64,000 nucleotides of DNA from Nitrospirota bacterium (GTDB taxonomy: Bacteria; Nitrospirota; UBA9217): the NCBI GenBank assembly GCA_963818475.1, contig CAWFSF010000005.1:416001-480000 (forward strand), given 5' to 3'. The notes under the pieces are model-generated. The model had not been told where the DNA came from and made no database searches. It saw nothing but the letters and a program-made list of their open reading frames with translations. Position numbers and translations under genes: made by a program. This document shows, in pieces, positions 1-64,000 of this stretch. Each line of letters opens with the position of its first letter. The first letter of the stretch is position 1.

Positions 1-574
1 AGCACGGTCGTGCCCTTCATGTTGACCTCCCGGAAGAGGTCGAAGACTTCCTGGCCGCTCTGCGGGTCGAGGTTGCCCGTGGGTTCGTCGGCGAGCAGGA
101 CCAGCGGCTCGTTCACGAGCGCCCGCGCCACGGCGACCCGCTGCTGCTCGCCGCCCGACAGCTTGGGCGGCGTCAGGTGCTGTCTTTTTCTCCATGCCAA
201 CTTTCTTCAGCACCTGGTAGGTCCGCCGCTCGATATCTCCGTAGGGAGTGCCGACCACCTTCAGGGCAAGGGCGATGTTCTCGAAGATGGTCTTGTGGGG
301 AAGGAGTTTGTAGTCCTGGAACACGAAGCCCGATGTTGCGCCTGAGATAGGGAATGCTCGAGGAGTCGAGCCGGAAGGTGTTCATGCCCTGGATGATGAT
401 CTGGCCCTCGTCGGCATGCTCGGCGCAGAAGAGGATCTTGAGCAGGGTGGTCTTGCCGGCCCCGCTGGGGCCCGGTGACGAAGACAAACTCGCCCTTTAT
501 CGACGGAAAAGCTTACTGTCGCGCAGGGCAGGGACGCCTTCGTAATGTTTGGTCACCCGGTAGAGCTGGATCAT
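1..574 (-). CDS. ftsE: Cell division ABC ATP-binding protein FtsE (3' truncated by window edge; frameshifted)
   Basis: Start [11 protein letters not shown] at 574; Walker [13 protein letters not shown]; IPYLRRNIG; [19 protein letters not shown] and [10 protein letters not shown] read on the minus strand at 40-170. Confidence 0.85.
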
Positions 575-683
575 TCTCTTACATGACACCTAACCCGGAC
601 AAGCCTGAACAAAAAGATGTCTCTGACGCAGGAAACTGCTTTTCGATTCCGCAATCCGAAATCTCGCAATCCGCAATTCGAAT

Positions 684-1629
684 TCACCGTTTCTTTCTGA
701 TCGCTTCCTTCCGCCGCAACGCAGAGGTCGTCGGCGAGACAGGCCGTAATGCTTCAGCAGCCCCTCGCTCTCGCCGGAGGTGCCGAAGGTGTCCTTGATG
801 CCGACGCGCACCAGCGGCACCGGCCGGGATTCGGCCAGCACCTCGGCCACCGCGCCGCCCAGGCCGCCGATGATCGAATGCTCCTCCGCGGTCACGATGG
901 CGCCGCAGCGCTTCGCCGCAGCGATCACCGCAGCCGCGTCGAGCGGCTTGATCGTGGACATGTTGATCACGCCCGGCGTCGATGCCTTCGGCTTTCAGCA
1001 GGTCCCGCGCCTTGAGCGCCTCGGCCGATCATGAGGCCCGTGGCGATGATCGCCACGTCCTTGCCTTCGTGGAACACATGCGCCTTGCCGATGATGAACT
1101 TGTACCTTCAGGCCCGAACAGCGTCTCCACCTTGTTCCGTCCGACGCGCACATAGCAGGGGCCCTTGTGCTCCGCCACCGCCTCGATGGCCAGCGTCGTC
1201 TCGACGCCGTCGGCCGGGACGATCACGGTCATGTTCGGGATCACGCGCATCACCGCGATGTCCTCCACGGACTGGTGCGATCCGCCGTCCTCGCCGACCG
1301 TGACGCCGGCATGGCTCGCCACGATCTTCACGTTCAGGTTGGGATAGCAGACGCACTGCCGGATCTGCTCCCAGGCCCGGCCCGTGGCGAACACGGCAAA
1401 GGTGCTGCAAAAGGGCAGTTTGCCGGCCGAGCGCGAGGCCTGCGGCCGTTCCCATCATGTCCTGTTCGGCGATGCCGATATTAAAGAACCGGTCCGGGAA
1501 CGCCTTGGCGAACTTCGATGTTTTGGTCGAACCCGACAGGTCCGCGTCGAGCACCACCACGTCGTTTCTTTTTTTACCGAGGCTGACCAGCGCATCCCCG
1601 TATGCATCTCTTGTCGCTACCTTAGTCAC
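684..1629 (-). CDS. Transketolase C-terminal (pyrimidine-binding) subunit, frameshifted
   Basis: [52 protein letters not shown] motifs across three overlapping ORFs; GGAGG RBS before GTG 1629. Confidence 0.9.
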
Positions 1630-1722
1630 AGTAACCTCCAGAAGAATTTCGGATTGCGGATCTCGGATTTCGGAATTAACAGCTTTCAATCCGCATTCCG
1701 CAATCCGAGATCCGCAATTGAA

Positions 1723-2567
1723 TTATTTACAGACGCCTGCTTCCAGTTCGTTCAACGCGGTTGCGCAGCTGCTTCCTTGGTCGGCGTTGCGCCGTGGAAC
1801 TCCACCTTGCCTTCGAACACGGCCGAGCCCTTGCCCTTGACCGTGCGGCAGACGATCATGGTCGGCTTGCCCTTCACCGTCTCGGCCTTGTCGAGCGCTG
1901 CGGTGATCTGGGCCATGTCGTGGCCGTCGATGTCCAGCACTTCCCAGCCGAACGCGCGCAACTTGTCGGTGATCGGCTCCACGCCCATGACCTTGGCGAC
2001 CGGCCCGTCGATCTGGAGGCCGTTGTTGTCGACCATGGCGCAGAGGTTGTCCAGCTTGTAGTGCGCCGCGGTCATGGCCGCTTCCCAGATCTGGCCTTCC
2101 TGGAGCTCGCCGTCGCCGAGCAGGGCATAGACCCGGTTCGCGCGCCTTGTCGAGCTTGTGCGCAAGCGCCAGGCCGTTCGCCACGGACAGGCCCTGGCCG
2201 AGCGAGCCCGTCGAGATCTCGACGCCCGGAAGATACTTGCTGTCCGGGTGGCCCTGGAGCCGGGAGCCCAGTCTTCCGGAGCGTGCAGAGTTCGGTGGTC
2301 TCGAAAATAGCCGGCATGCGCCAGCACCGTGTACAGAAGCGGCGCCGCGTGCCCCTTGGAAAGGATGAAGTTGTCCCGGTCCTTCCACTTCGGCTTCTTC
2401 GGATCATACTTCATCTTGTAGAAATAGAGCGCCGTCGCGATGTCCGCGGCGGAAAGGCTGCCGCCCGTATGGCCGGAGCCGCACTCCGTCAGCATTTTCA
2501 GGATATCGATCCGGATGTTCCGGGCTTTTTCTTTCAAAGCCTTCACTTGTTCTTCAGTAGCAGCCAT
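1723..2567 (-). CDS. Transketolase N-terminal (TPP-binding) subunit, frameshifted
   Basis: [47 protein letters not shown] motifs. Confidence 0.92.
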
Positions 2568-2671
2568 GCATCAAACCTCCTAAAGTACTGCAAAGTATGT
2601 TTTTATGTTGACGCAGTGAGCAGGGTTAAACACCGAACTCCGCGGACTCCGAACTGGCAATTGCGCTCCGC

Positions 2672-3124
2672 TCAATGGTCCTCGGCGAGAAGATCGAGAA
2701 TGATGTCGTCGAGGCTTTTTTCTTTCGGCTCTTCCTTGGGAGGAGGAGGCGGCGCTGACGGCGCGGTGCGGGGCGCCGTCTCCTTCTTGACCGGGGCCGT
2801 GCACGGCGCAGCGGCCTTGGGCGCCGCATTCTGTGCAGCCGTTGACTGATACGTCGCTTCATGCGGGGCGTTGTTGGCGTTCAGCTTGCCCTGCATCAGA
2901 TCGCGGATCATCTGCTTGTGCTGCTCCATCATGAGCTCGCGGACCACCTCGTCGAGGCAGTCCGCCTTGAGGATGTCGGCGTAGCTCGTCTTGCGCGAGG
3001 CGAGGATCGCCCCCTGGAAATAGAGCAGCGAAGTTATGAACGGGCTGTTCACCCCGCCGTCCTCGGTCTGACAGTGATAGACCTTTCCCTGGAACTTGAA
3101 GTCGGTATTGTACCCCGTAAGCAT
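2672..3124 (-). CDS. Conserved hypothetical protein (GYNTD..YHCQTEDGG family) with Pro/Ala linker and SLDDIILD tail
   Basis: Intact 150-aa ORF with GC3-rich codon bias; TATAAT 8 nt upstream of ATG. Confidence 0.75.
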   Translation of the reverse strand: MLTGYNTDFKFQGKVYHCQTEDGGVNSPFITSLLYFQGAILASRKTSYADILKADCLDEVVRELMMEQHKQMIRDLMQGKLNANNAPHEATYQSTAAQNAAPKAAAPCTAPVKKETAPRTAPSAPPPPPKEEPKEKSLDDIILDLLAEDH

Positions 3125-3249
3125 AAGTAGGTATTATACTGACACGACGGAAGTTGCAAGACTTTTTGCTCCCGGACAGAACCTGGCAAGCCTTTTTCCT
3201 TCGACACCGCAGGTGACCGCACAGTCCGGTTGGTGTAAGTTTTGTCCGT

Positions 3250-3336
3250 GCCGGCGTGGTGAAACTGGTAGACGCAGAGGACTCAAAATCCTCCGGGGGC
3301 AACTCCATGTCGGTTCGATTCCGACCGCCGGCACCA
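3250..3336 (+). tRNA. tRNA-Leu (anticodon CAA)
   Basis: GCCGGCG/CGCCGGC acceptor stem plus ACCA; anticodon arm GAGGA-CTCAAAA-TCCTC; long variable arm; GGTTCGATT T-loop. Confidence 0.97.
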
Positions 3337-3346
3337 AACATAAAAT

Positions 3347-3378
3347 AAAAAAGATCGGGTCTCTTGCCGATCTTTTTT
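3347..3378 (+). terminator. Intrinsic (bidirectional-type) terminator after tRNA-Leu
   Basis: AAAAAGATCGG-gtctcttg-CCGATCTTTTTT hairpin. Confidence 0.8.
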
Positions 3379-3508
3379 GCGTTTCAGGCGTGCGAAATCG
3401 AACAAGGGAGCCCGGGGTAAGCATTTTTTCCCGGTTGACGGTGCCCTTACTATGAATGCCCTTAAGATGTTCCGCTTCTAAAGAACCCGGACAGTTTTAT
3501 CACGCTCC

Positions 3509-3835
3509 TCAGGCGAAGAGCACCGACACGTGGCCTGTCTTGCGCGAACGTGAAGCCGGCTTGACGACGATCTGTACGTCACGGCCCAGGAGGGTCATGC
3601 ACTCAAGCATCTTTGTTTCTGAGATTCCGCGGAAACGTCCACGGAGCATATTGGAAAGCTTGGGCTGGGTCATCCCGAGCAGCGATGAGGCCTGTGTCTG
3701 TGTCAGTTTGCGAAGTTTAATGATCTCAGCTATCTTCGCGGAAAGTTGTGCCTTGACCAGCATCTCGTCCGCGTCAGCTACACCGAGATCGGCATACACA
3801 TTCATGCTTCCTTTTTCAACCTTGCTCATGGTCAC
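3509..3835 (-). CDS. XRE/HTH antitoxin (HigA-like)
   Basis: NVYADLG..DADEMLVKAQL; HTH LTQTQASSLLGMTQPKLS; 4-nt overlap with upstream toxin. Confidence 0.88.
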   Translation of the reverse strand: MTMSKVEKGSMNVYADLGVADADEMLVKAQLSAKIAEIIKLRKLTQTQASSLLGMTQPKLSNMLRGRFRGISETKMLECMTLLGRDVQIVVKPASRSRKTGHVSVLFA

Positions 3836-4176
3836 ACTCCTTCCGAATGCCGGCGGGCCAATTTCAGCCGCGCCTCAATCATGTCCTTATCCTGTTTAGA
3901 CGTCTCGATGCCCTTACGTGATTTCTTCTGGAAACAATGCAGCACGTAGACACCATTGTTGAATTTGACGGTATACACCGCGCGATAGGTGCTGCCGTCA
4001 TCATCTTCCACGACCTCAAGCACTCCGGCTGACCCGAAACCCTTGAGCGGCTTGGCTTGCGGATGCTTATGACCACTCTGCGCCAAATACAACGCATAGC
4101 CGACGACATCGACTACCTGCGTCGGCATTTCCAGAAGATCTTTTTTTGATGATCCTACCCAGAACAAGGGTTTCAA
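3832..4176 (-). CDS. Type II toxin, RelE/ParE superfamily (Gp49/HigB-like)
   Basis: KPLFWVGSSKKDL, KPLKGFG, TYRAVY, YVLHCFQKKS motifs; toxin-before-antitoxin order; AGGAG RBS. Confidence 0.88.
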   Translation of the reverse strand: MKPLFWVGSSKKDLLEMPTQVVDVVGYALYLAQSGHKHPQAKPLKGFGSAGVLEVVEDDDGSTYRAVYTVKFNNGVYVLHCFQKKSRKGIETSKQDKDMIEARLKLARRHSEGV

Positions 4177-4197
4177 TTGCCAGTCACTCCTGGTTAA

Positions 4198-4226
4198 ATT
4201 ATACCTAAATGGGTATAACAAAGCAA
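4198..4226 (-). promoter_or_regulatory. TA promoter with overlapping palindromic operator
   Basis: TTGCTT-N17-TATAAT on minus strand; palindrome TTATACC-N6-GGTATAA at 4199-4218 overlaps the -10. Confidence 0.7.
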
Positions 4227-4300
4227 ATCAATATTCCCATAATGCCAGCCTGAGGATCTTTACCGTTAAAATCATCCTAAGATCCTCTAAGATCCTTCAC

Positions 4301-4340
4301 AAAAAAAATCCGAGGGCCTCTGCTGCAAAGGCCCTCGGAT
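4301..4340 (-). terminator. Intrinsic terminator of the cytochrome gene
   Basis: ATCCGAGGGCCT..AGGCCCTCGGAT hairpin with A8 tract on + (U tract on -). Confidence 0.8.
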
Positions 4341-4364
4341 CGTAAGGTACGCGTCGTGAGTAGA

Positions 4365-5198
4365 CTATTTTTTCGGAGCCGCTGCTTTGGGCTGCGGCGA
4401 CGCCGCTTTCCAGTTGTTCAGATCGTGCGGGCTCTTGTGGCACTCAAGGCATCTCGGGAACTTGGCCATGATACCCTCAGGATGCATAGCGCCGTGGCAG
4501 TCCTGACATTTCGGCACTGTCTTATGTTTCTCCTGATGGCAGCTCGCGCAGGACTGGAGGGTGTGTTTGGTTTCATTCTTCATCAAGGAGCCGTACTGTT
4601 GCTTGTGACAAGCGGCGCAGAACTTGGAGTCAACGTCAACTGCGTATGTTACTGCCTTCGGCATGTGGGCTTTGTGGCACAGTCTGCAATCAGCCGCCGT
4701 GATGTCCTGCGAGTGGGGCTTATGGCACTGAGTGCACTGGGGAATTTTCCGGTGAACGTCGTGGCAGTCGGTGCAATTCTTGAGCGTGTGTTTGCTCTTG
4801 TTCTCGCGCAGCTGCTTGATCTGGTTCGTGTGGCAGGCAAGGCAAGGGTCGGTCATCGGTTTGTCGAACGTGATCTTGAGCGGTGTATGCGGGTTCTTAT
4901 GACACTGCAGGCAGTTCTTTTGCTCGAAGTGCGGTTTGCCCTGGTGGCACTTGCTGCATGCCGGAATGTTGTTCTTCGATGAGGGACGATGGCCGGTGTG
5001 GCAGTCCTGGCAGGTGATTGCCGTCTTGTGTTTTGACCCATTGGCCTCGATGTCCGCCGGCTGGCTCGTGTGGCACTTGGAGCAGTCGGACGGGCTAAGT
5101 TGAGCGAGTTTTGCAGGCTCATTCCCGGCGATAGCGGGTTGCGCAAAAGACAATGCAAACAGGAAACTTAAAAACAGAGACATGATTCTTCCAACCAT
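4365..5198 (-). CDS. Periplasmic multiheme cytochrome c (12 CxxCH)
   Basis: Signal peptide; CSKCH, CQDCH, CSKCH, CLQCH, CLACH, CTDCH, CTQCH, CRLCH, CAACH, CASCH, CQDCH, CLECH; AGGAGG RBS. Confidence 0.95.
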   Translation of the reverse strand: MVGRIMSLFLSFLFALSFAQPAIAGNEPAKLAQLSPSDCSKCHTSQPADIEANGSKHKTAITCQDCHTGHRPSSKNNIPACSKCHQGKPHFEQKNCLQCHKNPHTPLKITFDKPMTDPCLACHTNQIKQLRENKSKHTLKNCTDCHDVHRKIPQCTQCHKPHSQDITAADCRLCHKAHMPKAVTYAVDVDSKFCAACHKQQYGSLMKNETKHTLQSCASCHQEKHKTVPKCQDCHGAMHPEGIMAKFPRCLECHKSPHDLNNWKAASPQPKAAAPKK

Positions 5199-5641
5199 TT
5201 CTTGTACACCTCCTAATTGCGGTTTAGAGATTCACACAGGTATCGGCGGCAATTAACCGGGTAGAGCATCAAAGCGAAAACCGGCCCCGACTTTACACAG
5301 GTCGCATAAAAAAATCAAGAACAATTAATATTGCAGAACACGTAAGTTTAGTTGCAAGACGTGGCCTGAAGGTTTCTGAAATGCTTCTGTTATCTGGATA
5401 TGACCCCAAGATCTTTCAATCCAATCGTAAGACACGATGGTATGCTTCCCTTGACAGTGCCCCTTTAACAGGTGATCCTTCGATGTCGTCTCCTGCCAGA
5501 AAAAAACACTGCCAGAAAAAAATCTTGACAGATTCCCCGGTTAGGTGGATTCTGGGAGGGTTAAAATCCCCGGGTAGCCGGTTATCTTTCAAAACCCAGC
5601 CTGCGTTCCGGTATCTCGTAATTATTGAGGGAGAAATTGTT

Positions 5642-6820
5642 ATGAAAGACCGTTTACTGCGCCATTTATTGAGAGTCGGAATGCTGTCAGCGCTCGTCAT
5701 GGCTGCGGGCATGATCCTGTCATTGCAGAGTTGCCTGCCCCCGCGCGGACGCGTCATTGTTCAGGCCCCTCCGCCGGTCCTGCTCGCTCCGCCGTTCCTG
5801 TACGTGATCCCCGGCACCTATGCGTATTATGTGGCAGATGTGGACGTGGACTTCTTCTTCTATCAGGGTTTCTGGTACCGCCCGTATCTTGGCCGTTGGT
5901 ATCGGGCTAATGCATATAACGGCTCCTGGACCTCTATAGCCACAAACAGGGTGCCGGTCGTCCTTCGGGAAGTTCCTAACACGTACCGGCGCGTTGCACC
6001 GCGCTCAAGCCGTTTGCCTCACCATGATGTTCAGAATAACTGGCGGAGCTGGGAGCGCGAACGCTATTGGGACAGGCAAGACGAGCCGAAGCGGGATAGA
6101 AACGATTACCGGGACAACGGCCGGACAGATCCAGGACCTCAACGCCAGCCGGTGATACTGCAGGAACAGCAGCAGCGTGAAAAGCATCCGGATCAGGACA
6201 GGAATGAATACAGGGATAAGGACAAAGATAAAGACAGAGGCAGGGACCGGAACGATTACCGGGACAACAGCCGGTTAGAGCCAGGACCTCAACGCCAGCC
6301 GGTGATACTGCAGGAACAGCAGCAGCGTGAAAAGCATCCGGATCAGGACAGGAATGAATACAGGGATAAGGACAAAGATAAAGACAGAGGCAGGGACCGG
6401 AACGATTACCGGGACAACAGCCGGTTAGAGCCAGGACCTCAACGCCAGCCGGTGATACTGCAGGAACAGCAACAGCGTGAAAAGCATCCGGATCAGGACA
6501 GGAATGAATACAAGGACAACGGGAGAGATTCAGGAGCTCGTCAGCCGGAAGATCGCCAGGGTCTGAACAGGGATAAAAATCAGAACGAAGGAAAAGTCGG
6601 GGAACGGAACGTACGCCAGGATCAGAAACCTCCCTCAGAGCCTGTGCGCCAGGTGACGCAGCCACAGGCGCAGCAGCAGGAAAAGCAACAGACTCCTTCG
6701 AAACAGAAGCAGAAACAAAAGAAAGACAAGGGCCAGAAAAAGGATGAAGACGAGGACAGCGCCACCTCGCAAGACAAGGATGAGAACAGGCGCGATGAAC
6801 GTGAAAGAAAAGGCCGGTAG
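5642..6820 (+). CDS. Putative lipoprotein with Tyr/Trp-rich domain and charged repeat tail
   Basis: GAGGGAG RBS; lipobox-like LQSC; PPP..YxxPG..DVDFFFYQGFWYR domain; 50-aa repeats; terminator follows. Confidence 0.75.
   Translation: MKDRLLRHLLRVGMLSALVMAAGMILSLQSCLPPRGRVIVQAPPPVLLAPPFLYVIPGTYAYYVADVDVDFFFYQGFWYRPYLGRWYRANAYNGSWTSIATNRVPVVLREVPNTYRRVAPRSSRLPHHDVQNNWRSWERERYWDRQDEPKRDRNDYRDNGRTDPGPQRQPVILQEQQQREKHPDQDRNEYRDKDKDKDRGRDRNDYRDNSRLEPGPQRQPVILQEQQQREKHPDQDRNEYRDKDKDKDRGRDRNDYRDNSRLEPGPQRQPVILQEQQQREKHPDQDRNEYKDNGRDSGARQPEDRQGLNRDKNQNEGKVGERNVRQDQKPPSEPVRQVTQPQAQQQEKQQTPSKQKQKQKKDKGQKKDEDEDSATSQDKDENRRDERERKGR
6101..6511 (+). repeat. 150-bp in-frame tandem repeat, about 2.7 copies
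   Basis: AACGATTACCGGGACAAC starts at 6101, 6251 and 6401 with near-identical units. Confidence 0.95.
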
Positions 6821-6840
6821 TTAAATCGACCAACCAGCAG

Positions 6841-6869
6841 AAGGCCGCCCGCTCAGGCGGCCTTTTTTT
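6841..6869 (+). terminator. Intrinsic terminator
   Basis: AAGGCCGCC-cgctca-GGCGGCCTTTTTTT. Confidence 0.85.
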
Positions 6870-6876
6870 ATTGTCC

Positions 6877-7122
6877 CTAGGACCTGGGTCCGCCATACAT
6901 GATGCGCATATCGGCGATCAGGAACTCCGGCATTATGTTTTTTACCTTTTCCGCCCAGGCGCGTCATGTATTCTCAACAAATCGTCCAGGCAGCCTCCTG
7001 AGTATCTCATCCCCGAAATCATCCTCTCCCCCATTCAGTTCGATTCCGTCGATCTCGTCAAAACTGAACAGACTGTTGCTGCTGAAAGTAGACTGATTAC
7101 AGCTATTTATGTGAATGATCAT
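6877..7122 (-). CDS. Small hypothetical protein (81 aa) with in-frame TGA at codon 53 (pseudogene or recoded)
   Basis: AAGGAGG RBS before ATG 7122; frame open to TAG 6877-6879 except TGA at 6964-6966. Confidence 0.5.
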
Positions 7123-7441
7123 TGTAAGTCCCTCCTTAAAAAATATCTGACGTCTCCGAAACAGGGTACAATACTATGATCGCAACCACAGCTCAATTCA
7201 AACTGCCCTTACTCTTACTATAGCAACATTCGGGGGTTTTTAAGGAGGATGAAGATTTTCCTAACGACAATTTCGGAAGGTAGTCTTTAGTTTTACGGAT
7301 CAGGGGCGACATTGTTGAACCGTTGTGTTCAGCCACGCGGGCGTTTGCCTGGACAACTAAAAAATACCATGATTTCAATGACTTTTGCGTGGTGACGTTG
7401 GTGGAGTTTTGAAAGTGGAGCTTGCTTGATAAGCACCAAAC

Positions 7442-7478
7442 AAAAAGAGGACCGGCACTGCGCCGGTCCTCTTTCTTA
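7442..7478. terminator. Bidirectional intrinsic terminator
   Basis: AAAAAGAGGACCGGC-actgc-GCCGGTCCTCTTT. Confidence 0.8.
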
Positions 7479-7542
7479 TTCAGTTATAACGAATACGCGG
7501 GCGAAGCAAGGGGCAAGCAGGGAAGCTTTCGCTTTTCCCATC

Positions 7543-8406
7543 CTACCTCATGCCTCTTGATTCTCTTGATTCGCGACCGCCTTCTTCACGTCCTTCGGGT
7601 TTCTCTCTTTTCTTGGATTTCACTCGTTTCTCGGGTTTGCCTTGACTCCGCTCTCCCCCCGGTGCAGGGCCGCCCCTAAGGCTTCTGTTCTCTGCGGGCT
7701 GGAGCTGCCTCTCACCCCTTCCGGTGGGACCGCCCTGCGGGCTCATAATTCGCCCTTTCTCTTCAGGGCGGACCATTGGCCGCCGTTGCTGCTGTTCCGG
7801 TGTCCGAACCTGAGGCTCTCTTCTTTCCCCTGGTCTTGTTCGCTCTTGGAGCTGCTGCCGATGCTGCTGAACCTCAGGCCTTCTCTGATATTGCTCTTCC
7901 CGTTGACGCCTGAGTTCCTGCGTCTGTTGTTTCGGGCGCGGTGTATAGCCCTGGACGCCCCAGGTTCTCTGCCGCTCCCAATACCGCTGCCGGTCCCAGG
8001 TCTTCCAGTTCCTCTGCAGCTGCTGGTGCGGGATCCGTTCGTAGGTCCACGGGTGTCCATACCAATTCCGCTCCCGGTAGTAAACTCTCCATCCGGGGTC
8101 TATATCATAATAGAAGGTCGGCACCCTGTTGTAATATCTCCAACCCCGGTCGTAATAAGAGGAGCGATACCAGCCGCCTCCCCAGAAACGCCACCACCAG
8201 CCATCCCAGAAGAAGAGGTCTGCGTCTATATCTGGGACCGCGTAAACGCCGACCGTATCAGGCAGCACTACCACAAACGGAGGTGCTCCAAATATGATGG
8301 GCGGCGGCAGAGGGATCCCGATGCTTACATTTACCTCTGCCTTTGTCTGAACAGGAACGACAAAAGCCAACAAAAGAAGGATCGCTGCTATCACCGATTT
8401 ATTCAT
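7543..8406 (-). CDS. Secreted Tyr/Trp-rich protein with Gln/Arg-rich tail, paralogue of 5642-6820
   Basis: Signal peptide; PLPPPI..VYAVPDIDADLFFWDGWWWR; AAGGAG RBS. Confidence 0.8.
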   Translation of the reverse strand: MNKSVIAAILLLLAFVVPVQTKAEVNVSIGIPLPPPIIFGAPPFVVVLPDTVGVYAVPDIDADLFFWDGWWWRFWGGGWYRSSYYDRGWRYYNRVPTFYYDIDPGWRVYYRERNWYGHPWTYERIPHQQLQRNWKTWDRQRYWERQRTWGVQGYTPRPKQQTQELRRQREEQYQRRPEVQQHRQQLQERTRPGERREPQVRTPEQQQRRPMVRPEEKGRIMSPQGGPTGRGERQLQPAENRSLRGGPAPGGERSQGKPEKRVKSKKREKPEGREEGGRESRESRGMR

Positions 8407-8619
8407 TTTGCTTTCTCCTTACATGATGCATCAGTTAATCGCCGAGTTACAAGGAAGTTGGAATGATCCAAATCGCTCTTCCCGGAATGAAGATGCACCT
8501 TAATCTGCTACCCAGCACTTTTGAATGATAACACCGGACCGATCATAAGGCAAGACCATGGGAGCCGGATTTCCTGTCGATCTTTTTTGCGTTCAGGCCT
8601 TCCATTCCGCATTCCGAGG

Positions 8620-10014
8620 TTATAGCTCGAACTGCTGGTCCATCTCCGGCACGTGGGTCGTGAACCCGTATTGTTTCCGCACCAGGCCCGCAAAGGTAAG
8701 CGCTGCCGATTCTTCACCATGGGTCACGAAGACCGTCGGGCGGCTCCTGAACGCCGAAAGCCATGCCAAAAGCTCCTGCTGGTCGCCGTGTGCCGAGAAT
8801 CCGCCGATGGTCCAGATCCGGGCCCGGACCGCGATCTCCTCGCCCCAGATCGTGACCGACTGCGCATGGTCCACGATCCGCCGGCCCAGCGTTCCCTGCG
8901 CCTGGAACCCGACGAAGATAATGCTGCACTCCGGCCGCCAGAGGTTATGCTTCAGATGATGCCCGATGCGCCCCCCTTCGCACATGCCGCTGCCCGCGAC
9001 GATGATGGCCCCGGACTTGATCTTGTTGAGGGCCATGGATTCCTCGACGGAATGGGTGAAACGGATGTCGATGGCATCGCCGATCGTTCCGCCGGACATC
9101 AGGCGCTTCGCCTCCTCGTCATAGAGTTCGGGATGACCGAGATAGATCCTCGTGGCCTTCTCGGCAAGCGGGCTGTCGATGTGGACCGTGAGCTTCGGCA
9201 GCGCTCCCCCGCGCACCAGTTGGTTGAGATGGTACAGGACATCCTGCGTGCGGCCGATGGCAAAGGCCGGGATGAGCACGTTCCCGCCCTTCGCGAAGGT
9301 GGTCGTGATCGCCTCGGTAAGTTCCTGGGCGGTATCCGCGGTGTTCTTATGCAGCCGGTCGCCGTAGGTCGACTCCATGACCACGTAATCGGCCTCGGTC
9401 GCGAGCGTAGGGTCGTTGATGATGGGGTTTCCCTGCCTGCCGATGTCGCCCGAGAAGATGATCTTCTTCTCCTTGTCCGGCGCTGTAAACCACAGCGCGA
9501 GGCTCCCGGAGCCGAGGATGTGGCCCGCGTCGAGAAAGCAATACCGGAGGCCCCTGCCCGTGTCGGTGACCTGGCCGTACTTCGCGCGATCGATGAGCGG
9601 CAGCACCTTCTCCACGTCCTCGCCCGTGTAGAGCGGCTCAACAAGCCCGCCGCCCTTCCGCAGCGACCGCCGGGACATCCGCTCGGCGTCGTTCTCCTGG
9701 ATCTTCGCCGAGTCGAGCAGCATGGGACCGATCAGGTCCGCCGTCGCCGTGGTGGTGATGATCCTGCCTTGAAAACCCTCCTTCACCAGGCGGGGGATCA
9801 GGCCGGAGTGGTCGAGGTGGGCGTGGGTCAGGAAGAGGAGGTCGATCTCTTTTGGGTCATAAGCGAAGGGCTCACGGTTCTGGTCGCGGGAATCGCTCGC
9901 CCCCTGCACGAACCCGCAGTCAACGAGAATCTTCGCCTTCGGCAGGGTCAGCAGGTAGCAGGAGCCGGTTACCGTGCGTGCGGCGCCGAGAAAGCGGATG
10001 GAAGGGATGCTCAC
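8620..10014 (-). CDS. MBL-fold beta-CASP metallo-hydrolase (Ysh1-like RNA-metabolising)
   Basis: GAARTVTGS, THAHLDHSG, AGHILGS, MESTYGDR, GMCEGGRI, FSAHGDQ. Confidence 0.93.
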   Translation of the reverse strand: MSIPSIRFLGAARTVTGSCYLLTLPKAKILVDCGFVQGASDSRDQNREPFAYDPKEIDLLFLTHAHLDHSGLIPRLVKEGFQGRIITTTATADLIGPMLLDSAKIQENDAERMSRRSLRKGGGLVEPLYTGEDVEKVLPLIDRAKYGQVTDTGRGLRYCFLDAGHILGSGSLALWFTAPDKEKKIIFSGDIGRQGNPIINDPTLATEADYVVMESTYGDRLHKNTADTAQELTEAITTTFAKGGNVLIPAFAIGRTQDVLYHLNQLVRGGALPKLTVHIDSPLAEKATRIYLGHPELYDEEAKRLMSGGTIGDAIDIRFTHSVEESMALNKIKSGAIIVAGSGMCEGGRIGHHLKHNLWRPECSIIFVGFQAQGTLGRRIVDHAQSVTIWGEEIAVRARIWTIGGFSAHGDQQELLAWLSAFRSRPTVFVTHGEESAALTFAGLVRKQYGFTTHVPEMDQQFEL

Positions 10015-10180
10015 GATGATCTCCTTGTACTTACAACTGCTGCGCCTGGAAACACCGATTCAAATCTTTACCCAAACCACGCACGTCCCTGCTACATCCC
10101 CTGTCTTCTTTGACCCTGAAATGTTGAAAAGGGTAAAATGCAAAGAGAAGGACTTTCCCCTAAGATGCTCGTTCACCCTT

Positions 10181-11530
10181 TCAGTGCGTGTGCGCTCCGC
10201 TCTTGAGCTGTTCGTGGACGAAAATGATGTGTCCGCGGAGCACATAGAATTGGTCCGCAAACGACGCAGGCACTTTCATTTTGTTGACCTCCGTCTCGAT
10301 CTGGTCGATCCGCCCGAGCAATGCTTCCCTTTTGTCGGGCGTCGGCCGCGCCATCATGTCCCGTTCGAGCGCCAGCAGCTCACGATACCACCGGTAGATG
10401 CGCAGGCGGGTCCTCCATCGATAGAGTACGGGAAGGAGCCGCAGCGCCGGGAAAAGCACGATGACTGCCGGCACGAAGACCACGAGGACACGGTTTACCA
10501 GACTTGCCGCCCGGAACGGAAGGTACCGGTAGATAAAGCTCTTGCCCGATTTGTAGTAACGCAGCGCATCGGGGCTTAAGCGGAATTCATGCTCCAGCGG
10601 GGCCGGAAATTCACCCTGGCGTTTGAACAAGCCCGCCTTTCCATGCACCTCCTGTGCCGCCTCAAGCAGCAGATCGGACAGCGCGGGATGCAGATCGGCC
10701 CGTGCAATGAGCTCGACCGTGGGGCCGATCAGATGGACATCATGTTGGGGTATGTCCTTTCCCAGATCGAGGGAGCCTTTCGGCAGCTCCAGCTTGTTCA
10801 AATAGCTGATGCGGCGCGTGTAGCCGTCGGCCTGGGTGAAGTCAAAAAGCCGGATCCCCGGCGACCGCAGAAGTGTGCGCATGACCTCACGAGACGAGGC
10901 GTCTCCCATCATGAATGCGGCGTCGATCGTACCATTCAGCAGCTCCTTTTCCGCCTCTTCCGCTTCCAGGTTCCTCAATTGGGTCGCGCCGCCGGGTTCA
11001 ATGCCGTTGGCCTTGAGGAGGACCAGCGCCAGTGAGCGGGTTCCACTGCCCTCAGGACCGATGGAGAGCCGTTTGCCGTTCATTCGGGAAAGCAGGTCCA
11101 GGGGCGCCGCGCTTCGGTAGAAGATCAGGAACGGCTGATAGTAAACACTGCCGAGAGAAGCGAGCTTTTCAATATTCAGTTCCTTTGACAAGCCGCCCTG
11201 TACAAATCCAACGTCGACGCGGAACGTGGGATCGATCAGCCGCTTGAGGTTTTCGAGCGAACCCTGGGACGGAAGGATCTTCAGCTTCACGCCGTTGCGC
11301 GCCAGTATCTTCGCATACCGCTCGGCGTTCACCTGGGAAACACTGTCCTCGGGACCGGTCGTCATCGTAATGGTGGAAGGCGGAGCCGAGTAAAAAAACC
11401 AGAAAACAGCAGTGAGAAGTCCCAGGCTAAGCGCCAAAACGACACTGAGCGATACAGCGCGGCTGAGCCCGAATAACTCCGCGAACATTGACTGAAACCG
11501 GGCGAATCCGATTTCGTCCCTTGTCTTCAT
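10181..11530 (-). CDS. TAXI-family TRAP solute-binding-like membrane-anchored protein
   Basis: N-terminal TM; SQGSLENL, VGFVQGG, GPEGSGT motifs; C-terminal TM. Confidence 0.8.
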   Translation of the reverse strand: MKTRDEIGFARFQSMFAELFGLSRAVSLSVVLALSLGLLTAVFWFFYSAPPSTITMTTGPEDSVSQVNAERYAKILARNGVKLKILPSQGSLENLKRLIDPTFRVDVGFVQGGLSKELNIEKLASLGSVYYQPFLIFYRSAAPLDLLSRMNGKRLSIGPEGSGTRSLALVLLKANGIEPGGATQLRNLEAEEAEKELLNGTIDAAFMMGDASSREVMRTLLRSPGIRLFDFTQADGYTRRISYLNKLELPKGSLDLGKDIPQHDVHLIGPTVELIARADLHPALSDLLLEAAQEVHGKAGLFKRQGEFPAPLEHEFRLSPDALRYYKSGKSFIYRYLPFRAASLVNRVLVVFVPAVIVLFPALRLLPVLYRWRTRLRIYRWYRELLALERDMMARPTPDKREALLGRIDQIETEVNKMKVPASFADQFYVLRGHIIFVHEQLKSGAHTH

Positions 11531-11604
11531 GGTCCCGACCTTTTTTTGGGATGTGCAAAAAAACCACTTCATGCTGCGTCACCTTTCTTGCGTGCCCAAG
11601 AAAG

Positions 11605-11737
11605 ACGATCTCGTAAGAAGTCAAAACTCACCATAGAGACACGGAGACACAGAGAAAAACGTCTTGATAAGTTAGTGCTTTCCTCCGTGCCCTCTGTGCC
11701 TCCGTGGTTAAATTCGACTTTTTACGACTTTATCAAG
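11605..11737. repeat. Nested palindromic elements: CTCGTAAGAAGTC/GACTTTTTACGA arms around CACGGAGACACAGAG/CTCCGTGCCTCTGTG arms
   Basis: Two concentric inverted-repeat pairs in an intergenic gap. Confidence 0.75.
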
Positions 11738-11748
11738 AAAGGCGACCC

Positions 11749-12339
11749 CTATTTTTTAGTCCATTGTCCGTTGTCCTGCTGGATCCACCATCCCGGCCGC
11801 GACTTTGCTCGCCAGCTGTTTGCAAACAGCTTCTGGGTCTGCTCCATCATGTCGAGGCCAAGTTTGTTTGCGCGGAGTATCTCCGAGTAGAGCGCGGTAC
11901 GGTCGCTGTTTTCCTGCTGAGAGAGTCGATTCAGATCCGCCCTCTCTTTGAGCGAAAGCGCATCGGTGGTTTTGATCTCTACCAAGCCCTTGTTGTTCTC
12001 GCCGAGAGCCCCTTTGTCGTAAAAAGGCGCTAATGCCGGAAAACGGTTCTTCATGGAATCCTTTAAACCGCGTATCGCGGGCGTGGAGACTTCAATGTCG
12101 ACAGCAGCATATGCCTCAGACGCCCAACCGGTAAAATGCAGCCGTTCAATCCAGCCGGTCGGGGCCTGCTTTTGTTCAGGCGTCTTCTGTTCCTGCTTCT
12201 GGTCCTGGCCGCGAATATCATCCACCATCTCGTCGGCTGCCTTTTGTATGGCCGATGCGGGGAAATAGATATTGACCGTTATACAGGAAACGAACATTCC
12301 CACCGCCAGCGCGCTGACCAAATTCAACTTTTTCTTCAT
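11749..12339 (-). CDS. YdbL/DUF1318-family lipoprotein
   Basis: Lipobox VSC; ITVNIYFP; GALGENNKGL; ENSDRTALY; GWWIQQDNGQWTKK. Confidence 0.85.
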   Translation of the reverse strand: MKKKLNLVSALAVGMFVSCITVNIYFPASAIQKAADEMVDDIRGQDQKQEQKTPEQKQAPTGWIERLHFTGWASEAYAAVDIEVSTPAIRGLKDSMKNRFPALAPFYDKGALGENNKGLVEIKTTDALSLKERADLNRLSQQENSDRTALYSEILRANKLGLDMMEQTQKLFANSWRAKSRPGWWIQQDNGQWTKK

Positions 12340-12392
12340 GCTTTCCTCCTTAAGGTGATGTTCTACTTCATTTCCTTTATGGCCTTTATTTG

Positions 12393-14906
12393 TTATTGTA
12401 TCAGCATTCCGCCGGACTTTGCATCGGCAGGGCGTGATATGCGCTTTATACGCTCCTCCATGTCCCGGAAACTAATAACATTATTCCGGTTCTGGTTTAT
12501 TACATCAACACCCCGAAACAAGCCCTTCCGCACCAGATACTCCTTGTCCCCTTCTATTATAGTGCCATTGACCGCGAACTGGTCGTTTTTTAACACGCAT
12601 CGGAACCCGATCTTGCTATAGGGGAAATTCTTCAAGTATTTAGTAATTCCTTTGCTCAAAACGCGTCCTGCTCCTGCGCCGAGTATCGATATGTTATTGA
12701 TCGCGTCTGCGCTGATCTGCTGAGCGACGCCCTTTTTTTTGACCGATTCAACCTCCAGGATAAAACTCGAAGGCTGGCCGTATTCCATCGTAAAGCCCTT
12801 CAGCGAACCCCGTATCTCCCCGCTCATCCTGCCGATAGCGATCTTTCGGGTCATCTCTTCAAGGTTGATATCTTTGAATGTTATATCGCCGCCGAATTTC
12901 CTGGTAGGCAGCGTGATGTCCTGTGCGAAAAAGTTGTCGGCCTTGATCTCTCCGCCAAAGACATTGATCACCGCTGTTCCTTTGGACATCAACCGGCTGT
13001 TCTGATAGCTCATCACCCCGAAATCGGCATTGATGGCGCCGGGCAATTCCACTTCCAGCAGCTTCTGTGTCAGACTGCCCAGGTTTATGTTCTCTATCTT
13101 AAGACCGAATCTGGCCAGCATATCAGGAGAGAGAAGGTCATCCGCCATTACATCATAGAGCTCGATCTTGCCTGAATAGAACGGGATTACAACGCGCTCA
13201 GGCACGTCCAGCATATTTTGGGTAATGACCACAGGGATATGGATATCTCCCAGGGAGAGCCTGTTCCTCTGGATGTCCGTAAAACGGATACTCCCCGGCG
13301 CACGCGAGACCGGCTTTCCCCTGGCTGAAGACGGATGCACAAGATCGAAGGGCAGATCCACGGAAATAGTGCGGACGGAAAGCTGCAGGTCAGGCGCGTT
13401 TATGGCGGTATCGGTCATCGTATATACTCCGGAAACGTATGTTGCCCCTCCGCTGCGCCGGATCACGGTTTCAAGTGAAGAGAAGCCGGTTGCCGTAAAG
13501 CCCTTCAGGCCCGACTGAGAGCTGTTCAGGTATTCCTTCAGCATCTTTTCAATGATCTTTTCGTGCGAGACATTTGCAGCCATGAACTTCATGGACCAGT
13601 CCTGTCTGTTGCCGCTCATGCTGACCGAATACTCGCCGGTCTGAAAGATATCAAGCTTCGCAATGACGGAAAAGGGGAAATCCCTGGTCAACATAACTGT
13701 TCCGTCTGCCGTAAGAGACGCCTGCTGTCCTTTGAGATCGTTGTAATAAGCCTTCCAGAGCTGTTCCCCATGCCGCTGAACAGAAGTGAGGTTGAATGCA
13801 AGCTTCTGTTCAGGCGATGAATACTTCATTTTCAGCACAACAGTACCGTTGGCCCCTTGCGCGGATATCGAACCGTCAGGCGAGCTGGCCCCCGTCTCTT
13901 TGAACGACAATGAGATCGTTCCGCTGAATGACGGCTGTTTATCCGCATAGGTCCCCTGAAGCGCGGTCTCGACCCCTCCCTTGCCCTTCACGGTCCATCC
14001 CTTGAGATCTTTGTTCAGGAAAGGCTTTGCGACGCCGAAGACTTTTGAGAAATCCATTGACGATACCGAAAGGTCCAGGCTCCACGGCATTGAACCGGTC
14101 ATTACAGCCCTGGCAGCAACTTTGATAGCGCCGAGCTCTCTGCTCTTTCCCGTCATTGAGTCGACCGCGAAGGTCTCCGTGCGTCTGTCATAAACAAGCT
14201 TCGTAACAAGCGAAAGGTCTTTGAGCGAAAGCGTCCTGGTGCCGGAAAGGTACTTCCCGGAGTCGACCGTAAGCTCGATCGACCCTTGTCCGTACGGTAT
14301 CGGATAAAAACCCGCCAGCTGAACCAGGGCGGCAATTTTGCCTTTTACAAAGACTCCCGTATCCGCGCGTGATGTGTAACTGAAGTTGGATCGGAGCGAG
14401 ACATGGCCTCCTTTTTCCGGGGAGAAGTCCTTCACCGTAAGATTAAAATCAGCAAGCGTGACCTTCTGTTCTTTCCCTGCCAGATACTCTATTTCAGCGT
14501 TCTGGATTTCAAGCCGCCGTATATCGGGCAACTTCTTTAAGAATGAAAGATCTGATTTGCCTTTGCCCTCGCTCGCTCGCAGGGTAAGTCTCGGATTATG
14601 AACCTCTAGGCTTTCAATCTGTCCAAAAAGCAGCATACCGAGCAAGTTTTTTACTGCTATGCGCGAGCAGACAACAGTCAAGCCGCTGCTCGCATCCTTT
14701 ATTATCAGATCTTCGATCCGTCCGGAAAGACGAGGCGAAAATGACATGGCGCGGGCGGATATCTCATATCCAAATACAGAAGCAAGATAATGCAGCGATG
14801 CCGGCGATTGCAGTACAAGGAAGAGGGCACTATAGGCAATGCAGCACAATAATCCGATGACACAGAACGTCAGAACGATTATTTTCCTGATCTTTCCGCG
14901 CCTCAT
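12393..14906 (-). CDS. YdbH/AsmA-like intermembrane lipid transport protein
   Basis: N-terminal anchor, long beta-rich body, C-terminal FPYSKIGFRCVLKND..ERIKRI; adjacent to YdbL. Confidence 0.75.
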   Translation of the reverse strand: MRRGKIRKIIVLTFCVIGLLCCIAYSALFLVLQSPASLHYLASVFGYEISARAMSFSPRLSGRIEDLIIKDASSGLTVVCSRIAVKNLLGMLLFGQIESLEVHNPRLTLRASEGKGKSDLSFLKKLPDIRRLEIQNAEIEYLAGKEQKVTLADFNLTVKDFSPEKGGHVSLRSNFSYTSRADTGVFVKGKIAALVQLAGFYPIPYGQGSIELTVDSGKYLSGTRTLSLKDLSLVTKLVYDRRTETFAVDSMTGKSRELGAIKVAARAVMTGSMPWSLDLSVSSMDFSKVFGVAKPFLNKDLKGWTVKGKGGVETALQGTYADKQPSFSGTISLSFKETGASSPDGSISAQGANGTVVLKMKYSSPEQKLAFNLTSVQRHGEQLWKAYYNDLKGQQASLTADGTVMLTRDFPFSVIAKLDIFQTGEYSVSMSGNRQDWSMKFMAANVSHEKIIEKMLKEYLNSSQSGLKGFTATGFSSLETVIRRSGGATYVSGVYTMTDTAINAPDLQLSVRTISVDLPFDLVHPSSARGKPVSRAPGSIRFTDIQRNRLSLGDIHIPVVITQNMLDVPERVVIPFYSGKIELYDVMADDLLSPDMLARFGLKIENINLGSLTQKLLEVELPGAINADFGVMSYQNSRLMSKGTAVINVFGGEIKADNFFAQDITLPTRKFGGDITFKDINLEEMTRKIAIGRMSGEIRGSLKGFTMEYGQPSSFILEVESVKKKGVAQQISADAINNISILGAGAGRVLSKGITKYLKNFPYSKIGFRCVLKNDQFAVNGTIIEGDKEYLVRKGLFRGVDVINQNRNNVISFRDMEERIKRISRPADAKSGGMLIQ

Positions 14907-15229
14907 ATTTTTTGCCTTATAATTAAATCATGCATATTTTGGGTAGGGTCGAGTAGGTTGGGCAACTAGACGACTCACCTTGCCGACAGATTCTCGGTTT
15001 TATGAAAAAGCATAACACCACAGTCCCTTTTGTCAATAACCAGGGTGTCCGGTCTTGCTCTTGAATACGCCTGACCATTACCCCTACTTAAGTATAATTG
15101 ACAACAGGCGGTGGGGAAGCTAGCCTGATAAAATAAAGTGTGAGAAAGCCCCAAAAAAGCGTTATCCGGAAGTTCTTAACATTATGCAACCATAAGTCGA
15201 ACCAGTCGTCAGAGAGGGATAAACGATAA

Positions 15230-15643
15230 ATGAAAAACATCATGTTCGTAATATTTTTTTTCCTGGTGGTATCAAGCAATGTCCTGGCCGAAGAGACAGA
15301 AGTCCAGGTTGACGTATTAGCAAAAACACGTTTCAGCTGGGATTGGAGCCATCTGCCGGATTACCCAAAAGACACCCCGGAGATAACAATTGTCAGGATA
15401 AAAATACCGCCTGGAGTACAATTACCGCTGCATACTCATCCAATAATAAATGCAGGTTTGTTGTTGGATGGAGAACTAACGGTTGTCACTGAAGATAATA
15501 AGATACTACATCTAAAAGCTGGAGACGCAATTGTCGAGGTTGTGAATAAATGGCATTACGGAAGGAATGAGGGCAAGAAAATGGCGGAAATTATCGTTTT
15601 CTATGCTGGAGCAATCGACACGCCGATAACCATTGAGAAATGA
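15230..15643 (+). CDS. Secreted cupin-domain protein
   Basis: Signal peptide; LPLHTHPIINAG; HYGRNEG. Confidence 0.85.
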   Translation: MKNIMFVIFFFLVVSSNVLAEETEVQVDVLAKTRFSWDWSHLPDYPKDTPEITIVRIKIPPGVQLPLHTHPIINAGLLLDGELTVVTEDNKILHLKAGDAIVEVVNKWHYGRNEGKKMAEIIVFYAGAIDTPITIEK

Positions 15644-15794
15644 AGTTGGAAACAGACATCTCGCTGCCCTTCCGCATACCCGGTTAGCCTTCAGACCGTC
15701 ACTGCTCTTCCCCATAACATTGATCAGCATCCTTCCTGCCTGCCGGACGGCTCGAACAGCGTCGCGGAGGTGCGTTCGTGAGGACCGTCCCCGC

Positions 15795-15830
15795 AAAAAA
15801 AAGGCCGCTGAGTTAAACTCAACGGCCTTC
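15795..15830 (-). terminator. Intrinsic terminator
   Basis: A tract then AAGGCCG..CGGCCTT hairpin. Confidence 0.7.
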
Positions 15831-15846
15831 GGGTTGCACCTCAGTA

Positions 15847-16194
15847 TCAGCGGATACCAGCAGAGAAGATGATGCTCTCGAACGAACGTTTCAATGTCTT
15901 GCTCGTGAAATTTTTCATTTCACCGCCTGGCTGACACGTCACCGTCTGCCCGACTTTGACCTTCGTTTCCGGTACGGCAACCCAGGTCTTCTTCCCGTTA
16001 TTCTCGAGAGAAACATAGGTATAGCCGCCGGAATTCATCGTTTCCACTACTTTCCCCGAAAGGGAATTGTCCGCCTGAACCGCATCTGCAGCAGGTTGTC
16101 CCTGAGACGCAGGTGCAGTGGCCTCTTTCTTACAGCCGCCGGCGAAGATAAAAACTAAAACACATACTGCAAACACCAATTTTGACGAATTCAT
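15847..16194 (-). CDS. OB-fold lipoprotein (SGKVVETMNSGGYTYV family)
   Basis: Lipobox AGGC; conserved-looking GKVVETM..GGYTY..WVAVP..MKNFTSKTL. Confidence 0.75.
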   Translation of the reverse strand: MNSSKLVFAVCVLVFIFAGGCKKEATAPASQGQPAADAVQADNSLSGKVVETMNSGGYTYVSLENNGKKTWVAVPETKVKVGQTVTCQPGGEMKNFTSKTLKRSFESIIFSAGIR

Positions 16195-16328
16195 CAGCAA
16201 TCTCCTTGTTTGTAAGTACCGATGCACTCAATCAGCTTGAGATGAGCGGCACTTAAATATTGAATGAAGTTGATTTTACCGTTTTTTTTGTGAAATGCAA
16301 GCCCGTTTTTTAAAGCGCTCCGTGACCT

Positions 16329-16523
16329 TTATTTTTCTTCAGTCACTTTTTTAGCGCCCCGACACTTGGGACAAACGCCTTTCCCCGTACCGTGACAGCT
16401 CTGACAAGGACGTGAGACGGCATTCGTACCGGACTGCCTTCCCTGACCGCGGCAGACAGGACACGTTATGTAACCTTTCGCGCTGCATTCCGGACAGGGA
16501 ATCGTTGCTGTTTTATCCGCCAT
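16329..16523 (-). CDS. Small DnaJ-type zinc-finger protein
   Basis: Four CxxCxGxG-like motifs (CPEC, CPVC, CQSC, CPKC); GGAGGTG RBS. Confidence 0.8.
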   Translation of the reverse strand: MADKTATIPCPECSAKGYITCPVCRGQGRQSGTNAVSRPCQSCHGTGKGVCPKCRGAKKVTEEK

Positions 16524-16601
16524 TTGGCACCTCCGTTTAGAGTGGGTAATAAGTGTGAGTTAAAAAGGAAGAAGACTTCAATTAAAGAATTTTACCCAGC
16601 C

Positions 16602-17195
16602 CTATTGATAAGCGGATTTGTCGCCGATATCGTATGCAAGGGGCATGGTCACTTTTCGGACCGTAAACACGACCAGCATGACGGCGATCAGGGCCAGGCC
16701 CAGGGACGCGCCGCGGCCCGAAAGGCTGCCGACCGAGACCAGCAGGAGGTAGAACGGCATGATCATGGCAAGAAGATAGCCCTCGAAGAGCTTGAAGCAG
16801 AACGCCTCCTTCGCGGTCACGAATCCCAGGCATCCGGCGAGCGGAAGGAGGAGCAGCCTGCTGTACGGCTCATGCATGAGCGCGCTGGAAAGGGACCCGT
16901 TGCCGATGAACAGGAGCCCTGCAAGGCCTGCCAGGCCGACGTAGAACAAGTTTTTCAGGAATGTTTTAAATTTGCCGATGTACAGATGAATGAAGAAAAC
17001 GCTCATGCCCACGGAAGCAAACAGGCTGTAGCCGAGGATATCCGCAGGCACGCTGCCGGACTCTGCGGATAGTGTTGCCAGAAGGTATGCCAGAAGAGAG
17101 ATGATGATGGCGGACAACACTATACCAATGCGGTAGAGCAGAACCGTTATTGTGTCTTCCCTGGTAAGGGGTTGAAATACTTGCGTGGAACCCAT
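16602..17195 (-). CDS. DUF2301-family membrane protein
   Basis: FFIHLY, KEAFCF, DIGDKS motifs; multiple TM segments. Confidence 0.85.
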   Translation of the reverse strand: MGSTQVFQPLTREDTITVLLYRIGIVLSAIIISLLAYLLATLSAESGSVPADILGYSLFASVGMSVFFIHLYIGKFKTFLKNLFYVGLAGLAGLLFIGNGSLSSALMHEPYSRLLLLPLAGCLGFVTAKEAFCFKLFEGYLLAMIMPFYLLLVSVGSLSGRGASLGLALIAVMLVVFTVRKVTMPLAYDIGDKSAYQ

Positions 17196-17258
17196 AGGTC
17201 ATTTCTCCGTTCACGTATGCGTCATTGCCGGCACCTGGCTGCAGCAGCTGCCACCGGA

Positions 17259-17456
17259 TCACTCTTTGTTCGCTTTTTTCCAGAACGCCAGGTCGCCTAT
17301 CATGAGCCTCAGCAGTTCACGGGGAGTCTTGGTGGAGACTTCTTTGCACCTGCAGGAGTCGTCCTGCACCGTCTCCGGGACTGCAGGTCCTGGCCCTTTT
17401 CCTCCGCTGCCGGGACCGCCTGATGCATGGTTATGGATGATCTTTTCCTTGTCCAT
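17259..17456 (-). CDS. Small hypothetical protein
   Basis: CRCKE..TPRELLRLMIGDLAFWKK; TTGACA-N18-TATTAT just upstream. Confidence 0.55.
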   Translation of the reverse strand: MDKEKIIHNHASGGPGSGGKGPGPAVPETVQDDSCRCKEVSTKTPRELLRLMIGDLAFWKKANKE

Positions 17457-17603
17457 GCGAGCATAATACTCCTTCTGCCTTATATATGTCAAAGATTCTC
17501 GTTGCAGCCCAAGGGTACCTGCTTATGCTATAATTAAGACAAGAATGGGTTTGTTTTAACGTTCCCTAAGGCGATGCGTTCCTGGATCCGTTGGGAGGCG
17601 TTT

Positions 17604-17798
17604 ATGAACAGGATAGAGAAAAAAGAAATAGTTGTTGATGCAGCAAAGATCTTCAAAGAGGAAGTTAAAGCGGCCGCGCCGGACATCCCGCGCAGCGAGC
17701 TGTGCAATATGGTCGATGACTATATCTATTATCAGACGGACGACCTGAGCAGGGAAGAAGCACATGCCGTGGTTGAGGCGACCTGCATTCTAAAATAG
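17604..17798 (+). CDS. Small hypothetical protein
   Basis: GGGAGG RBS; TGcTATAAT upstream at about 17526-17534. Confidence 0.6.
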   Translation: MNRIEKKEIVVDAAKIFKEEVKAAAPDIPRSELCNMVDDYIYYQTDDLSREEAHAVVEATCILK

Positions 17799-17816
17799 CA
17801 GGCAACGGGGCACGGT

Positions 17817-18449
17817 TCATTGCAGGACCGACCTGATGACAGCAATGACGTTCTTCGCGTCCTCCGAAAGCTTTTTCTGCCTGCTGGTGATTATCGAGAA
17901 ATCCCGTTCCATCCTGAGTTGGGGGATGTCCAGCACGCAGATTCTCCCTTGAGCAATGGCATCACGGGCAACCAGCTCCGACACCACGGCAATGCCCGCT
18001 CCTGCCGCAACCGCCGTGACCACACCCTCAGCGGAGCTCACTTCCGCGATCGTTTTCAGGTCGCGGACAACAAGCCCCGCTTGCTGGAATGCCTGTTCAC
18101 AGGTGGCCCGCGTTCCGGACCCTTTTTCACGCATGATGAAGCCCTGCCCCTTCAGGTCGGTTGGCAGGATGTCCGCGCGTCCGGCTAAGGGATGGTCCAC
18201 CGGCGCGATCACCACGAGCCGGTCGGCGGCGACGATTGGCTGGTATTCCACGTCGGGAGACGCGTACCTCGTGCCGATGACGCCGATGGAATACTCACCC
18301 TTCCGCACCCGGTCGAATATCTGCAGACTGTTCGCGATATCCACCCGCAGTTCGATGTCCGGCACACGGGAGACGATGGCCGACAGCAGCCGCGGGATGA
18401 TGTACTCCCCCGGGATGCTGCTGGTGCCGATTACAAAAATGCGCTTCAT
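17817..18449 (-). CDS. LysR substrate-binding-domain-only protein (CysL/selenium-metabolism LysR-like, no HTH)
   Basis: IGTSSIPGEYIIPRLL, FIMREKGSGTR, VAAGAGIAVVS; begins at the substrate-binding domain. Confidence 0.8.
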   Translation of the reverse strand: MKRIFVIGTSSIPGEYIIPRLLSAIVSRVPDIELRVDIANSLQIFDRVRKGEYSIGVIGTRYASPDVEYQPIVAADRLVVIAPVDHPLAGRADILPTDLKGQGFIMREKGSGTRATCEQAFQQAGLVVRDLKTIAEVSSAEGVVTAVAAGAGIAVVSELVARDAIAQGRICVLDIPQLRMERDFSIITSRQKKLSEDAKNVIAVIRSVLQ

Positions 18450-18540
18450 AGATCCCCTTTCTGGGTTCGCTGCACCGGCCTGCTGCTCTTTAAATCTAGC
18501 AAAACGGGGCAATTGCTACAAGGAATTTTTCAGTCTCGCA

Positions 18541-18572
18541 AAAAATAACGCCGGGCAATACCGGCCCGGCGT
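18541..18572 (-). terminator. Intrinsic terminator
   Basis: ACGCCGGGC..GCCCGGCGT hairpin with A tract. Confidence 0.75.
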
Positions 18573-18606
18573 CATGTCCCCTACCGATGCGTTGCGATCG
18601 AGCGGT

Positions 18607-19581
18607 TTAGAACCTGAAGGCCGCGTAGAGCCCGATGCCGCCGTTCTTGATCTCTTCCTTCGTTTCAATGCCTCCGGAAACGGTCTTGTCTTCTCTGGTT
18701 TCGGAGTAAAGCGGCAGCTCCATGCCGAAGCGCTCGCTGAACCAGTACCGCACGGCAAGCGTCGTCCGCGCCGTTGTAGTGGTGAACTCGTTTCCTGCCG
18801 GAAGCCCGTTCTCGTCCTCGCCTTCGACCTCTACCGCCAAACGGACCGAGAGCTGCTTGCCGATATAGCCCGCAACCTCGGCGTTCACTGCTCCGATATC
18901 ATACTTGGTCGTGATCCCCGCTCGCTCGTCTTCCCGCTCGCCGCCGCCGATCTCGAACAGCAGACCCACGACATCCGAGATCACCCCACGTGCGCCGAGG
19001 TAGGTCACACTCCTATCGCTCGTGTACTTCGGCGAGCCGCTTGACGTCGACTCTAGTGACTGGCCAGACAGCCGGAGGTGCAGTTCCACGTTCGGCACGA
19101 CGTACTGCCGCACACCCAGGTCGAGGCTGCTGAAATCGCTTTCAACGTCCGGCTGGGCTATCCCGCCGATCGTTTCCTCGAAGGTGCCGGAACCGGCCCC
19201 AATGTTCAGGAACAGGCCGGTGTTCGTGGGGAAGAAGTATTCTCCGCCCAGCAGGAGCATGATGCCGCCCCCCTCGCCGTCCACCGCACTGGTATCGTCC
19301 TTGTACGTGTTCCCGAAGAGCGCCAGTCCGGCGGAAAGGTTCGTCGGGTGCTGGTAGAAACGCCGGAGCTCTATGGATTTGTCATCCTCCTTGATCGGAG
19401 CAAAAAAGTGCGTAAACTGGGCAATGAACAGCGAGTTCGAGGTCTCGGGATCAGCGGCAGAAACCGTCTCTTCGTTCGTCGAGTCACCTTCCAATCCCAC
19501 GATAACTTCGTTCGACACATCGGCAAATACCGTTCCCGCTGCGAGACAGATTAATGCAACTACCAATGTCCATTTCTTCAT
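18607..19581 (-). CDS. Putative outer-membrane beta-barrel/porin
   Basis: Signal peptide; alternating beta-strand pattern; C-terminal YAAFRF. Confidence 0.75.
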   Translation of the reverse strand: MKKWTLVVALICLAAGTVFADVSNEVIVGLEGDSTNEETVSAADPETSNSLFIAQFTHFFAPIKEDDKSIELRRFYQHPTNLSAGLALFGNTYKDDTSAVDGEGGGIMLLLGGEYFFPTNTGLFLNIGAGSGTFEETIGGIAQPDVESDFSSLDLGVRQYVVPNVELHLRLSGQSLESTSSGSPKYTSDRSVTYLGARGVISDVVGLLFEIGGGEREDERAGITTKYDIGAVNAEVAGYIGKQLSVRLAVEVEGEDENGLPAGNEFTTTTARTTLAVRYWFSERFGMELPLYSETREDKTVSGGIETKEEIKNGGIGLYAAFRF

Positions 19582-19667
19582 CTGTTTTTTCCTCCTCCCG
19601 GGGTATATTCGCTAACAAAACCTGGTTGAAGATAGCAGATACGGCACAAAGCGTCAAGGTCGGATCC

Positions 19668-20444
19668 TTAGCCCTCTCCCCCAGCCCCGTCCGCCCACGC
19701 AGGCACCAGGTGCCATCCTTTGCGCAGTTCTTTGTCATGGTCCCTGCAGGCAGGCTCATAGCTCCTCACCAGCGCCCAGAATTTTTCCGCGTGGTTCATG
19801 TGCCGGGTGTGGCAAAGCTCATGCGTCAGGATGTAGGCGACCAGGTGGTTGGGAAGGAACAGCAGCTTATAGTTCAGGCTGATGGTGCCGTGTCCGGAGC
19901 AGCTTGCCCATCTCGTGCGCTGCCCCCTGACCACGGCCCGGGAATACTCAAGTCCTGTTTGCACGCTCAGACGGGTCAGCCAGGGAACAAGCTGCTCGTG
20001 CGAGCGGCGCGTGAGCCAGCGCTTCAGTGATCGTTGGCAGGCGTGGGTATCGGCGACCGCCCCCTGGACCGTCAGCTGCCCGGCATCCGCCATCCGTACG
20101 GTGACGGTCTGCGCCCCGGTCGGTTTATAGGCAACCTGCCACTGTTCCCCGAGCGCCGGCAGAGCGATGGCTGTCGGCAGCAGGTCAGGCGGTTCAAGCG
20201 CAGCATGCTTCCGGAGTTCTGCAAAGCGCTCAAGATGCGAGGTGATCCAGTCCTTTTTCTCTTCCAGGATGGCCGGGACCTGCTGAAGGCCGCATCTCCG
20301 CGGCACGACAACGACCAATCCGTTCCGCGCGGAGATGGTGAGCCTAATACGCTTCGCCCGGGAGGAGACCCGCACGCGGTAGCTGAACGTTTGCGTGTCC
20401 GAGAAGGTCATGCGGTAGTTCGCTGAAGGTGTTTGTTTATGCAT
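19668..20444 (-). CDS. M48/SprT-like zinc metallopeptidase (YgjP/DUF45)
   Basis: QRTRWASCS, ILTHELCH..NHAEKFW. Confidence 0.88.
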   Translation of the reverse strand: MHKQTPSANYRMTFSDTQTFSYRVRVSSRAKRIRLTISARNGLVVVVPRRCGLQQVPAILEEKKDWITSHLERFAELRKHAALEPPDLLPTAIALPALGEQWQVAYKPTGAQTVTVRMADAGQLTVQGAVADTHACQRSLKRWLTRRSHEQLVPWLTRLSVQTGLEYSRAVVRGQRTRWASCSGHGTISLNYKLLFLPNHLVAYILTHELCHTRHMNHAEKFWALVRSYEPACRDHDKELRKGWHLVPAWADGAGGEG

Positions 20445-20527
20445 GGTATGAACAACAGGGGGGAACGCAGTACAGCAGCTCTGCAGGGAGATTCAACATC
20501 GTGCGTGCGATTCTTGCGAAGCTGCCA

Positions 20528-21403
20528 TCAGGACTGGTGGACACTGTTCTTTTTGCACCGTTCCTTTTCAGCGTACATGCGCTCGTCGGCAAGCCGCATC
20601 AGGGCGTCAATGGAGCTCTGCGCTGCCGGATTGAACTCCGCCATGCCGATGCTGACCTTCAGCTGGTACGCGCCGTTCTCGCGGGCGTTGAACTGGGCCA
20701 GGTTCTGCAGCAGCCGGCTTTGGGCAGCCTCCACGCCGCGGTCCGTCGGGTTCACCAGCAGGATGGCGAACTCATCGCCGCCCATGCGGGCGATGATATC
20801 GGAGTCGCGGTAGCTCTGTCGGAAAAGGTCGGCCATGGAACAGAGCGCCTGGTCGCCTGCCTGGTGGCCCAGCGTGTCGTTGATCGTTTTGAAGTCGTCA
20901 AGATCGGCGAACAGAAGCACGATGTTCTCCCCGCTTCGCTGCGCTGTCCGGAGCTGCTGCTCCGCGAGGACGAAAAACCCGCGGCGGTTCGGCAGGCCCG
21001 TCAGTTCGTCGGTGATCGACATCTTGCGGAGCCGCTCCTGCAGCCGCACATGTTTGATGCGGATCATGAGCTCAGCAAGGGAAAAGGGTTTTTTTATGAA
21101 ATCAGCGGCGCCTGCGGCGATCGCCTCATCATAGGAGAAGTTGTCGATGAACCCGGTGGTGACAATGATGCTCATTTCCGGCCGCAGCCGGTGCGCCCGG
21201 TCAGCCAGCTCCAGCCCCTTCATGCCGGGCAGAACGATATCGGTCACCAGAACATCGAAGGCCGTCCCGTCAATGCGTTCCAGGGCGGCATCGGCATTGA
21301 GGAATGCTTCGCACATATGTCCTGCCCCGGTGAAATACCGCTTCAACAGGCTGGACAGGACCTCGTCGTCGTCGACAACGATTATCGTGTATTTATCATT
21401 CAT
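20528..21403 (-). CDS. Response regulator diguanylate cyclase (REC-GGDEF)
   Basis: VVDDD..TDIVLP..KP receiver domain; DELTGLPNRRGF; RMGGDEF. Confidence 0.93.
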   Translation of the reverse strand: MNDKYTIIVVDDDEVLSSLLKRYFTGAGHMCEAFLNADAALERIDGTAFDVLVTDIVLPGMKGLELADRAHRLRPEMSIIVTTGFIDNFSYDEAIAAGAADFIKKPFSLAELMIRIKHVRLQERLRKMSITDELTGLPNRRGFFVLAEQQLRTAQRSGENIVLLFADLDDFKTINDTLGHQAGDQALCSMADLFRQSYRDSDIIARMGGDEFAILLVNPTDRGVEAAQSRLLQNLAQFNARENGAYQLKVSIGMAEFNPAAQSSIDALMRLADERMYAEKERCKKNSVHQS

Positions 21404-21700
21404 GGCCGGTGTAGCGGCTGGGGCCGCCGCATGGGCATTACTATATCAAATTCCGGATAGTTGCACCATCAAAATAAGCGGTTTTCCAGGTTGCCGATCT
21501 TGAGCAACGATACACCTGAAAAGGCAGTTTAACCGCAAAATTATTTGCGTTCATTCGCATCAAATTCCATTGTTATCCGCTTTTATCCGGCGTTTAACAC
21601 GCTTCTTCCGTGTCCACAGGATATTGATGGCGATTCAGGAATCTCGGTGCAGCCTTCCGGTGAGGGAGCGAACGGGGAATATGTCTATCGGGCAGGGCAC

Positions 21701-21735
21701 AAAAAAAAGCAGGCCCTGGAGACCAGGACCTGCTT
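21701..21735 (-). terminator. Intrinsic terminator of the cold-shock gene
   Basis: A8 then AGCAGG..CCTGCT hairpin. Confidence 0.75.
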
Positions 21736-21754
21736 GATCGGGTAGTGCGCAGGA

Positions 21755-21955
21755 TTAAAGCTTTACAACATTGGCGGCCTTGGGGCCTTTGGGCGAGTCG
21801 ACGACGTCGAACTCCACTTGCTGGCCTTCTGCCAGGGACTTGAAGCCGCTGTCCTGAATGTCGCCGAAATGGACGAACACATCTCCGCCGCTTTCACGGG
21901 TGATGAAGCCAAAACCTTTGGCATCATTGAACCACTTCACGGTACCTTTTTCCAT
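21755..21955 (-). CDS. csp: Cold-shock protein
   Basis: [24 protein letters not shown] motifs; AGGAGG RBS. Confidence 0.96.
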
Positions 21956-22173
21956 GGTGAGCTACCTCCTTCTTGTGAAATTGAAGCTGACGGAAATGTG
22001 CCACAAAAAACCACAAAAAGAAAGCTCTTTGCGGTCTCCCAACAAATAACTTCCGGAACTTCTGGTGAAGATAATGCCATGTGCACGTGTATAAGTCAAG
22101 GGGTATTATCGTTATTACGTTATCGGTTCGCGACATTCGCGTAAAAATGGACGTGCGCGCCTGCCTCCGCCGG

Positions 22174-22728
22174 CTACGGCCTGCTTCCGAGACGGACCAG
22201 GAAGGCCGTATCGCCCAGCATCTTCCTGACCACGTCCGCCAAAGCCTGGCCCGCCAGGCGATCGGCCTCTGCCTGCAAAGCACCTGTGCTCGTGGCGCGC
22301 GATGCAGCGACCCCTTCATACTCTTTTTCCCATCCCACTGAGGACGACACCAGCGCCCTCACCGTGAACTGGAACTGGCCCCTGGTCTCGCTGAACGTGA
22401 TCTCCGGCACAGCGAGGCTCAGGACCACCGGGGCATCGCTCCGCACCCGTGCTCCGCGCACGGCAAGTTCCCGGGACAGGGATTCAACCAGCCGCATTGA
22501 CCATGCCTGCCGGCTTGTGCGAAAGCCCGACCGCCCCTTATCGGCGGTCAGAATGTCCTGCTCTGCCGTGTCCTTTTCCGCGTTCACGACAATAACAGAG
22601 ACCGCGGACAAGGACAGCGAACCTTGTCCCTTGACAGGCGGCAGTGCTTTCGGTGTGACCAGGTAGGTGCTGCAGCCGCCAAGCAGCGCCAGGCACAGGA
22701 TCAGGAGGGGCCTCCGGTACGTTTTCAC
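22174..22728 (-). CDS. Hypothetical lipoprotein
   Basis: Lipobox LGGC; starts 1 nt after the fba stop. Confidence 0.7.
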   Translation of the reverse strand: MKTYRRPLLILCLALLGGCSTYLVTPKALPPVKGQGSLSLSAVSVIVVNAEKDTAEQDILTADKGRSGFRTSRQAWSMRLVESLSRELAVRGARVRSDAPVVLSLAVPEITFSETRGQFQFTVRALVSSSVGWEKEYEGVAASRATSTGALQAEADRLAGQALADVVRKMLGDTAFLVRLGSRP

Positions 22729-22729
22729 T

Positions 22730-23728
22730 TCACGCCTGACCGGCCGAGCCGAGCACTTCCTTGTTCTTATGAATGATCATCTTGATCAGTTCGTCGCGGG
22801 CCGGTCCCAGGTACTTTCTCGGGTCGAACTCGGCCGGTTTTTCCGCCAGGGTCTTCCGGATCAGAGCGGTCATGGCAAGACGGCCGTCGCTGTCGATGTT
22901 GACCTTGCAGACCGCGCTTCGTGCCGCCTTGCGGAGCTGCTCCTCGGGAATGCCCACGGCGTCCTTCAATGCCCCGCCGTTCTTGTTGATCATCTCGACG
23001 TACTCGGGGATCACGGACGACGCGCCGTGCAGCACAATGGGGAAGCCCGGGATGCGCTTTTCGATCTCCTCGAGTATGTCGAACCGGAGCGGCGGCGGCA
23101 CCAGGACCCCGCGCGCATCGCGCGTGCACTGCGCCGGCTTGAACTTCATGGCCCCATGGGACGTGCCGATCGAGATGGCCAGCGAATCGACGTTCGTCTT
23201 TTTCACAAAATCCTCGACCTCTTCTGGTTTCGTGTACGTGGACTTCTCGGCCACCACCGCATCCTCGATGCCGGCCAGGACCCCGAGCTCTCCTTCGACG
23301 ACCACGTTATGGGCATGGGCGTACTCTACCACCTGTTTGGTCAGCTTCACATTGTCCTCGTAGGAATGATGGGACCCGTCGATCATCACGGAAGAAAAGC
23401 CGGAATCGATGCAGGATTTGCAGAGCTCAAAGGTATCGCCGTGGTCCAGGTGGAGCGCGAACTTCACCGGCGATCCGGCATCGTTGATCATCCCCACAGC
23501 CCCCATGGCAAGGAACCGGAGCAGGGTCTGGTTGGCGTATTTCCGCGCGCCGCTCGAGACCTGCAGGATGAACGGGGACTTCGACTCCACGCAGCCCATC
23601 ACGATTGCCTGCAGCTGCTCCATATTGTTAAAATTATATGCCGGGATCGCGTACTTGCCCTTCATCGCTTTCGCGAACATATCCGTGGTCGTGACCAGTC
23701 CGATGTCCTTGTATGAGACCTTCTCCAT
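22730..23728 (-). CDS. fba: Fructose-1,6-bisphosphate aldolase class II
   Basis: ALHLDHG, SVMIDGS, VEGELG, IGTSHG, VLHGAS, KVNIDSD, FDPRKYL. Confidence 0.96.
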   Translation of the reverse strand: MEKVSYKDIGLVTTTDMFAKAMKGKYAIPAYNFNNMEQLQAIVMGCVESKSPFILQVSSGARKYANQTLLRFLAMGAVGMINDAGSPVKFALHLDHGDTFELCKSCIDSGFSSVMIDGSHHSYEDNVKLTKQVVEYAHAHNVVVEGELGVLAGIEDAVVAEKSTYTKPEEVEDFVKKTNVDSLAISIGTSHGAMKFKPAQCTRDARGVLVPPPLRFDILEEIEKRIPGFPIVLHGASSVIPEYVEMINKNGGALKDAVGIPEEQLRKAARSAVCKVNIDSDGRLAMTALIRKTLAEKPAEFDPRKYLGPARDELIKMIIHKNKEVLGSAGQA

Positions 23729-23940
23729 GCCGTAATTCCTCCTGATTTAAGAGTTTACTCCGCGAAGAACAACCTCGCAGAGTTGGGGTTTTGATTGCTA
23801 AAACTATCTTAGCATGAAGTTCGGGCAAACTGCAAGTCCCTGTCGAAAAATGAGCGCTGCCTGAAAAAAGTATTTGGACGCGGATAAGATCTGATAAACG
23901 CAGATTAAAATAGGCAAGGAACAGCTGTGCGGACGGCCGG

Positions 23941-24633
23941 TTAGAGCGGATTTTTCTGAAGCACCTCGGCATCGGTGCCGTTCTGGAGCAGGTCGATCAT
24001 GCGTGCGAGGGATTCCTCGTGCAGGTCATGGATAAGCACCCGATCAACGCCGCTCCGCCGTTTTTTATTCAGGACCGACAGGAGCACCATGCTCTTGTAT
24101 ATACGTTTGTTGGTCTTGAAGGAGAACACGTACGGGTCGAGAGCGTTTTCCATGAGAAGGTCGCTGCGCTTGCGTACTGCCCTGCTGATCGCCACCGTCT
24201 GAAGCCAGTAGCTCTTGTCGATGATGCTGTCGGCTTTTAGTTCGAGCCAGGTATGTCCCACGTTCCCCAGTTCATCCGTCAGGGTCTCATGGGCCACCGT
24301 ATCGGCCGCGAGATGGCTGAGGTAGCCATAGGCAAAGGCCCGCTCCGGCCATTGCTCCGCCTGATCAAGGAGCTTGAGGCCAACATCCCAGGAGTGCGAA
24401 CTTTTGTCGTCAGGGAGATATTTCTTGCCGATAATGATGTCAGCCATGAGGTTCCCGTACAGGAAATCCTGTTTATGTTTTTTAAGGAGCGCCAGAATGC
24501 CGGCAGGAATGAGCGGTGCACACGACAGCAGTTCATTGCCCAGAAACATATGGGTCATGGGACCCCATGCAAAGGACGCTGTTGGAACCAGGATGAGTCC
24601 GATAATGAGTGCAAGATAATACATGGCCATCAA
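23941..24633 (-). CDS. Zinc-dependent phospholipase C family protein
   Basis: Signal peptide then WGPMTH; GYLSHLAADTVAH; GHTWLE. Confidence 0.8.
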   Translation of the reverse strand: MMAMYYLALIIGLILVPTASFAWGPMTHMFLGNELLSCAPLIPAGILALLKKHKQDFLYGNLMADIIIGKKYLPDDKSSHSWDVGLKLLDQAEQWPERAFAYGYLSHLAADTVAHETLTDELGNVGHTWLELKADSIIDKSYWLQTVAISRAVRKRSDLLMENALDPYVFSFKTNKRIYKSMVLLSVLNKKRRSGVDRVLIHDLHEESLARMIDLLQNGTDAEVLQKNPL

Positions 24634-24766
24634 TAAATAAGAGATGAATAACTTTTACGGGATCGTACGTCTGCTGCCCCGTGCGGGAACCAGCAGCGCC
24701 AAACTTTTTAATGGTACCCCTTTCATCAGGGATAAGTCAATAGAAAAGGATCAGGAAAGACTCACA

Positions 24767-26137
24767 TCACCCGACCACATTATACTCGCGTGCCCGGAAC
24801 TTTGCGCCAAGCTCTTCCGCGATCTTCCGGCAGGCCTCCACATCCACTTCCGGCAGTGCAACGACGGTGGCGGTCACGTCAGGAATATATTTGACCGCCT
24901 CGCGAATAAACTCTTTTACCGCGTCGTAGGCCGCGATGCCGAATGTCGGCTGGCTTATTTTGTTATAGAGCTCGGCGTTCTGCGCGTTCAGGCTGACGCT
25001 TACGGCGTCCACGAGACCGGCAAGCTCCGGCAGTACGTTCCGCTTATTGATCAGGTTCGCATGGCCGTTCGTATCGATCCGCACCCTGCCCCCGCGCCGC
25101 TTCACCTCCCCAGCCACGGCCTTGACCACATCGAGCCGCAGCAGCGGCTCTCCGTATCCGCAGAACACGACCTCGGCATAGCGTTTGGGGTCGCCGATCT
25201 CCTTGATGAGCTGCTCCGCCTTTGGTTCTTCGGCAAGTCTGAGATTATGCCCCTTCACAAAATCCGTGTGGTAGCGGACGCAGAACGTACAGGCTGCCGA
25301 GCAGCGGTTCGTAATATTGAGGTACAGTGAGTTCCTGATCGGGTAGGTGATCTGGCCTTTTGCCGGCATAGCGCCGATGCCGAACAGCTGCATGGCATTG
25401 AAGCTGGTGATCCTGGCCACGTCGTCGAACGAGAGTCCCTTGATCTTGGCAATGGCCTCGGCAGTATGGCGCACGAAGGCCGGTTCGTTCCGCTTGCCGC
25501 GCAGCGGCTGGGGCGAGAGATACGGGGAATCCGTCTCGATCAGCAGATGTTCGATCGGGATCTGGCGCACTACCTCGCGCAGGGCCTCGGCCTTGGGGAA
25601 CGTGACCGGACCGGCGATGGAGAGCGAAAAACCCATCTCGATCACCCGTTTCGCCATGGCAATATCCCCGGAAAAGCAGTGCAGCACGCCGCCCAGCTCG
25701 GGCGACCATTCCTCGGACAGGATCTGGAGCGTGTCCTCGTGGGCATCGCGGTCGTGGACAATGACCGGAAGCTCGAGCTTGCGCGCCTCGCGCAGCATGT
25801 CGCGAAACTTTCTTTTCTGGTCCGCGCGGGGCGAGTGCTCGTAGTGATAATCCAGCCCGATCTCGCCGTAGGCCACCACCTTCTTATGCTGGGCGAAATG
25901 CCGGAGGATATCGTAGGCAGGATGCAGGATGTCCTTCACTTCGTGGGGGTGGATGCCGATAGCGGCATAGATGAAATCGTACTTGTCCGCCAGCATGACC
26001 GCATCTCTGCTCGATTCCACGGTCGTGCCGATCGTAATGATGTACTCGACGCCTGCCTCGCGGGCGCGTTTGATCACCTCGTCGCGGTCGTCGTTGAATT
26101 CCCGCATCTCAAGATGCGCATGGGTGTCGATCAGCAT
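24767..26137 (-). CDS. tatD: TatD DNase fused to TatD-associated radical SAM domain
   Basis: LIDTHAH, GEIGLDY, LIETDSPYL, RNEP; C-terminal YLNITNRCSAACTFC (CxxxCxxC), CGYGEP. Confidence 0.93.
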   Translation of the reverse strand: MLIDTHAHLEMREFNDDRDEVIKRAREAGVEYIITIGTTVESSRDAVMLADKYDFIYAAIGIHPHEVKDILHPAYDILRHFAQHKKVVAYGEIGLDYHYEHSPRADQKRKFRDMLREARKLELPVIVHDRDAHEDTLQILSEEWSPELGGVLHCFSGDIAMAKRVIEMGFSLSIAGPVTFPKAEALREVVRQIPIEHLLIETDSPYLSPQPLRGKRNEPAFVRHTAEAIAKIKGLSFDDVARITSFNAMQLFGIGAMPAKGQITYPIRNSLYLNITNRCSAACTFCVRYHTDFVKGHNLRLAEEPKAEQLIKEIGDPKRYAEVVFCGYGEPLLRLDVVKAVAGEVKRRGGRVRIDTNGHANLINKRNVLPELAGLVDAVSVSLNAQNAELYNKISQPTFGIAAYDAVKEFIREAVKYIPDVTATVVALPEVDVEACRKIAEELGAKFRAREYNVVG

Positions 26138-26151
26138 TATTCCACCAAATG

Positions 26152-26180
26152 GTAGGGGCGGGTTCTAAACCCGTCCTTAC
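26152..26180 (+). repeat. GTAG-family REP hairpin
   Basis: GTAGGGGCGGGTT-cta-AACCCGTCCTTAC; a similar element lies at 57341-57369. Confidence 0.75.
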
Positions 26181-26210
26181 GATTCTAATTCCGCAATCCG
26201 CAATCGATTC

Positions 26211-28215
26211 TCACTTCACCCTGTTCCCTGCCTTCGTCTCCCGGTCAAAGGTGGCCACGGCAAGCAGGTCCCCGTTGCTCGCGGCAAGCAGCATGCCCTG
26301 GGACTCGATGCCCATGAGCTTGGCGGGCTTCAGGTTCGCAACGATCACGATGGTCTTGCCCAGAAGCTCCTCGGGCGTGTAGCTCTTGCCGATGCCGGCC
26401 ACGACCTGGCGGGTCTCGGTGCCGATGTCCACCTGGAGCTTCACCAGTTTGTCCGACTTCACCACGCGCTCGGCCGCGACGATCTTGCCGACCCGAAGGT
26501 CGACCTTCATAAAGTCTTCTATCCCGATCGGGTCCTTTGCTGCCGCAACAGGAGCTGCTGCCGGCTGGGCAGGAGCTGCTTGCTGTGCATCCTGTTTGAT
26601 CTCCGACTTGGCTTCTTGTTCTGTTTTCTCCATCTTTTTCTCCGTATTCTTTTTCTGGTCTATGCGCGGGAACAATTGCGCACCCGGCTGGATGGCCGTT
26701 CCCGGGGACAGCCTGCCCCAGCGGACTTCTTCACTCAAGCGGCATTCGTTGATCTCTTTTGCGATGCCGAGAGCGTTCCATATCTTCTGACTCGTTGACG
26801 GCATCACCGGGAACAGATAGAGGCCGATGAGTCGAAGGGATTCTGCGAGATTGTACAGCACGCTGCCGAGCCGCTCCAGGTCATTTTTTTTGGCGAGCGT
26901 CCAGGGTGCATTCTCTTCCACGTAACGGTTCGCCCGGGTCACGAGCGACCACGAATCATGCAGGTATTTCGTAAAGGCCAGGGCGGCAAGGTCGTCGTCG
27001 ATCCTGGCCGGTACCGAAAGGGCTGTCTCCCGAAGCTCCCGGTCGGCGGGCTGTTCAGAGCCTGCCTGCGGGATCTTTCCCTCAAAATATTTCCCGACCA
27101 TCGTAAGCACGCGCGACAACAGGTTCCCCAGGTCATTAGCGAGCTCGGTGTTAAAGCGCGTGACAAAGGTATCGGTGGAGAAATCGCCGTCCAGCCCGAA
27201 GGGCACCTCGCGCAGCACAAAGTAGCGGAATGCGTCGGCGCCGTAGGCATCCACGATCTCGTGCGGATCGATCACGTTCCCGATCGACTTGGACATCTTT
27301 TTGCCGTCCTTGGTCCACCACCCGTGCGCGAAGATGTTGACCGGCAGCGGCAGGCCGAGCGCCATCAGCATGGTGGACCAGTAGACGCTGTGGGTGGTCA
27401 GGATGTCCTTGCCCACCAGATGGTGGTCGGCAGGCCACCAGAACGTTTCCCGCGCTGCTGCCTCGGCGGAACCAGCTGCTGAGGGACTCAGGTAACGCGT
27501 GGCGGAAAAATAGTTCACCAGGGCGTCGAACCAGACATAGGTGACGAAAGCGCGGTCAAAGGGAAGCTCGATGCCCCAGGAGAGCCGCGCCTTGGGGCGC
27601 GAGATGCACAGGTCGCCCAGGGTCTGCGACCTGAGGAACCCCAGCACTTCGTTCCGGCGCGATTCAGGCCGGATATAGTTCGGATTCTGCTCGATATGCG
27701 CGATGAGCCGCGCCTGATACTTGCTCATAAGGAAGAAGTAGTTGTCTTCCGAGATGCGCTCCACGGGCCTGCCGCAGTCGGGGCACTTGCCCTCGGTCGA
27801 TCTCCTTCTCGGTCCAGAACCGCTCATCAGGCGTGCAGTACCAGCCCTCGTAGGTTCGGCGCTCGATCTCGACCTTGTCGAACAGTTTCTGCAGAAGCTC
27901 CTGCACTACGGCAATGTGTTCTTTGTCGGTTGTGCGAATGAATGCGTCGTTGGTGATCTCGAGCTTCTTCCAGAGATGCTGGAAGTTCACGGTCAGCAGG
28001 TCGGCGTGCGCCTTGGGCGTAAGCCCCCGCTCCGTGGCCGCTTTCTCGACCTTCTGGCCGTGCTCATCGGTGCCGGTGAGAAAGAACACGGCATCACCGA
28101 GAAGCCGGTGATAGCGCGCCAGCGTGTCCGCGGCAATGGTGGTGTAGGCGTGGCCGATGTGCGGCACGTCGTTCACGTAATAGATCGGCGTTGTAATATA
28201 GAATTTTTTCGTCAT
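26211..28215 (-). CDS. metG: Methionine--tRNA ligase with C-terminal tRNA-binding domain (frameshift near 27800)
   Basis: YYVNDVPHIGHAYT (HIGH), KMSKS, YVWFDAL, ANLKPAKLMGIESQGM. Confidence 0.96.
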
Positions 28216-28241
28216 CGATTTTTAATGCGGGTCGGTTTTTT

Positions 28242-28348
28242 ACCGCGGAGACGCGGAGCCAGAAGTAGGCGCTTCCAAGCGACGCAGAGAAAACCTTTAT
28301 TATTTTCAAGGTGTCATTCTCCGCGCCTCTGCGTCTCGGCGGTGAGTA
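28242..28348. repeat. CCGCGGAGACGCGGAG/CTCCGCGCCTCTGCG palindromic element
   Basis: Inverted arms in the PSP1-metG gap; same family at 11628, 37206 and 52326. Confidence 0.7.
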
Positions 28349-28353
28349 ATGAC

Positions 28354-29724
28354 TTATTGCGAATGTATCAATTTTGTCGCGACAAACCCGTGCGTCATAG
28401 CCCTGGCTGCGGCGGGATGCCGCGCATGTCCGAAGCTACTCGGCCTGCCCTCCGCCGCCGGCCGGCCCTCCCTGCGGTTTGTCTCCCTGTCCCGGTTTCT
28501 TCTTGCGGTTGCGCCAGAAGCGACGCTTGTTCTTCTTTCCGCTTTTCTCTCCTGCTTCGCCCTGCTGCTGCGGCTGCTGGCCTTCCTGTTGGGGCTCCAG
28601 CGGCTGTTCAGACGGACTGCTGTTGCGGCAGGTGTGTGGCTGCGGCTGCTGTGCGGCCGCTGCTGTTGCTGCGGCGCGCCTTCGCCTTCCTGCTTCGGCT
28701 TCTGCTGCTGCCGGTCCTTGGGCTTGCCTCCCCGGCCGCGCTGCTTTTTATCCTGCTGCGGTTCGCGCCGCTTCTCGGCCTTGGGACCGCTTGCCGGCGC
28801 GGCCTCGTCCCGCGGCTTTTCCCGCTGTTTTTCCCGGCGCTGTTCCTGGGGCAGCTTTCTCCGCTCTTCCTGCCGCTTTCGCTCCTCGGCCTGTCGGCGG
28901 TCCTCGTCCTCCCGCGCTTCGGCGATGCGGCGCTCCTCTTCATCGCGCTTGACCTGGATCACGGCCTGGCGCATACTGGCCAGGTCCTTCTTGTTCTCCT
29001 CGTACATCTCGAACTCGTAGGAGAGGCAGCAGAGCAGCCTGCCGCAGACGCCCGATATTTTCGCGGGATTGAGCACCATTTCCTGCTTCTTGGCCATGCG
29101 GATCGAGACCGGCTCAAAGTTCTTCAAAAAGGAGGCGCAGCAGAGCTCGCGGCCGCAGGGGCCGAACCCGCCGATCAAACGCGCCACGTCGCGCACCCCG
29201 ATCTGGCGCATCTCGATCCTGCTCCGCAGCTTGTAGGCAAGGTCCTTTACCAGGTCGCGGAAATCGATCCTTGTTTCGGAGAAGAAGAAAAAGGTGGCCC
29301 GCGTTGCGTCGAGGGAATACTCGACGCGGATCAGCTTCATGGGAAGTTCGCGTTCGGCGATCATGTCCTGCGACATGGCGAACGCCTCGGCCTCGCGCTC
29401 GCGGTTCTTTTTTTCGCGGGCCAGGTCGTCCTCGGTGGCCTTGCGCACGAGCTTGCGCAAAAGTTTGGGAGCCGGCGCAGGTGCAGCCGGCGCGGCAGCA
29501 GCAGGAACCGTCCCTTCGGCCGATGCCGGTCCCGGTTCCGGTCCGTCCAAGCCGGGCTCGGCAACCGACGGCGCCTGCGGCCTTCGGATGCGCACCACCG
29601 TGGCCATCCCCAGGCCCCGGTCCGAGTCAACGATCACACTGTCGCCGACCGAAAGTTCAAGGTCTGTTGCATCAAAATCATATACTTTCCAATTGTCCCG
29701 AAACCGTATGCCTGCGATCTTCAT
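28354..29724 (-). CDS. PSP1/RicT (YaaT) domain protein with charged C-terminal tail
   Basis: RIDFRDLVKDL, RIEMRQIGVRD, GPCGRELCC, ISGVCGRLLCCLSYE. Confidence 0.9.
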   Translation of the reverse strand: MKIAGIRFRDNWKVYDFDATDLELSVGDSVIVDSDRGLGMATVVRIRRPQAPSVAEPGLDGPEPGPASAEGTVPAAAAPAAPAPAPKLLRKLVRKATEDDLAREKKNREREAEAFAMSQDMIAERELPMKLIRVEYSLDATRATFFFFSETRIDFRDLVKDLAYKLRSRIEMRQIGVRDVARLIGGFGPCGRELCCASFLKNFEPVSIRMAKKQEMVLNPAKISGVCGRLLCCLSYEFEMYEENKKDLASMRQAVIQVKRDEEERRIAEAREDEDRRQAEERKRQEERRKLPQEQRREKQREKPRDEAAPASGPKAEKRREPQQDKKQRGRGGKPKDRQQQKPKQEGEGAPQQQQRPHSSRSHTPAATAVRLNSRWSPNRKASSRSSRAKQERKAERRTSVASGATARRNRDRETNRREGRPAAEGRPSSFGHARHPAAARAMTHGFVATKLIHSQ

Positions 29725-29780
29725 GATAGTATATTCATCTCTTCTCTTTGGTCGGTTGTTGGTCTTGATCCGCCGCGCGC

Positions 29781-30770
29781 TTAGAGCCTTCCGAGCCTGA
29801 GCAGCAGGTTCTCGGCAACAAGCTGTGCGCTGACACGGCGGTCAAGGAGCTTCTTGCTCGAGGTGAACAGCTCCAGGTCAAGAAGCATCCCCGGAAGCGG
29901 CCGATGTTCACACCACTGCCGGAGCAGGTCCCGGCGGCTTCCATTGACCAGCAGGCGCTCCTCGCTGGTCTCGCGATAGACCACGGCATCGCGAAGCCAC
30001 TCGATCCCGATGTCGAGCAGGCGTTCCAGCCGCTCGCGGTCCTTTCCATATGCCTCGGCCTGGTGAAGCGTCTCACTGGGACTGAAGCGCCCCAGCCCGC
30101 TCCAGAGCGTCAGGACCTCGTCACGGAGCGCCTTTTCCGCGTCAATGTCCATCTCGATGCCACGGCCCAGGCTCCCCTGCGCGAGCGCCGCAAGGAACCA
30201 GGCATCCTCTTCCGAGAGGCCCCGCTTGCGCGCCAGCGCCGCCGCAAGGGTGTGCCGGGGCAGCGGATGGAACATGATCTCCTGACAGCGTGACCGGATG
30301 GTCGGCAACAGGCTCTGCGGCATGGCGGTGATCAGGATAATGAGGGCGTCACCCGGGGGCTCTTCGAGGGTCTTTAAGAACGCATTTGCCGAGGCTGCAT
30401 TCAACCCCTCGGCCCCGTCAACGATCAGGACCTTTTTGTTCCCTTCGAAGGGCCTGAGGGCAAGATCGGCCTGCGCCTCCCGCACCTGATCGATCTTGAT
30501 CTCGTTCCCTTCGGCCGCCAGGAGGTGCACATCCGGATGGCCCCCTGAAGCGACCTTGCGGCACGAGGGGCAGCTGCCGCATCCTCCGTCAGGAGCGGCC
30601 GCAGAACAGTTCACGGCTGCAGCAAGGCCCAGGGCCGTCATTTTCTTGCCGATGCCGGACTCACCTGAGAACAAATAGGCATGGGCGAGCGTCCCATGGG
30701 CAATCGCCCGCTTCAGGATCTGGAGCGGCCCTTCATGGCCTTCGATATCGTTAAAGAACATGGAATGCAT
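29781..30770 (-). CDS. holB: DNA polymerase III subunit delta'
   Basis: AHAYLFSGESGIGK, CGSCPSC, ANAFLKTLEEPP, LPTIRSRC. Confidence 0.95.
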   Translation of the reverse strand: MHSMFFNDIEGHEGPLQILKRAIAHGTLAHAYLFSGESGIGKKMTALGLAAAVNCSAAAPDGGCGSCPSCRKVASGGHPDVHLLAAEGNEIKIDQVREAQADLALRPFEGNKKVLIVDGAEGLNAASANAFLKTLEEPPGDALIILITAMPQSLLPTIRSRCQEIMFHPLPRHTLAAALARKRGLSEEDAWFLAALAQGSLGRGIEMDIDAEKALRDEVLTLWSGLGRFSPSETLHQAEAYGKDRERLERLLDIGIEWLRDAVVYRETSEERLLVNGSRRDLLRQWCEHRPLPGMLLDLELFTSSKKLLDRRVSAQLVAENLLLRLGRL

Positions 30771-30839
30771 TGAGGCCTGCGGCCGTCATGGTAATAGCTA
30801 TCATGGCACCTTGCTTTTGCGGGGCCCGTTTCGCGCCGT

Positions 30840-31478
30840 TCAGGCCAGGCATCGGTCCACGATCTCCCTGATCTTTTCCTGCACACGGAGCGGCGGCAGC
30901 GCCGCGTCAACGATCCTGATGCGGTCCGGCGCTTCCCGTGCCAGGGCCAGATACCCCTGACGGACGCGCTCATGGAACGCAAGCGCCTCGTTTTCGAACC
31001 GTGCTTCCGCCTCGAGCCCCTGCTGGTTGTTCCGGCCGCGGGCGCGGGCAAGGCCAACGGCGGCCTCCACATCAAGCACGATCGTCAGGTCCGGCCGCAT
31101 CCCGGAGGTCACGAGCCGGTCAAGCTCCTGGATCAGCGTAAGGTCCAGCCCCCGTCCGTAGCCCTGATAGGCGATCGTCGCATCCGAGAACCGGTCGCAC
31201 AGTACAATGGCGCCGCTCTCGAGCGCGGGGCGGATCACTTCCTTGAGATGCTGCGCACGGCTTGCTGCATAGAGCAAAAGTTCCGCAGAGGGGTCAAGGG
31301 CCTTGTTCCCCGGATCGAGGAGGATCTTCCTCACCTGGTCGCCGATCGGCGTGCCGCCGGGCTCCCGGGTGAGCGTAACTGCCCGCTGGTTCGATCGCAG
31401 ATGGTCCGCAAGCAGGGAGATCTGAGAGGACTTGCCCGAACCTTCAATTCCTTCAAACGTGATGAACCGGCCCCTCAC
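30840..31478 (-). CDS. tmk: Thymidylate kinase
   Basis: FITFEGIEGSGKSS, TREPGGT, CDRFSDATIAYQGYGRG. Confidence 0.96.
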   Translation of the reverse strand: MRGRFITFEGIEGSGKSSQISLLADHLRSNQRAVTLTREPGGTPIGDQVRKILLDPGNKALDPSAELLLYAASRAQHLKEVIRPALESGAIVLCDRFSDATIAYQGYGRGLDLTLIQELDRLVTSGMRPDLTIVLDVEAAVGLARARGRNNQQGLEAEARFENEALAFHERVRQGYLALAREAPDRIRIVDAALPPLRVQEKIREIVDRCLA

Positions 31479-33383
31479 CTATTTGAGCTCCGCGAACACG
31501 TCGCCGTCCATCTTCAGCGCCGGGTTTGACGCAAAAAGGATCACCTGGGTCTTGGTGCCGAGTGAGCGGAGGACCTGGCATGCCGCCTTTTGCCGCATCG
31601 GATCGAAACCGGCAAGCGGGTCATCCAGCAGCAGCGGCAGCCGCCGTTTCCCTGCCAGGGCCTCGACGATCCCGGTCCTGATACAGAAGGAGATCAGCTC
31701 CTGCGTACTGGGGCTCAGGTCCGCAACCTGCACCGCCGTGTTATCTCTGGCATGCACCACCGGCCCGGCATCGCCGGCGATCTCGATCCGCACATATTTA
31801 CCTGCGGTGACTGCCATAAGGTTTCGCTGCGCCGCCGCCTCCACTGCAGGAATGAGCGTCTCCATTTCGATCGCGCCGATGCGGCTGGCTATGCCGAGCT
31901 CTGCCTGAAAACCCGCTCCCGGCGCGGCTGCTCCGGGGTCGGGAGAGCTGAGATCGCCCGGGTCCGGCGCGCCAACATTCCAGGAAGATGCGGAGGAAGA
32001 ACCGTCGGGCGGCAGTTCCGACTCGATCCGGTCGATATCCTGCCTGATGCTGTAGGTATCCAATGCGTATTGCGCCACGGCCCGGGCGGCCTTCTCAAGC
32101 TCAAGGACCTCCAGTTGCTGACCCTGGTACTCCTCGATGAGCGCATTGGGCGTCATGCTGCCGTAAATACGCTTCTGCTGCTCCGCGATATCGTTATGGA
32201 GTGAGAGAAAATGCCGGTAATTGTCGGCCTTTTCCTTAAGCTCTTCCGTTGTATTCGATCCCGTCGCCTTCATGCAGGCCATAATGTCCGCCCCGCCCTG
32301 TTCAAAGCTCTTTTCCAGGGCGATCCGGTCGGCCTCAAGTGCGTCGATCTCCTTCTGCACCACCGTGCGCTGCGCGCCCCTGCGCGAGCCGTTATACCAT
32401 GCGCCGACAATAAGGACAGCGGCCATGAGGATCCCGAGCGGGAAGAAATAGTCCTGTTCCTCTGTAAGCACCGTCAGGGCGGCGATGAACGACAAAGCTG
32501 CCACCGCGGCTCCGGCGATGAACAGCTTGTCGGAAAGGATGTTCGCCGCCGGCACGCTGTCAAGCTGCGCCGTGAGCTCCGTGATCTGTTCATGCAGGTC
32601 GTCGGCGTCTGCCATCTTTTTGCTCTGCTGCTCCACATGGGCGTCGATCAGCTCGGCCAGGTTCGGCGGCAGCGCGGCACAGCCCTTCAGCTCTTCAAGG
32701 CGCGCTTCCATTTCCGTGCGGCGGTGGTCGATCTCGTCCAGGGACTCCAGCTTCTTGTGCAGCTCGTCCAGTTTGAGCTTGCCAGACTGGAGGCGATACT
32801 CGGCGTCGGCCGCCTCCTCTGCCTTGCGAAGCGCTTCGCGAAGCTCGGCAAGCCTTGCTTCGCCGGCCGCTGCCTTGCCGGTCTGTCGGGCAGGCTGGTT
32901 CCGGGGCAACGGAGAAGCCGCAGGGGCTGCAACAGGGGATGCAGAACGGACCACGCGCTGGTCACGGCGGAGAATGAAGATTCGGGCATATTCCTCTTCC
33001 GTGATGCCGGCGGTCAATCCGGCCATGAAGGGCACGGCGCTTTCCCAGGTCTTGTACAGGAGGCTGAATTCTTTGGTGGCAGGATTATATTTCGAAAGGT
33101 TCACTGCGCGCTTTGAGAAATCCTGGATCAGCCGGTAATAGCCGCCATCGTCGCCATAGACGACCACCGCGCCGCGGGAGGCGTCGGGCACTTGTCGCGA
33201 AATGAGCGGGGCCATGCGTGAAGGCTGGTCCACGGGAAAGAGCAGCCGCTGCACACTATCCACAGCCGCGGTTTTGCCTGCTTCGTTTCCTGCGGCAATG
33301 AGATTAAAACCGCTTTGGAACCTGAGGCGGGCCAGCTCTCGAAAGCCCCGGATCCCCTGCATCACAAGCTCCACCAGGAACAT
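31479..33383 (-). CDS. SMC/YhaN-like ATPase with coiled coils and internal TM hairpin
   Basis: N-terminal GFNLIAAGNEAGKT; coiled coils; two hydrophobic segments mid-protein; LSPST signature; PLLLDDP Walker B. Confidence 0.8.
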   Translation of the reverse strand: MFLVELVMQGIRGFRELARLRFQSGFNLIAAGNEAGKTAAVDSVQRLLFPVDQPSRMAPLISRQVPDASRGAVVVYGDDGGYYRLIQDFSKRAVNLSKYNPATKEFSLLYKTWESAVPFMAGLTAGITEEEYARIFILRRDQRVVRSASPVAAPAASPLPRNQPARQTGKAAAGEARLAELREALRKAEEAADAEYRLQSGKLKLDELHKKLESLDEIDHRRTEMEARLEELKGCAALPPNLAELIDAHVEQQSKKMADADDLHEQITELTAQLDSVPAANILSDKLFIAGAAVAALSFIAALTVLTEEQDYFFPLGILMAAVLIVGAWYNGSRRGAQRTVVQKEIDALEADRIALEKSFEQGGADIMACMKATGSNTTEELKEKADNYRHFLSLHNDIAEQQKRIYGSMTPNALIEEYQGQQLEVLELEKAARAVAQYALDTYSIRQDIDRIESELPPDGSSSASSWNVGAPDPGDLSSPDPGAAAPGAGFQAELGIASRIGAIEMETLIPAVEAAAQRNLMAVTAGKYVRIEIAGDAGPVVHARDNTAVQVADLSPSTQELISFCIRTGIVEALAGKRRLPLLLDDPLAGFDPMRQKAACQVLRSLGTKTQVILFASNPALKMDGDVFAELK

Positions 33384-33457
33384 AGCGAAGGCTCCTTTCA
33401 CCGAATTCCGGTTACTATAGCGCAAGTTGGAGAAAGTTGCAACAGGGAAAACTCGCC

Positions 33458-34982
33458 CTAGAGCCGCTCAATGGCCCTTTTCAGGGCTTCCGCCTTCTCG
33501 AGCGTTTCCTCGTACTCCCGCTGCGGCACGGAGTCGGCAACGATCCCGGCCCCGACCTGAACGTGGGCCTGCTGGTCCTTGACCACGAAGGTCCGGATGA
33601 TGATGTTCAGGTCCAGGTCGCCGGTGTTCGCCAGATACCCGATGGACCCGGTATAGGGGCCGCGTGCCACCGGCTCCAGCTCGTCAATGATCTCCATGCA
33701 GCGCACCTTCGGCACCCCGGTGATCGTGCCGCCCGGGAACACGGCGCGGATGAGGTCGCATGCGTCCTTTCCCGGGGAGAGCGTGCCGCGCACATTCGAA
33801 ACAATATGGATCACGTGCGAATAATCCTCAACCACCATCAGCTCGTCGACCACGACCGTGCCGTAGTCGCAGACCCGGCCGAGGTCGCTCCGCTCAAGGT
33901 CAAGCAGCATGATGTGCTCCGCGCGCTCCTTCTCGTTCGTCAGGAGCTCCGCGGACAACCCCCGGGTCTCTCTGCTGTCGCCGCCCCGGCGGCGCGTACC
34001 CGCGATAGGCCGCGTGTCCGCCACGCCCTTCACCAGCCTGACGAGCCGCTCCGGCGATGAACTGACGAGCTGCAACCCCTCGAAATCCAGAAAAGCGGCA
34101 AAGGGAGAAGGATTTATCTCACGCAGGATCCGATAGAGATGCAGGGGGTCCACAGCGCCGATGGCCGCTGTGAACCGCTGTGAAAGATTTGCCTGGTAGA
34201 TGTCGCCTGCCGCGATATATTCCTTGCAGCGCAGGACCATCGATTCGAAGATCTCTCGCTGCATGTTCGGCTCAAGACGCACCTGGCCGCTGTTTTCTCC
34301 CGTCGAGGCGGGCGGACCCGGCATTGCGCTTGGCACGAAGCCTCTCCTCCGTGGCCGAAAGGCGGGCCACGGCCTCATCATAGAGCCGCTCCCACTGGTC
34401 CGGATCAGGCCTGCGGAACCCCATTTCCTGCTCACGCGCGCCGGGATTCACGATGATCCAGGCCCGGTTCAGGAGGTGGTCGAAGGCTACGACCAGATCG
34501 ACGAACACAAAATAGGCCTCGGGAATATCGAGGTCGCGTTTCGCGTTCTGCGGAACTGCCTCGAATTGACGAACAAAGTCGTAGGAGAAGAATCCGACGG
34601 CCCCGCCGGTAAAGGGCGGCAGTCCCTCGATGCGTTCGGTGCGGTAATTGGACAAAAGCTCCCGGAGCTTCAGGAGTGGTTTTTTATTTACCGTTGCACG
34701 ACGCCCATACTTGCCCGCAGGTGTTGCCGGCAGGCACAGTTCCACATTTTCTCCCTGCGACCGGAAGATGAGGTAGGGATCTGACGTGACAAAGGAATAC
34801 CTGCCCGTCCGCTCGGTGACCCGGGCGCTTTCGAGCAGCACGGCATGGCCGCCTGACCGAAGCGCTTCGAGCGCTGCCATTGGGGTGAGCGCGGGCTGGT
34901 CAAGAACGGCATGAAGCGGCAGTATGCGGCCGCTTCGGGCCGCGTCGAGGAATTCCTGTTTTGCTGGCGATATCGTATCCAT
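33458..34982 (-). CDS. Anthranilate/aminodeoxychorismate synthase component I (TrpE/PabB family), frameshifted
   Basis: LLESAR..GRYSF, GGAVGFFSYD, SSSPERL, KERAEHIMLLDLERSD, FPGGTITGVPK, GAGIVADS. Confidence 0.92.
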
Positions 34983-35046
34983 AAGAAATTATCCGTCCGA
35001 TATTAAAGTCTCCGGGACGGACGGTCAAGACAATTTTAAAAAATTA

Positions 35047-35074
35047 TTGCAACCTTGACATTTTGTGCTATACT
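35047..35074 (+). promoter_or_regulatory. Sigma70 promoter with extended -10
   Basis: TTGCAA(35047-52)-N16-TATACT(35069-74) with TG at 35066-67; AT-rich UP-like sequence upstream. Confidence 0.7.
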
Positions 35075-35090
35075 GAAATTAAAGAATAAG

Positions 35091-35103
35091 TGATCTTTGA
35101 AAA
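35091..35103 (+). promoter_or_regulatory. boxA-like antitermination element
   Basis: TGATCTTTGAAAA, matching the rRNA-leader boxA form, about 10-20 nt after the predicted TSS. Confidence 0.6.
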
Positions 35104-35120
35104 GAGTAAAAGTACAAAAC

Positions 35121-35428
35121 GGCGTTGCCGGACCAGCACCGTTCGGTGTATGCTTTTTAACACCGCTTATTAGGACCACGGTCGGTTGTTCTGATATGCC
35201 GAGATTGGAAAGTGGGCTGCAAGTTGAGTGGCCAGGCTCCCAACCTACAGGGTTCAGGATGACAGGAATTACCGAAGGCCCTCCGCCGGCTGCGAACACG
35301 GGAGAAAGGATCAATAAATGTACTACACCGGGTCTGCGCTAGCAGAGCCAAAGAAGCACAGTATTGAATTCCCGTAAGTATCAGCTGGCCTCGCGGAATG
35401 TTAAAATCCTTGGCCCGTAAGCAACGCC
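35121..35428 (+). ncRNA. Candidate large structured ncRNA of unknown family (about 310 nt)
   Basis: Own promoter and terminator; five nested long-range helices (35121-28/35421-28, 35129-36/35410-17, 35155-66/35393-406, 35172-78/35386-91, 35191-97/35378-84); no ORF with RBS. Confidence 0.7.
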
Positions 35429-35446
35429 TTTTTTATGTATTTCCCT

Positions 35447-35477
35447 GCCGACCATGTAACTCATGGCCGGCTTTTTT
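35447..35477 (+). terminator. Intrinsic terminator of the ncRNA unit
   Basis: GCCGACCATG-taact-CATGGCCGGC-TTTTTT. Confidence 0.82.
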
Positions 35478-35504
35478 ATGGTATTAATTCAAGTCAAAAT
35501 ATCG

Positions 35505-35592
35505 TCCGCAGATTACGCAGATTACGCAGATTTTAAAGACATGATTTAAGCTGCTTTGCCTTAATCTGTGAAATCTGCGTCATCTGCGGATA
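35505..35592. repeat. CGCAGATTA-type palindromic element
   Basis: (CGCAGATTA)x3 arm versus AATCTGTGAAATCTGCGTCATCTGCGG arm; related elements at about 23877, 53100 and 56461. Confidence 0.75.
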
Positions 35593-35664
35593 AAAGATTT
35601 TGCTCTGATGTTTATCCTTCCTTATCAGACGTTCACGCTCTTATTGATCAATCCAAATGGTCTT

Positions 35665-37134
35665 CTATGCCTTTAGCATCTCCGGATTGGTGTGTGGAAT
35701 GAACACCGCGCCCAGATATTCCTTCATAAACTCCGGGTCGTCATCCATGGGTTTGTACGTGATCTTTTCCGCAAGGGCATTCACCGTCCGCACCAGCTCT
35801 CCCTCCGTGAGCAGCAGGCGCGCTCCGGCAAGCGATGAATTCCCGAGCGGCTTGACGATCTCAGGAGGCCAGGTCGGCAGCATGCCGATGCCCACAGCCT
35901 TTTCCGCATTAATGCCCGTGCCGAGCGCACCGGCGACATAGACCTTATCGATATCGCCGAAAGAGATGCCGACCGAACGGGTGAGCACCAGAAGCAGCGT
36001 GAACATGGCTGCTTTGGATTTCATGAAGCTCTGGATCTCGTTCTGCGTGATGTACAGTGAGTCCTGGCAATCGCAGGCAATGGCGAAGGCCGGCTCTCCC
36101 TCCCGGGTCGTCACGTGCCTGCCGGGCTGCAGCACCCCGCTTTTATCGATCACTCCCGCCTGGTACAGTTCATAGAGCAGGCTCACCATGCCTGAGCCGC
36201 AGATCCCTTCGGCCGGCCCCTGGTCAAAGGTCTTGCAGGAGATGTTGGGGCCGTCTATCGTCACATCATACACGATCCCCTTCCTCGCCCGCTTCCCGAT
36301 CCTGCTGATCCCTTCTTCGAGCGCAGGGCCGGCCGCGCCGGCGCCCACGATCATCCAGTCCCGGTTCCCGATCACCACCTCTGCATTGGTGCCCACATCG
36401 ATCAGGATCGAGATCTGTTCGGAGCTGAACATGCCCGACGAAAGGATGCCTGCGGTTATGTCGCCGCCGACATAGCTTCCCGCGTTCGGGAACGCGTAGA
36501 CGAGGGCTTCGGGATTCAGATGAAGATGCAGTTCCCTGGCGCTGAAGAACCCCGGCGTTCTCACCACCGGCACATAGGGATCAACGGGGATCGTGCGGAT
36601 ATCCAGGCCGAGGAAGAAATGGGTCATAACGGTGTTGCCTGCCACCGTCATGGCATGGATATCGTTCCGATCGATGCCTGCTTCATTACAGAGGGTCGCT
36701 ATCAGTTCGTTGATGCCCCGGATCAGGACGCCGTAAACGTCCGCAGCGCGTGCGGACATGGCGTTGTGCAGGCGGGTCATGATATCGCTGCCATACGCGA
36801 CCTGCGGATTTTCCAGGCTTCTCGTCAGCACATCCTGTTGGCAGTCATTATCGTAGAGCAAAGCCACGAGGTTCGTGGTCCCCAGGTCAAGCGCCAGGGA
36901 ATAGGATCGTTCGGCCCCGATGTCAATAAGCCGGTATCCCGATCCGGCCCGTCCTACGATGCACGTGAACGCCTGCCCGGCATTCACGAGTGCCGGAAGT
37001 TTTTTCAGGACCGCAAGCGGGATCGCGAGGGGTCCAAGCCCGAGGGTATCCTCTATCCGCTGATCATGCGCCCGGCGGTCATCGCTCGTGGGGGGCGGCA
37101 AAAGGACAGTTCTTTTTTCTATGAGTGCGGTCAC
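35665..37134 (-). CDS. ASKHA/DUF4445 protein (RACo-like corrinoid reductive activator family)
   Basis: LDLGTTN, NPQVAYGSDI, YVGGDI, IDVGTNAEV, AAGPALE, GICGSG, GNSSLAGA. Confidence 0.9.
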   Translation of the reverse strand: MTALIEKRTVLLPPPTSDDRRAHDQRIEDTLGLGPLAIPLAVLKKLPALVNAGQAFTCIVGRAGSGYRLIDIGAERSYSLALDLGTTNLVALLYDNDCQQDVLTRSLENPQVAYGSDIMTRLHNAMSARAADVYGVLIRGINELIATLCNEAGIDRNDIHAMTVAGNTVMTHFFLGLDIRTIPVDPYVPVVRTPGFFSARELHLHLNPEALVYAFPNAGSYVGGDITAGILSSGMFSSEQISILIDVGTNAEVVIGNRDWMIVGAGAAGPALEEGISRIGKRARKGIVYDVTIDGPNISCKTFDQGPAEGICGSGMVSLLYELYQAGVIDKSGVLQPGRHVTTREGEPAFAIACDCQDSLYITQNEIQSFMKSKAAMFTLLLVLTRSVGISFGDIDKVYVAGALGTGINAEKAVGIGMLPTWPPEIVKPLGNSSLAGARLLLTEGELVRTVNALAEKITYKPMDDDPEFMKEYLGAVFIPHTNPEMLKA

Positions 37135-37493
37135 GGGATCTCCCTGCAAGGTCGTTTCATGCAGTAACGAAAGTGTAAAGTTCCACTCGAACCGGAAAGC
37201 ATATGTCACGCGGAGGCGCAGAGATCGCGGAGAACTTCAATGGCTATGAGTATGGTTTAAAAAACCACAGGCATTGCCGCGTGAGACGCCTTTTGTTATT
37301 CGCTTTTGGTTCCGGCTTGTCCGGGTCAGGAAATAATGAATACCACAACCCGAAGAATACTGTCAATGGAATGTTTTTTAGCCGGAAGAACGCGATCAAC
37401 AGTGCCGGCAATGGACGCCTGGAAATAGTGGCGTTCCTGATGGTTTTATGGTATATTCATAGCCGTCGTGATCACTGAGGAGGGGCGGGATCC

Positions 37494-37883
37494 GTGGCGC
37501 GGACAAAAACACCAACTATATTGCTCGTGGACGATGAGCAGGAGGTCCGCAGCGTCATTGCCGAAATGCTGCGTGAAATGAATTGTCGCGTTCTGGAAGC
37601 GGCAAGCGGCCACGAAGCGCTGGCGGCAAGCGACGCTCACCCCGGGGATATCGACCTGCTGCTCACTGACCTGATCATGCCGGGCATGACAGGCCGCATG
37701 CTGGCGGATATGCTCAGACCGCGCCGGCCGGGCATCGTCGTGGTTTTCATCTCCGGTTATGTGGACGATTCCCACAGTTCCCTGACGGAACAGGGGCTTT
37801 ATTACATTAAAAAACCCATCACCGCAGAAGCACTTCTGGAAAAAATCTCCGAAGCATTGTCAGGCACCACGAAAGATCGCTGA
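37494..37883 (+). CDS. Single-domain response regulator
   Basis: ILLVDDE, LLLTDLIMPGMTG, FISGY, KKP; GAGGAGG RBS. Confidence 0.92.
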   Translation: MARTKTPTILLVDDEQEVRSVIAEMLREMNCRVLEAASGHEALAASDAHPGDIDLLLTDLIMPGMTGRMLADMLRPRRPGIVVVFISGYVDDSHSSLTEQGLYYIKKPITAEALLEKISEALSGTTKDR

Positions 37884-37994
37884 CACGCTTCCCTCAAGCC
37901 TCACCTGCTGCACGGAGTGCAGTTCATCCCCTTCACCAAGAGCCCCTGGCAATACCTGCCCGGGAAAATGCAGTGCACCCTCATCGTTTCGGTT

Positions 37995-40900
37995 ATGATA
38001 GGAGACTCCTTGAATATCGCGAAATTGATACCCCCCTCATCGTCGCGCGCTCTCGAACGGGACCGGCTTCTCAGCAAACTGCAGGAATGGGATGAAAAAA
38101 AGCTGATCATCATCCACGGACAGGCAGGCCAGGGCAAGAGCACGCTCGTCGCAACCCACCTTCATTCGCTCGCAACACCGGCTGCGTGGTATACCCTGGA
38201 CCAGGATGATGCCGACCCTGCTGTTTTTCTCGCCGGCCTCGCACAGGCGCTCAAGCGCATCTGGCCGGACCAGACGTTCCCTCCTCCTCCTATCCCGCAG
38301 AATGGTCCCAGCGCGTTCCGTGAAACAGCGGCTCTGCACCGCTGGACCAGTCAGACCTTCAGCAGCCTTCATCAACCGGGCCTTCTTGTGCTGGATGATT
38401 ACCATGCCATAGCCTCGCCAATGGAGTTCGACCTCGTCCTGCGGACGCTGATCGACGCAACGCCTCCGCTGGTCCGGTTCATCATCATCTCCCGGACGCA
38501 GCCGTCGCTGGAGGTCGCCCGCCTCCGCGCGCGGCGCACGCTCGGCGTGCTTACGGGACAAGACCTCGCCTTCGATGACGGGGAAGCGCACGATCTCTTC
38601 CGCGACGTCTTCGGGATGCCGCTGGACCGGACGGAGAGTACTCGCATCAACCGCAGGGCCGAGGGTTGGCCTGCCGGGCTGGTGCTCACGCACGAATATC
38701 TCGCCCAGTCATCGTCGCAAAACAGCAGCGGTATCTTCGGAGCCAACCATGCTGACAAATTGCAGCCTCCGGTCTTTGAATATCTTGCGCAGGAGGTTTT
38801 TTCTCTGCTGGGTCCGGGCCTGCAGGATTTTCTTCTGCGAACCTCGGTCACGAACTGCCTGCCCCTCCGTCTCATCCAGCAACTGACCGGCCTGCCCTTG
38901 ACCGCGGCTGCGGACAAGCGCTCGGTCACGTCCATGGTGCAGGAGCTGCAGAACAGAAATCTTTTTATTTCCGTGACCGACGACGGGGCCGTGGTCCGCT
39001 ACCATGCCCTTTTTCACGAGTTTCTTCTGAAAAAACTGCAGGGATCGGCCAAACCAGCTGTCGTGCGAACGCTCTTCGCGACGGCGATCCAATACTTCGA
39101 GCAGGCCGACGATCCGGTTCGCGCCATAGACCTTTCCCTTGCAGCAGGCCAGGTCAAACAAGCGGTCCTTCAGATCGAGGCCTGCGGCCGGGACCTGCTT
39201 GCGCGTGGGCAGATCCAGACACTGCTCCGGTGGATAGGTGTTTTGCCTGTTGATCAGCAGGACCGGCCGTGGTTCCTGTTCTTTCGCGCAAATGCCCTGC
39301 GCTTCAGCGCTCCCGGCGAGGCGCTTCTGCTGCTGGACCGCGCTTTGGCCAGGTTCCGCAAGGAGCAGAAAACATCCAGCCGTTCCACGGGAGAAATGGC
39401 CTGCCTCTGCGGGATCATCGAGGCATGCTTCCATTCGGGCGGAGATTTCCACCGCATGGGGCGCGCGGCGTTGCTGGCGCAGGCGCTCCTGAGGCGCACC
39501 AGCCGCGTGTCGACCGCAGCGCGCGCCCGGCTGCTGCTCGCCGTGGGCACGGCATGGTTCTTCATCGGCAAGCTCGAAGAGGCCACGGAATCCCTGACGC
39601 AGGCACATGACCTTTTCTCCCGGCAGAACGACCCGATGTCCTGTATTACGAGCGTTCTCTACCTTGCTCCGAGCGCGCTCTACCAGGGTGATTTTCGCAA
39701 GGCCCGGACGGCGCTGCGCAAAGGCTTCGAAGCCCGCGCTGCCGTCCCCGATGACAAGGGAAGCCATGCCGCACTTTTGCTGATCCAGGCCATGACCGAT
39801 CTGTTCGAGGGAAAATTTGCCGAGGCGCAGGAAACGCTTGGGCAATGCACGGCGCTCGTCGATGCCCATGCGCTCGTGTCGATCGGTTCCCTGGCGCTCG
39901 TCATCGGCGGGTGGCTCAAGATCGCACAGGGCGACCACCGCGGAGCGGAACTGCTTCTTGAGGAGTGTAAACGCCGGGGCGAGGAGTCGCAGGATGCCTT
40001 TTTTTCCGCGTCCGCAGCCCATCTGCTCGCCATCTCCCATATGTTCCAGCGCAGGCTCGTACCGGCGAAGACCCAGTCGGATTACGCGCTGTCCATACGG
40101 ACCCAATCGGGAAGCAAGCTGTTCCATGCCATCTACCTCATCACCAGCGGCGCCATCCTCATGAAGCTCGGCAAACACGTGCGCGCGGAAAAGGAACTGC
40201 TTGGTGCACTCAGGATGCTTCAGCAGGTCAAGGCAGCGCAGCAGGAAGCAAATGCCCACCTGGTGCTGGCCCAGCTGTATGGAAAGATAAAAAAGAAAAC
40301 CCTCGTGCAGAAGCATTTGCGGGCAGGTTTTTCCATCGGCCAGGACCGGGGCTTCACCTACTACGCCCTGTTCAATGCGGGAGAACTGTCACAACTCGCG
40401 CAGCAGGCCATCGCGCAGGGCATCTGCATTGATCACTGCACCGACCTGCTCAGCCTGCGTTCTGGAGAGCCACAAGCTCCGCGTCTTCAGGTCTACTGCC
40501 TGGGCGATTTCCGGGTGGAGCGGGACCAGGCGGTCCTCAGCGATGCAGCATGGAAAAGCAAGCTGGCCAAGACCCTGCTCAAGATGCTCCTGGCCCGGGA
40601 CGACCACAAGCTGCTGCACGACCAGGTCATGGACACGCTCTGGCCGGACATTGGTCCGGAAAAGCAGCGGGCGGCATACAGCGTCATGCTCCACCGCATG
40701 CGGAAGGCGCTCGAACCTGGGGCCGGTCCGGAACCGGGAAAGGACGTCTTCTGCATTCAGCATGACCAGGACGTGCTTGCACTCAACAGCGCACGGGTCT
40801 GGACCGATGTGAGCGAGTTTCGAAAACGATTCGGACAGGCCACGCGGTTAAAGCGGACCAAGCGATGCCGCCAAAGCGCTTGAAGCATACGAAAGCACGC

Positions 40901-41250
40901 TGGCGATCTACCAGGGGGATTTTCTGCCCGACGATGCCTACAACGACTGGGCCGTCGATGCACGCGAGCGGCTGCGCTCTCATTACCACAAAGCGCTTGA
41001 GGATGCCGGCGAGATCGCCGAACTTCTGGACGACCGGAGCAAGGCGGCTCACTTTTACGACCTGCGGTTCTCAAGCGACCCGTGCAATGAAAGGTCCTGC
41101 CGCTGGCTCATGGCGTGGCACATCGCCAACGGGCACCGGAGCGAGGCCGTGCGCATTTACGAGCGCTGCGAGCGGGCGCTCAGCCGCGATTTGGACACGG
41201 AGCCGGAGGAGCAGACGAGAAAGGTTTACCGGAGGATCATCGGGGGGTGA
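37995..41250 (+). CDS. MalT-like STAND NTPase/TPR regulator with C-terminal BTAD activator region (frameshift near 40860)
   Basis: [29 protein letters not shown]; C-terminal [32 protein letters not shown]. Confidence 0.85.
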
Positions 41251-41295
41251 GACTCATGCCCATCAGAGCTCCAGAGGGATCTTCGCTATTATTAG

Positions 41296-41450
41296 GCGAG
41301 GCCTTGCATTCTTCCCACACCTCCCGCCACTCATTTGCTAAGCATCTCCTGCAGACCAGTCATGATCACCGTACTGTTCAGGAAGTACCCAGTCACTCCG
41401 ATGTTAAAACGACGATGATCTACACTCACTGTGTCCCGGGCAAGACGGTC
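41296..41450 (+). pseudogene. intI: Integron integrase C-terminal remnant
   Basis: [41 protein letters not shown], a degenerate form of IntI HxxRHSFATHLL..DIRTVQELLGHxDVxTTMIYTH. Confidence 0.8.
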
Positions 41451-41839
41451 CCGCAGCCTTGGGAAGCAACTGTGGTTTTTCTGCAACAACGCACACAACC
41501 TCTGCTCATTTTTACCACGATCCAGACAGGCCTCCCCTTGTTTAACTAGCTGATTGCAAACGCCTTCGACCCGCAATTGCCGTGGCACGGAGATTGCTAT
41601 TCATCTTGATCAGAAGAAGACCTACCCATGCTCAGACTACAGCCGCCTTGTAAAAGCTCGGTCCATCTCCATGTTAACGCTTGTTCCTGTTTTGAAGCAC
41701 AAGAACCTCAACGAATCTGCCCAGATGCTATCAGAGTAATGCAAAGCGGTGCTATGAAGTTTGCATAAGAAGTACTGTCTCATAGAGTTTTACAAAGAGG
41801 TCGAGACCGACGCGCTGTATGAAAAATAGAAGGAAACTT

Positions 41840-42482
41840 ATGAGAAAACCAATTGTACTATTCTTTATTATCATGCTAGCTTTTCCCTGTCTGGTATTGG
41901 CCGAGATCGACACGGATCTACGCTTTAAATTCGGCAGTGCCACTGGATCTGACAGAATAGAATTCGAAAATGCAATTGGGCACGGTTCTGATAAGAGATG
42001 GAACCAACGCCCAGGTCGAACTTGTCCTTAGTCAGCATCGGGACGCCGCCTTCGGATTTGTTATGGCAATCGGTTTTTTTCATAGACAGCATTCGGGAGA
42101 AATTCAAGATCTATCGATTCCGATCAAGGTGGACTACTCGGTTTCCGGCATGAGTATCGCCCCGGGAGCGCGTTTGAGGATCAGCGACACATTGAACTTT
42201 GAAGTGAAGTTCGACATAGGGTTAAGCAACGCGGGTCAGGTTACGTTGAACAGCCCCGGAGTCAACTGGAATGCCACGAAAAAGGGAGACTATGGATCGG
42301 TATCGCTAATTGTCGGTGGGTACTATTTGTTTAAAAGTTCCTCTATTCGAGTCGGAGTAGAAGTCGGTATGCAGGAGTTCGAAGGCGATTTCGAAATATG
42401 GTCAAATGGCGGCAGCTGGTCTTCTGGAAATGTAACGGGAGAACGCGGAACGGCCAATATAGTATGCGGCTTTCAATTCTAA
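41840..42482 (+). CDS. Putative outer-membrane beta-barrel protein (frameshift near 41990)
   Basis: Signal peptide MRKPIVLFF..LA; beta-strand pattern; C-terminal GFQF. Confidence 0.6.
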
Positions 42483-42568
42483 TCAAAATGACCTGTATGC
42501 CATGCGGTTGCAATAATCTGCCTGGTTCCTTCAGGAGAGGTGCTTTGTCGGCATAATACGACAGGAGG

Positions 42569-43051
42569 ATGAACTATATGATCGACGATGCTTGTTCCAG
42601 ACGTGAGTTCCTGAAGAAGTTTGCTTTGCTGTCCGGCGGTACACTGATGCTGAGTGCAGCGTCGATCGCCTGTTCCGGACTGCCAAAGAGCGCGCTGCCC
42701 TCGCTCATCGGCATATACTTCTACGATGGAGACATGCAGAGGGTCGATCTTCGGGGAAATCAGACTGTCCCGGTTCATACGCAGTTTGCCTTTGTTTTCT
42801 CAACGGATATGAACACGGACTTGCATCTTTTTTCTTATAGGACCGGGATAACGTTCGTGGATTCGAACAACAACCCTATCGGCTTCAAAGAAGGCTGGGT
42901 CGATGCCCGGACGCTGAACCTGACCCCGTCCGCCGATCTGTCATTCAATACGGATTACATCCTTACGGTTTATAAAGCCGAAGATTCGATAGGCAATCCG
43001 TTGAACGATTATGCGGATGCGTCCGCAGCGTTCAGGACTACGAGTATCTGA
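42569..43051 (+). CDS. Tat-exported lipoprotein with Ig-like (SbsA/Big_5-type) domain
   Basis: SRREFLK twin-arginine; SIAC; FSTDM..LTPSADLSFNTDYILTV..DSIGNPL. Confidence 0.75.
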   Translation: MNYMIDDACSRREFLKKFALLSGGTLMLSAASIACSGLPKSALPSLIGIYFYDGDMQRVDLRGNQTVPVHTQFAFVFSTDMNTDLHLFSYRTGITFVDSNNNPIGFKEGWVDARTLNLTPSADLSFNTDYILTVYKAEDSIGNPLNDYADASAAFRTTSI

Positions 43052-43120
43052 CGTGGAAAACCTATCACAGGCCAGAATAAACATGAGAGCCCGCTAAGGG
43101 AAAACCGCACACAGGAATCT

Positions 43121-43950
43121 ATGAGAGGAACCGGCATTGTGAAATATTTTATTGTTTTTATAGCACTTGCATCTATCCTGCCAACTCACCTCATGGCGTC
43201 CCAGGACGAGGCTGCTAGCCATGCAAATGAAAACCAAGAGATAAGGGTCGAAAGTAAGGCTGCTCTAAAAGCGATGGAAAATTTCATTATGGTTTTCAGG
43301 TAGGTAGCTCAAGCAATGGGATTAAAACAAATGATACAAAATACCTGGATGAATCGGACGAAAATAGGACGAGTAATCTGTTAAAAACCGGCCTGGAATA
43401 CGAACTAAGCAGGGCCTTTTCAACTCGAATTTCTTTAGGGTTTCAAAGTCAATCTGAAAGTGGATACACAGAACGTGATAGTACTATTACGGACGCCAGT
43501 GGTGAAACATTTACACTTGATGAGAGAAAAATTGATTATTCCAATAACGAGGCCGGAATATCTCTTTCACTCATTCACAACAAAAGACTTGGTTCCCGTT
43601 GGAATATCAGAAATATGCTCTCATTTGGTTACGCTCGCGGAGCGGAAGAATATGAAGAGTTTATAAAGACCGATAGAAAACACTGGGCGCTTTTTAGCAA
43701 CCATAACCGATATACGTTAAATTCAAAGAGAAACTATGAAAGACGCTCAGTGTCATATGGCATTGAGGCTGTCTTTAAAATATTTGTGATTTCAGTAGAG
43801 GCGAGGCATTCAGAAATGAATACGAGATCAATCAACAATAGTCTATTAATATACGGCGAAGATTTTTCTTTTGGTGATGACGCTTATGCTTTTGCGACAT
43901 ACAGAAATGAAGTACAAGATCTTATAGCCTGGATAGGAATGAGATTCTAA
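43121..43950 (+). pseudogene. Fragmented low-GC outer-membrane-type protein
   Basis: Signal peptide ORF at 43121, several frame breaks, C-terminal WIGMRF. Confidence 0.5.
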
Positions 43951-43963
43951 GATTTTTGCCGCC

Positions 43964-44081
43964 TGTGCAGAAACATCAAAACCCTGTTCAACTTAGAACC
44001 GCCGGTAACGGCGAAGAGATCCGTGCGGCAGCGCTGCAATTCGTGAGAAAAGTAAGCGGCTTCAACAAACCTTCGAAAACC
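43964..44081 (+). pseudogene. Degenerate partial duplicate of the DUF2277 gene 5' half
   Basis: Near-identical to 44251-44370; lacks ATG. Confidence 0.85.
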
Positions 44082-44249
44082 AGCTGACAGGATCGTTTTT
44101 TTCCATACCAGCGGCCCGATAAAAGTTTCACCATCAGTTATAATATAAACAGGAGACTCGCGAAAACCGAGCACCTCAATATTCCGTCCGCCCTTCTCAA
44201 GACGCTTGCTTATTTGCGTTGGATGGCCCTGAAGCAGGGAGGTAACGCT

Positions 44250-44519
44250 ATGTGCAGAAACATCAAAACCCTGTTCAACTTCGAACCGCCGGTGACGGAT
44301 GAAGAGATCCGTGCGGCAGCTCTGCAATTCGTGAGAAAAGTGAGCGGCTTCAACAAACCTTCGAAAACCAACGAAGCGGCATTCCTTGCGGCTGTTGACG
44401 AGGTGGCGGGAGTTTCCCGGAACCTGCTGAGCTCACTTGAGACGAACGCACCGCCGAGGAGCCGTGATGAAGAAGCCGCCAAGGCACGAGCACGCGCTGC
44501 TCAGCGGTTTCCCCGCTGA
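44250..44519 (+). CDS. DUF2277-family protein
   Basis: MCRNIKTLFNFEPPVTDEEIRAAALQFVRKVSG; GGAGG RBS. Confidence 0.9.
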   Translation: MCRNIKTLFNFEPPVTDEEIRAAALQFVRKVSGFNKPSKTNEAAFLAAVDEVAGVSRNLLSSLETNAPPRSRDEEAAKARARAAQRFPR

Positions 44520-44588
44520 ACCTTTCGCCGCATCGAACAAAATCCCTCTCCTACGACTGTCACGCTCACGGTCCCCGCACTGCTCCGA

Positions 44589-44859
44589 TCAGAAGTCCAG
44601 CGGGCTCTTCATCTCTTTCATGGTCTTGCTCGGCACGTGTGGGTATAGATCATCGTTGTTCGCACATCTGCATGCCGCCGCATCTTCTCAATAAACAAGC
44701 GTACTTGTTCTGACTTTGCATCCGGCGGCGGATACTTGACCCGAAAATCAAGGTAATAGCGAAGCCATTTCCGGTAGTCATCCCTCAATGTCGCCGATAC
44801 AGCCTTCTGTTCTAAAACCGCATTAAATTGCACAAGAATGCCTTCGGGATAGGCTGCAC
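44589..44859 (-). pseudogene. intI: Internally deleted integron integrase
   Basis: AGGAGG RBS; N-terminal ..YRKWLRYYLDF.. joined directly to HADVRTTMIYTH..KSPLDF*. Confidence 0.8.
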
Positions 44860-44996
44860 GGTCTCCTCCTGGAATTAGCTAATACCGTATTTGCATATTA
44901 GTTCGAATCCTGGGAACATACCATTATATGCATATTAGCCTTTTGCTCGAAGCTTAATTAAATCAGCAAGATACGTCAAGTTTTTTCTTAAATTCA

Positions 44997-45026
44997 TTGA
45001 CTCATAAAACGGTTCTATGCTACTGT
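44997..45026 (+). promoter_or_regulatory. Pc-like promoter facing the cassette
   Basis: TTGACT-N18-TACTGT with TGn extension, divergent from intI. Confidence 0.45.
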
Positions 45027-45269
45027 ATCCCGAAGAACTAAGAACTTGTTGAACCTGTAGAAAAACCCCTGAAAGGACGCATTTTAGGCCCTTGAGGGTA
45101 GCATTGCAATTCGACAGATGATAGTAAGAATGGCGATAGCGATGATCCTCAGCCCGAATGAAGGGCTTTCCCTCACTGATCGATCATCGCAAGACATCGT
45201 TGAAGTTTAATCGTGTTAAACGAAGCCTGGTGCATTGGCGTTTGAAAAGGTACTTTTCCTACAGACTCG

Positions 45270-45722
45270 TTAGCTCCATCACAAATGAAAAAGACACTAA
45301 AAATATTTGCGTTAATTGGAGCAGTAAGCGCTGCCATAGTGATCGGCTGGTATAGTTTTCTATTTATAGACTACTTTGCCAGCTCCCCCTTTGACGATCG
45401 TCCCTTTGGCAGAGAACTGTGGATTAAGAACTACAATAACCCGGACCCGAACAATCCTCGCGCAGAAATGATTACCGATTTAACGAAGAACTATTTAAAA
45501 ACCAATATGACGCGAAAACAAGTCATAAACTTACTCGGCAAGCCCGACAGGCGAGACGAAAAGCGTTTTATAAGTTACCTCATCGGAATGCAAGGTTTTG
45601 CAAGTGACCCTGGTCAGCTAGAACTTGAATTCAATGATGAAAAGAAATTAGTCGGATATCATCTGGTCGAGAGGTGACAGCTAACGAGTCGTTCGAGCCG
45701 CCTCTGGCGGCTCAACTCATTG
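45270..45722 (+). mobile_element. Integron gene cassette
   Basis: Core GTTAGCT at 45269-75 is complementary to inverse core AGCTAAC at 45679-85; single ORF; attC follows. Confidence 0.85.
45285..45677 (+). CDS. Cassette-encoded membrane-anchored hypothetical protein (SmpA/OmlA-like motif)
   Basis: Low GC; N-terminal TM; MTRKQVINLLGKPD. Confidence 0.8.
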   Translation: MKKTLKIFALIGAVSAAIVIGWYSFLFIDYFASSPFDDRPFGRELWIKNYNNPDPNNPRAEMITDLTKNYLKTNMTRKQVINLLGKPDRRDEKRFISYLIGMQGFASDPGQLELEFNDEKKLVGYHLVER

Positions 45723-45728
45723 TTAATT
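45679..45728 (+). other. attC recombination site
   Basis: AGCTAAC-GAGTCGTTCGAGCCGCC-tct-GGCGGCTCAACTCATT-GTTAATT with extrahelical C. Confidence 0.85.
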
Positions 45729-45745
45729 TTGAAAAGGAGAGGTCG

Positions 45746-46048
45746 ATGGTCAGAGTTATACAGCTTTTCTCCTAGTATGCTGGTGAGGCAGATGCTTTGA
45801 CAAAAGATTATTTAATAAATAACGAGTGGGGTCCAAATTTTGGTAAATTAGAACTCTATTTCAAGTTCGCAAAAGATAACACATTCAAAACAGAGACGAA
45901 CTTCGAAGGTGGGGCCGGGTACAGTGGAACATATAAAATTGCTAACCAAAAACTCGTTCTGAAAATTATCTCGGCCGGGGAAGGGCGGGAATTTATCGGC
46001 AAGGAGTTAATTTACGCATTGCTTACTGCGTTAATCATTCCTTTTTAG
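45746..46048 (+). pseudogene. Truncated second cassette ORF (low GC)
   Basis: AGGAG RBS just after the attC core; frame break; no closing attC seen. Confidence 0.5.
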
Positions 46049-46228
46049 TGAAAGGTTCTCGACAAATTGCTGCATGATTGTAACTGATTTACTGTTCGCC
46101 GTCACCTGTCAACAGTGATCAAACTAAAAGATTGCGTTACTATCCTGACGCCTCTTAGAGTCCGCTTTACTTTTTATGGGGATACACGAAAGGCATCGTT
46201 GCATCCGTTGCGTAGAAACCTCTGCTTG

Positions 46229-47416
46229 CTAACGCACCCTCACCCTATTGATCAAATCGACCTTCTCAATGACCTGCTCCTTGCCTTGCCGGTCCATCCG
46301 GATCAGGTACTTCCCGTTGGAGTATACGATCTCGCCCTTCTCTGACAGATCGAAGTCGATCACACCTTTCTTGATGCACGTAAGCCTGCCATCCTGCTCC
46401 CGTCTCGTCAGCTCCCAGCTCCGGGGCGCGATGCCCGGGAATGCGTCGCCCTTCGCGCGGTTCTCCTTCAGCGCCTGCTCCGCATTGATCGTGTTGCCGT
46501 TCAGGAAGATCTCCTTGAGGTCCTTTTCCTTGGATTGCGTGGGGTTAGGCCCCGCAGAGGAAAGCGGTTCGCCAGTGTAGCGCATGCTGAAGAACTGGAG
46601 AAAGGAATAAAATGCCTTGCCCAGGCGCCAGGGGATGAGCAGGAAATCCTTGAAGGTCATCGACTGGTGTCCATTTTTTTTGTATGGCCGCTTGATGAAG
46701 AAGAGCCTGTCTTCCTGGTCCACCCGCGGCAGGAAGCAATCGTGTTTGGGTACGGATATCAGTTCGCTGATCGTTCCCGAGTCGAGATCCAGCCTGTTGA
46801 TCGCCCGCTCACCGACCGCGAAATACCGCCCTGCTCCGTCCTTCCCGACGCCGGCCGAGTCGTAATAGACCGAACGGACCGCTTGTTTGCCCCAGACAGG
46901 GTTCTCGTCAACACACTCTCCCTCGGTCACTTTCCGATAGCGTGAGCTTTTCGGCTCGAACAGCGCAAGGTGCCGTTCCCAGGCGGAATCCTGTATTGAC
47001 GCAATGATCTCATCGGTCCCTTGGTGATAGTCGATGTTCAGGAATGCGGTCTTGTTGTCATGGATGATGTGCCCTTCGGTTTCCGTATCATCCTTCGGGT
47101 TCTTCAAAAAGATGCCTGAATAGCTTTCCACGGACAAGGAGTAAACGATCTTGTTGTCCCGGGCAAAAGCGAGGCCGTTCACCACGGCCCTGGCGTCGAT
47201 CTCTTCGGGTCCCGGGCCATGCTGCGGCTGGACTTGGCGGAAGGCCGCGCCCATACCCTCGGTTTTCCAGGCGTTCTTCCTCTCGATCGTCTCGCGGTTT
47301 CTCTTGTACCTTTCCAGGTAATGGCAGGTTGCAAAAACAGCGGAGTTCCCTTCGCTGCAGCCCAGTCTGTTCCTCGCGCTGAATATGATCCGGTCATTCA
47401 TCGGCATCCGTTCCAT
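46229..47416 (-). CDS. Hypothetical TolB-like/beta-propeller protein
   Basis: Intact 395-aa ORF; VTEGECVDENPVW-type repeats; no signal peptide. Confidence 0.7.
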   Translation of the reverse strand: MERMPMNDRIIFSARNRLGCSEGNSAVFATCHYLERYKRNRETIERKNAWKTEGMGAAFRQVQPQHGPGPEEIDARAVVNGLAFARDNKIVYSLSVESYSGIFLKNPKDDTETEGHIIHDNKTAFLNIDYHQGTDEIIASIQDSAWERHLALFEPKSSRYRKVTEGECVDENPVWGKQAVRSVYYDSAGVGKDGAGRYFAVGERAINRLDLDSGTISELISVPKHDCFLPRVDQEDRLFFIKRPYKKNGHQSMTFKDFLLIPWRLGKAFYSFLQFFSMRYTGEPLSSAGPNPTQSKEKDLKEIFLNGNTINAEQALKENRAKGDAFPGIAPRSWELTRREQDGRLTCIKKGVIDFDLSEKGEIVYSNGKYLIRMDRQGKEQVIEKVDLINRVRVR

Positions 47417-47706
47417 TCTCGTTCATCGTCCTTTAAGCAGGTTTATGGAAACCCGGTCGGTTGGGATCAAATCTTTACAATCAACATCCGCCCAGCAGTC
47501 GCAAAATATACAGATTCGTTCTTAACTAAGGTTACCTTAATGAGCGAATCTATTAATGGTAGGACACGTTCTAAATGCAAAACTTGGAATGGGAATTGAT
47601 GTTATCTCGGAGGGGCAGGTTAATTATATGGATATGCAACCTATTGTCAAGGACGATGATGGGGTAATTTAAGGGTAACGGAAGAGATTTACACCTATTG
47701 ATTACT

Positions 47707-49104
47707 TGACAAGTTTCAGGACATCGGTTACCCGGATATGTCAAGACATCGGTTACCCGAAATCCATTTAAATTAGGATGTCAGTTTCCTTAATGCTGTT
47801 TGATGCTATCATGCTCTCCTAATCTGAATCAAGAAGGAGAGCCTCTATGGAAGAAGAACTCAGACAGGCAGCTATTAGCCGACACATCCAGGGAGGCGAA
47901 TCGCCAAAGGATGTTTATACCAGCCTGAACCGATCCAAAAAGTGGTTCTTCAAATGGCTGATACGATATCGAACCGGCGGACCCGACTGGTACAAAGAGC
48001 AATCTCGCGCTCCCAAAACAAAGCCCTCAGAAATCGACGAGAAGTCGAAAGAGCGTATTCTTTCGACCAGACAAAACTTGGTGGATGCCCCTTATGCCCA
48101 AATTGGAGTTTCCTCCATAAAATGGGAGCTTAAGAAGCAAGGGTTGCCGTTTCCCTCGGACAGCACGATAAACCGGGTGTTGAAACGCGAAGGGCTCGTT
48201 AAAAAAAACAGCTTATGCGCCCAAAGGGGTCGAATACCCGTACTTCACCGAAGCCTTGGGATGCAACAACATCCACCAGATGGACCTGGTGGGGCCGCGC
48301 TACATTAAAGATGACGGCAGATTCTATGCGCTGAATGTCATTGATCTGTTCAGCCATGAAGTCTACACCGAGGCTCAAAGAACGAAACAGGATTCCCACG
48401 TCTGCCAAGGCCTTTTGCGCTGTTGGAAGACCGTGGGCATCCCTGATTACCTGCAGATGGACAACGCGCTGAACTTCCGGGGCAGCAACCGGCATCCCAG
48501 GTCCATGGGGATGGTCATACGGCTTTGTCTGAGTTACGGTGTCCATCCGGTATTCATCCCGATCGGAGAACCATGGCGTAACGGCGTTGTGGAACGTTTC
48601 AATGACACCTACGACAAACGGTTCTTTCGTCGGCAATGGTTCTCAAGCTATGCTGTGCTGAAACAGCAGAACAAGAATTTTCAACGGTTTTCACAACAAG
48701 CATCACCGATACAGCTGCCTCAAAGGGAAAACGGCTCATGAAATGAAACTGGCCCACGGCTTTGCGCCAATAACCGTGAGGTCGAATAGCAAGATGCCGG
48801 ATCTTAGCTTCATCCCGGATGGAAATGTATCTCTCGTACGGTTCATCCGGAGCAATCGGCAGCTTGATATCTTTGGAGAACGTTTCGAGGTATCAAGAGA
48901 CCTCATATACTCTTATGTCAGGGCACAGATTGTAACGAATCTACATGCTGTGCAGCTCTATCTAGGAAATGACATCGTCGATACTTTTGAGTACCTAATG
49001 CCGGACGATTTACTACCAGTTGAGCAAACTATCAGACTCGGGTAACCGATGTCTTGATATATGGGACCATTAGAATCGGGTAACCGATGTCCTGACATTT
49101 GACA
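47707..49104 (+). mobile_element. IS481-like insertion sequence (1398 bp)
   Basis: TG..CA ends with inverted repeats, each end carrying two GACATCGGTTACCC copies; ATTACT duplicated at 47701-06 and 49105-10. Confidence 0.9.
47847..49045 (+). CDS. DDE transposase (HTH plus rve core), split into three frames
   Basis: SKKWFFKW HTH; HQMDLVG, LQMDNA, PWRNGVVERFN. Confidence 0.88.
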
Positions 49105-49131
49105 ATTACTGGCAGTAGTGCACGTCAATAA

Positions 49132-50132
49132 TCACCACCCAAGCGTAAGCGCGGAGAACTTCATCCGGTACAGCACGATCAGCGTGAACAGGAGATAGAG
49201 GATGACCGTTGCCAAGGTGAGCGTGCGCTGGAGCTGCGGGATGACGCGCACCATGCTGCCGCGGTTCCTCCAGGGCATCAGCACGCCGGTCCCAAGGCCG
49301 GTGACGGCACCGCCGAGCAGGGTGGCGTACAGCGCATACCCGATATAGCCGTACTCTTTCTGAAGACAACAGAAGGGGCAGTGGTGGGTGGGAAGTTCGT
49401 AGATGTAGAGGCTGATGAACGAGATGAGCGACGCAACGCCGATGAGGAAGGCGATCAGGCTTGCTACGGAGAAAGAGCCAGCCGCCCCTTCCTTTCCGGT
49501 AGAACACGATGGCCGCTCGCAAAGGTTGCTGCCATGGCAGCAAAAAAGGCGATCGCCATGGGGCGTGCCGGGAGTGCGGCAATGTCTCCGCTGATGTTCC
49601 GCGTGTCCTGGCTGAACAGGGCGCCGCAGCAGGAGGTGATGATGTCGGCATGGAGACCGCTGAAATACTGGTACTGTTCGTAGGCTTCGAACAGCACCAG
49701 CGGTGCGATCAAAAGAAGCAGAGCGTATTTTGCCCGGATGAGCGGGTAATCGTAGCCCCGGGTGTCGGCGTAGTTCACGATGAGCCAGGTCCCTGCCAAA
49801 AGGAAGTTCACGATCTTGAGCAGCAGCACGGGATAGCCGTATTCGTTCACGTTCAGCGTTCCTGCTGCGCACATGGCGCCAACGAACAGGCCGTGCAGGT
49901 TGTCAGCTGTGTAGATGTACAGGAAGAGCGACAGGATCTGGAACACGAAGGTGTAGGACAGGATGGTCGAGACGAGATAGGTCTGGCGCTCAAGGCCCAG
50001 CTGGAGCTCGCTGCCGCTTTTGATGTTCCAGAAGAACAGGATCCGCACACCCACAGCGCCTGCCAAAAGCACCATGATGCCGGCAAGGAGCGACATGGTC
50101 ATGAGCGAAAGGACTGCGGGATGAAGGATCAT
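49132..50132 (-). CDS. Conserved membrane protein with Cys motifs (frameshift near 49500)
   Basis: GAMCAAG, ITSCCG, HHCPFC; multiple TM segments; overlaps ABC ATPase stop. Confidence 0.75.
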
Positions 50133-50860
50133 GGCTTTGGCCCGGAGGAAGTGATCACGCCGTCGCGCATCTCAACGACCCGGTCTGCCAGGGGGGAATC
50201 GAATACGATAGGATCGTGGCTCGCGATCAGGATGGTCTTGCCTGCTTTTTTAAGCGTGCCCACGATCGTCATGAACTCCCGGGAGAGCGCGGTATCCAGA
50301 TGGGCTGTGGGCTCGTCGGCAATGATGACCGCGGGATCGTTGATGAGCGCTCGGGCAATGGCAACGCGCTGCAGCTCGCCGCCCGAAAGCCATTCAACAG
50401 GAGATGCTGCATGGCGCGCGATGGAGAACTGCTCCAAAAGCTCCCCTGCGCGCTTTGCGAATTCGCGATGGTCCTCGCCTGTCGGGTAGGCCGGCAGCAT
50501 GACGTTCTCGAGCACCGAGATACCTTTCAAGAGATTGAACTGCTGGAACACGAAGCCGAAGGTCCTGCGCCGGATGTCGTTCAAAAACCGCTCAGGCAGG
50601 CTCGTGATCTCGACACCTGCGGGCTCTTCCGAAGCCATCCATGCGGCCCGCATCCCCGTGAGCACGATCCTGCCCGACGTGGGGCGCGCCATGCAGCCGA
50701 TGAGCGTCATGAGCGTGGTCTTGCCTGAGCCGCTCGGGCCTTTCAGGATCGTGACCTTGGCCGGTTCGATGTCGAGGCTCACGTCATTGACCGCGACGAA
50801 CTGGCTCGCCTTGCCCACATGGAAGCTCTTGGTTATGTTCGTAAGCGAGATCATGTTCAT
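50129..50860 (-). CDS. ABC ATP-binding protein (LolD/MacB-like)
   Basis: GPSGSGKTT, GFVFQQFNL, LSGGELQRVAIARAL, ADEPT. Confidence 0.93.
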   Translation of the reverse strand: MNMISLTNITKSFHVGKASQFVAVNDVSLDIEPAKVTILKGPSGSGKTTLMTLIGCMARPTSGRIVLTGMRAAWMASEEPAGVEITSLPERFLNDIRRRTFGFVFQQFNLLKGISVLENVMLPAYPTGEDHREFAKRAGELLEQFSIARHAASPVEWLSGGELQRVAIARALINDPAVIIADEPTAHLDTALSREFMTIVGTLKKAGKTILIASHDPIVFDSPLADRVVEMRDGVITSSGPKP

Positions 50861-51993
50861 GTTACGACCTCATGGCGGCATCGGGATCGATGGTGGCCGC
50901 GCGCCAGCAGGGTATGATCGTAGCGAAAGTATAAGGCGCCACGGTCAGGAAAAAGAGCACGCCGAGCTGATAGGCGTCCACTGCCGGCACCAGCGTGAAC
51001 TGCGGGTAGAGCACGGACCAGCCTTTGAGCACGGGCTGGAACAGCGGGGCTGAGAAGAAATAGACATGGACAGTAGGCCGCGATGACGCCGAAGAAAAAG
51101 GCAGAGAGCGAGATGACCGCCCCTTCCCAGAACTTGAGCAACAGCACGTCCGACGTTTCCCAGCCGATCGATTTCAGGATGCCGATCTCCTTGCGCTCTT
51201 CAGCGGAGAGGCCCGTTGCCCGGTCCCAGGCGAAGATGATGAACGAAAGCACCGCCGCGATCATCATGACGAGCATCATGCCGCCGCGCCAGTCGAAGAT
51301 GGAATCGTAGGTCCTGAGCATCTCGCTCTTAAGGATGGGCCGCGCGTCCGGGAAGCGGTCCACGATCTTCTCCGCCAGAGTGGAGAGCTCACGTGAGTTC
51401 GCGACCGTCAATGCCAGGTCCGTTGCATGGCCCTGCGGGAACTTGAAGAGCTTCCGGAAGTCGCGCTCCGACATGATCACGAGATCTGCTGCTGCAAGCT
51501 CTGATTCGTAGGGCAGGACCTCTTTGATCTCAAGCTGCAGCAGGACTGGTTATCGTAGCTCTGGAGTATGATGACGTCCCCCACGGTCCGCGCGGCGCAG
51601 GCGTGAAACGCCGCTGCCGATCGTGATGGTCCCGGGAGCCATATCAGCGGTCATGACGGTCAGGTTCCCGCCGGACGGCGCATCGTAGTAATAGCCCCAG
51701 AGCCGCGGCGTAACCGTGCGCACACCGCGGAGAGCCGCGATCTCCTTTGCATAGGCCAGCGGCACCAGGTCCTGCCTGCCTGCCACCATCCGCTGGACCA
51801 CCATGTCGGGCGCGTCCTTCAGGATCAGCGTTGCTTCTCGTTTCATGGCGGACAGAAAGAACAGGAGCGAGGCGATGGCGAACACGATCAGCGTGTAGAT
51901 CGCGAGCAGGGAAAGGTTCTTGGTCTTCCGGCGCAGGAGCGACGAAAGCGAGAACTCGAGGATGTTCTTGTGGCGTTCGATCGATCTATTCAT
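50857..51993 (-). CDS. FtsX/MacB-like ABC permease (frameshifted)
   Basis: SLLRRKTKNL; ERKEIGILKSIGW; ends IDPDAAMRS. Confidence 0.85.
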
Positions 51994-52303
51994 GGCGCCC
52001 TCCCAAGCGGACGCGGGGCAGGCACGAGCGATCCTGACGGGAAATGCTCCAGCGCTATCGGATGGTCCTGGAACGCGGCATGGACGTCGCCCAGGCAGGG
52101 TGGCGCGTATACCGCGCCTCGGTAAAGAGGCAGAGGTCCGTGAGCTGCAGCTCCTGTGCTATGCTGCTGCTCGATGCAAGCAGCTGGTCAGCCCGGCCTT
52201 GAGCAGACCGCGCATGCAGCATGAGCAGGGAAAAGGCCATGACATTGACGATCGTCAGGACGAGGAAGACAGTGGATTTGCGTATGCAGGTGGTCTTGAT
52301 CAA
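51990..52303 (-). CDS. Small membrane-anchored hypothetical protein (frameshifted)
   Basis: TM segment; LTDLCLFTEARYTRHP. Confidence 0.6.
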
Positions 52304-52325
52304 GATTCCATCCTTAAGGACTTTT

Positions 52326-52521
52326 CACCACTGAGTCACAGAGGCACGGAGAAAAGCGTGTCGTTAAATCTATTTTTGCCACATAAGTCACAAAAGACAC
52401 AGAAAATAATTTTTTATCTCTACGTTTTTACTTATGTGCCGGCAAATCACGACTTTGTACTAATTCATCAATCTTGTTTCTTTAAGCTTGTCCTTCTCCG
52501 TGTCTCCGTGACTCCGTGGTG
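52326..52521. repeat. Nested palindromic elements (CACAGAGGCACGGAG outer arms; CACATAAG inner arms)
   Basis: Outer 52326-51/52496-521; inner 52378-405/52425-43. Confidence 0.7.
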
Positions 52522-52540
52522 GACAATGACTTTTAGTTGC

Positions 52541-53018
52541 TTATTCGAGCTGCTTCATGACCTCGGGAGTGATCTCCTTGAACTGCAGCACCTTCTTCCC
52601 TTCATGGTCCTTCAGGAACGCCTTGGCGTCGGCTTCAGTCTTGAATGCTACCAGCTCCTTGCCCATGGGGCCGAAAACGTCGCTGCCGATGACGTAGAAA
52701 GCCTTCTTGCCGTCGATGAGTGAAAGCGTATAATAATCCTTCACCCAAAGGTTTTCAATGTCAGCCGCGTCTCTCTGCGGCTCGTACTTTTTGATCGCGA
52801 AGTAGTAGGTGAACAGGTCTTTGGGGCCGTCAAAGAAGCGTGCCGCGGAATCCTTGAACACGATGACGCCGGTCCAGTCCGGATACTTGGTAACGAACAT
52901 GCCGCAGACCATGCACTTGTCCGTGGCAGCAGGCTTTGGGGGTTCCTGCTCTCCGGCCAATACGGGAAAGACCATGTATCAGGAACAGCAGGGAAGCGAA
53001 TAGCCAGATGCGTTTCAT
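52541..53018 (-). CDS. NosL-family protein (frameshift in signal region)
   Basis: CMVCGMFV, FFDGPKDL, VKDYY, GSDVFGPMGKE. Confidence 0.88.
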
Positions 53019-53211
53019 CTCTTGCTCCTTTCCATGCGACGGGAGATCAAATGAGAGAATATAATAAAAGGAATCAGCAAATTTAAGCTGAAACCCTTTG
53101 CACGGATCAAGCGGATAACGACGAAACTCATTTCTGATTGCATCCGCCCTTATCCGGCTGTTCATCCGATCCTTCCGTGTCTAAAAGATTTTTCCAGGTT
53201 GAAGTTCGCGC

Positions 53212-54345
53212 TCAATGGCACTCTGCATCGAACGTACTCGTGACTGCCGAAACCATTGCAACTGATGAATGCGCCAATTGCTGAGCCTTTCCATCTTTCA
53301 ATTGCACAGCTCCGTCGTCGGCAATGATGAGCCCGGGGTCCTTGATGTCCTGCTTCGTCAGATTCCGCATCAGCGTGATCGCCTTCCTGCTGCTGTCCTG
53401 GACCGGGATCCCCTGGGCGCCGAGCTTCACGGGCATGAGTTCTCCGTCCTGGAAATCGCCGGTCAGAGCATCCAAATGCACCGTGAGCACCGCACTTACG
53501 CCGTTCGGCCCATCGATATTGAAGCGTTCATAGGCAAGGAAGTTCCCGAGACTGTAGGCGATAAGTTTTCCCTGGTACACTTCGAGCGCACGCAGCACAT
53601 GCGGGCCGTGGCCGAGCACCAGGTCCGCGCCTGCATCGATGACAGCGTGCGCGAAGGCAGCCACATTGCCGCGGTCCTCGCCCAGGAACTCCTCGGTCGC
53701 ATACGTCACATGCTGAGCAGTGGAGCCTTCTGCTCCGCCGTGGAATGAAACGACCACAATATCATTCGTTTCTTTGAGCGACCGGACGATCTCCGCTGCC
53801 TCTGACCTATTCTGCATGGGGTACGCATAGGGCGCCTCGAAATAGAAGAACCCTACCATGGCAATACGCCTGCCCTTGATGGTATAGCTTGCAACCCTCT
53901 TGCCACCCACCGGCTGGATCTCCGCAGCTCCGAGGGTGCTGATCGTGCTCTCAACGCCTTCTTTGCCGAAATCGGAAGCGTGATTGTTCGCGATGTTCAA
54001 GGCTGAGAAGCCCGCGTCCTTGAGATAGGCAACATACCGCAAAGGCGTTTTGAAGGCGTAGCAGGTCTTGCCCGGCTTTTTGCATTTCGTCGATTCACCC
54101 TCATCGAGCAGCGGGCCTTCGAGATTGCCGAAGAGAATGTCCGCTCCCTGGAAAGATCCCTTCACTGCATCGAAGATGCCCTCCCCGTCATGAGGCGGCA
54201 GCAGGGGATCGGGATAGGTCGTGCCCATCATGATGTCGCCCACTGCCGTAATGGTCAGCGTCTGGTCAGGCTGCTCCTGCGCTTGTCCCGGGAGCGGGAG
54301 CAGGCAGAACAGGAGGCCGATGAAAGAAATGAAAAGTCGAATCAT
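53212..54345 (-). CDS. CapA/PGA_cap family metallophosphoesterase
   Basis: VGDIMMG, GNLEGP, ANNHASDFG, VSFHGGAE, GHGPHV, YSLGNF. Confidence 0.92.
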   Translation of the reverse strand: MIRLFISFIGLLFCLLPLPGQAQEQPDQTLTITAVGDIMMGTTYPDPLLPPHDGEGIFDAVKGSFQGADILFGNLEGPLLDEGESTKCKKPGKTCYAFKTPLRYVAYLKDAGFSALNIANNHASDFGKEGVESTISTLGAAEIQPVGGKRVASYTIKGRRIAMVGFFYFEAPYAYPMQNRSEAAEIVRSLKETNDIVVVSFHGGAEGSTAQHVTYATEEFLGEDRGNVAAFAHAVIDAGADLVLGHGPHVLRALEVYQGKLIAYSLGNFLAYERFNIDGPNGVSAVLTVHLDALTGDFQDGELMPVKLGAQGIPVQDSSRKAITLMRNLTKQDIKDPGLIIADDGAVQLKDGKAQQLAHSSVAMVSAVTSTFDAECH

Positions 54346-54401
54346 ATATCAGGTGTATCCTCTCCAGGTGTTCCATCAGGATGTTAAAAAGCCCTCAAGG
54401 T

Positions 54402-54488
54402 GTCATTGCGAGGAGCGAAGCGACGCGGCAATCTCTAAGTTCATGATTTATATAAAACCGAGATTGCTTCGCTTCGGCTCGCAATGAC
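54402..54488. repeat. GTCATTGCGAG..CTCGCAATGAC palindromic element
   Basis: GTCATTGCGAGGAGCGAAGCGACGCGGCAATCTC / GAGATTGCTTCGCTTCGGCTCGCAATGAC. Confidence 0.85.
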
Positions 54489-54718
54489 GGCGAGGGCCCC
54501 CTCGCAAAGACGGCTTAAAAATGCAACGCTCGGCATGCGCTATCCGTGGCAGAAACGTACCAAGAACGTACCCTACCATAAACCACTGAGTGACTTCAAT
54601 ATGATTTTATTCTTGAGCGGGAAAAAAGGAGACCTCCGTGAGTGCGTAAAGAACGCAGATCGCGGAGGTCCGGGGGAGATGAAATAAGGAAGCGGGAGGC
54701 AGTTCATTCAGCCGCCGC

Positions 54719-54925
54719 TTAGTGCGATTTCCGGGACTGCTCCATCAGCACCTCATTGAGTTCGGTCTCGCCTAATGCTCCCATGCGGACCAGGATCTGA
54801 CCGATAAGATCGCGGCTGTTCTTCTGATGGTCAAGGGCAAATTCAAGGTCCTGCTGCATGATCCGATCTTTCTCCATCAATAATTGACCTATGGGGCGTA
54901 CACCTTCTTTTTTCGATTCAACCAT
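54719..54925 (-). CDS. Small protein resembling a MshEN/GSPII-E N-terminal module
   Basis: RPIGQLLMEK..LEFALDHQ..LIGQILVRMG; AGGAGG RBS. Confidence 0.7.
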   Translation of the reverse strand: MVESKKEGVRPIGQLLMEKDRIMQQDLEFALDHQKNSRDLIGQILVRMGALGETELNEVLMEQSRKSH

Positions 54926-55223
54926 ACGATACCTCCTGGTTCAGGCGTCGGCCCCTTGAGCTCGCAGCCACGCTTAACTATTTTTTATAGTGTTGAGTAA
55001 TTATATTGTTTAGAACGCCAAATGTCAAGCGCTTTTTTAATAATTAATCATCATAAAATCAAATACTTAAACTATATGGTAGTGTACATGGATATGCAAT
55101 ATAAATTGCACAAAGATGCATTTCCGTCCCAAGAATGCGGGTTGAAAAATGATATAGTCGTTCAAAACAATGGCGGCGGGGAGGGACTCTTTACGAAACT
55201 TGAAAAAACAAGAGCGCCTGAAT

Positions 55224-55257
55224 AAAAAAACGGCGGGTCTCTGCTCTACCCGCCGTT
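55224..55257 (-). terminator. Intrinsic terminator of ychF
   Basis: A7-CGGCGGGT..ACCCGCCGTT. Confidence 0.8.
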
Positions 55258-55289
55258 CAGCATCATGTTTATTCGTGCACGATCGATCG

Positions 55290-56385
55290 TTACACGTTGA
55301 ACCTGAAGTTCATGATATCGCCGTCCTTGACCACATATTCCTTGCCTTCGGAGCGGAGCAGTCCTGCCGCCTTGACCGCCTGTTCGGTCTTGTACTTCAC
55401 CAGATCGTCGAAGTGGAACACCTCGGCGCGGATAAAACCTTTTTCAAAATCCGAATGGATCTTGCCGGCTGCCTGCGGAGCCTTGGTTCCCTTGGTGATG
55501 GTCCAGGCCCGCACTTCCTTCTCGCCTGCGGTCAGATAGGTGATGAGTCCCAGCAGCTCATAGCCCGCGCGGATCATCCGGTCCAGGCCCGACTCCTTGA
55601 GCCCCATGCCGGCGAGGTACTCCTTCCGCTCTTCCAGCGGCAGCTGGGCGATCTCTCCCTCCACCTGGCCCGAGATGACCACGACCCTGGCGCCTTCTTC
55701 TGCCGCGATCTTCTTCACGGCATCCACATGCGGGTTGGGCTTGTCCACCATGTCCTCTGCCACGTTCGCCACATACAGCACCGGCTTGGATGACAACAGC
55801 GCATAGTTCTTGAGCCACAGGGTCTCTTCGTCGGAATGGCTCGCCCGGCGGATGGGTTCGCCTTTGCGCGAGCATGTCCTTGAGCCGCCGCATGAACTCC
55901 ACTTCTTCCAGCGCCTTCTTGTCGCCGGTCTTGGTCATCTTCTCGGCCTTGTACAGCCGCTTCTCGATCGCGTCCAGGTCGGCAAGCATGAGCTCCGCCT
56001 CGATCACTTCGATGTCTTCCTTGGGGTCCACCTTGTTCGCCACATGGATCACGTTCGGGTCTTCGAAGCAGCGCACCACGTGGGCAATGGCATCCACCTC
56101 GCGGATGTTGGCCAGGAACTTGTTCCCCAGCCCTTCGCCCTTGGAAGCGCCCTTCACCAGCCCGGCGATGTCCACGAACTCCATGGTCGTCGGTGTGATC
56201 TTCTTGGGCTGGTAGATCTCGGCAAGGACTCCGATCCGCTCGTCCGGCATGTCCACCACGCCCACGTTCGGATCGATGGTGGTAAAGGGATAGTTGGATG
56301 CCTGCGCGCCTGCCGAGGTGAGCGCGTTGAAAATGGTGGACTTGCCTACATTGGGAAGCCCGACGATGCCGCAGTTAAAACCCAT
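55290..56385 (-). CDS. ychF: Redox-regulated ATPase YchF (frameshifted)
   Basis: [44 protein letters not shown]. Confidence 0.96.
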
Positions 56386-56454
56386 GATATGCTCCTGAAT
56401 GCGAAATTTAAGTATGCCGCAAATTAATGAAGAAAGACTGAACCTGAAAACGGT

Positions 56455-56665
56455 TTTTTTGACACGGATAAGATCGGATAAAAACCGGATAACGGCGGAT
56501 TAGCTTCTGAGGAAGGTTTACCCTTGGGAAAGACCCTCACCTTGATCCTCTCCCCGGGGAGAGGGTAGGGTGAGGGGTTTTCATTTGCCGTTGTGCCGAA
56601 TCGTCGGCAGGGATGCCTTATCCGCCCTTATCCGATGTTAATCCACTTCTTCCGTGTCAAAGGTT
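56455..56665. repeat. CACGGATA/ATCCGTG palindromic element enclosing a CCCTCACC..GGGTGAGGG hairpin
   Basis: Outer arms about 56461-56500/56617-56660; inner hairpin about 56534-56578. Confidence 0.75.
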
Positions 56666-56757
56666 TTTTCCCGCCGTTACTTCTGACAAACACTGAGCAC
56701 GATGACGCAATAAAAAACCCGGAGCCGTCTTGCTGCTACGCTCCGGGCCTGCAGACC

Positions 56758-57321
56758 TTACTTCTGGTTGAATTGGTTCATGGCTTTTGTAACGCCCTGG
56801 GCAACGATCACTCTGGCCGCCTCGGCTGCGTTCACAACGGCTGATGCCGACGCTTCGCGCTCCTCGGCGAAAAAGGGGCTGAGCACATAATCGGCAGTGT
56901 CCATGCCCGGCAGGGGCCTTCCGATGCCGATGCGGACCCTTACGAAATCTGCGGTCCCGAGATACTCGATGATGGAACGAAGCCCGTTGTGGCCGCCATG
57001 CCCGCCGCCGGTCTTTACCCTGACCGTCCCGGGGGCAAGATCGAGCTCATCATGCAGAACAATGAGGTCCACAGCCGATGCGTAGGCATCCTTCAGGAGC
57101 GCTGCAACCGACCGTCCGCTGTCGTTCATATACGTCTGCGGTTTGGCCAGTACGACCTTCTCGGTCCCGATCGCCCCTTTGCCGAGCAGGGCATGGCACT
57201 TTTCCAGGCTCAGTTCAATGCGTAAGCTCCGTGCCAGTTCATCGATGGCCATGAACCCGGCGTTGTGGCGCGTGCGATCGTACTTTCTACCCGGGTTGCC
57301 AAGACCGACGATGATCTTCAT
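56758..57321 (-). CDS. pth: Peptidyl-tRNA hydrolase
   Basis: VGLGNPG..TRHNAGF, KPQTYMNDSG, HDELDL, GGHNGLRS. Confidence 0.97.
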   Translation of the reverse strand: MKIIVGLGNPGRKYDRTRHNAGFMAIDELARSLRIELSLEKCHALLGKGAIGTEKVVLAKPQTYMNDSGRSVAALLKDAYASAVDLIVLHDELDLAPGTVRVKTGGGHGGHNGLRSIIEYLGTADFVRVRIGIGRPLPGMDTADYVLSPFFAEEREASASAVVNAAEAARVIVAQGVTKAMNQFNQK

Positions 57322-57376
57322 GCGAACCTTGTCGCGTACCGTAGCGGCGCATTCTCATGCAGCCCGTACGGCATGC

Positions 57377-58126
57377 TTATTTCTTCGGTGCAGCTGCCTT
57401 CGCAGCAGGTGCCGCTGCCTTGGCAGGCGCAGCGCCGCCCTTGGCCGGAGCGGCCTTGGCGTCGGCTTCGCCCTCTTTCTTCGGCTTCTTGACCAACTCG
57501 GGCTCACCCTCACCGGTTGCAGCAGGGGCGCCAGTGCCCAGCATGGACTCGAGCTTGGCTTCGGAGATCGGCGGCTGGATCGTCACGATCGTGGCGTCGG
57601 CATCGTTCAGGATCTTGACGCCTTCGGGCGTCTTGATGTCCCGCACATGGAGCGACTCGTTCACCTTGACCGCCGCGATGTCGACATCGAAGTGGCTCGG
57701 GATCTGCTGCGGGAAGCACTCGATATCGACCTGATGCAGGCCGTACTGCAGGATGCCGCCTTCCTTCACGCCGATGGCGTTGCCCGTCAGGTGGATGGCA
57801 ACCTGGACCTTCACCTTTTCGTCCATGGCGACTTCCATGAGGTCGATGTGCATGAGCTTGTTGGTGATCGGATCGAGCTGATAGTCCTTGATCAGGGCCA
57901 TGCGTTCGGCGGCCTCTTTGGTCCCCTCGAGCGTGAGCGTGAGCAGCGCGTGTTTGCCGCCCTCGGTGTTAAGGATCGTCGCGACTTCCTTATTACCCAT
58001 AGAGATCGGCATGGATTTACCGTGGCTGTAGAGCACCGCCGGAATTCGCGCGTTTCTCCGCAGTTCCCGGGCTACGCCCTTCCCTGCTTTTTCTCTTACC
58101 TGTGCTGTTAATGTGATCTTTTCCAT
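57377..58126 (-). CDS. rplY: 50S ribosomal protein L25/Ctc
   Basis: GKGVARELRR..IPAVLY, QLDPI..HIDL, GVKEGG. Confidence 0.95.
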   Translation of the reverse strand: MEKITLTAQVREKAGKGVARELRRNARIPAVLYSHGKSMPISMGNKEVATILNTEGGKHALLTLTLEGTKEAAERMALIKDYQLDPITNKLMHIDLMEVAMDEKVKVQVAIHLTGNAIGVKEGGILQYGLHQVDIECFPQQIPSHFDVDIAAVKVNESLHVRDIKTPEGVKILNDADATIVTIQPPISEAKLESMLGTGAPAATGEGEPELVKKPKKEGEADAKAAPAKGGAAPAKAAAPAAKAAAPKK

Positions 58127-58173
58127 TTCTCCTCCGATACAATTGATGGTGCAGTATGCATATCCCGGTTCAG

Positions 58174-59126
58174 CTACACGAACAGCGAACTGAGTGATGT
58201 TTCTTCATGGATCCGCGTGATGGCCTCGGCGAGCAGCGGCGCCACCGAAAGCACTTTCAGCTTCTTGCATTCTTTCTGCTTGCTGTCGAGCGCGATGGTG
58301 TTCGTCGCAATGAGCTCGCTCGAGCGGCGAATCGTTGATCCGCTTGATCGCCGGGCCGGAGAGCACGGCATGCGTGCAGGCGGCATAGATGTTCCCGGCG
58401 CCGTTCGCCTTGAGCGCGCGCCGCGCCCTCGGTCAGGGTCCCGGCGGTGTCGACCATGTCGTCGAGCAGCAGGCAATCATGCCCTTTCACGTCGCCGATG
58501 ATGTTCATGACCTGCGCCTCGTTCGGCTTGTCGCGCCGCTTGTCGATGATCGCCAGGGAAGCGCCGAGCCGCTTGGCAAAGGCCCGGGCCCGCTCCACGC
58601 CGCCGGCATCGGGCGAAACGACCGTCAAGGTTCTTGAAGGTCTTCGCCCGGATGTAGTCGAGCAGCACGGGGGCCGCGAACAGATTGTCCACCGGAATAT
58701 TGAAGAACCCCTGGATCTGTCCGGCATGCAGGTCCACGGTCAGCACCCGGTTCGCGCCGGCGGTGGTGATAAGATCGGCAACGAGCTTTGAGGTGATCGG
58801 CACGCGGGGCTGCACCTTCCGGTCCTGCCGGCTGTACCCGTAGTAGGGAAGGACCGCCGTGATGCGCATGGCCGAGGCCCGCTTGAGCGCATCGATCATG
58901 ATGAGCAGCTCCATCAGATGCCGGTTCACCGGGCTTGACGTCGGCTGCACCACGAACACATCCATGCCGCGGACATTGTCCACGATCTGGACGTTGATCT
59001 CGCCGTCGCTGAAGCGCCCCACCACCGCGTTCCCGAGCGGAATGTTCATCTTCTGGCAGATTTCCTTCGCCAGACGCCGGGTTCGCGTTACCGGTAAAGA
59101 TCTTTCAGTTCCCGTGCTCTCACCAT
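58174..59126 (-). CDS. prs: Ribose-phosphate pyrophosphokinase (frameshifted)
   Basis: [42 protein letters not shown]. Confidence 0.96.
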
Positions 59127-59155
59127 TGTTTTACCCACTCCTCTTTTCCGCATGC

Positions 59156-59230
59156 TGGTTCGGGGACAGGGTAGTCGAACCCCGATTAAAGGCTTCAAAG
59201 GCCTCTGTCCTACCATTAGACGATCCCCGA
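59156..59230 (-). tRNA. tRNA-Gln (anticodon TTG)
   Basis: TCGGGGA/TCCCCGA acceptor plus ACCA; GAGGC-CTTTGAA-GCCTT; GGTTCGACT T-loop (one apparent extra base). Confidence 0.92.
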
Positions 59231-59356
59231 TTGTCGGTGAAGTCCGCGCTCCGGGCTCGGCCGGCTGAGTAAAAATGAAAAGGATAGGCTGCTGCCTATC
59301 CTCTCGCATGAGATGCAGAATCGGCAGTACTCGACTTCGTTCCGGTCGATCGTTCG

Positions 59357-59660
59357 CTAGGCAGCATCGCTCTCTTTCGGCGCCGGCTCCCGCTTTGCCG
59401 GATTGTGCCAGCTCACGCTCATATTCGGCGAGGACCTTGGACTCGATCATCTGCCGCGTTTCGCTGTTCAGCGGATGGGCGATGTCCTTAAAGGTCCCGT
59501 CCTTCATCTTCCGGCTCGGCATGGCCACGAACAGTCCGGCGTTGCCGTTGATAATGCGAAGGTCCCTGATCAGGAACACATTGTCGATGGTGATCGTGGC
59601 ATAGGCCTTGAGCCGCTCTTCGTTGGTGACCGGGAACACCCTCACTTCTGTGATATCCAT
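59357..59660 (-). CDS. spoVG: Septation regulator SpoVG (3' frameshift)
   Basis: ITEVRV, LKAYATIT, GLFVAMPSRK, FKDIAHPLN. Confidence 0.93.
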
Positions 59661-59795
59661 GGACACTCACCCCCGTGCCGGCTTACAGCAATGATATGCG
59701 CTTCCCTCCATCGGCCCCCGGAACCCGGGAGACGCTTCAACGCTGCGACCATGCATGGTGTACGCATGGACCGGGGAACAAGGCTCCCGGTGTCT

Positions 59796-60668
59796 TCACT
59801 GCCGAATATACCCGCTCAAGGGGGACGCCACCAGTGTCTCGGTGGGAAAGAGCTTCCATCCTCTGTTCGATAGATTCTCCGCTGCAGTCATGCAGCCCGT
59901 CCCGGTCTCGAATATGCCAAATACCGTTGGCCCGCTCCCGCTCATCAGTACTCCCGCAGCTCCCTGTTCCAGAAGCGATTGCCGGATCGTATGAATGACA
60001 GGATGCGCAGCCGCTGTTACGGTCTCAAGATCATTATGCAGCCCTGCTGCGATATTCCCGACCGTAAGCCGTAGAATTTTATTACAGTCTACTTTTTTTG
60101 TCAACCTCAAATTTAGATTTTTATAGACCCAGGCCGTGGAGGTCTCAAAACCGGGATTTACGAGCAATATCTGCAACTTGGGCAAAGGAGGCAGTTCCGT
60201 GAGCCGTTCGCCGCGCCCCTGCGCCAGGGCCGTGGGCCCGTACAAGAAGAAGGGAACGTCCATCCCGAGCTTGGCGCCGATCTCCGGCGAGCTCTTCCCG
60301 GTCGAGCCCGATGCCGAGCACGGCATTGGCCGCAACAAGCACGGCAGCTGCATCGCTGCTCCCGCCGCCAAGCCCGGCTGCAACGGGAATGGACTTCCGG
60401 ATCGTTATGGAAAGCCCGGCTCCCGGCCTGCCCGCTTCAGCAGGGCGTGGCCGGCCTTCCAGGCGATATTGTCCTCTCCCGCCGGAATCGCATCGCTGTC
60501 GCAGCTGATCCGCACGCCAATGCCGTCTCGGGCGGCCACGGTCACCTCGTCGTAGAGGCCCACCATCTGCATGAGCATCTCCACATCGTGGTAGCCGTCC
60601 GGCCTGCGGCCGAGCACGGACAGGCAGAGATTGATCTTTGCAGGCGCTTTCAGCGTGATCGATTGCAT
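59796..60668 (-). CDS. ispE: 4-diphosphocytidyl-2-C-methyl-D-erythritol kinase (frameshifted)
   Basis: [44 protein letters not shown]. Confidence 0.95.
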
Positions 60669-61444
60669 CAGGGCGCTCCGGACTCCTCATCGGGAAGCGA
60701 AAACAGCGCTTCGTCAATGGGCACGTTCACATCGACCTCGGCATAGCCGATGGTCAGGGAAAATTTTTTGTCAGGGTTCTCGATGATGACCGCCCTTGGC
60801 ATGAGGTAGTGCGAGGTTTCCGCGACCTGTTCGAACCGCGCCCGGTACACGAGCTTCCCGCCGCGGTACAGTTCGGAGATGACGGGCGTCAGCATCGTCC
60901 CTGAACCGGAGGGATGGTTGACAACCTGCACGCGGCGGACGAGGTCATCCTGGCGGATCGTCAGCTCGCAGAGGCCTGCCCTCCGCATGCTGCTGAAACC
61001 GCAGCCGATAGCGGCACGGGCGGAACATTTCCCGCGAGGGCGGAGCAAAGTTCCTGAACCTCCAGCCCTGCTCCGAACAGCCGCTCCAACCCGACGGCTC
61101 CCGGCCGCACCACCCGGTCCTGCCCCGGCAGCCGAAGCAGCACCTCCCTGCCGTCCCAGACCAGGACCAAAAGCGACTGGCCCAGCGGCCCGTAGGCCTC
61201 CATCCGGAGCCGGTCCTGCGACGCGAGCACTATACCCACATTGTCAAAAGACCGTTTGCGGCCCTTCCTGACCGTTTCAACGCCAGCCACTGCTTTGAGC
61301 CCGGCAAAGGACTGTCGCCGTTGTTCCAGGGCCTGAAGCAGCGGCCCCGCAGGGACCTCGGTAAGGGGGATCTCAGGTGGCTTGGGCAGGCAGGCAAACA
61401 GCAGGGAGAGGAGAGCGAATAGTAACTGGACGAAATGTCTTCAC
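60668..61444 (-). CDS. LolB-like/DUF4292-type lipoprotein (frameshifted)
   Basis: Position between TPR gene and ispE; [11 protein letters not shown]; ends ALFSL. Confidence 0.6.
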
Positions 61445-63195
61445 TTTGTCTTCTTCGCGCCCGGTTTCCTGCCCTTGAGCAGTTCGTCGGGATCGCCGAA
61501 GCCTGTGTTCTTGAATTTCTCGCGAAGCTTCCGGTTCTCCGGATCGAGCGTGAGCGACTTCAGCCATTCTTCACGGGCTTTGCTCCTGTTCTTGAGTTTG
61601 AGGTAGATCTCTCCCAGGTGTTCACGCATCACCGGGTCGTCGCCGGTCCGCTTGATCGCCATTTTCATGTACCCGAGCGCTTCGTTCAGCATGCCCTTCT
61701 GATAGTACGCCCAGGCAAGGCTGTCCAGGATGTAGCCATTGTCGCGCTTGATGAGCAGCGCCTGCTTGATGAGCTGGATGGCCTCATCGAGGTGCTCTCC
61801 CTGCTCGGCATAGCTGTACCCGAGATAGTTCAGCGCATCGGCATGGTCGGGTTTCAGTTCGATCGTCTTTTTGAGCGCCTCGATCATGGCGTCGCGCATG
61901 TCGAGCTTCTCATAGGCGATCGCCAGGCTGAACTGCAGGTCGTCCCGGTCGGGCGCGAGTTCGATCCCCTTTTTGAGAACGTCCACCGCCTGCTGGTAGT
62001 GCTTCTGCTCCATATGAGCATTGGCGAGGTAGAGATAGAGATCTGCCTTCCCCGGCATGTCCACCAGCGCCTTTTCCAGGAACGGGATCGCATCAGCAGT
62101 GCGGTTCCGGAGCTCATAGAGGTACGCGATCTGCAGGATGGCGTCGATATCGTCGGGCGCCGCGGCGAGGATCGTCTCATATTCCCTGAACGCTTCGTCG
62201 AACCGCTCCCCTGCCAGGAGCATTGACGCAAGATAGCGCCGTACCTTGAGGTCGTCCGGCAGCGCCTTCGCAACAATCCCGAAGGCCGCGACCGCATCGG
62301 GATATTGTTTCTTTTCTGCATAAATGAGCCCCATCCTGACCAGGGAATCATAGTCCCCGGGCTCGGCCGCGGTCACCTGCCTGAGCTGCACCAGGGCATT
62401 ATCGAGCTCGTTCTGCTGGATGTAGAGCTGGGCCAGGTGGCGGCGGATGTCGGTGCTATGGGGGTTCGCCGCAAGGGCCTGCTGGTAAGCGCCGACGGCA
62501 TCGCCCATGAGGCCTTGCACTTCATAGACGTACGCCATGCCGGTATAGGCCGGCTCAAAATCCTCTTTGAGCGCTGCAGCCTTCCGGAAGGCTTCAAGCG
62601 CCTCGGGATAGCGCTGCCGTTCGGCGTAGATCCGGCCAAGGTAGTAGGGGGACATGAGAGAGGCGGGATTCTGCCTGCCCTGGGCCTTGAACGTCTCGAT
62701 CGCCTCATCGTACTGTTTCTGCGAAATATAGAGCAGGCCAAGATAGATGTAGGCGTCATCCTGCTTCGGGTCGAGGGCAATCGCCGCGCGGTAAGCATCC
62801 ACCGCGTCTGCATACTGTTTTTTGTTCGAGTAGATGCTCGCCAGCAGAAGAAGGGCTTGGGGATCGTCGGGCGCACTGGCTGCTGCCTTCCTGGCATAGA
62901 GCACGGCCTGGTCGAGCTGTCCCTTCTTGAGCGAGAGCGATGCCAGCGCCAACAGGACCGTGGGGGAACTCCGGTCAAGCAGGTAGGCGGCCTCGTATTC
63001 CTCGAAGGCCTCATCCAGCGCACCCGCCTGTTCCAGCAGGCCTGCCTCCATAAAGTGCCGGTAGGCCTCGGCCTGCGCGCGCGACTCGGAGCTCATGCTG
63101 CCTGCCAGGGTTACCGGCATGCGGGCCGGCGTGGATGCACAGGATGCGGTAAGCACTGCCAGCGCCGCAAGAATGGAGAGGTATTGTTTTTTCAT
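61441..63195 (-). CDS. TPR-repeat lipoprotein
   Basis: MKKQYL..LTASC lipobox; many TPRs; ALNYLGYSYA, YILDSLAW. Confidence 0.9.
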   Translation of the reverse strand: MKKQYLSILAALAVLTASCASTPARMPVTLAGSMSSESRAQAEAYRHFMEAGLLEQAGALDEAFEEYEAAYLLDRSSPTVLLALASLSLKKGQLDQAVLYARKAAASAPDDPQALLLLASIYSNKKQYADAVDAYRAAIALDPKQDDAYIYLGLLYISQKQYDEAIETFKAQGRQNPASLMSPYYLGRIYAERQRYPEALEAFRKAAALKEDFEPAYTGMAYVYEVQGLMGDAVGAYQQALAANPHSTDIRRHLAQLYIQQNELDNALVQLRQVTAAEPGDYDSLVRMGLIYAEKKQYPDAVAAFGIVAKALPDDLKVRRYLASMLLAGERFDEAFREYETILAAAPDDIDAILQIAYLYELRNRTADAIPFLEKALVDMPGKADLYLYLANAHMEQKHYQQAVDVLKKGIELAPDRDDLQFSLAIAYEKLDMRDAMIEALKKTIELKPDHADALNYLGYSYAEQGEHLDEAIQLIKQALLIKRDNGYILDSLAWAYYQKGMLNEALGYMKMAIKRTGDDPVMREHLGEIYLKLKNRSKAREEWLKSLTLDPENRKLREKFKNTGFGDPDELLKGRKPGAKKTK

Positions 63196-63201
63196 GTGCG
63201 T

Positions 63202-63230
63202 AGTGTAAGCCACCTGCGGGAGCGTGTCAA
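63202..63230 (-). promoter_or_regulatory. Sigma70 promoter, probably leaderless transcript
   Basis: TTGACA-N17-TACACT, 6 nt before ATG 63195, no SD. Confidence 0.7.
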
Positions 63231-63277
63231 GGAGGTTGCCGTGCGGAAGATTCCCGGCAATTCCCCAAATGCGCCAG

Positions 63278-64000
63278 CTAGGAAGCTGCCAGCAGCCTCC
63301 GTACCGCTTCGAGGCTGACATCGATATCGTCCTGCTCGTGCGCTTCGATCGTGTACACCGGCCGGGCGTTGTGACTGCGCAAATGCCGGAAGAACTTTTC
63401 GAAATCGACGGCGCCTTTGCCGAGGGCCCAGTGCGAATCCGCAGACCCGTCGTTGTCATGCAGATGCACCTCAAAAATGTACTTGCCCAGTCGCTCGAAC
63501 CATTGTTCCATGGTGACCCTGGTGAACAGGTTGAAGTGGCCCGTGTCAAAGCAGAACCCGAAGTCGGGGTGGCCAACCCGCTCAATGAGCAGGCACAGTG
63601 CCTCGGGGTCCTCGTCAAAAACATTCTCCACGGCCACGCGCACGCCGATCTTCGTGGCCGTATCCATCACCTTGCTCCAGGTCTCGATGCTGTTCTCGAG
63701 CCAGATGTCCGTCCGGCCGTTATAGCGCCACCGGTCGTATCCGGCATGGAACACCACCACGCGCGGCTTCAGCACGGCTGCTGCGCTCAGGATCCGGCTG
63801 AACCGCAGCTGGGTCACCGACCGGACCATGGGATCCACGGCGCCGGGATTGAGGTCCATGAACGGCGCATGGAGGCTGATCGAAGGCTTCCAGTCGAGGC
63901 TGCGGCAAAGGTTCTCCAGGTCCGCTTTCTCGACCTGGTCGAGCACAGCCGCCGACAGATAGATCTCGAGATCGTAGCGCCGGAGCCTCACCAGCTCGCA
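63278..64000 (-). CDS. Sugar phosphate isomerase/epimerase (xylose isomerase-like TIM barrel), 5' truncated
   Basis: SLHAPFMDLNPG, VENVF, CFDTGH, HLHDN, TIEAH. Confidence 0.88.
   Translation of the reverse strand, partial: CELVRLRRYDLEIYLSAAVLDQVEKADLENLCRSLDWKPSISLHAPFMDLNPGAVDPMVRSVTQLRFSRILSAAAVLKPRVVVFHAGYDRWRYNGRTDIWLENSIETWSKVMDTATKIGVRVAVENVFDEDPEALCLLIERVGHPDFGFCFDTGHFNLFTRVTMEQWFERLGKYIFEVHLHDNDGSADSHWALGKGAVDFEKFFRHLRSHNARPVYTIEAHEQDDIDVSLEAVRRLLAAS

What the first reader, a model, noticed from the sequence alone, without database searches (positions are those of the whole stretch)
35047..35477. Stand-alone, boxA-led, roughly 310-nt structured RNA gene of unrecognised family
Seen: a gap with no convincing ORF between trpE/pabB and the DUF4445 gene (both minus strand) holds a complete plus-strand unit: TTGCAA-N16-TATACT with TGn, then TGATCTTTGAAAA, then an RNA, then a hairpin-U6 terminator. 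The RNA ends pair (GGCGTTGC 35121-28 / GCAACGCC 35421-28). Four more helices nest in order inside: CGGACCAG/TTGGCCCG, TTTTAACA-CCGC/GCGG-aa-TGTTAAAA, AGGACCA/TGGCCT, CTGATAT/GTATCAG. The apex has further helices (GGCTGC/GTGGCC, CTCCC/GGGAG, AACCT/GGGTT, GGTCTGC/GCAGAGCC). Established: boxA recruits NusB/E antitermination on long untranslated RNAs such as rRNA and some CRISPR leaders. The hallmark motifs of tmRNA, SRP, RNase P and T-box RNAs are absent. Inference: an abundant structured ncRNA, possibly undescribed.
Basis: partly seen in the sequence, partly recalled or inferred. Interest (0 to 1): 0.85.

Follow-up and report, generated by a model that had tools for sequence, protein, structure and literature searches.

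The report
New abundant structured RNA beside trpE
A previously undescribed, intricately folded RNA of about 316 bases, made with the same leader signal as ribosomal RNA and present in every examined member of one family of Nitrospirota bacteria, is very abundant in some soil and sediment RNA samples, but what it does is unknown.

Summary
Window 35113-35434 (+) encodes a ~316-nt structured RNA with no Rfam 15 match. It is not RNase P, tmRNA, SRP or 6S RNA, which lie elsewhere in the genome. A covariance model found it in 27 of 27 other genomes of the window's family and gave no full-length match in 123 genomes of 21 other families of the phylum. The fold is supported by covariation: 54 of 70 pairs change on both sides, against 28.6 in shuffles. 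All 47 trpE-proximal copies have an extended -10 promoter and a TCTTT core; the boxA-like motif is one base from the genome's own rRNA-leader boxA. The gene always lies back to back with trpE, 132-200 nt from its start. Diverged paralogues have their own promoters. Contigs from four RNA libraries lie on exactly this stretch, at very high depth in one. Head-to-tail joints in two studies suggest a circular form, or only mark the mature ends. Function is unknown.

The parts
35047..35074 (+). Promoter of the RNA gene: TTGCAA, 16 nt, TG-extended -10 TATACT. The transcription start is inferred to lie near 35081.
   Evidence: An extended -10 (TGnTAWWnT) ends 45-94 nt (median 57) upstream of GGCG in 47 of 47 trpE-proximal copies.
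35092..35103 (+). boxA-like element GATCTTTGAAAA in the transcribed leader.
   Evidence: GGTCTTTGAAAA lies 106 nt upstream of the genome's own 16S rRNA. A TCTTT core lies within 60 nt of GGCG in 47 of 47 proximal copies, and the strict motif is present in 35 of 47.
35113..35434 (+). The RNA itself. The covariance-model match is 35119-35436. RNA-library contigs span 35113-35434. The joints place the mature ends near 35113/35114 and 35428-35431.
35121..35134 (+). 5' arms of the closing helices P1 (GGCGUUGC) and P1b (CGGACC). They pair with 35412-35417 and 35421-35428.
   Evidence: P1 is 99.6% paired and nearly invariant. P1b is 94.8% paired, with AU:42 / GC:21 at one pair.
35136..35149 (+). P2 hairpin (GCACC / GGUGU).
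35155..35167 (+). 5' arms of P3 (UUUUAAC) and P4 (CCGC). They pair with 35392-35406.
   Evidence: P4 is 91% paired. P3 keeps its complementarity with different words: UUUUAAC/GUUAAAA, UGAUA/UAUCA, GGUGAC/GUUAACC.
35172..35282 (+). Domain A: P5-P8. It includes the hairpin 35205-35243, whose apex is GCUGC-AAGUUGA-GUGGC.
   Evidence: helices 5-10: 79-98% paired, and every pair has changes on both sides. P7 is covered.
35286..35389 (+). Domain B: P9 (CCGGCUG/AGCUGGC), P10 (ACGGGAG/UUCCCGU), P11 and P12 (GGGUCUGC/GCAGAGCC, with a conserved G.G mismatch).
35392..35428 (+). 3' arms of P4, P3, P1b and P1.
35429..35434 (+). U6 run directly after P1. This is the family's conserved terminator-like feature. 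Its first bases can pair with the purine-rich last bases of the leader.
   Evidence: The run is at least 4 T in 50 of 51 sequences. The two pairs outside P1 are canonical in 54 and 58 of 66 sequences.
35447..35477 (+). Second, ordinary hairpin plus T-run terminator. It is specific to this genus.
   Evidence: Only 9 of 51 sequences have one.
35000..35028 (-). Promoter-like site of trpE (TTGACC, 17 nt, TAATAT), back to back with the RNA promoter.
   Evidence: GGTCAAGACAATTC-type words are conserved in relatives (read by eye).
33458..34982 (-). trpE (anthranilate synthase component I), the invariant divergent neighbour. In this assembly it is in two overlapping frames.

Best explanation
Window 35113-35434 (+) is a stand-alone gene for a new family of highly structured, very abundant non-coding RNA of about 316 nt.

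Shown:
- It is confined, among the genomes searched, to one family-level lineage of Nitrospirota, and it is present in every member examined.
- It has a conserved extended -10 promoter.
- Its leader carries the same kind of boxA word as the organism's own rRNA leader.
- Its fold is a long closing stem (P1, P1b, P3, P4, with a side hairpin P2) that carries two multi-helix domains.
- A U-run follows the closing helix directly.
- It has diverged paralogues with promoters of their own.
- RNA-library contigs match just this stretch.

Inferred mechanism:
- RNA polymerase is modified at boxA by the Nus factors, as on rRNA operons. This keeps the 5' leader near the polymerase, so that the 5' arm of P1 can meet its 3' arm about 290 nt later.
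- Closure of P1 and P1b next to the U-run ends transcription, so the whole RNA acts as its own terminator hairpin.
- The leader, boxA included, is then cut off about 8 nt before P1, and the U tail is trimmed to 0-3 U. This leaves a compact, nuclease-resistant particle.

Guess, not shown: the nearly invariant P1 sequence and the conserved internal loops are recognised by protein(s), so the RNA most likely works as a stable ribonucleoprotein or scaffold rather than by base-pairing to mRNAs.

Why it is welded to the trpE promoter is unexplained.
For: No known family:
- The Rfam gathering scan of the whole window found only 2 tRNAs.
- At E up to 10, nothing credible was found in the RNA.
- RNase P RNA (278 bits), tmRNA (190 bits), SRP RNA (73 bits) and 6S RNA (88 bits) lie elsewhere in the genome.
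- The rRNA operon is complete and is unlike this RNA.

Distribution:
- A two-motif pattern scan of 185,579 species' genomes gave 54 stretches. The 46 with Nitrospirota-type titles all match the family profile; the other 8 do not.
- Model R1 hit 27 of 27 other genomes of family f1. In 123 genomes of 21 other families it gave only two 30-nt, 24-25-bit matches.

Fold:
- On 66 distinct sequences, 89.5% of cells pair, against 83.0 +/- 0.2 in shuffles.
- 54 of 70 pairs change on both sides, against 28.6 +/- 2.7. None of 500 shuffles reached any of the measures.
- Slid controls pair in 34-43% of cells.
- The variable helices P7, P9 and P10 reach -5 kcal/mol or better in 88%, 94% and 100% of sequences, with different words.

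Strand:
- The promoter, boxA and U-run all lie on the + strand.
- The paralogues' promoters and terminators lie on the same strand as their RNA.
- G-U cells number 315 against 138 A-C cells.

Promoter and boxA:
- 47 of 47 proximal copies have an extended -10, 47 of 47 have TCTTT, and 35 of 47 have the strict boxA motif.
- The genome's own rRNA leader has GGTCTTTGAAAA 106 nt before the 16S.

Terminator:
- The U-run is at least 4 long in 50 of 51 sequences. Only 9 of 51 have any other terminator within 90 nt.

5' end:
- In the 'type 2' paralogues, a TTGACA / TGTGGTATAnT promoter ends about 7 nt before (A)GGCG, so transcription starts at P1.

RNA data:
- Contigs of four metatranscriptome libraries from two studies lie on 35113-35434.
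- In X9 there are 502 contigs, with summed word depth up to 2.3e5. By my arithmetic from table 2 this is about 31 million word occurrences out of 285 million letters read.
- The only other cover in the 701 nt laid was 1-6x at 35548-35600.

No coding frame is kept.
Against: - No function is shown. The ribonucleoprotein idea is a guess, and no partner protein was found. The neighbours apart from trpE vary.
- Nus binding, the transcription start, termination at the U-run and the processing sites are all inferred from sequence and from contig joints, not measured.
- Contigs cannot show strand, true ends or level. The tool itself calls summed depth a poor measure of expression.
- The alignment used for pair counts was fitted to 51 of the 70 pairs by the model, which leans towards the structure.
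- P1 never varies, so it has no covariation support. In part it is invariant by construction, because the pattern scans required its two arms.
- The single-sequence fold scores better on the minus strand: z -3.99 against -2.69.
- The 138 A-C cells are not negligible.
- A long-range helix acting as an intrinsic terminator would be unusual.
- 12 of 47 proximal copies miss the strict boxA pattern.
Confidence: 0.8

Rival explanations
1. The mature RNA is a covalently closed circle. After the leader is cut about 8 nt before P1 and the tail is trimmed, the two ends, held together by P1, are joined by an RNA ligase such as RtcB. This turns the open end of P1 into an 8-9-nt hairpin loop. This reading extends the best explanation rather than replacing it.
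For: -: in X8, a 298-nt contig (depth 276) runs from 35308-35428 straight on into 35113-35287. The tool reports this as 'goes back 316', with 121 letters on the shorter side.
- In X9, from a different study, a contig ends '...GGCAACGCCTTTCAC' directly before 35117. That is the 3' end of a relative's RNA joined to a leader of the GTTCAC type seen in several relatives.
- Both joints put the 5' end 7-8 nt before GGCG and the 3' end 0-3 nt after GCC.
- The joint is not encoded in DNA. A pattern for the 3' arm followed within 30 nt by the 5' arm had 0 matches in metagenome contigs, where 105 stretches hold the gene itself.
- In the genomes examined, tandem copies are 72-170 nt apart.
- RtcB is present in the genome.
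- A circle would fit the very high depth.
Against: - Only contigs were available, not raw reads. In a de Bruijn graph, the end of a linear RNA makes no branch, so a few chimeric reads are enough to wrap a contig. Reverse-transcriptase template switching on a very abundant RNA could produce such reads. The share of joined molecules therefore cannot be read from these data.
- Two further X9 joints (35420/35421 to 35119, with extra letters AG or G, depth 53 and 26) look like such artefacts.
- X10 and X11 gave unjoined contigs, one reaching 35434 through the whole U-run.
- Paralogues that start transcription at P1 would carry a 5' triphosphate.
- RtcB is widespread, so its presence says little.
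Confidence: 0.35
2. The RNA is functionally tied to tryptophan synthesis. It could be a trans-acting regulator of the trp operon. Alternatively, its very strong transcription could tune the back-to-back trpE promoter, through shared operator sites or through the supercoiling made by divergent transcription.
For: - Linkage is nearly absolute. In 46 of 51 distinct sequences from genomes, trpE starts 132-199 nt from the RNA's 5' end on the other strand. Of the rest, 4 are extra copies and 1 shows no trpE.
- Of 80 RNA hits in metagenome loci, 58 are placed the same way at 132-200 nt (median 152.5). Seven are extra copies, 14 cannot be judged, and 1 has no trpE.
- The upstream ORF is TrpE by Pfam in 9 of 10 loci tested, while the downstream genes differ.
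- In 18 loci of 8 other families, trpE is preceded directly by coding sequence and by no such RNA.
- Repeated GACAATTC-type words lie over the trpE promoter.
Against: - Paralogues lie in unrelated contexts: prismane, histidine kinase, DUF72, DUF2127 and phosphoribosyltransferase genes.
- I found no complementarity to trpE, no T-box or TRAP-like features and no Trp-related motif. I searched for these only by eye.
- rRNA-like expression is out of scale for the regulator of one operon.
- A 140-nt shared promoter region is a small target for rearrangement, so inheritance alone may explain part of the linkage.
Confidence: 0.15
3. It is a cis-acting 5' leader of trpE, read on the minus strand, such as a T-box, riboswitch or attenuator.
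For: - It lies upstream of trpE in every genome.
- The minus strand folds slightly better in the single sequence.
Against: - There is no T-box or other Rfam match on either strand.
- The conserved promoter, boxA and U-run read on the + strand.
- G-U cells outnumber A-C cells, 315 to 138.
- A conserved trpE promoter-like site lies between the RNA and trpE, only about 10-25 nt before the start codon.
- Paralogues are not next to trp genes, and they have promoters and terminators on the RNA's strand.
Confidence: 0.02
4. It belongs to a mobile element, phage or defence system, for example as a guide, retron or template RNA.
For: - There are several copies per genome and tandem copies in some genomes.
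Against: - It holds a fixed chromosomal place beside trpE across the whole family.
- No reverse transcriptase, transposase, recombinase or nuclease gene recurs next to it.
- It is present in 27 of 27 other genomes of the family.
Confidence: 0.03

Closest known systems
rRNA operon leader with boxA and a leader-trailer helix (Nus/SuhB antitermination complex acting as an RNA chaperone)
   Same: - A strong promoter is followed by a boxA word that differs by one base from the organism's own rrn leader boxA.
- Next comes a long untranslated, structured RNA whose 5' and 3' ends must pair over a long distance.
- The leader appears to be removed.
- That the complex aids long-range pairing comes from the abstracts of PMC4807359 and PMC10250234 and the title of PMC8632103, seen only in the search listing, and from my own knowledge.
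   Different: - The product is a 316-nt RNA unrelated to rRNA.
- The closing helix is followed at once by a U-run.
- No RNase III-type extended stem is conserved: the leader/trailer duplex is no better than shuffles (median z 0.28).
Large structured bacterial ncRNAs of unknown function (OLE, ROOL, GOLLD, raiA, HEARO)
   Same: - It is a complex multi-helix fold restricted to one lineage.
- It is a stand-alone gene and is abundant.
- It has no known function.
- The resemblance is one of kind only, and it is recalled, not tested beyond Rfam.
   Different: - It matches none of their Rfam models.
- It differs in size and in lineage (a single Nitrospirota family).
- It has a boxA leader.
- It has a fixed chromosomal neighbour.
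6S RNA, RNase P RNA, tmRNA, SRP RNA
   Same: - It is an abundant, stable, stand-alone structured RNA with its own promoter.
   Different: - All four are present elsewhere in this genome, above their gathering scores.
- This RNA matches none of them.
- This RNA has paralogues.
Bacterial and archaeal circular ncRNAs (DucS of Bacillus altitudinis; archaeal C/D box sRNAs and rRNA intermediates)
   Same: - Head-to-tail joints are seen in RNA data for an RNA whose ends are held together by a helix.
- For DucS I read the abstract and outline of PMC10504365.
- For the archaeal cases I saw only the listings of PMC9014305 and PMC12558985.
   Different: - Circularity is not shown here.
- There is no sequence relation.
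[quoted passage not shown]
T-box / trp attenuator leaders and the attenuator-derived sRNA rnTrpL
   Same: - It is an RNA element next to trpE.
- I saw only the listing and abstract start of PMC6614838.
   Different: - It lies on the opposite strand and has its own promoter.
- It has no Rfam match.
- It is much larger.
- Its paralogues lie away from trp genes.

Membership tests
Any Rfam 15 family (4227 models, including OLE, ROOL, GOLLD, raiA, HEARO, T-box, group I/II introns and self-cleaving ribozymes) | Covariance-model score at or above the family's gathering score | tested here: not met
   - only 2 tRNAs in the whole window.
- (E up to 10, 34950-35700): within the unit, only TLS-PK6 at 15.5 bits (cut-off 44) and DUF805b at 13.3 bits (cut-off 35.6).
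RNase P RNA / tmRNA / SRP RNA / 6S RNA | Match to the family model; normally one functional gene per genome | tested here: not met
   - Each has its own gene elsewhere, above its cut-off: C2 278.3 bits, C3 189.6 bits, C2 72.9 bits, C6 87.6 bits.
- None matches here.
Split-off piece of rRNA | Similarity to rRNA, or an rRNA gene that lacks a segment | tested here: not met
   - 23S covers model positions 1-2925, 16S covers 1-1533, and 5S is present.
- There is no significant similarity to the operon.
boxA (Nus factor loading element) | Sequence like the organism's own rRNA-leader boxA | tested here: met
   - The window has GATCTTTGAAAA.
- The leader of the genome's own 16S has GGTCTTTGAAAA, 106 nt upstream.
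- Many relatives have GGTCTTTGAAA.
- That this word is the rRNA boxA is my reading from recalled consensus sequences.
boxA (Nus factor loading element) | Lies in the transcribed leader, after the promoter and before a long untranslated RNA, and is conserved | tested here: met
   - The -10 ends at 35074 and the motif is at 35092-35103.
- TCTTT is present in 47 of 47 proximal copies and the strict motif in 35 of 47.
- The transcription start is inferred, not mapped.
boxA (Nus factor loading element) | Binds NusB/NusE and changes elongation | not testable with these tools
   This needs biochemistry or genetics.
Intrinsic terminator | G+C-rich helix directly followed by a U-run | tested here: inconclusive
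   - P1 plus a U-run of at least 4 is present in 50 of 51 sequences, and it is the only terminator-like site in 42 of 51.
- The helix closes about 290 nt instead of a short loop.
- The actual 3' ends were not measured.
Circular RNA | Head-to-tail junction in RNA that is absent from DNA | tested here: inconclusive
   - Joints are seen in contigs of 2 of the 4 RNA runs laid, from two studies.
- The joined pattern has 0 matches in metagenome contigs, against 105 stretches that hold the gene.
- Contigs cannot exclude template-switch chimeras.
Circular RNA | Resistance to 3' exonuclease (RNase R); anomalous gel migration | not testable with these tools
   This needs an experiment.
T-box or other cis leader of trpE | Same strand as the regulated gene and part of its transcript | tested here: not met
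   - The promoter, boxA and U-run lie on the opposite strand.
- G-U cells number 315 against 138 A-C cells.
- A trpE promoter-like site lies between the RNA and trpE.
Small protein gene | Reading frame kept among relatives | tested here: not met
   - Only 1-2 of 51 sequences are free of stops in any + frame anchored at GGCG.
- The two ORFs in the window have no Pfam match.

The most novel reading that the evidence does not exclude
A chromosomally encoded RNA in bacteria is made like rRNA, by polymerase loaded at boxA with the Nus factors. It terminates by closing its own end helix, loses its leader, and is then ligated into a covalently closed circle of about 316 nt. This circle accumulates to rRNA-like levels in an uncultured, widespread soil, sediment and groundwater family of Nitrospirota. 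It would be a conserved, lineage-universal bacterial circular RNA with a defined route of biogenesis and a natural substrate for a bacterial RNA ligase.
Probability: 0.3. Interest if true: 0.9.

Novelty: categorically new. Interest (0 to 1): 0.8.

Why it matters
New large structured RNAs are rare. Each one found so far has opened a question about what complex RNA folds still do in bacteria.

This one stands out in four ways:
- It is universal in its lineage.
- It has paralogues that keep the fold while the sequence drifts.
- It uses the boxA device so far known mainly from rRNA operons, and from a few other cases, for a small stand-alone RNA.
- It seems to use its own closing helix as its terminator.

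If the Nus complex helps the two ends of this RNA to meet, it would be a compact natural model for the idea that transcription complexes act as RNA chaperones.

By contig depth, the RNA is very abundant in the one library with many contigs. Reads of this kind in soil and sediment metatranscriptomes may therefore currently go unassigned.

If the head-to-tail joints reflect real circles, it would give bacterial RNA ligases such as RtcB a conserved, abundant substrate.

The unbroken pairing with the trpE promoter is a further puzzle that can be tested directly.

Tried and rejected
**Known RNAs.** Rfam found nothing at its gathering scores or at E up to 10. RNase P RNA, tmRNA, SRP RNA and 6S RNA are all found elsewhere in the genome.

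**Piece of rRNA.** I recalled a likeness of the words '...AGAAGCAGCCAU...' in some members to the 23S GTPase-associated region. blastn-short and nhmmer against the genome's own rRNA operon found nothing (best E 0.03 for 13 nt), and the operon is complete. Dropped.

**BLAST alone.** It undercounted the family: a single copy in the own genome and 17 of 41 relatives. The covariance model later found 4 copies in the own genome and 27 of 27 other genomes of the family.

**RNAalifold on plain MAFFT alignments.** It gave only partial structures: 63 pairs on A1 and 45 on A3.

**Crude all-against-all pair scans.** These were swamped by clade signal and I did not use them.

**Leader/trailer duplex beyond P1.** It is no better than shuffles (median z 0.28).

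**A divergent gene shared by the 'type 2' paralogues.** None was found.

**CsrA-like GGA motifs, TRAP-like triplets and T-box features.** I looked for these by eye only and saw nothing convincing.

**Stretches without cover.** There was no cover on 34900-35091 or 35452-35547 in any of the four runs.

**Shares of words in runs that were not laid.** These are no evidence of habitat.

**Literature.** Five full-text searches found no paper on such an RNA. A 'find' in PMC11109978 had 0 hits for Nitrospir, trpE and circular.

Full report
**What is there**

Between trpE (34982 down to 33458, minus strand) and a RACo/DUF4445 gene (37209-35665, minus strand; Pfam) lies a 680-nt gap.

On the + strand, the scan finds TTGCAA-16-TATACT with an upstream TG at 35047-35074. 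GATCTTTGAAAA follows at 35092-35103. GGCGTTGC at 35121-35128 is complementary to GCAACGCC at 35421-35428, which is followed at once by T6 (35429-35434). A second, ordinary hairpin plus T-run lies at about 35447-35477.

The single-sequence fold is only modestly better than shuffles: z -2.69 on the + strand and -3.99 on the - strand. On its own, the window proves little.

**Not a known RNA**

- Rfam 15 at gathering scores finds only two tRNAs in the 64 kb.
- With lax filters and E up to 10, nothing credible falls in the unit.
- The genome has its own RNase P RNA, tmRNA, SRP RNA and 6S RNA elsewhere.
- The genome has a complete 16S-tRNA-tRNA-23S-5S operon, which is unlike this RNA.
- No reading frame is kept among relatives.

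**Relatives**

BLAST found full-length relatives at 66-85% identity in other genera of the same family.

A pattern built from the two end motifs was scanned over one genome of each of 185,579 species. It gave 54 stretches. The 46 whose titles say Nitrospirota, Nitrospirae, Nitrospiria or Nitrospiraceae all match a profile of the family. The 8 from other phyla do not.

A covariance model (R1, 317 positions) hit 27 of 27 other genomes of the window's family. In 123 genomes of 21 other families of the phylum, it gave only two 30-nt matches of 24-25 bits.

The same pattern found 105 stretches in metagenome contigs.

**Fold**

On a model-guided alignment of 66 distinct sequences, I counted a 70-pair structure.

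- 89.5% of cells pair, against 83.0 +/- 0.2 in shuffles.
- 54 of 70 pairs show changes on both sides, against 28.6 +/- 2.7.
- None of 500 shuffles reaches any of the measures.
- Sliding the partners by 1-3 columns drops pairing to 34-43%.

The architecture is a long closing stem of P1, P1b, P3 and P4, with a side hairpin P2. This stem carries two domains: P5-P8 at 35172-35282 and P9-P12 at 35286-35389.

Helices that vary in length (P7, P9, P10) form with different words in 88-100% of sequences. P3 is A/U-rich and weak, but it switches between UUUUAAC/GUUAAAA, UGAUA/UAUCA and GGUGAC/GUUAACC.

P1 is essentially invariant. It is therefore unsupported by covariation, and it was partly selected by my patterns.

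Four do not: AGGACCA/TGGCCT, CTGATAT/GTATCAG, CTCCC/GGGAG and AACCT/GGGTT are canonical in only 40-61% of cells.

**Strand and transcription signals**

G-U cells outnumber A-C cells, 315 to 138.

All 47 trpE-proximal copies have an extended -10 (TGnTAWWnT) ending 45-94 nt before GGCG, and all 47 have a TCTTT core within 60 nt. Thirty-five of 47 fit a strict boxA pattern.

In this genome, GGTCTTTGAAAA sits 106 nt upstream of the 16S rRNA, after a TTGACA-type promoter. The motif in the RNA's leader is thus one base from the word in the organism's own rRNA leader. Calling that word boxA rests on consensus sequences that I recall, not on a test.

The U-run after P1 is at least 4 long in 50 of 51 sequences. 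Only 9 of 51 have any other terminator within 90 nt.

**Paralogues**

The model finds four copies in the window's own genome, which BLAST had missed.

| Copy | Score (bits) |
|---|---|
| the window copy | 275 |
| C2:801630-801939 | 109.5 |
| C5:209521-209825 | 98 |
| C6:1357940-1358250 | 47 |

Several relatives have 2-3 copies, some of them in tandem 72-170 nt apart.

A 'type 2' group has a TTGACA...TGTGGTATAnT promoter ending about 7 nt before (A)GGCG. It has no boxA and no U-run, but it has an ordinary terminator 25-35 nt after GCC. This fixes the functional RNA as the stretch from P1 to P1.

The neighbours of the paralogues are unrelated genes, and no shared divergent gene was found.

**The trpE link**

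- In 46 of 51 distinct sequences from genomes, trpE starts 132-199 nt from the RNA's 5' end on the other strand. Four are extra copies, and one (L074) shows no trpE.
- Pfam confirms TrpE in 9 of 10 upstream ORFs tested. The tenth belongs to an extra copy.
- The downstream genes differ from genus to genus.
- Of 80 RNA hits in metagenome loci, 58 have trpE at 132-200 nt (median 152.5). Seven are extra copies, 14 have too little flank to judge, and one has no trpE.
- A conserved TTGACC...TAcAAT-type promoter for trpE, with repeated GACAATTC words, lies back to back with the RNA promoter.
- In 18 loci from 8 other families, trpE is preceded directly by coding sequence.

**RNA data**

Twenty public runs hold part of the stretch, and eight of them are RNA libraries. 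I laid four RNA runs, from two studies; only contigs were available.

Contigs lie on 35113-35434.

| Run | What lies on the RNA |
|---|---|
| X8 | 9 contigs |
| X9 | 502 contigs, summed word depth up to 2.3e5 |
| X10 | a 298-nt contig on 35141-35434 |
| X11 | a 283-nt contig from 35121 |

By my arithmetic from table 2, X9 holds about 31 million word occurrences among 285 million letters read. The tool warns that such sums are a poor measure of expression.

Two studies show head-to-tail joints:
- In X8, one 298-nt contig passes from 35428 into 35113.
- In X9, a contig joins '...GGCAACGCCTTTCAC' to 35117 onwards.

Both joints place the 5' end 7-8 nt before P1, downstream of boxA, and the 3' end 0-3 nt after P1.

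The joined arrangement has 0 matches in metagenome contigs, against 105 stretches that hold the gene.

This means one of two things. Either part of the RNA is circular, or rare template-switch chimeras let the assembler wrap a linear RNA. Two further low-depth X9 joints with extra letters look like such chimeras.

Either way, the joints mark processed ends. RtcB is encoded in the genome, which allows ligation but proves nothing.

**Most likely mechanism** (inferred except where stated)

1. A strong promoter drives the gene.
2. Nus factors load at boxA, as on rRNA operons.
3. The complex keeps the leader near the polymerase until the 3' arm of P1 emerges.
4. P1 and P1b close next to the U-run and release the transcript.
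5. The leader and most of the U tail are removed.
6. The compact RNA accumulates, possibly after ligation of its ends.

What it then does is unknown. The invariant P1 sequence, the conserved loops and the rRNA-like expression suggest a protein-bound particle rather than a base-pairing regulator. The welded trpE promoter leaves a regulatory link open (about 15%).

**Known versus new**

The parts are known devices: an extended -10 promoter, boxA and a U-run. The RNA itself matches no described family. The five literature searches found nothing like it; supplementary files were not visible.

I rate it a new RNA class. Its existence and fold are well supported. Its biogenesis is reasonably inferred. 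Its function and circularity are open.

Noticed in passing
window 35486-35606: Just after the RNA unit lies an imperfect inverted repeat made of CAGATTACG-like words: ccgcagattacgcagattacgcagatttt ... ctgtgaaatctgcgtcatctgcgg. It produced a sub-threshold microRNA-like Rfam match (MIR408, 25.8 bits against a cut-off of 64). It may be a REP-like element or a protein binding site.
   Followed up: no
window 33458-34982 (-): trpE is in two overlapping frames here. The N-terminal domain is at 34272-34982 and the chorismate-binding domain at 33458-34435. The open frame is 238 aa, against 509-535 aa in most relatives. This is either a frameshift in the gene or an assembly error.
   Followed up: partly
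window 35000-35046 and the same place in relatives: The trpE promoter region carries conserved repeated words of the type GGTCAAGACAATTC / AAAGACAATTC over the -35 and -10. They look like operator half-sites for an unidentified regulator.
   Followed up: partly
own genome C2:801630-801939 (+), C5:209521-209825 (-), C6:1357940-1358250 (+); loci L096-L098: These are three diverged paralogues of the RNA, outside the window (109.5, 98 and 47 bits). They have their own promoters and terminators and sit in unrelated gene contexts.
   Followed up: yes
L113 3440-3700 (own genome, contig C1, upstream of the rRNA operon): There is a partial duplicate of the rRNA leader: a second promoter-like stretch, a second GGTCTTTGAAAA, and about the first 90 nt of 16S. 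It lies about 460 nt upstream of the real leader.
   Followed up: no
window 37917-40883 (+): A 988-aa protein has a NACHT/STAND NTPase domain and MalT-like TPR repeats. This is the kind of architecture seen in signalling or defence NTPases.
   Followed up: no
own genome C6:1410921-1412217 (-): RtcB matches in two adjacent frames (profile positions 1-353 and 352-426). This is a possible frameshift or assembly error.
   Followed up: no
L008 / L045 (relative G006), L166, L193, L109: These loci carry tandem arrays of two or three copies of the RNA gene on one strand, 72-170 nt apart. Only the trpE-proximal copy always has boxA.
   Followed up: partly
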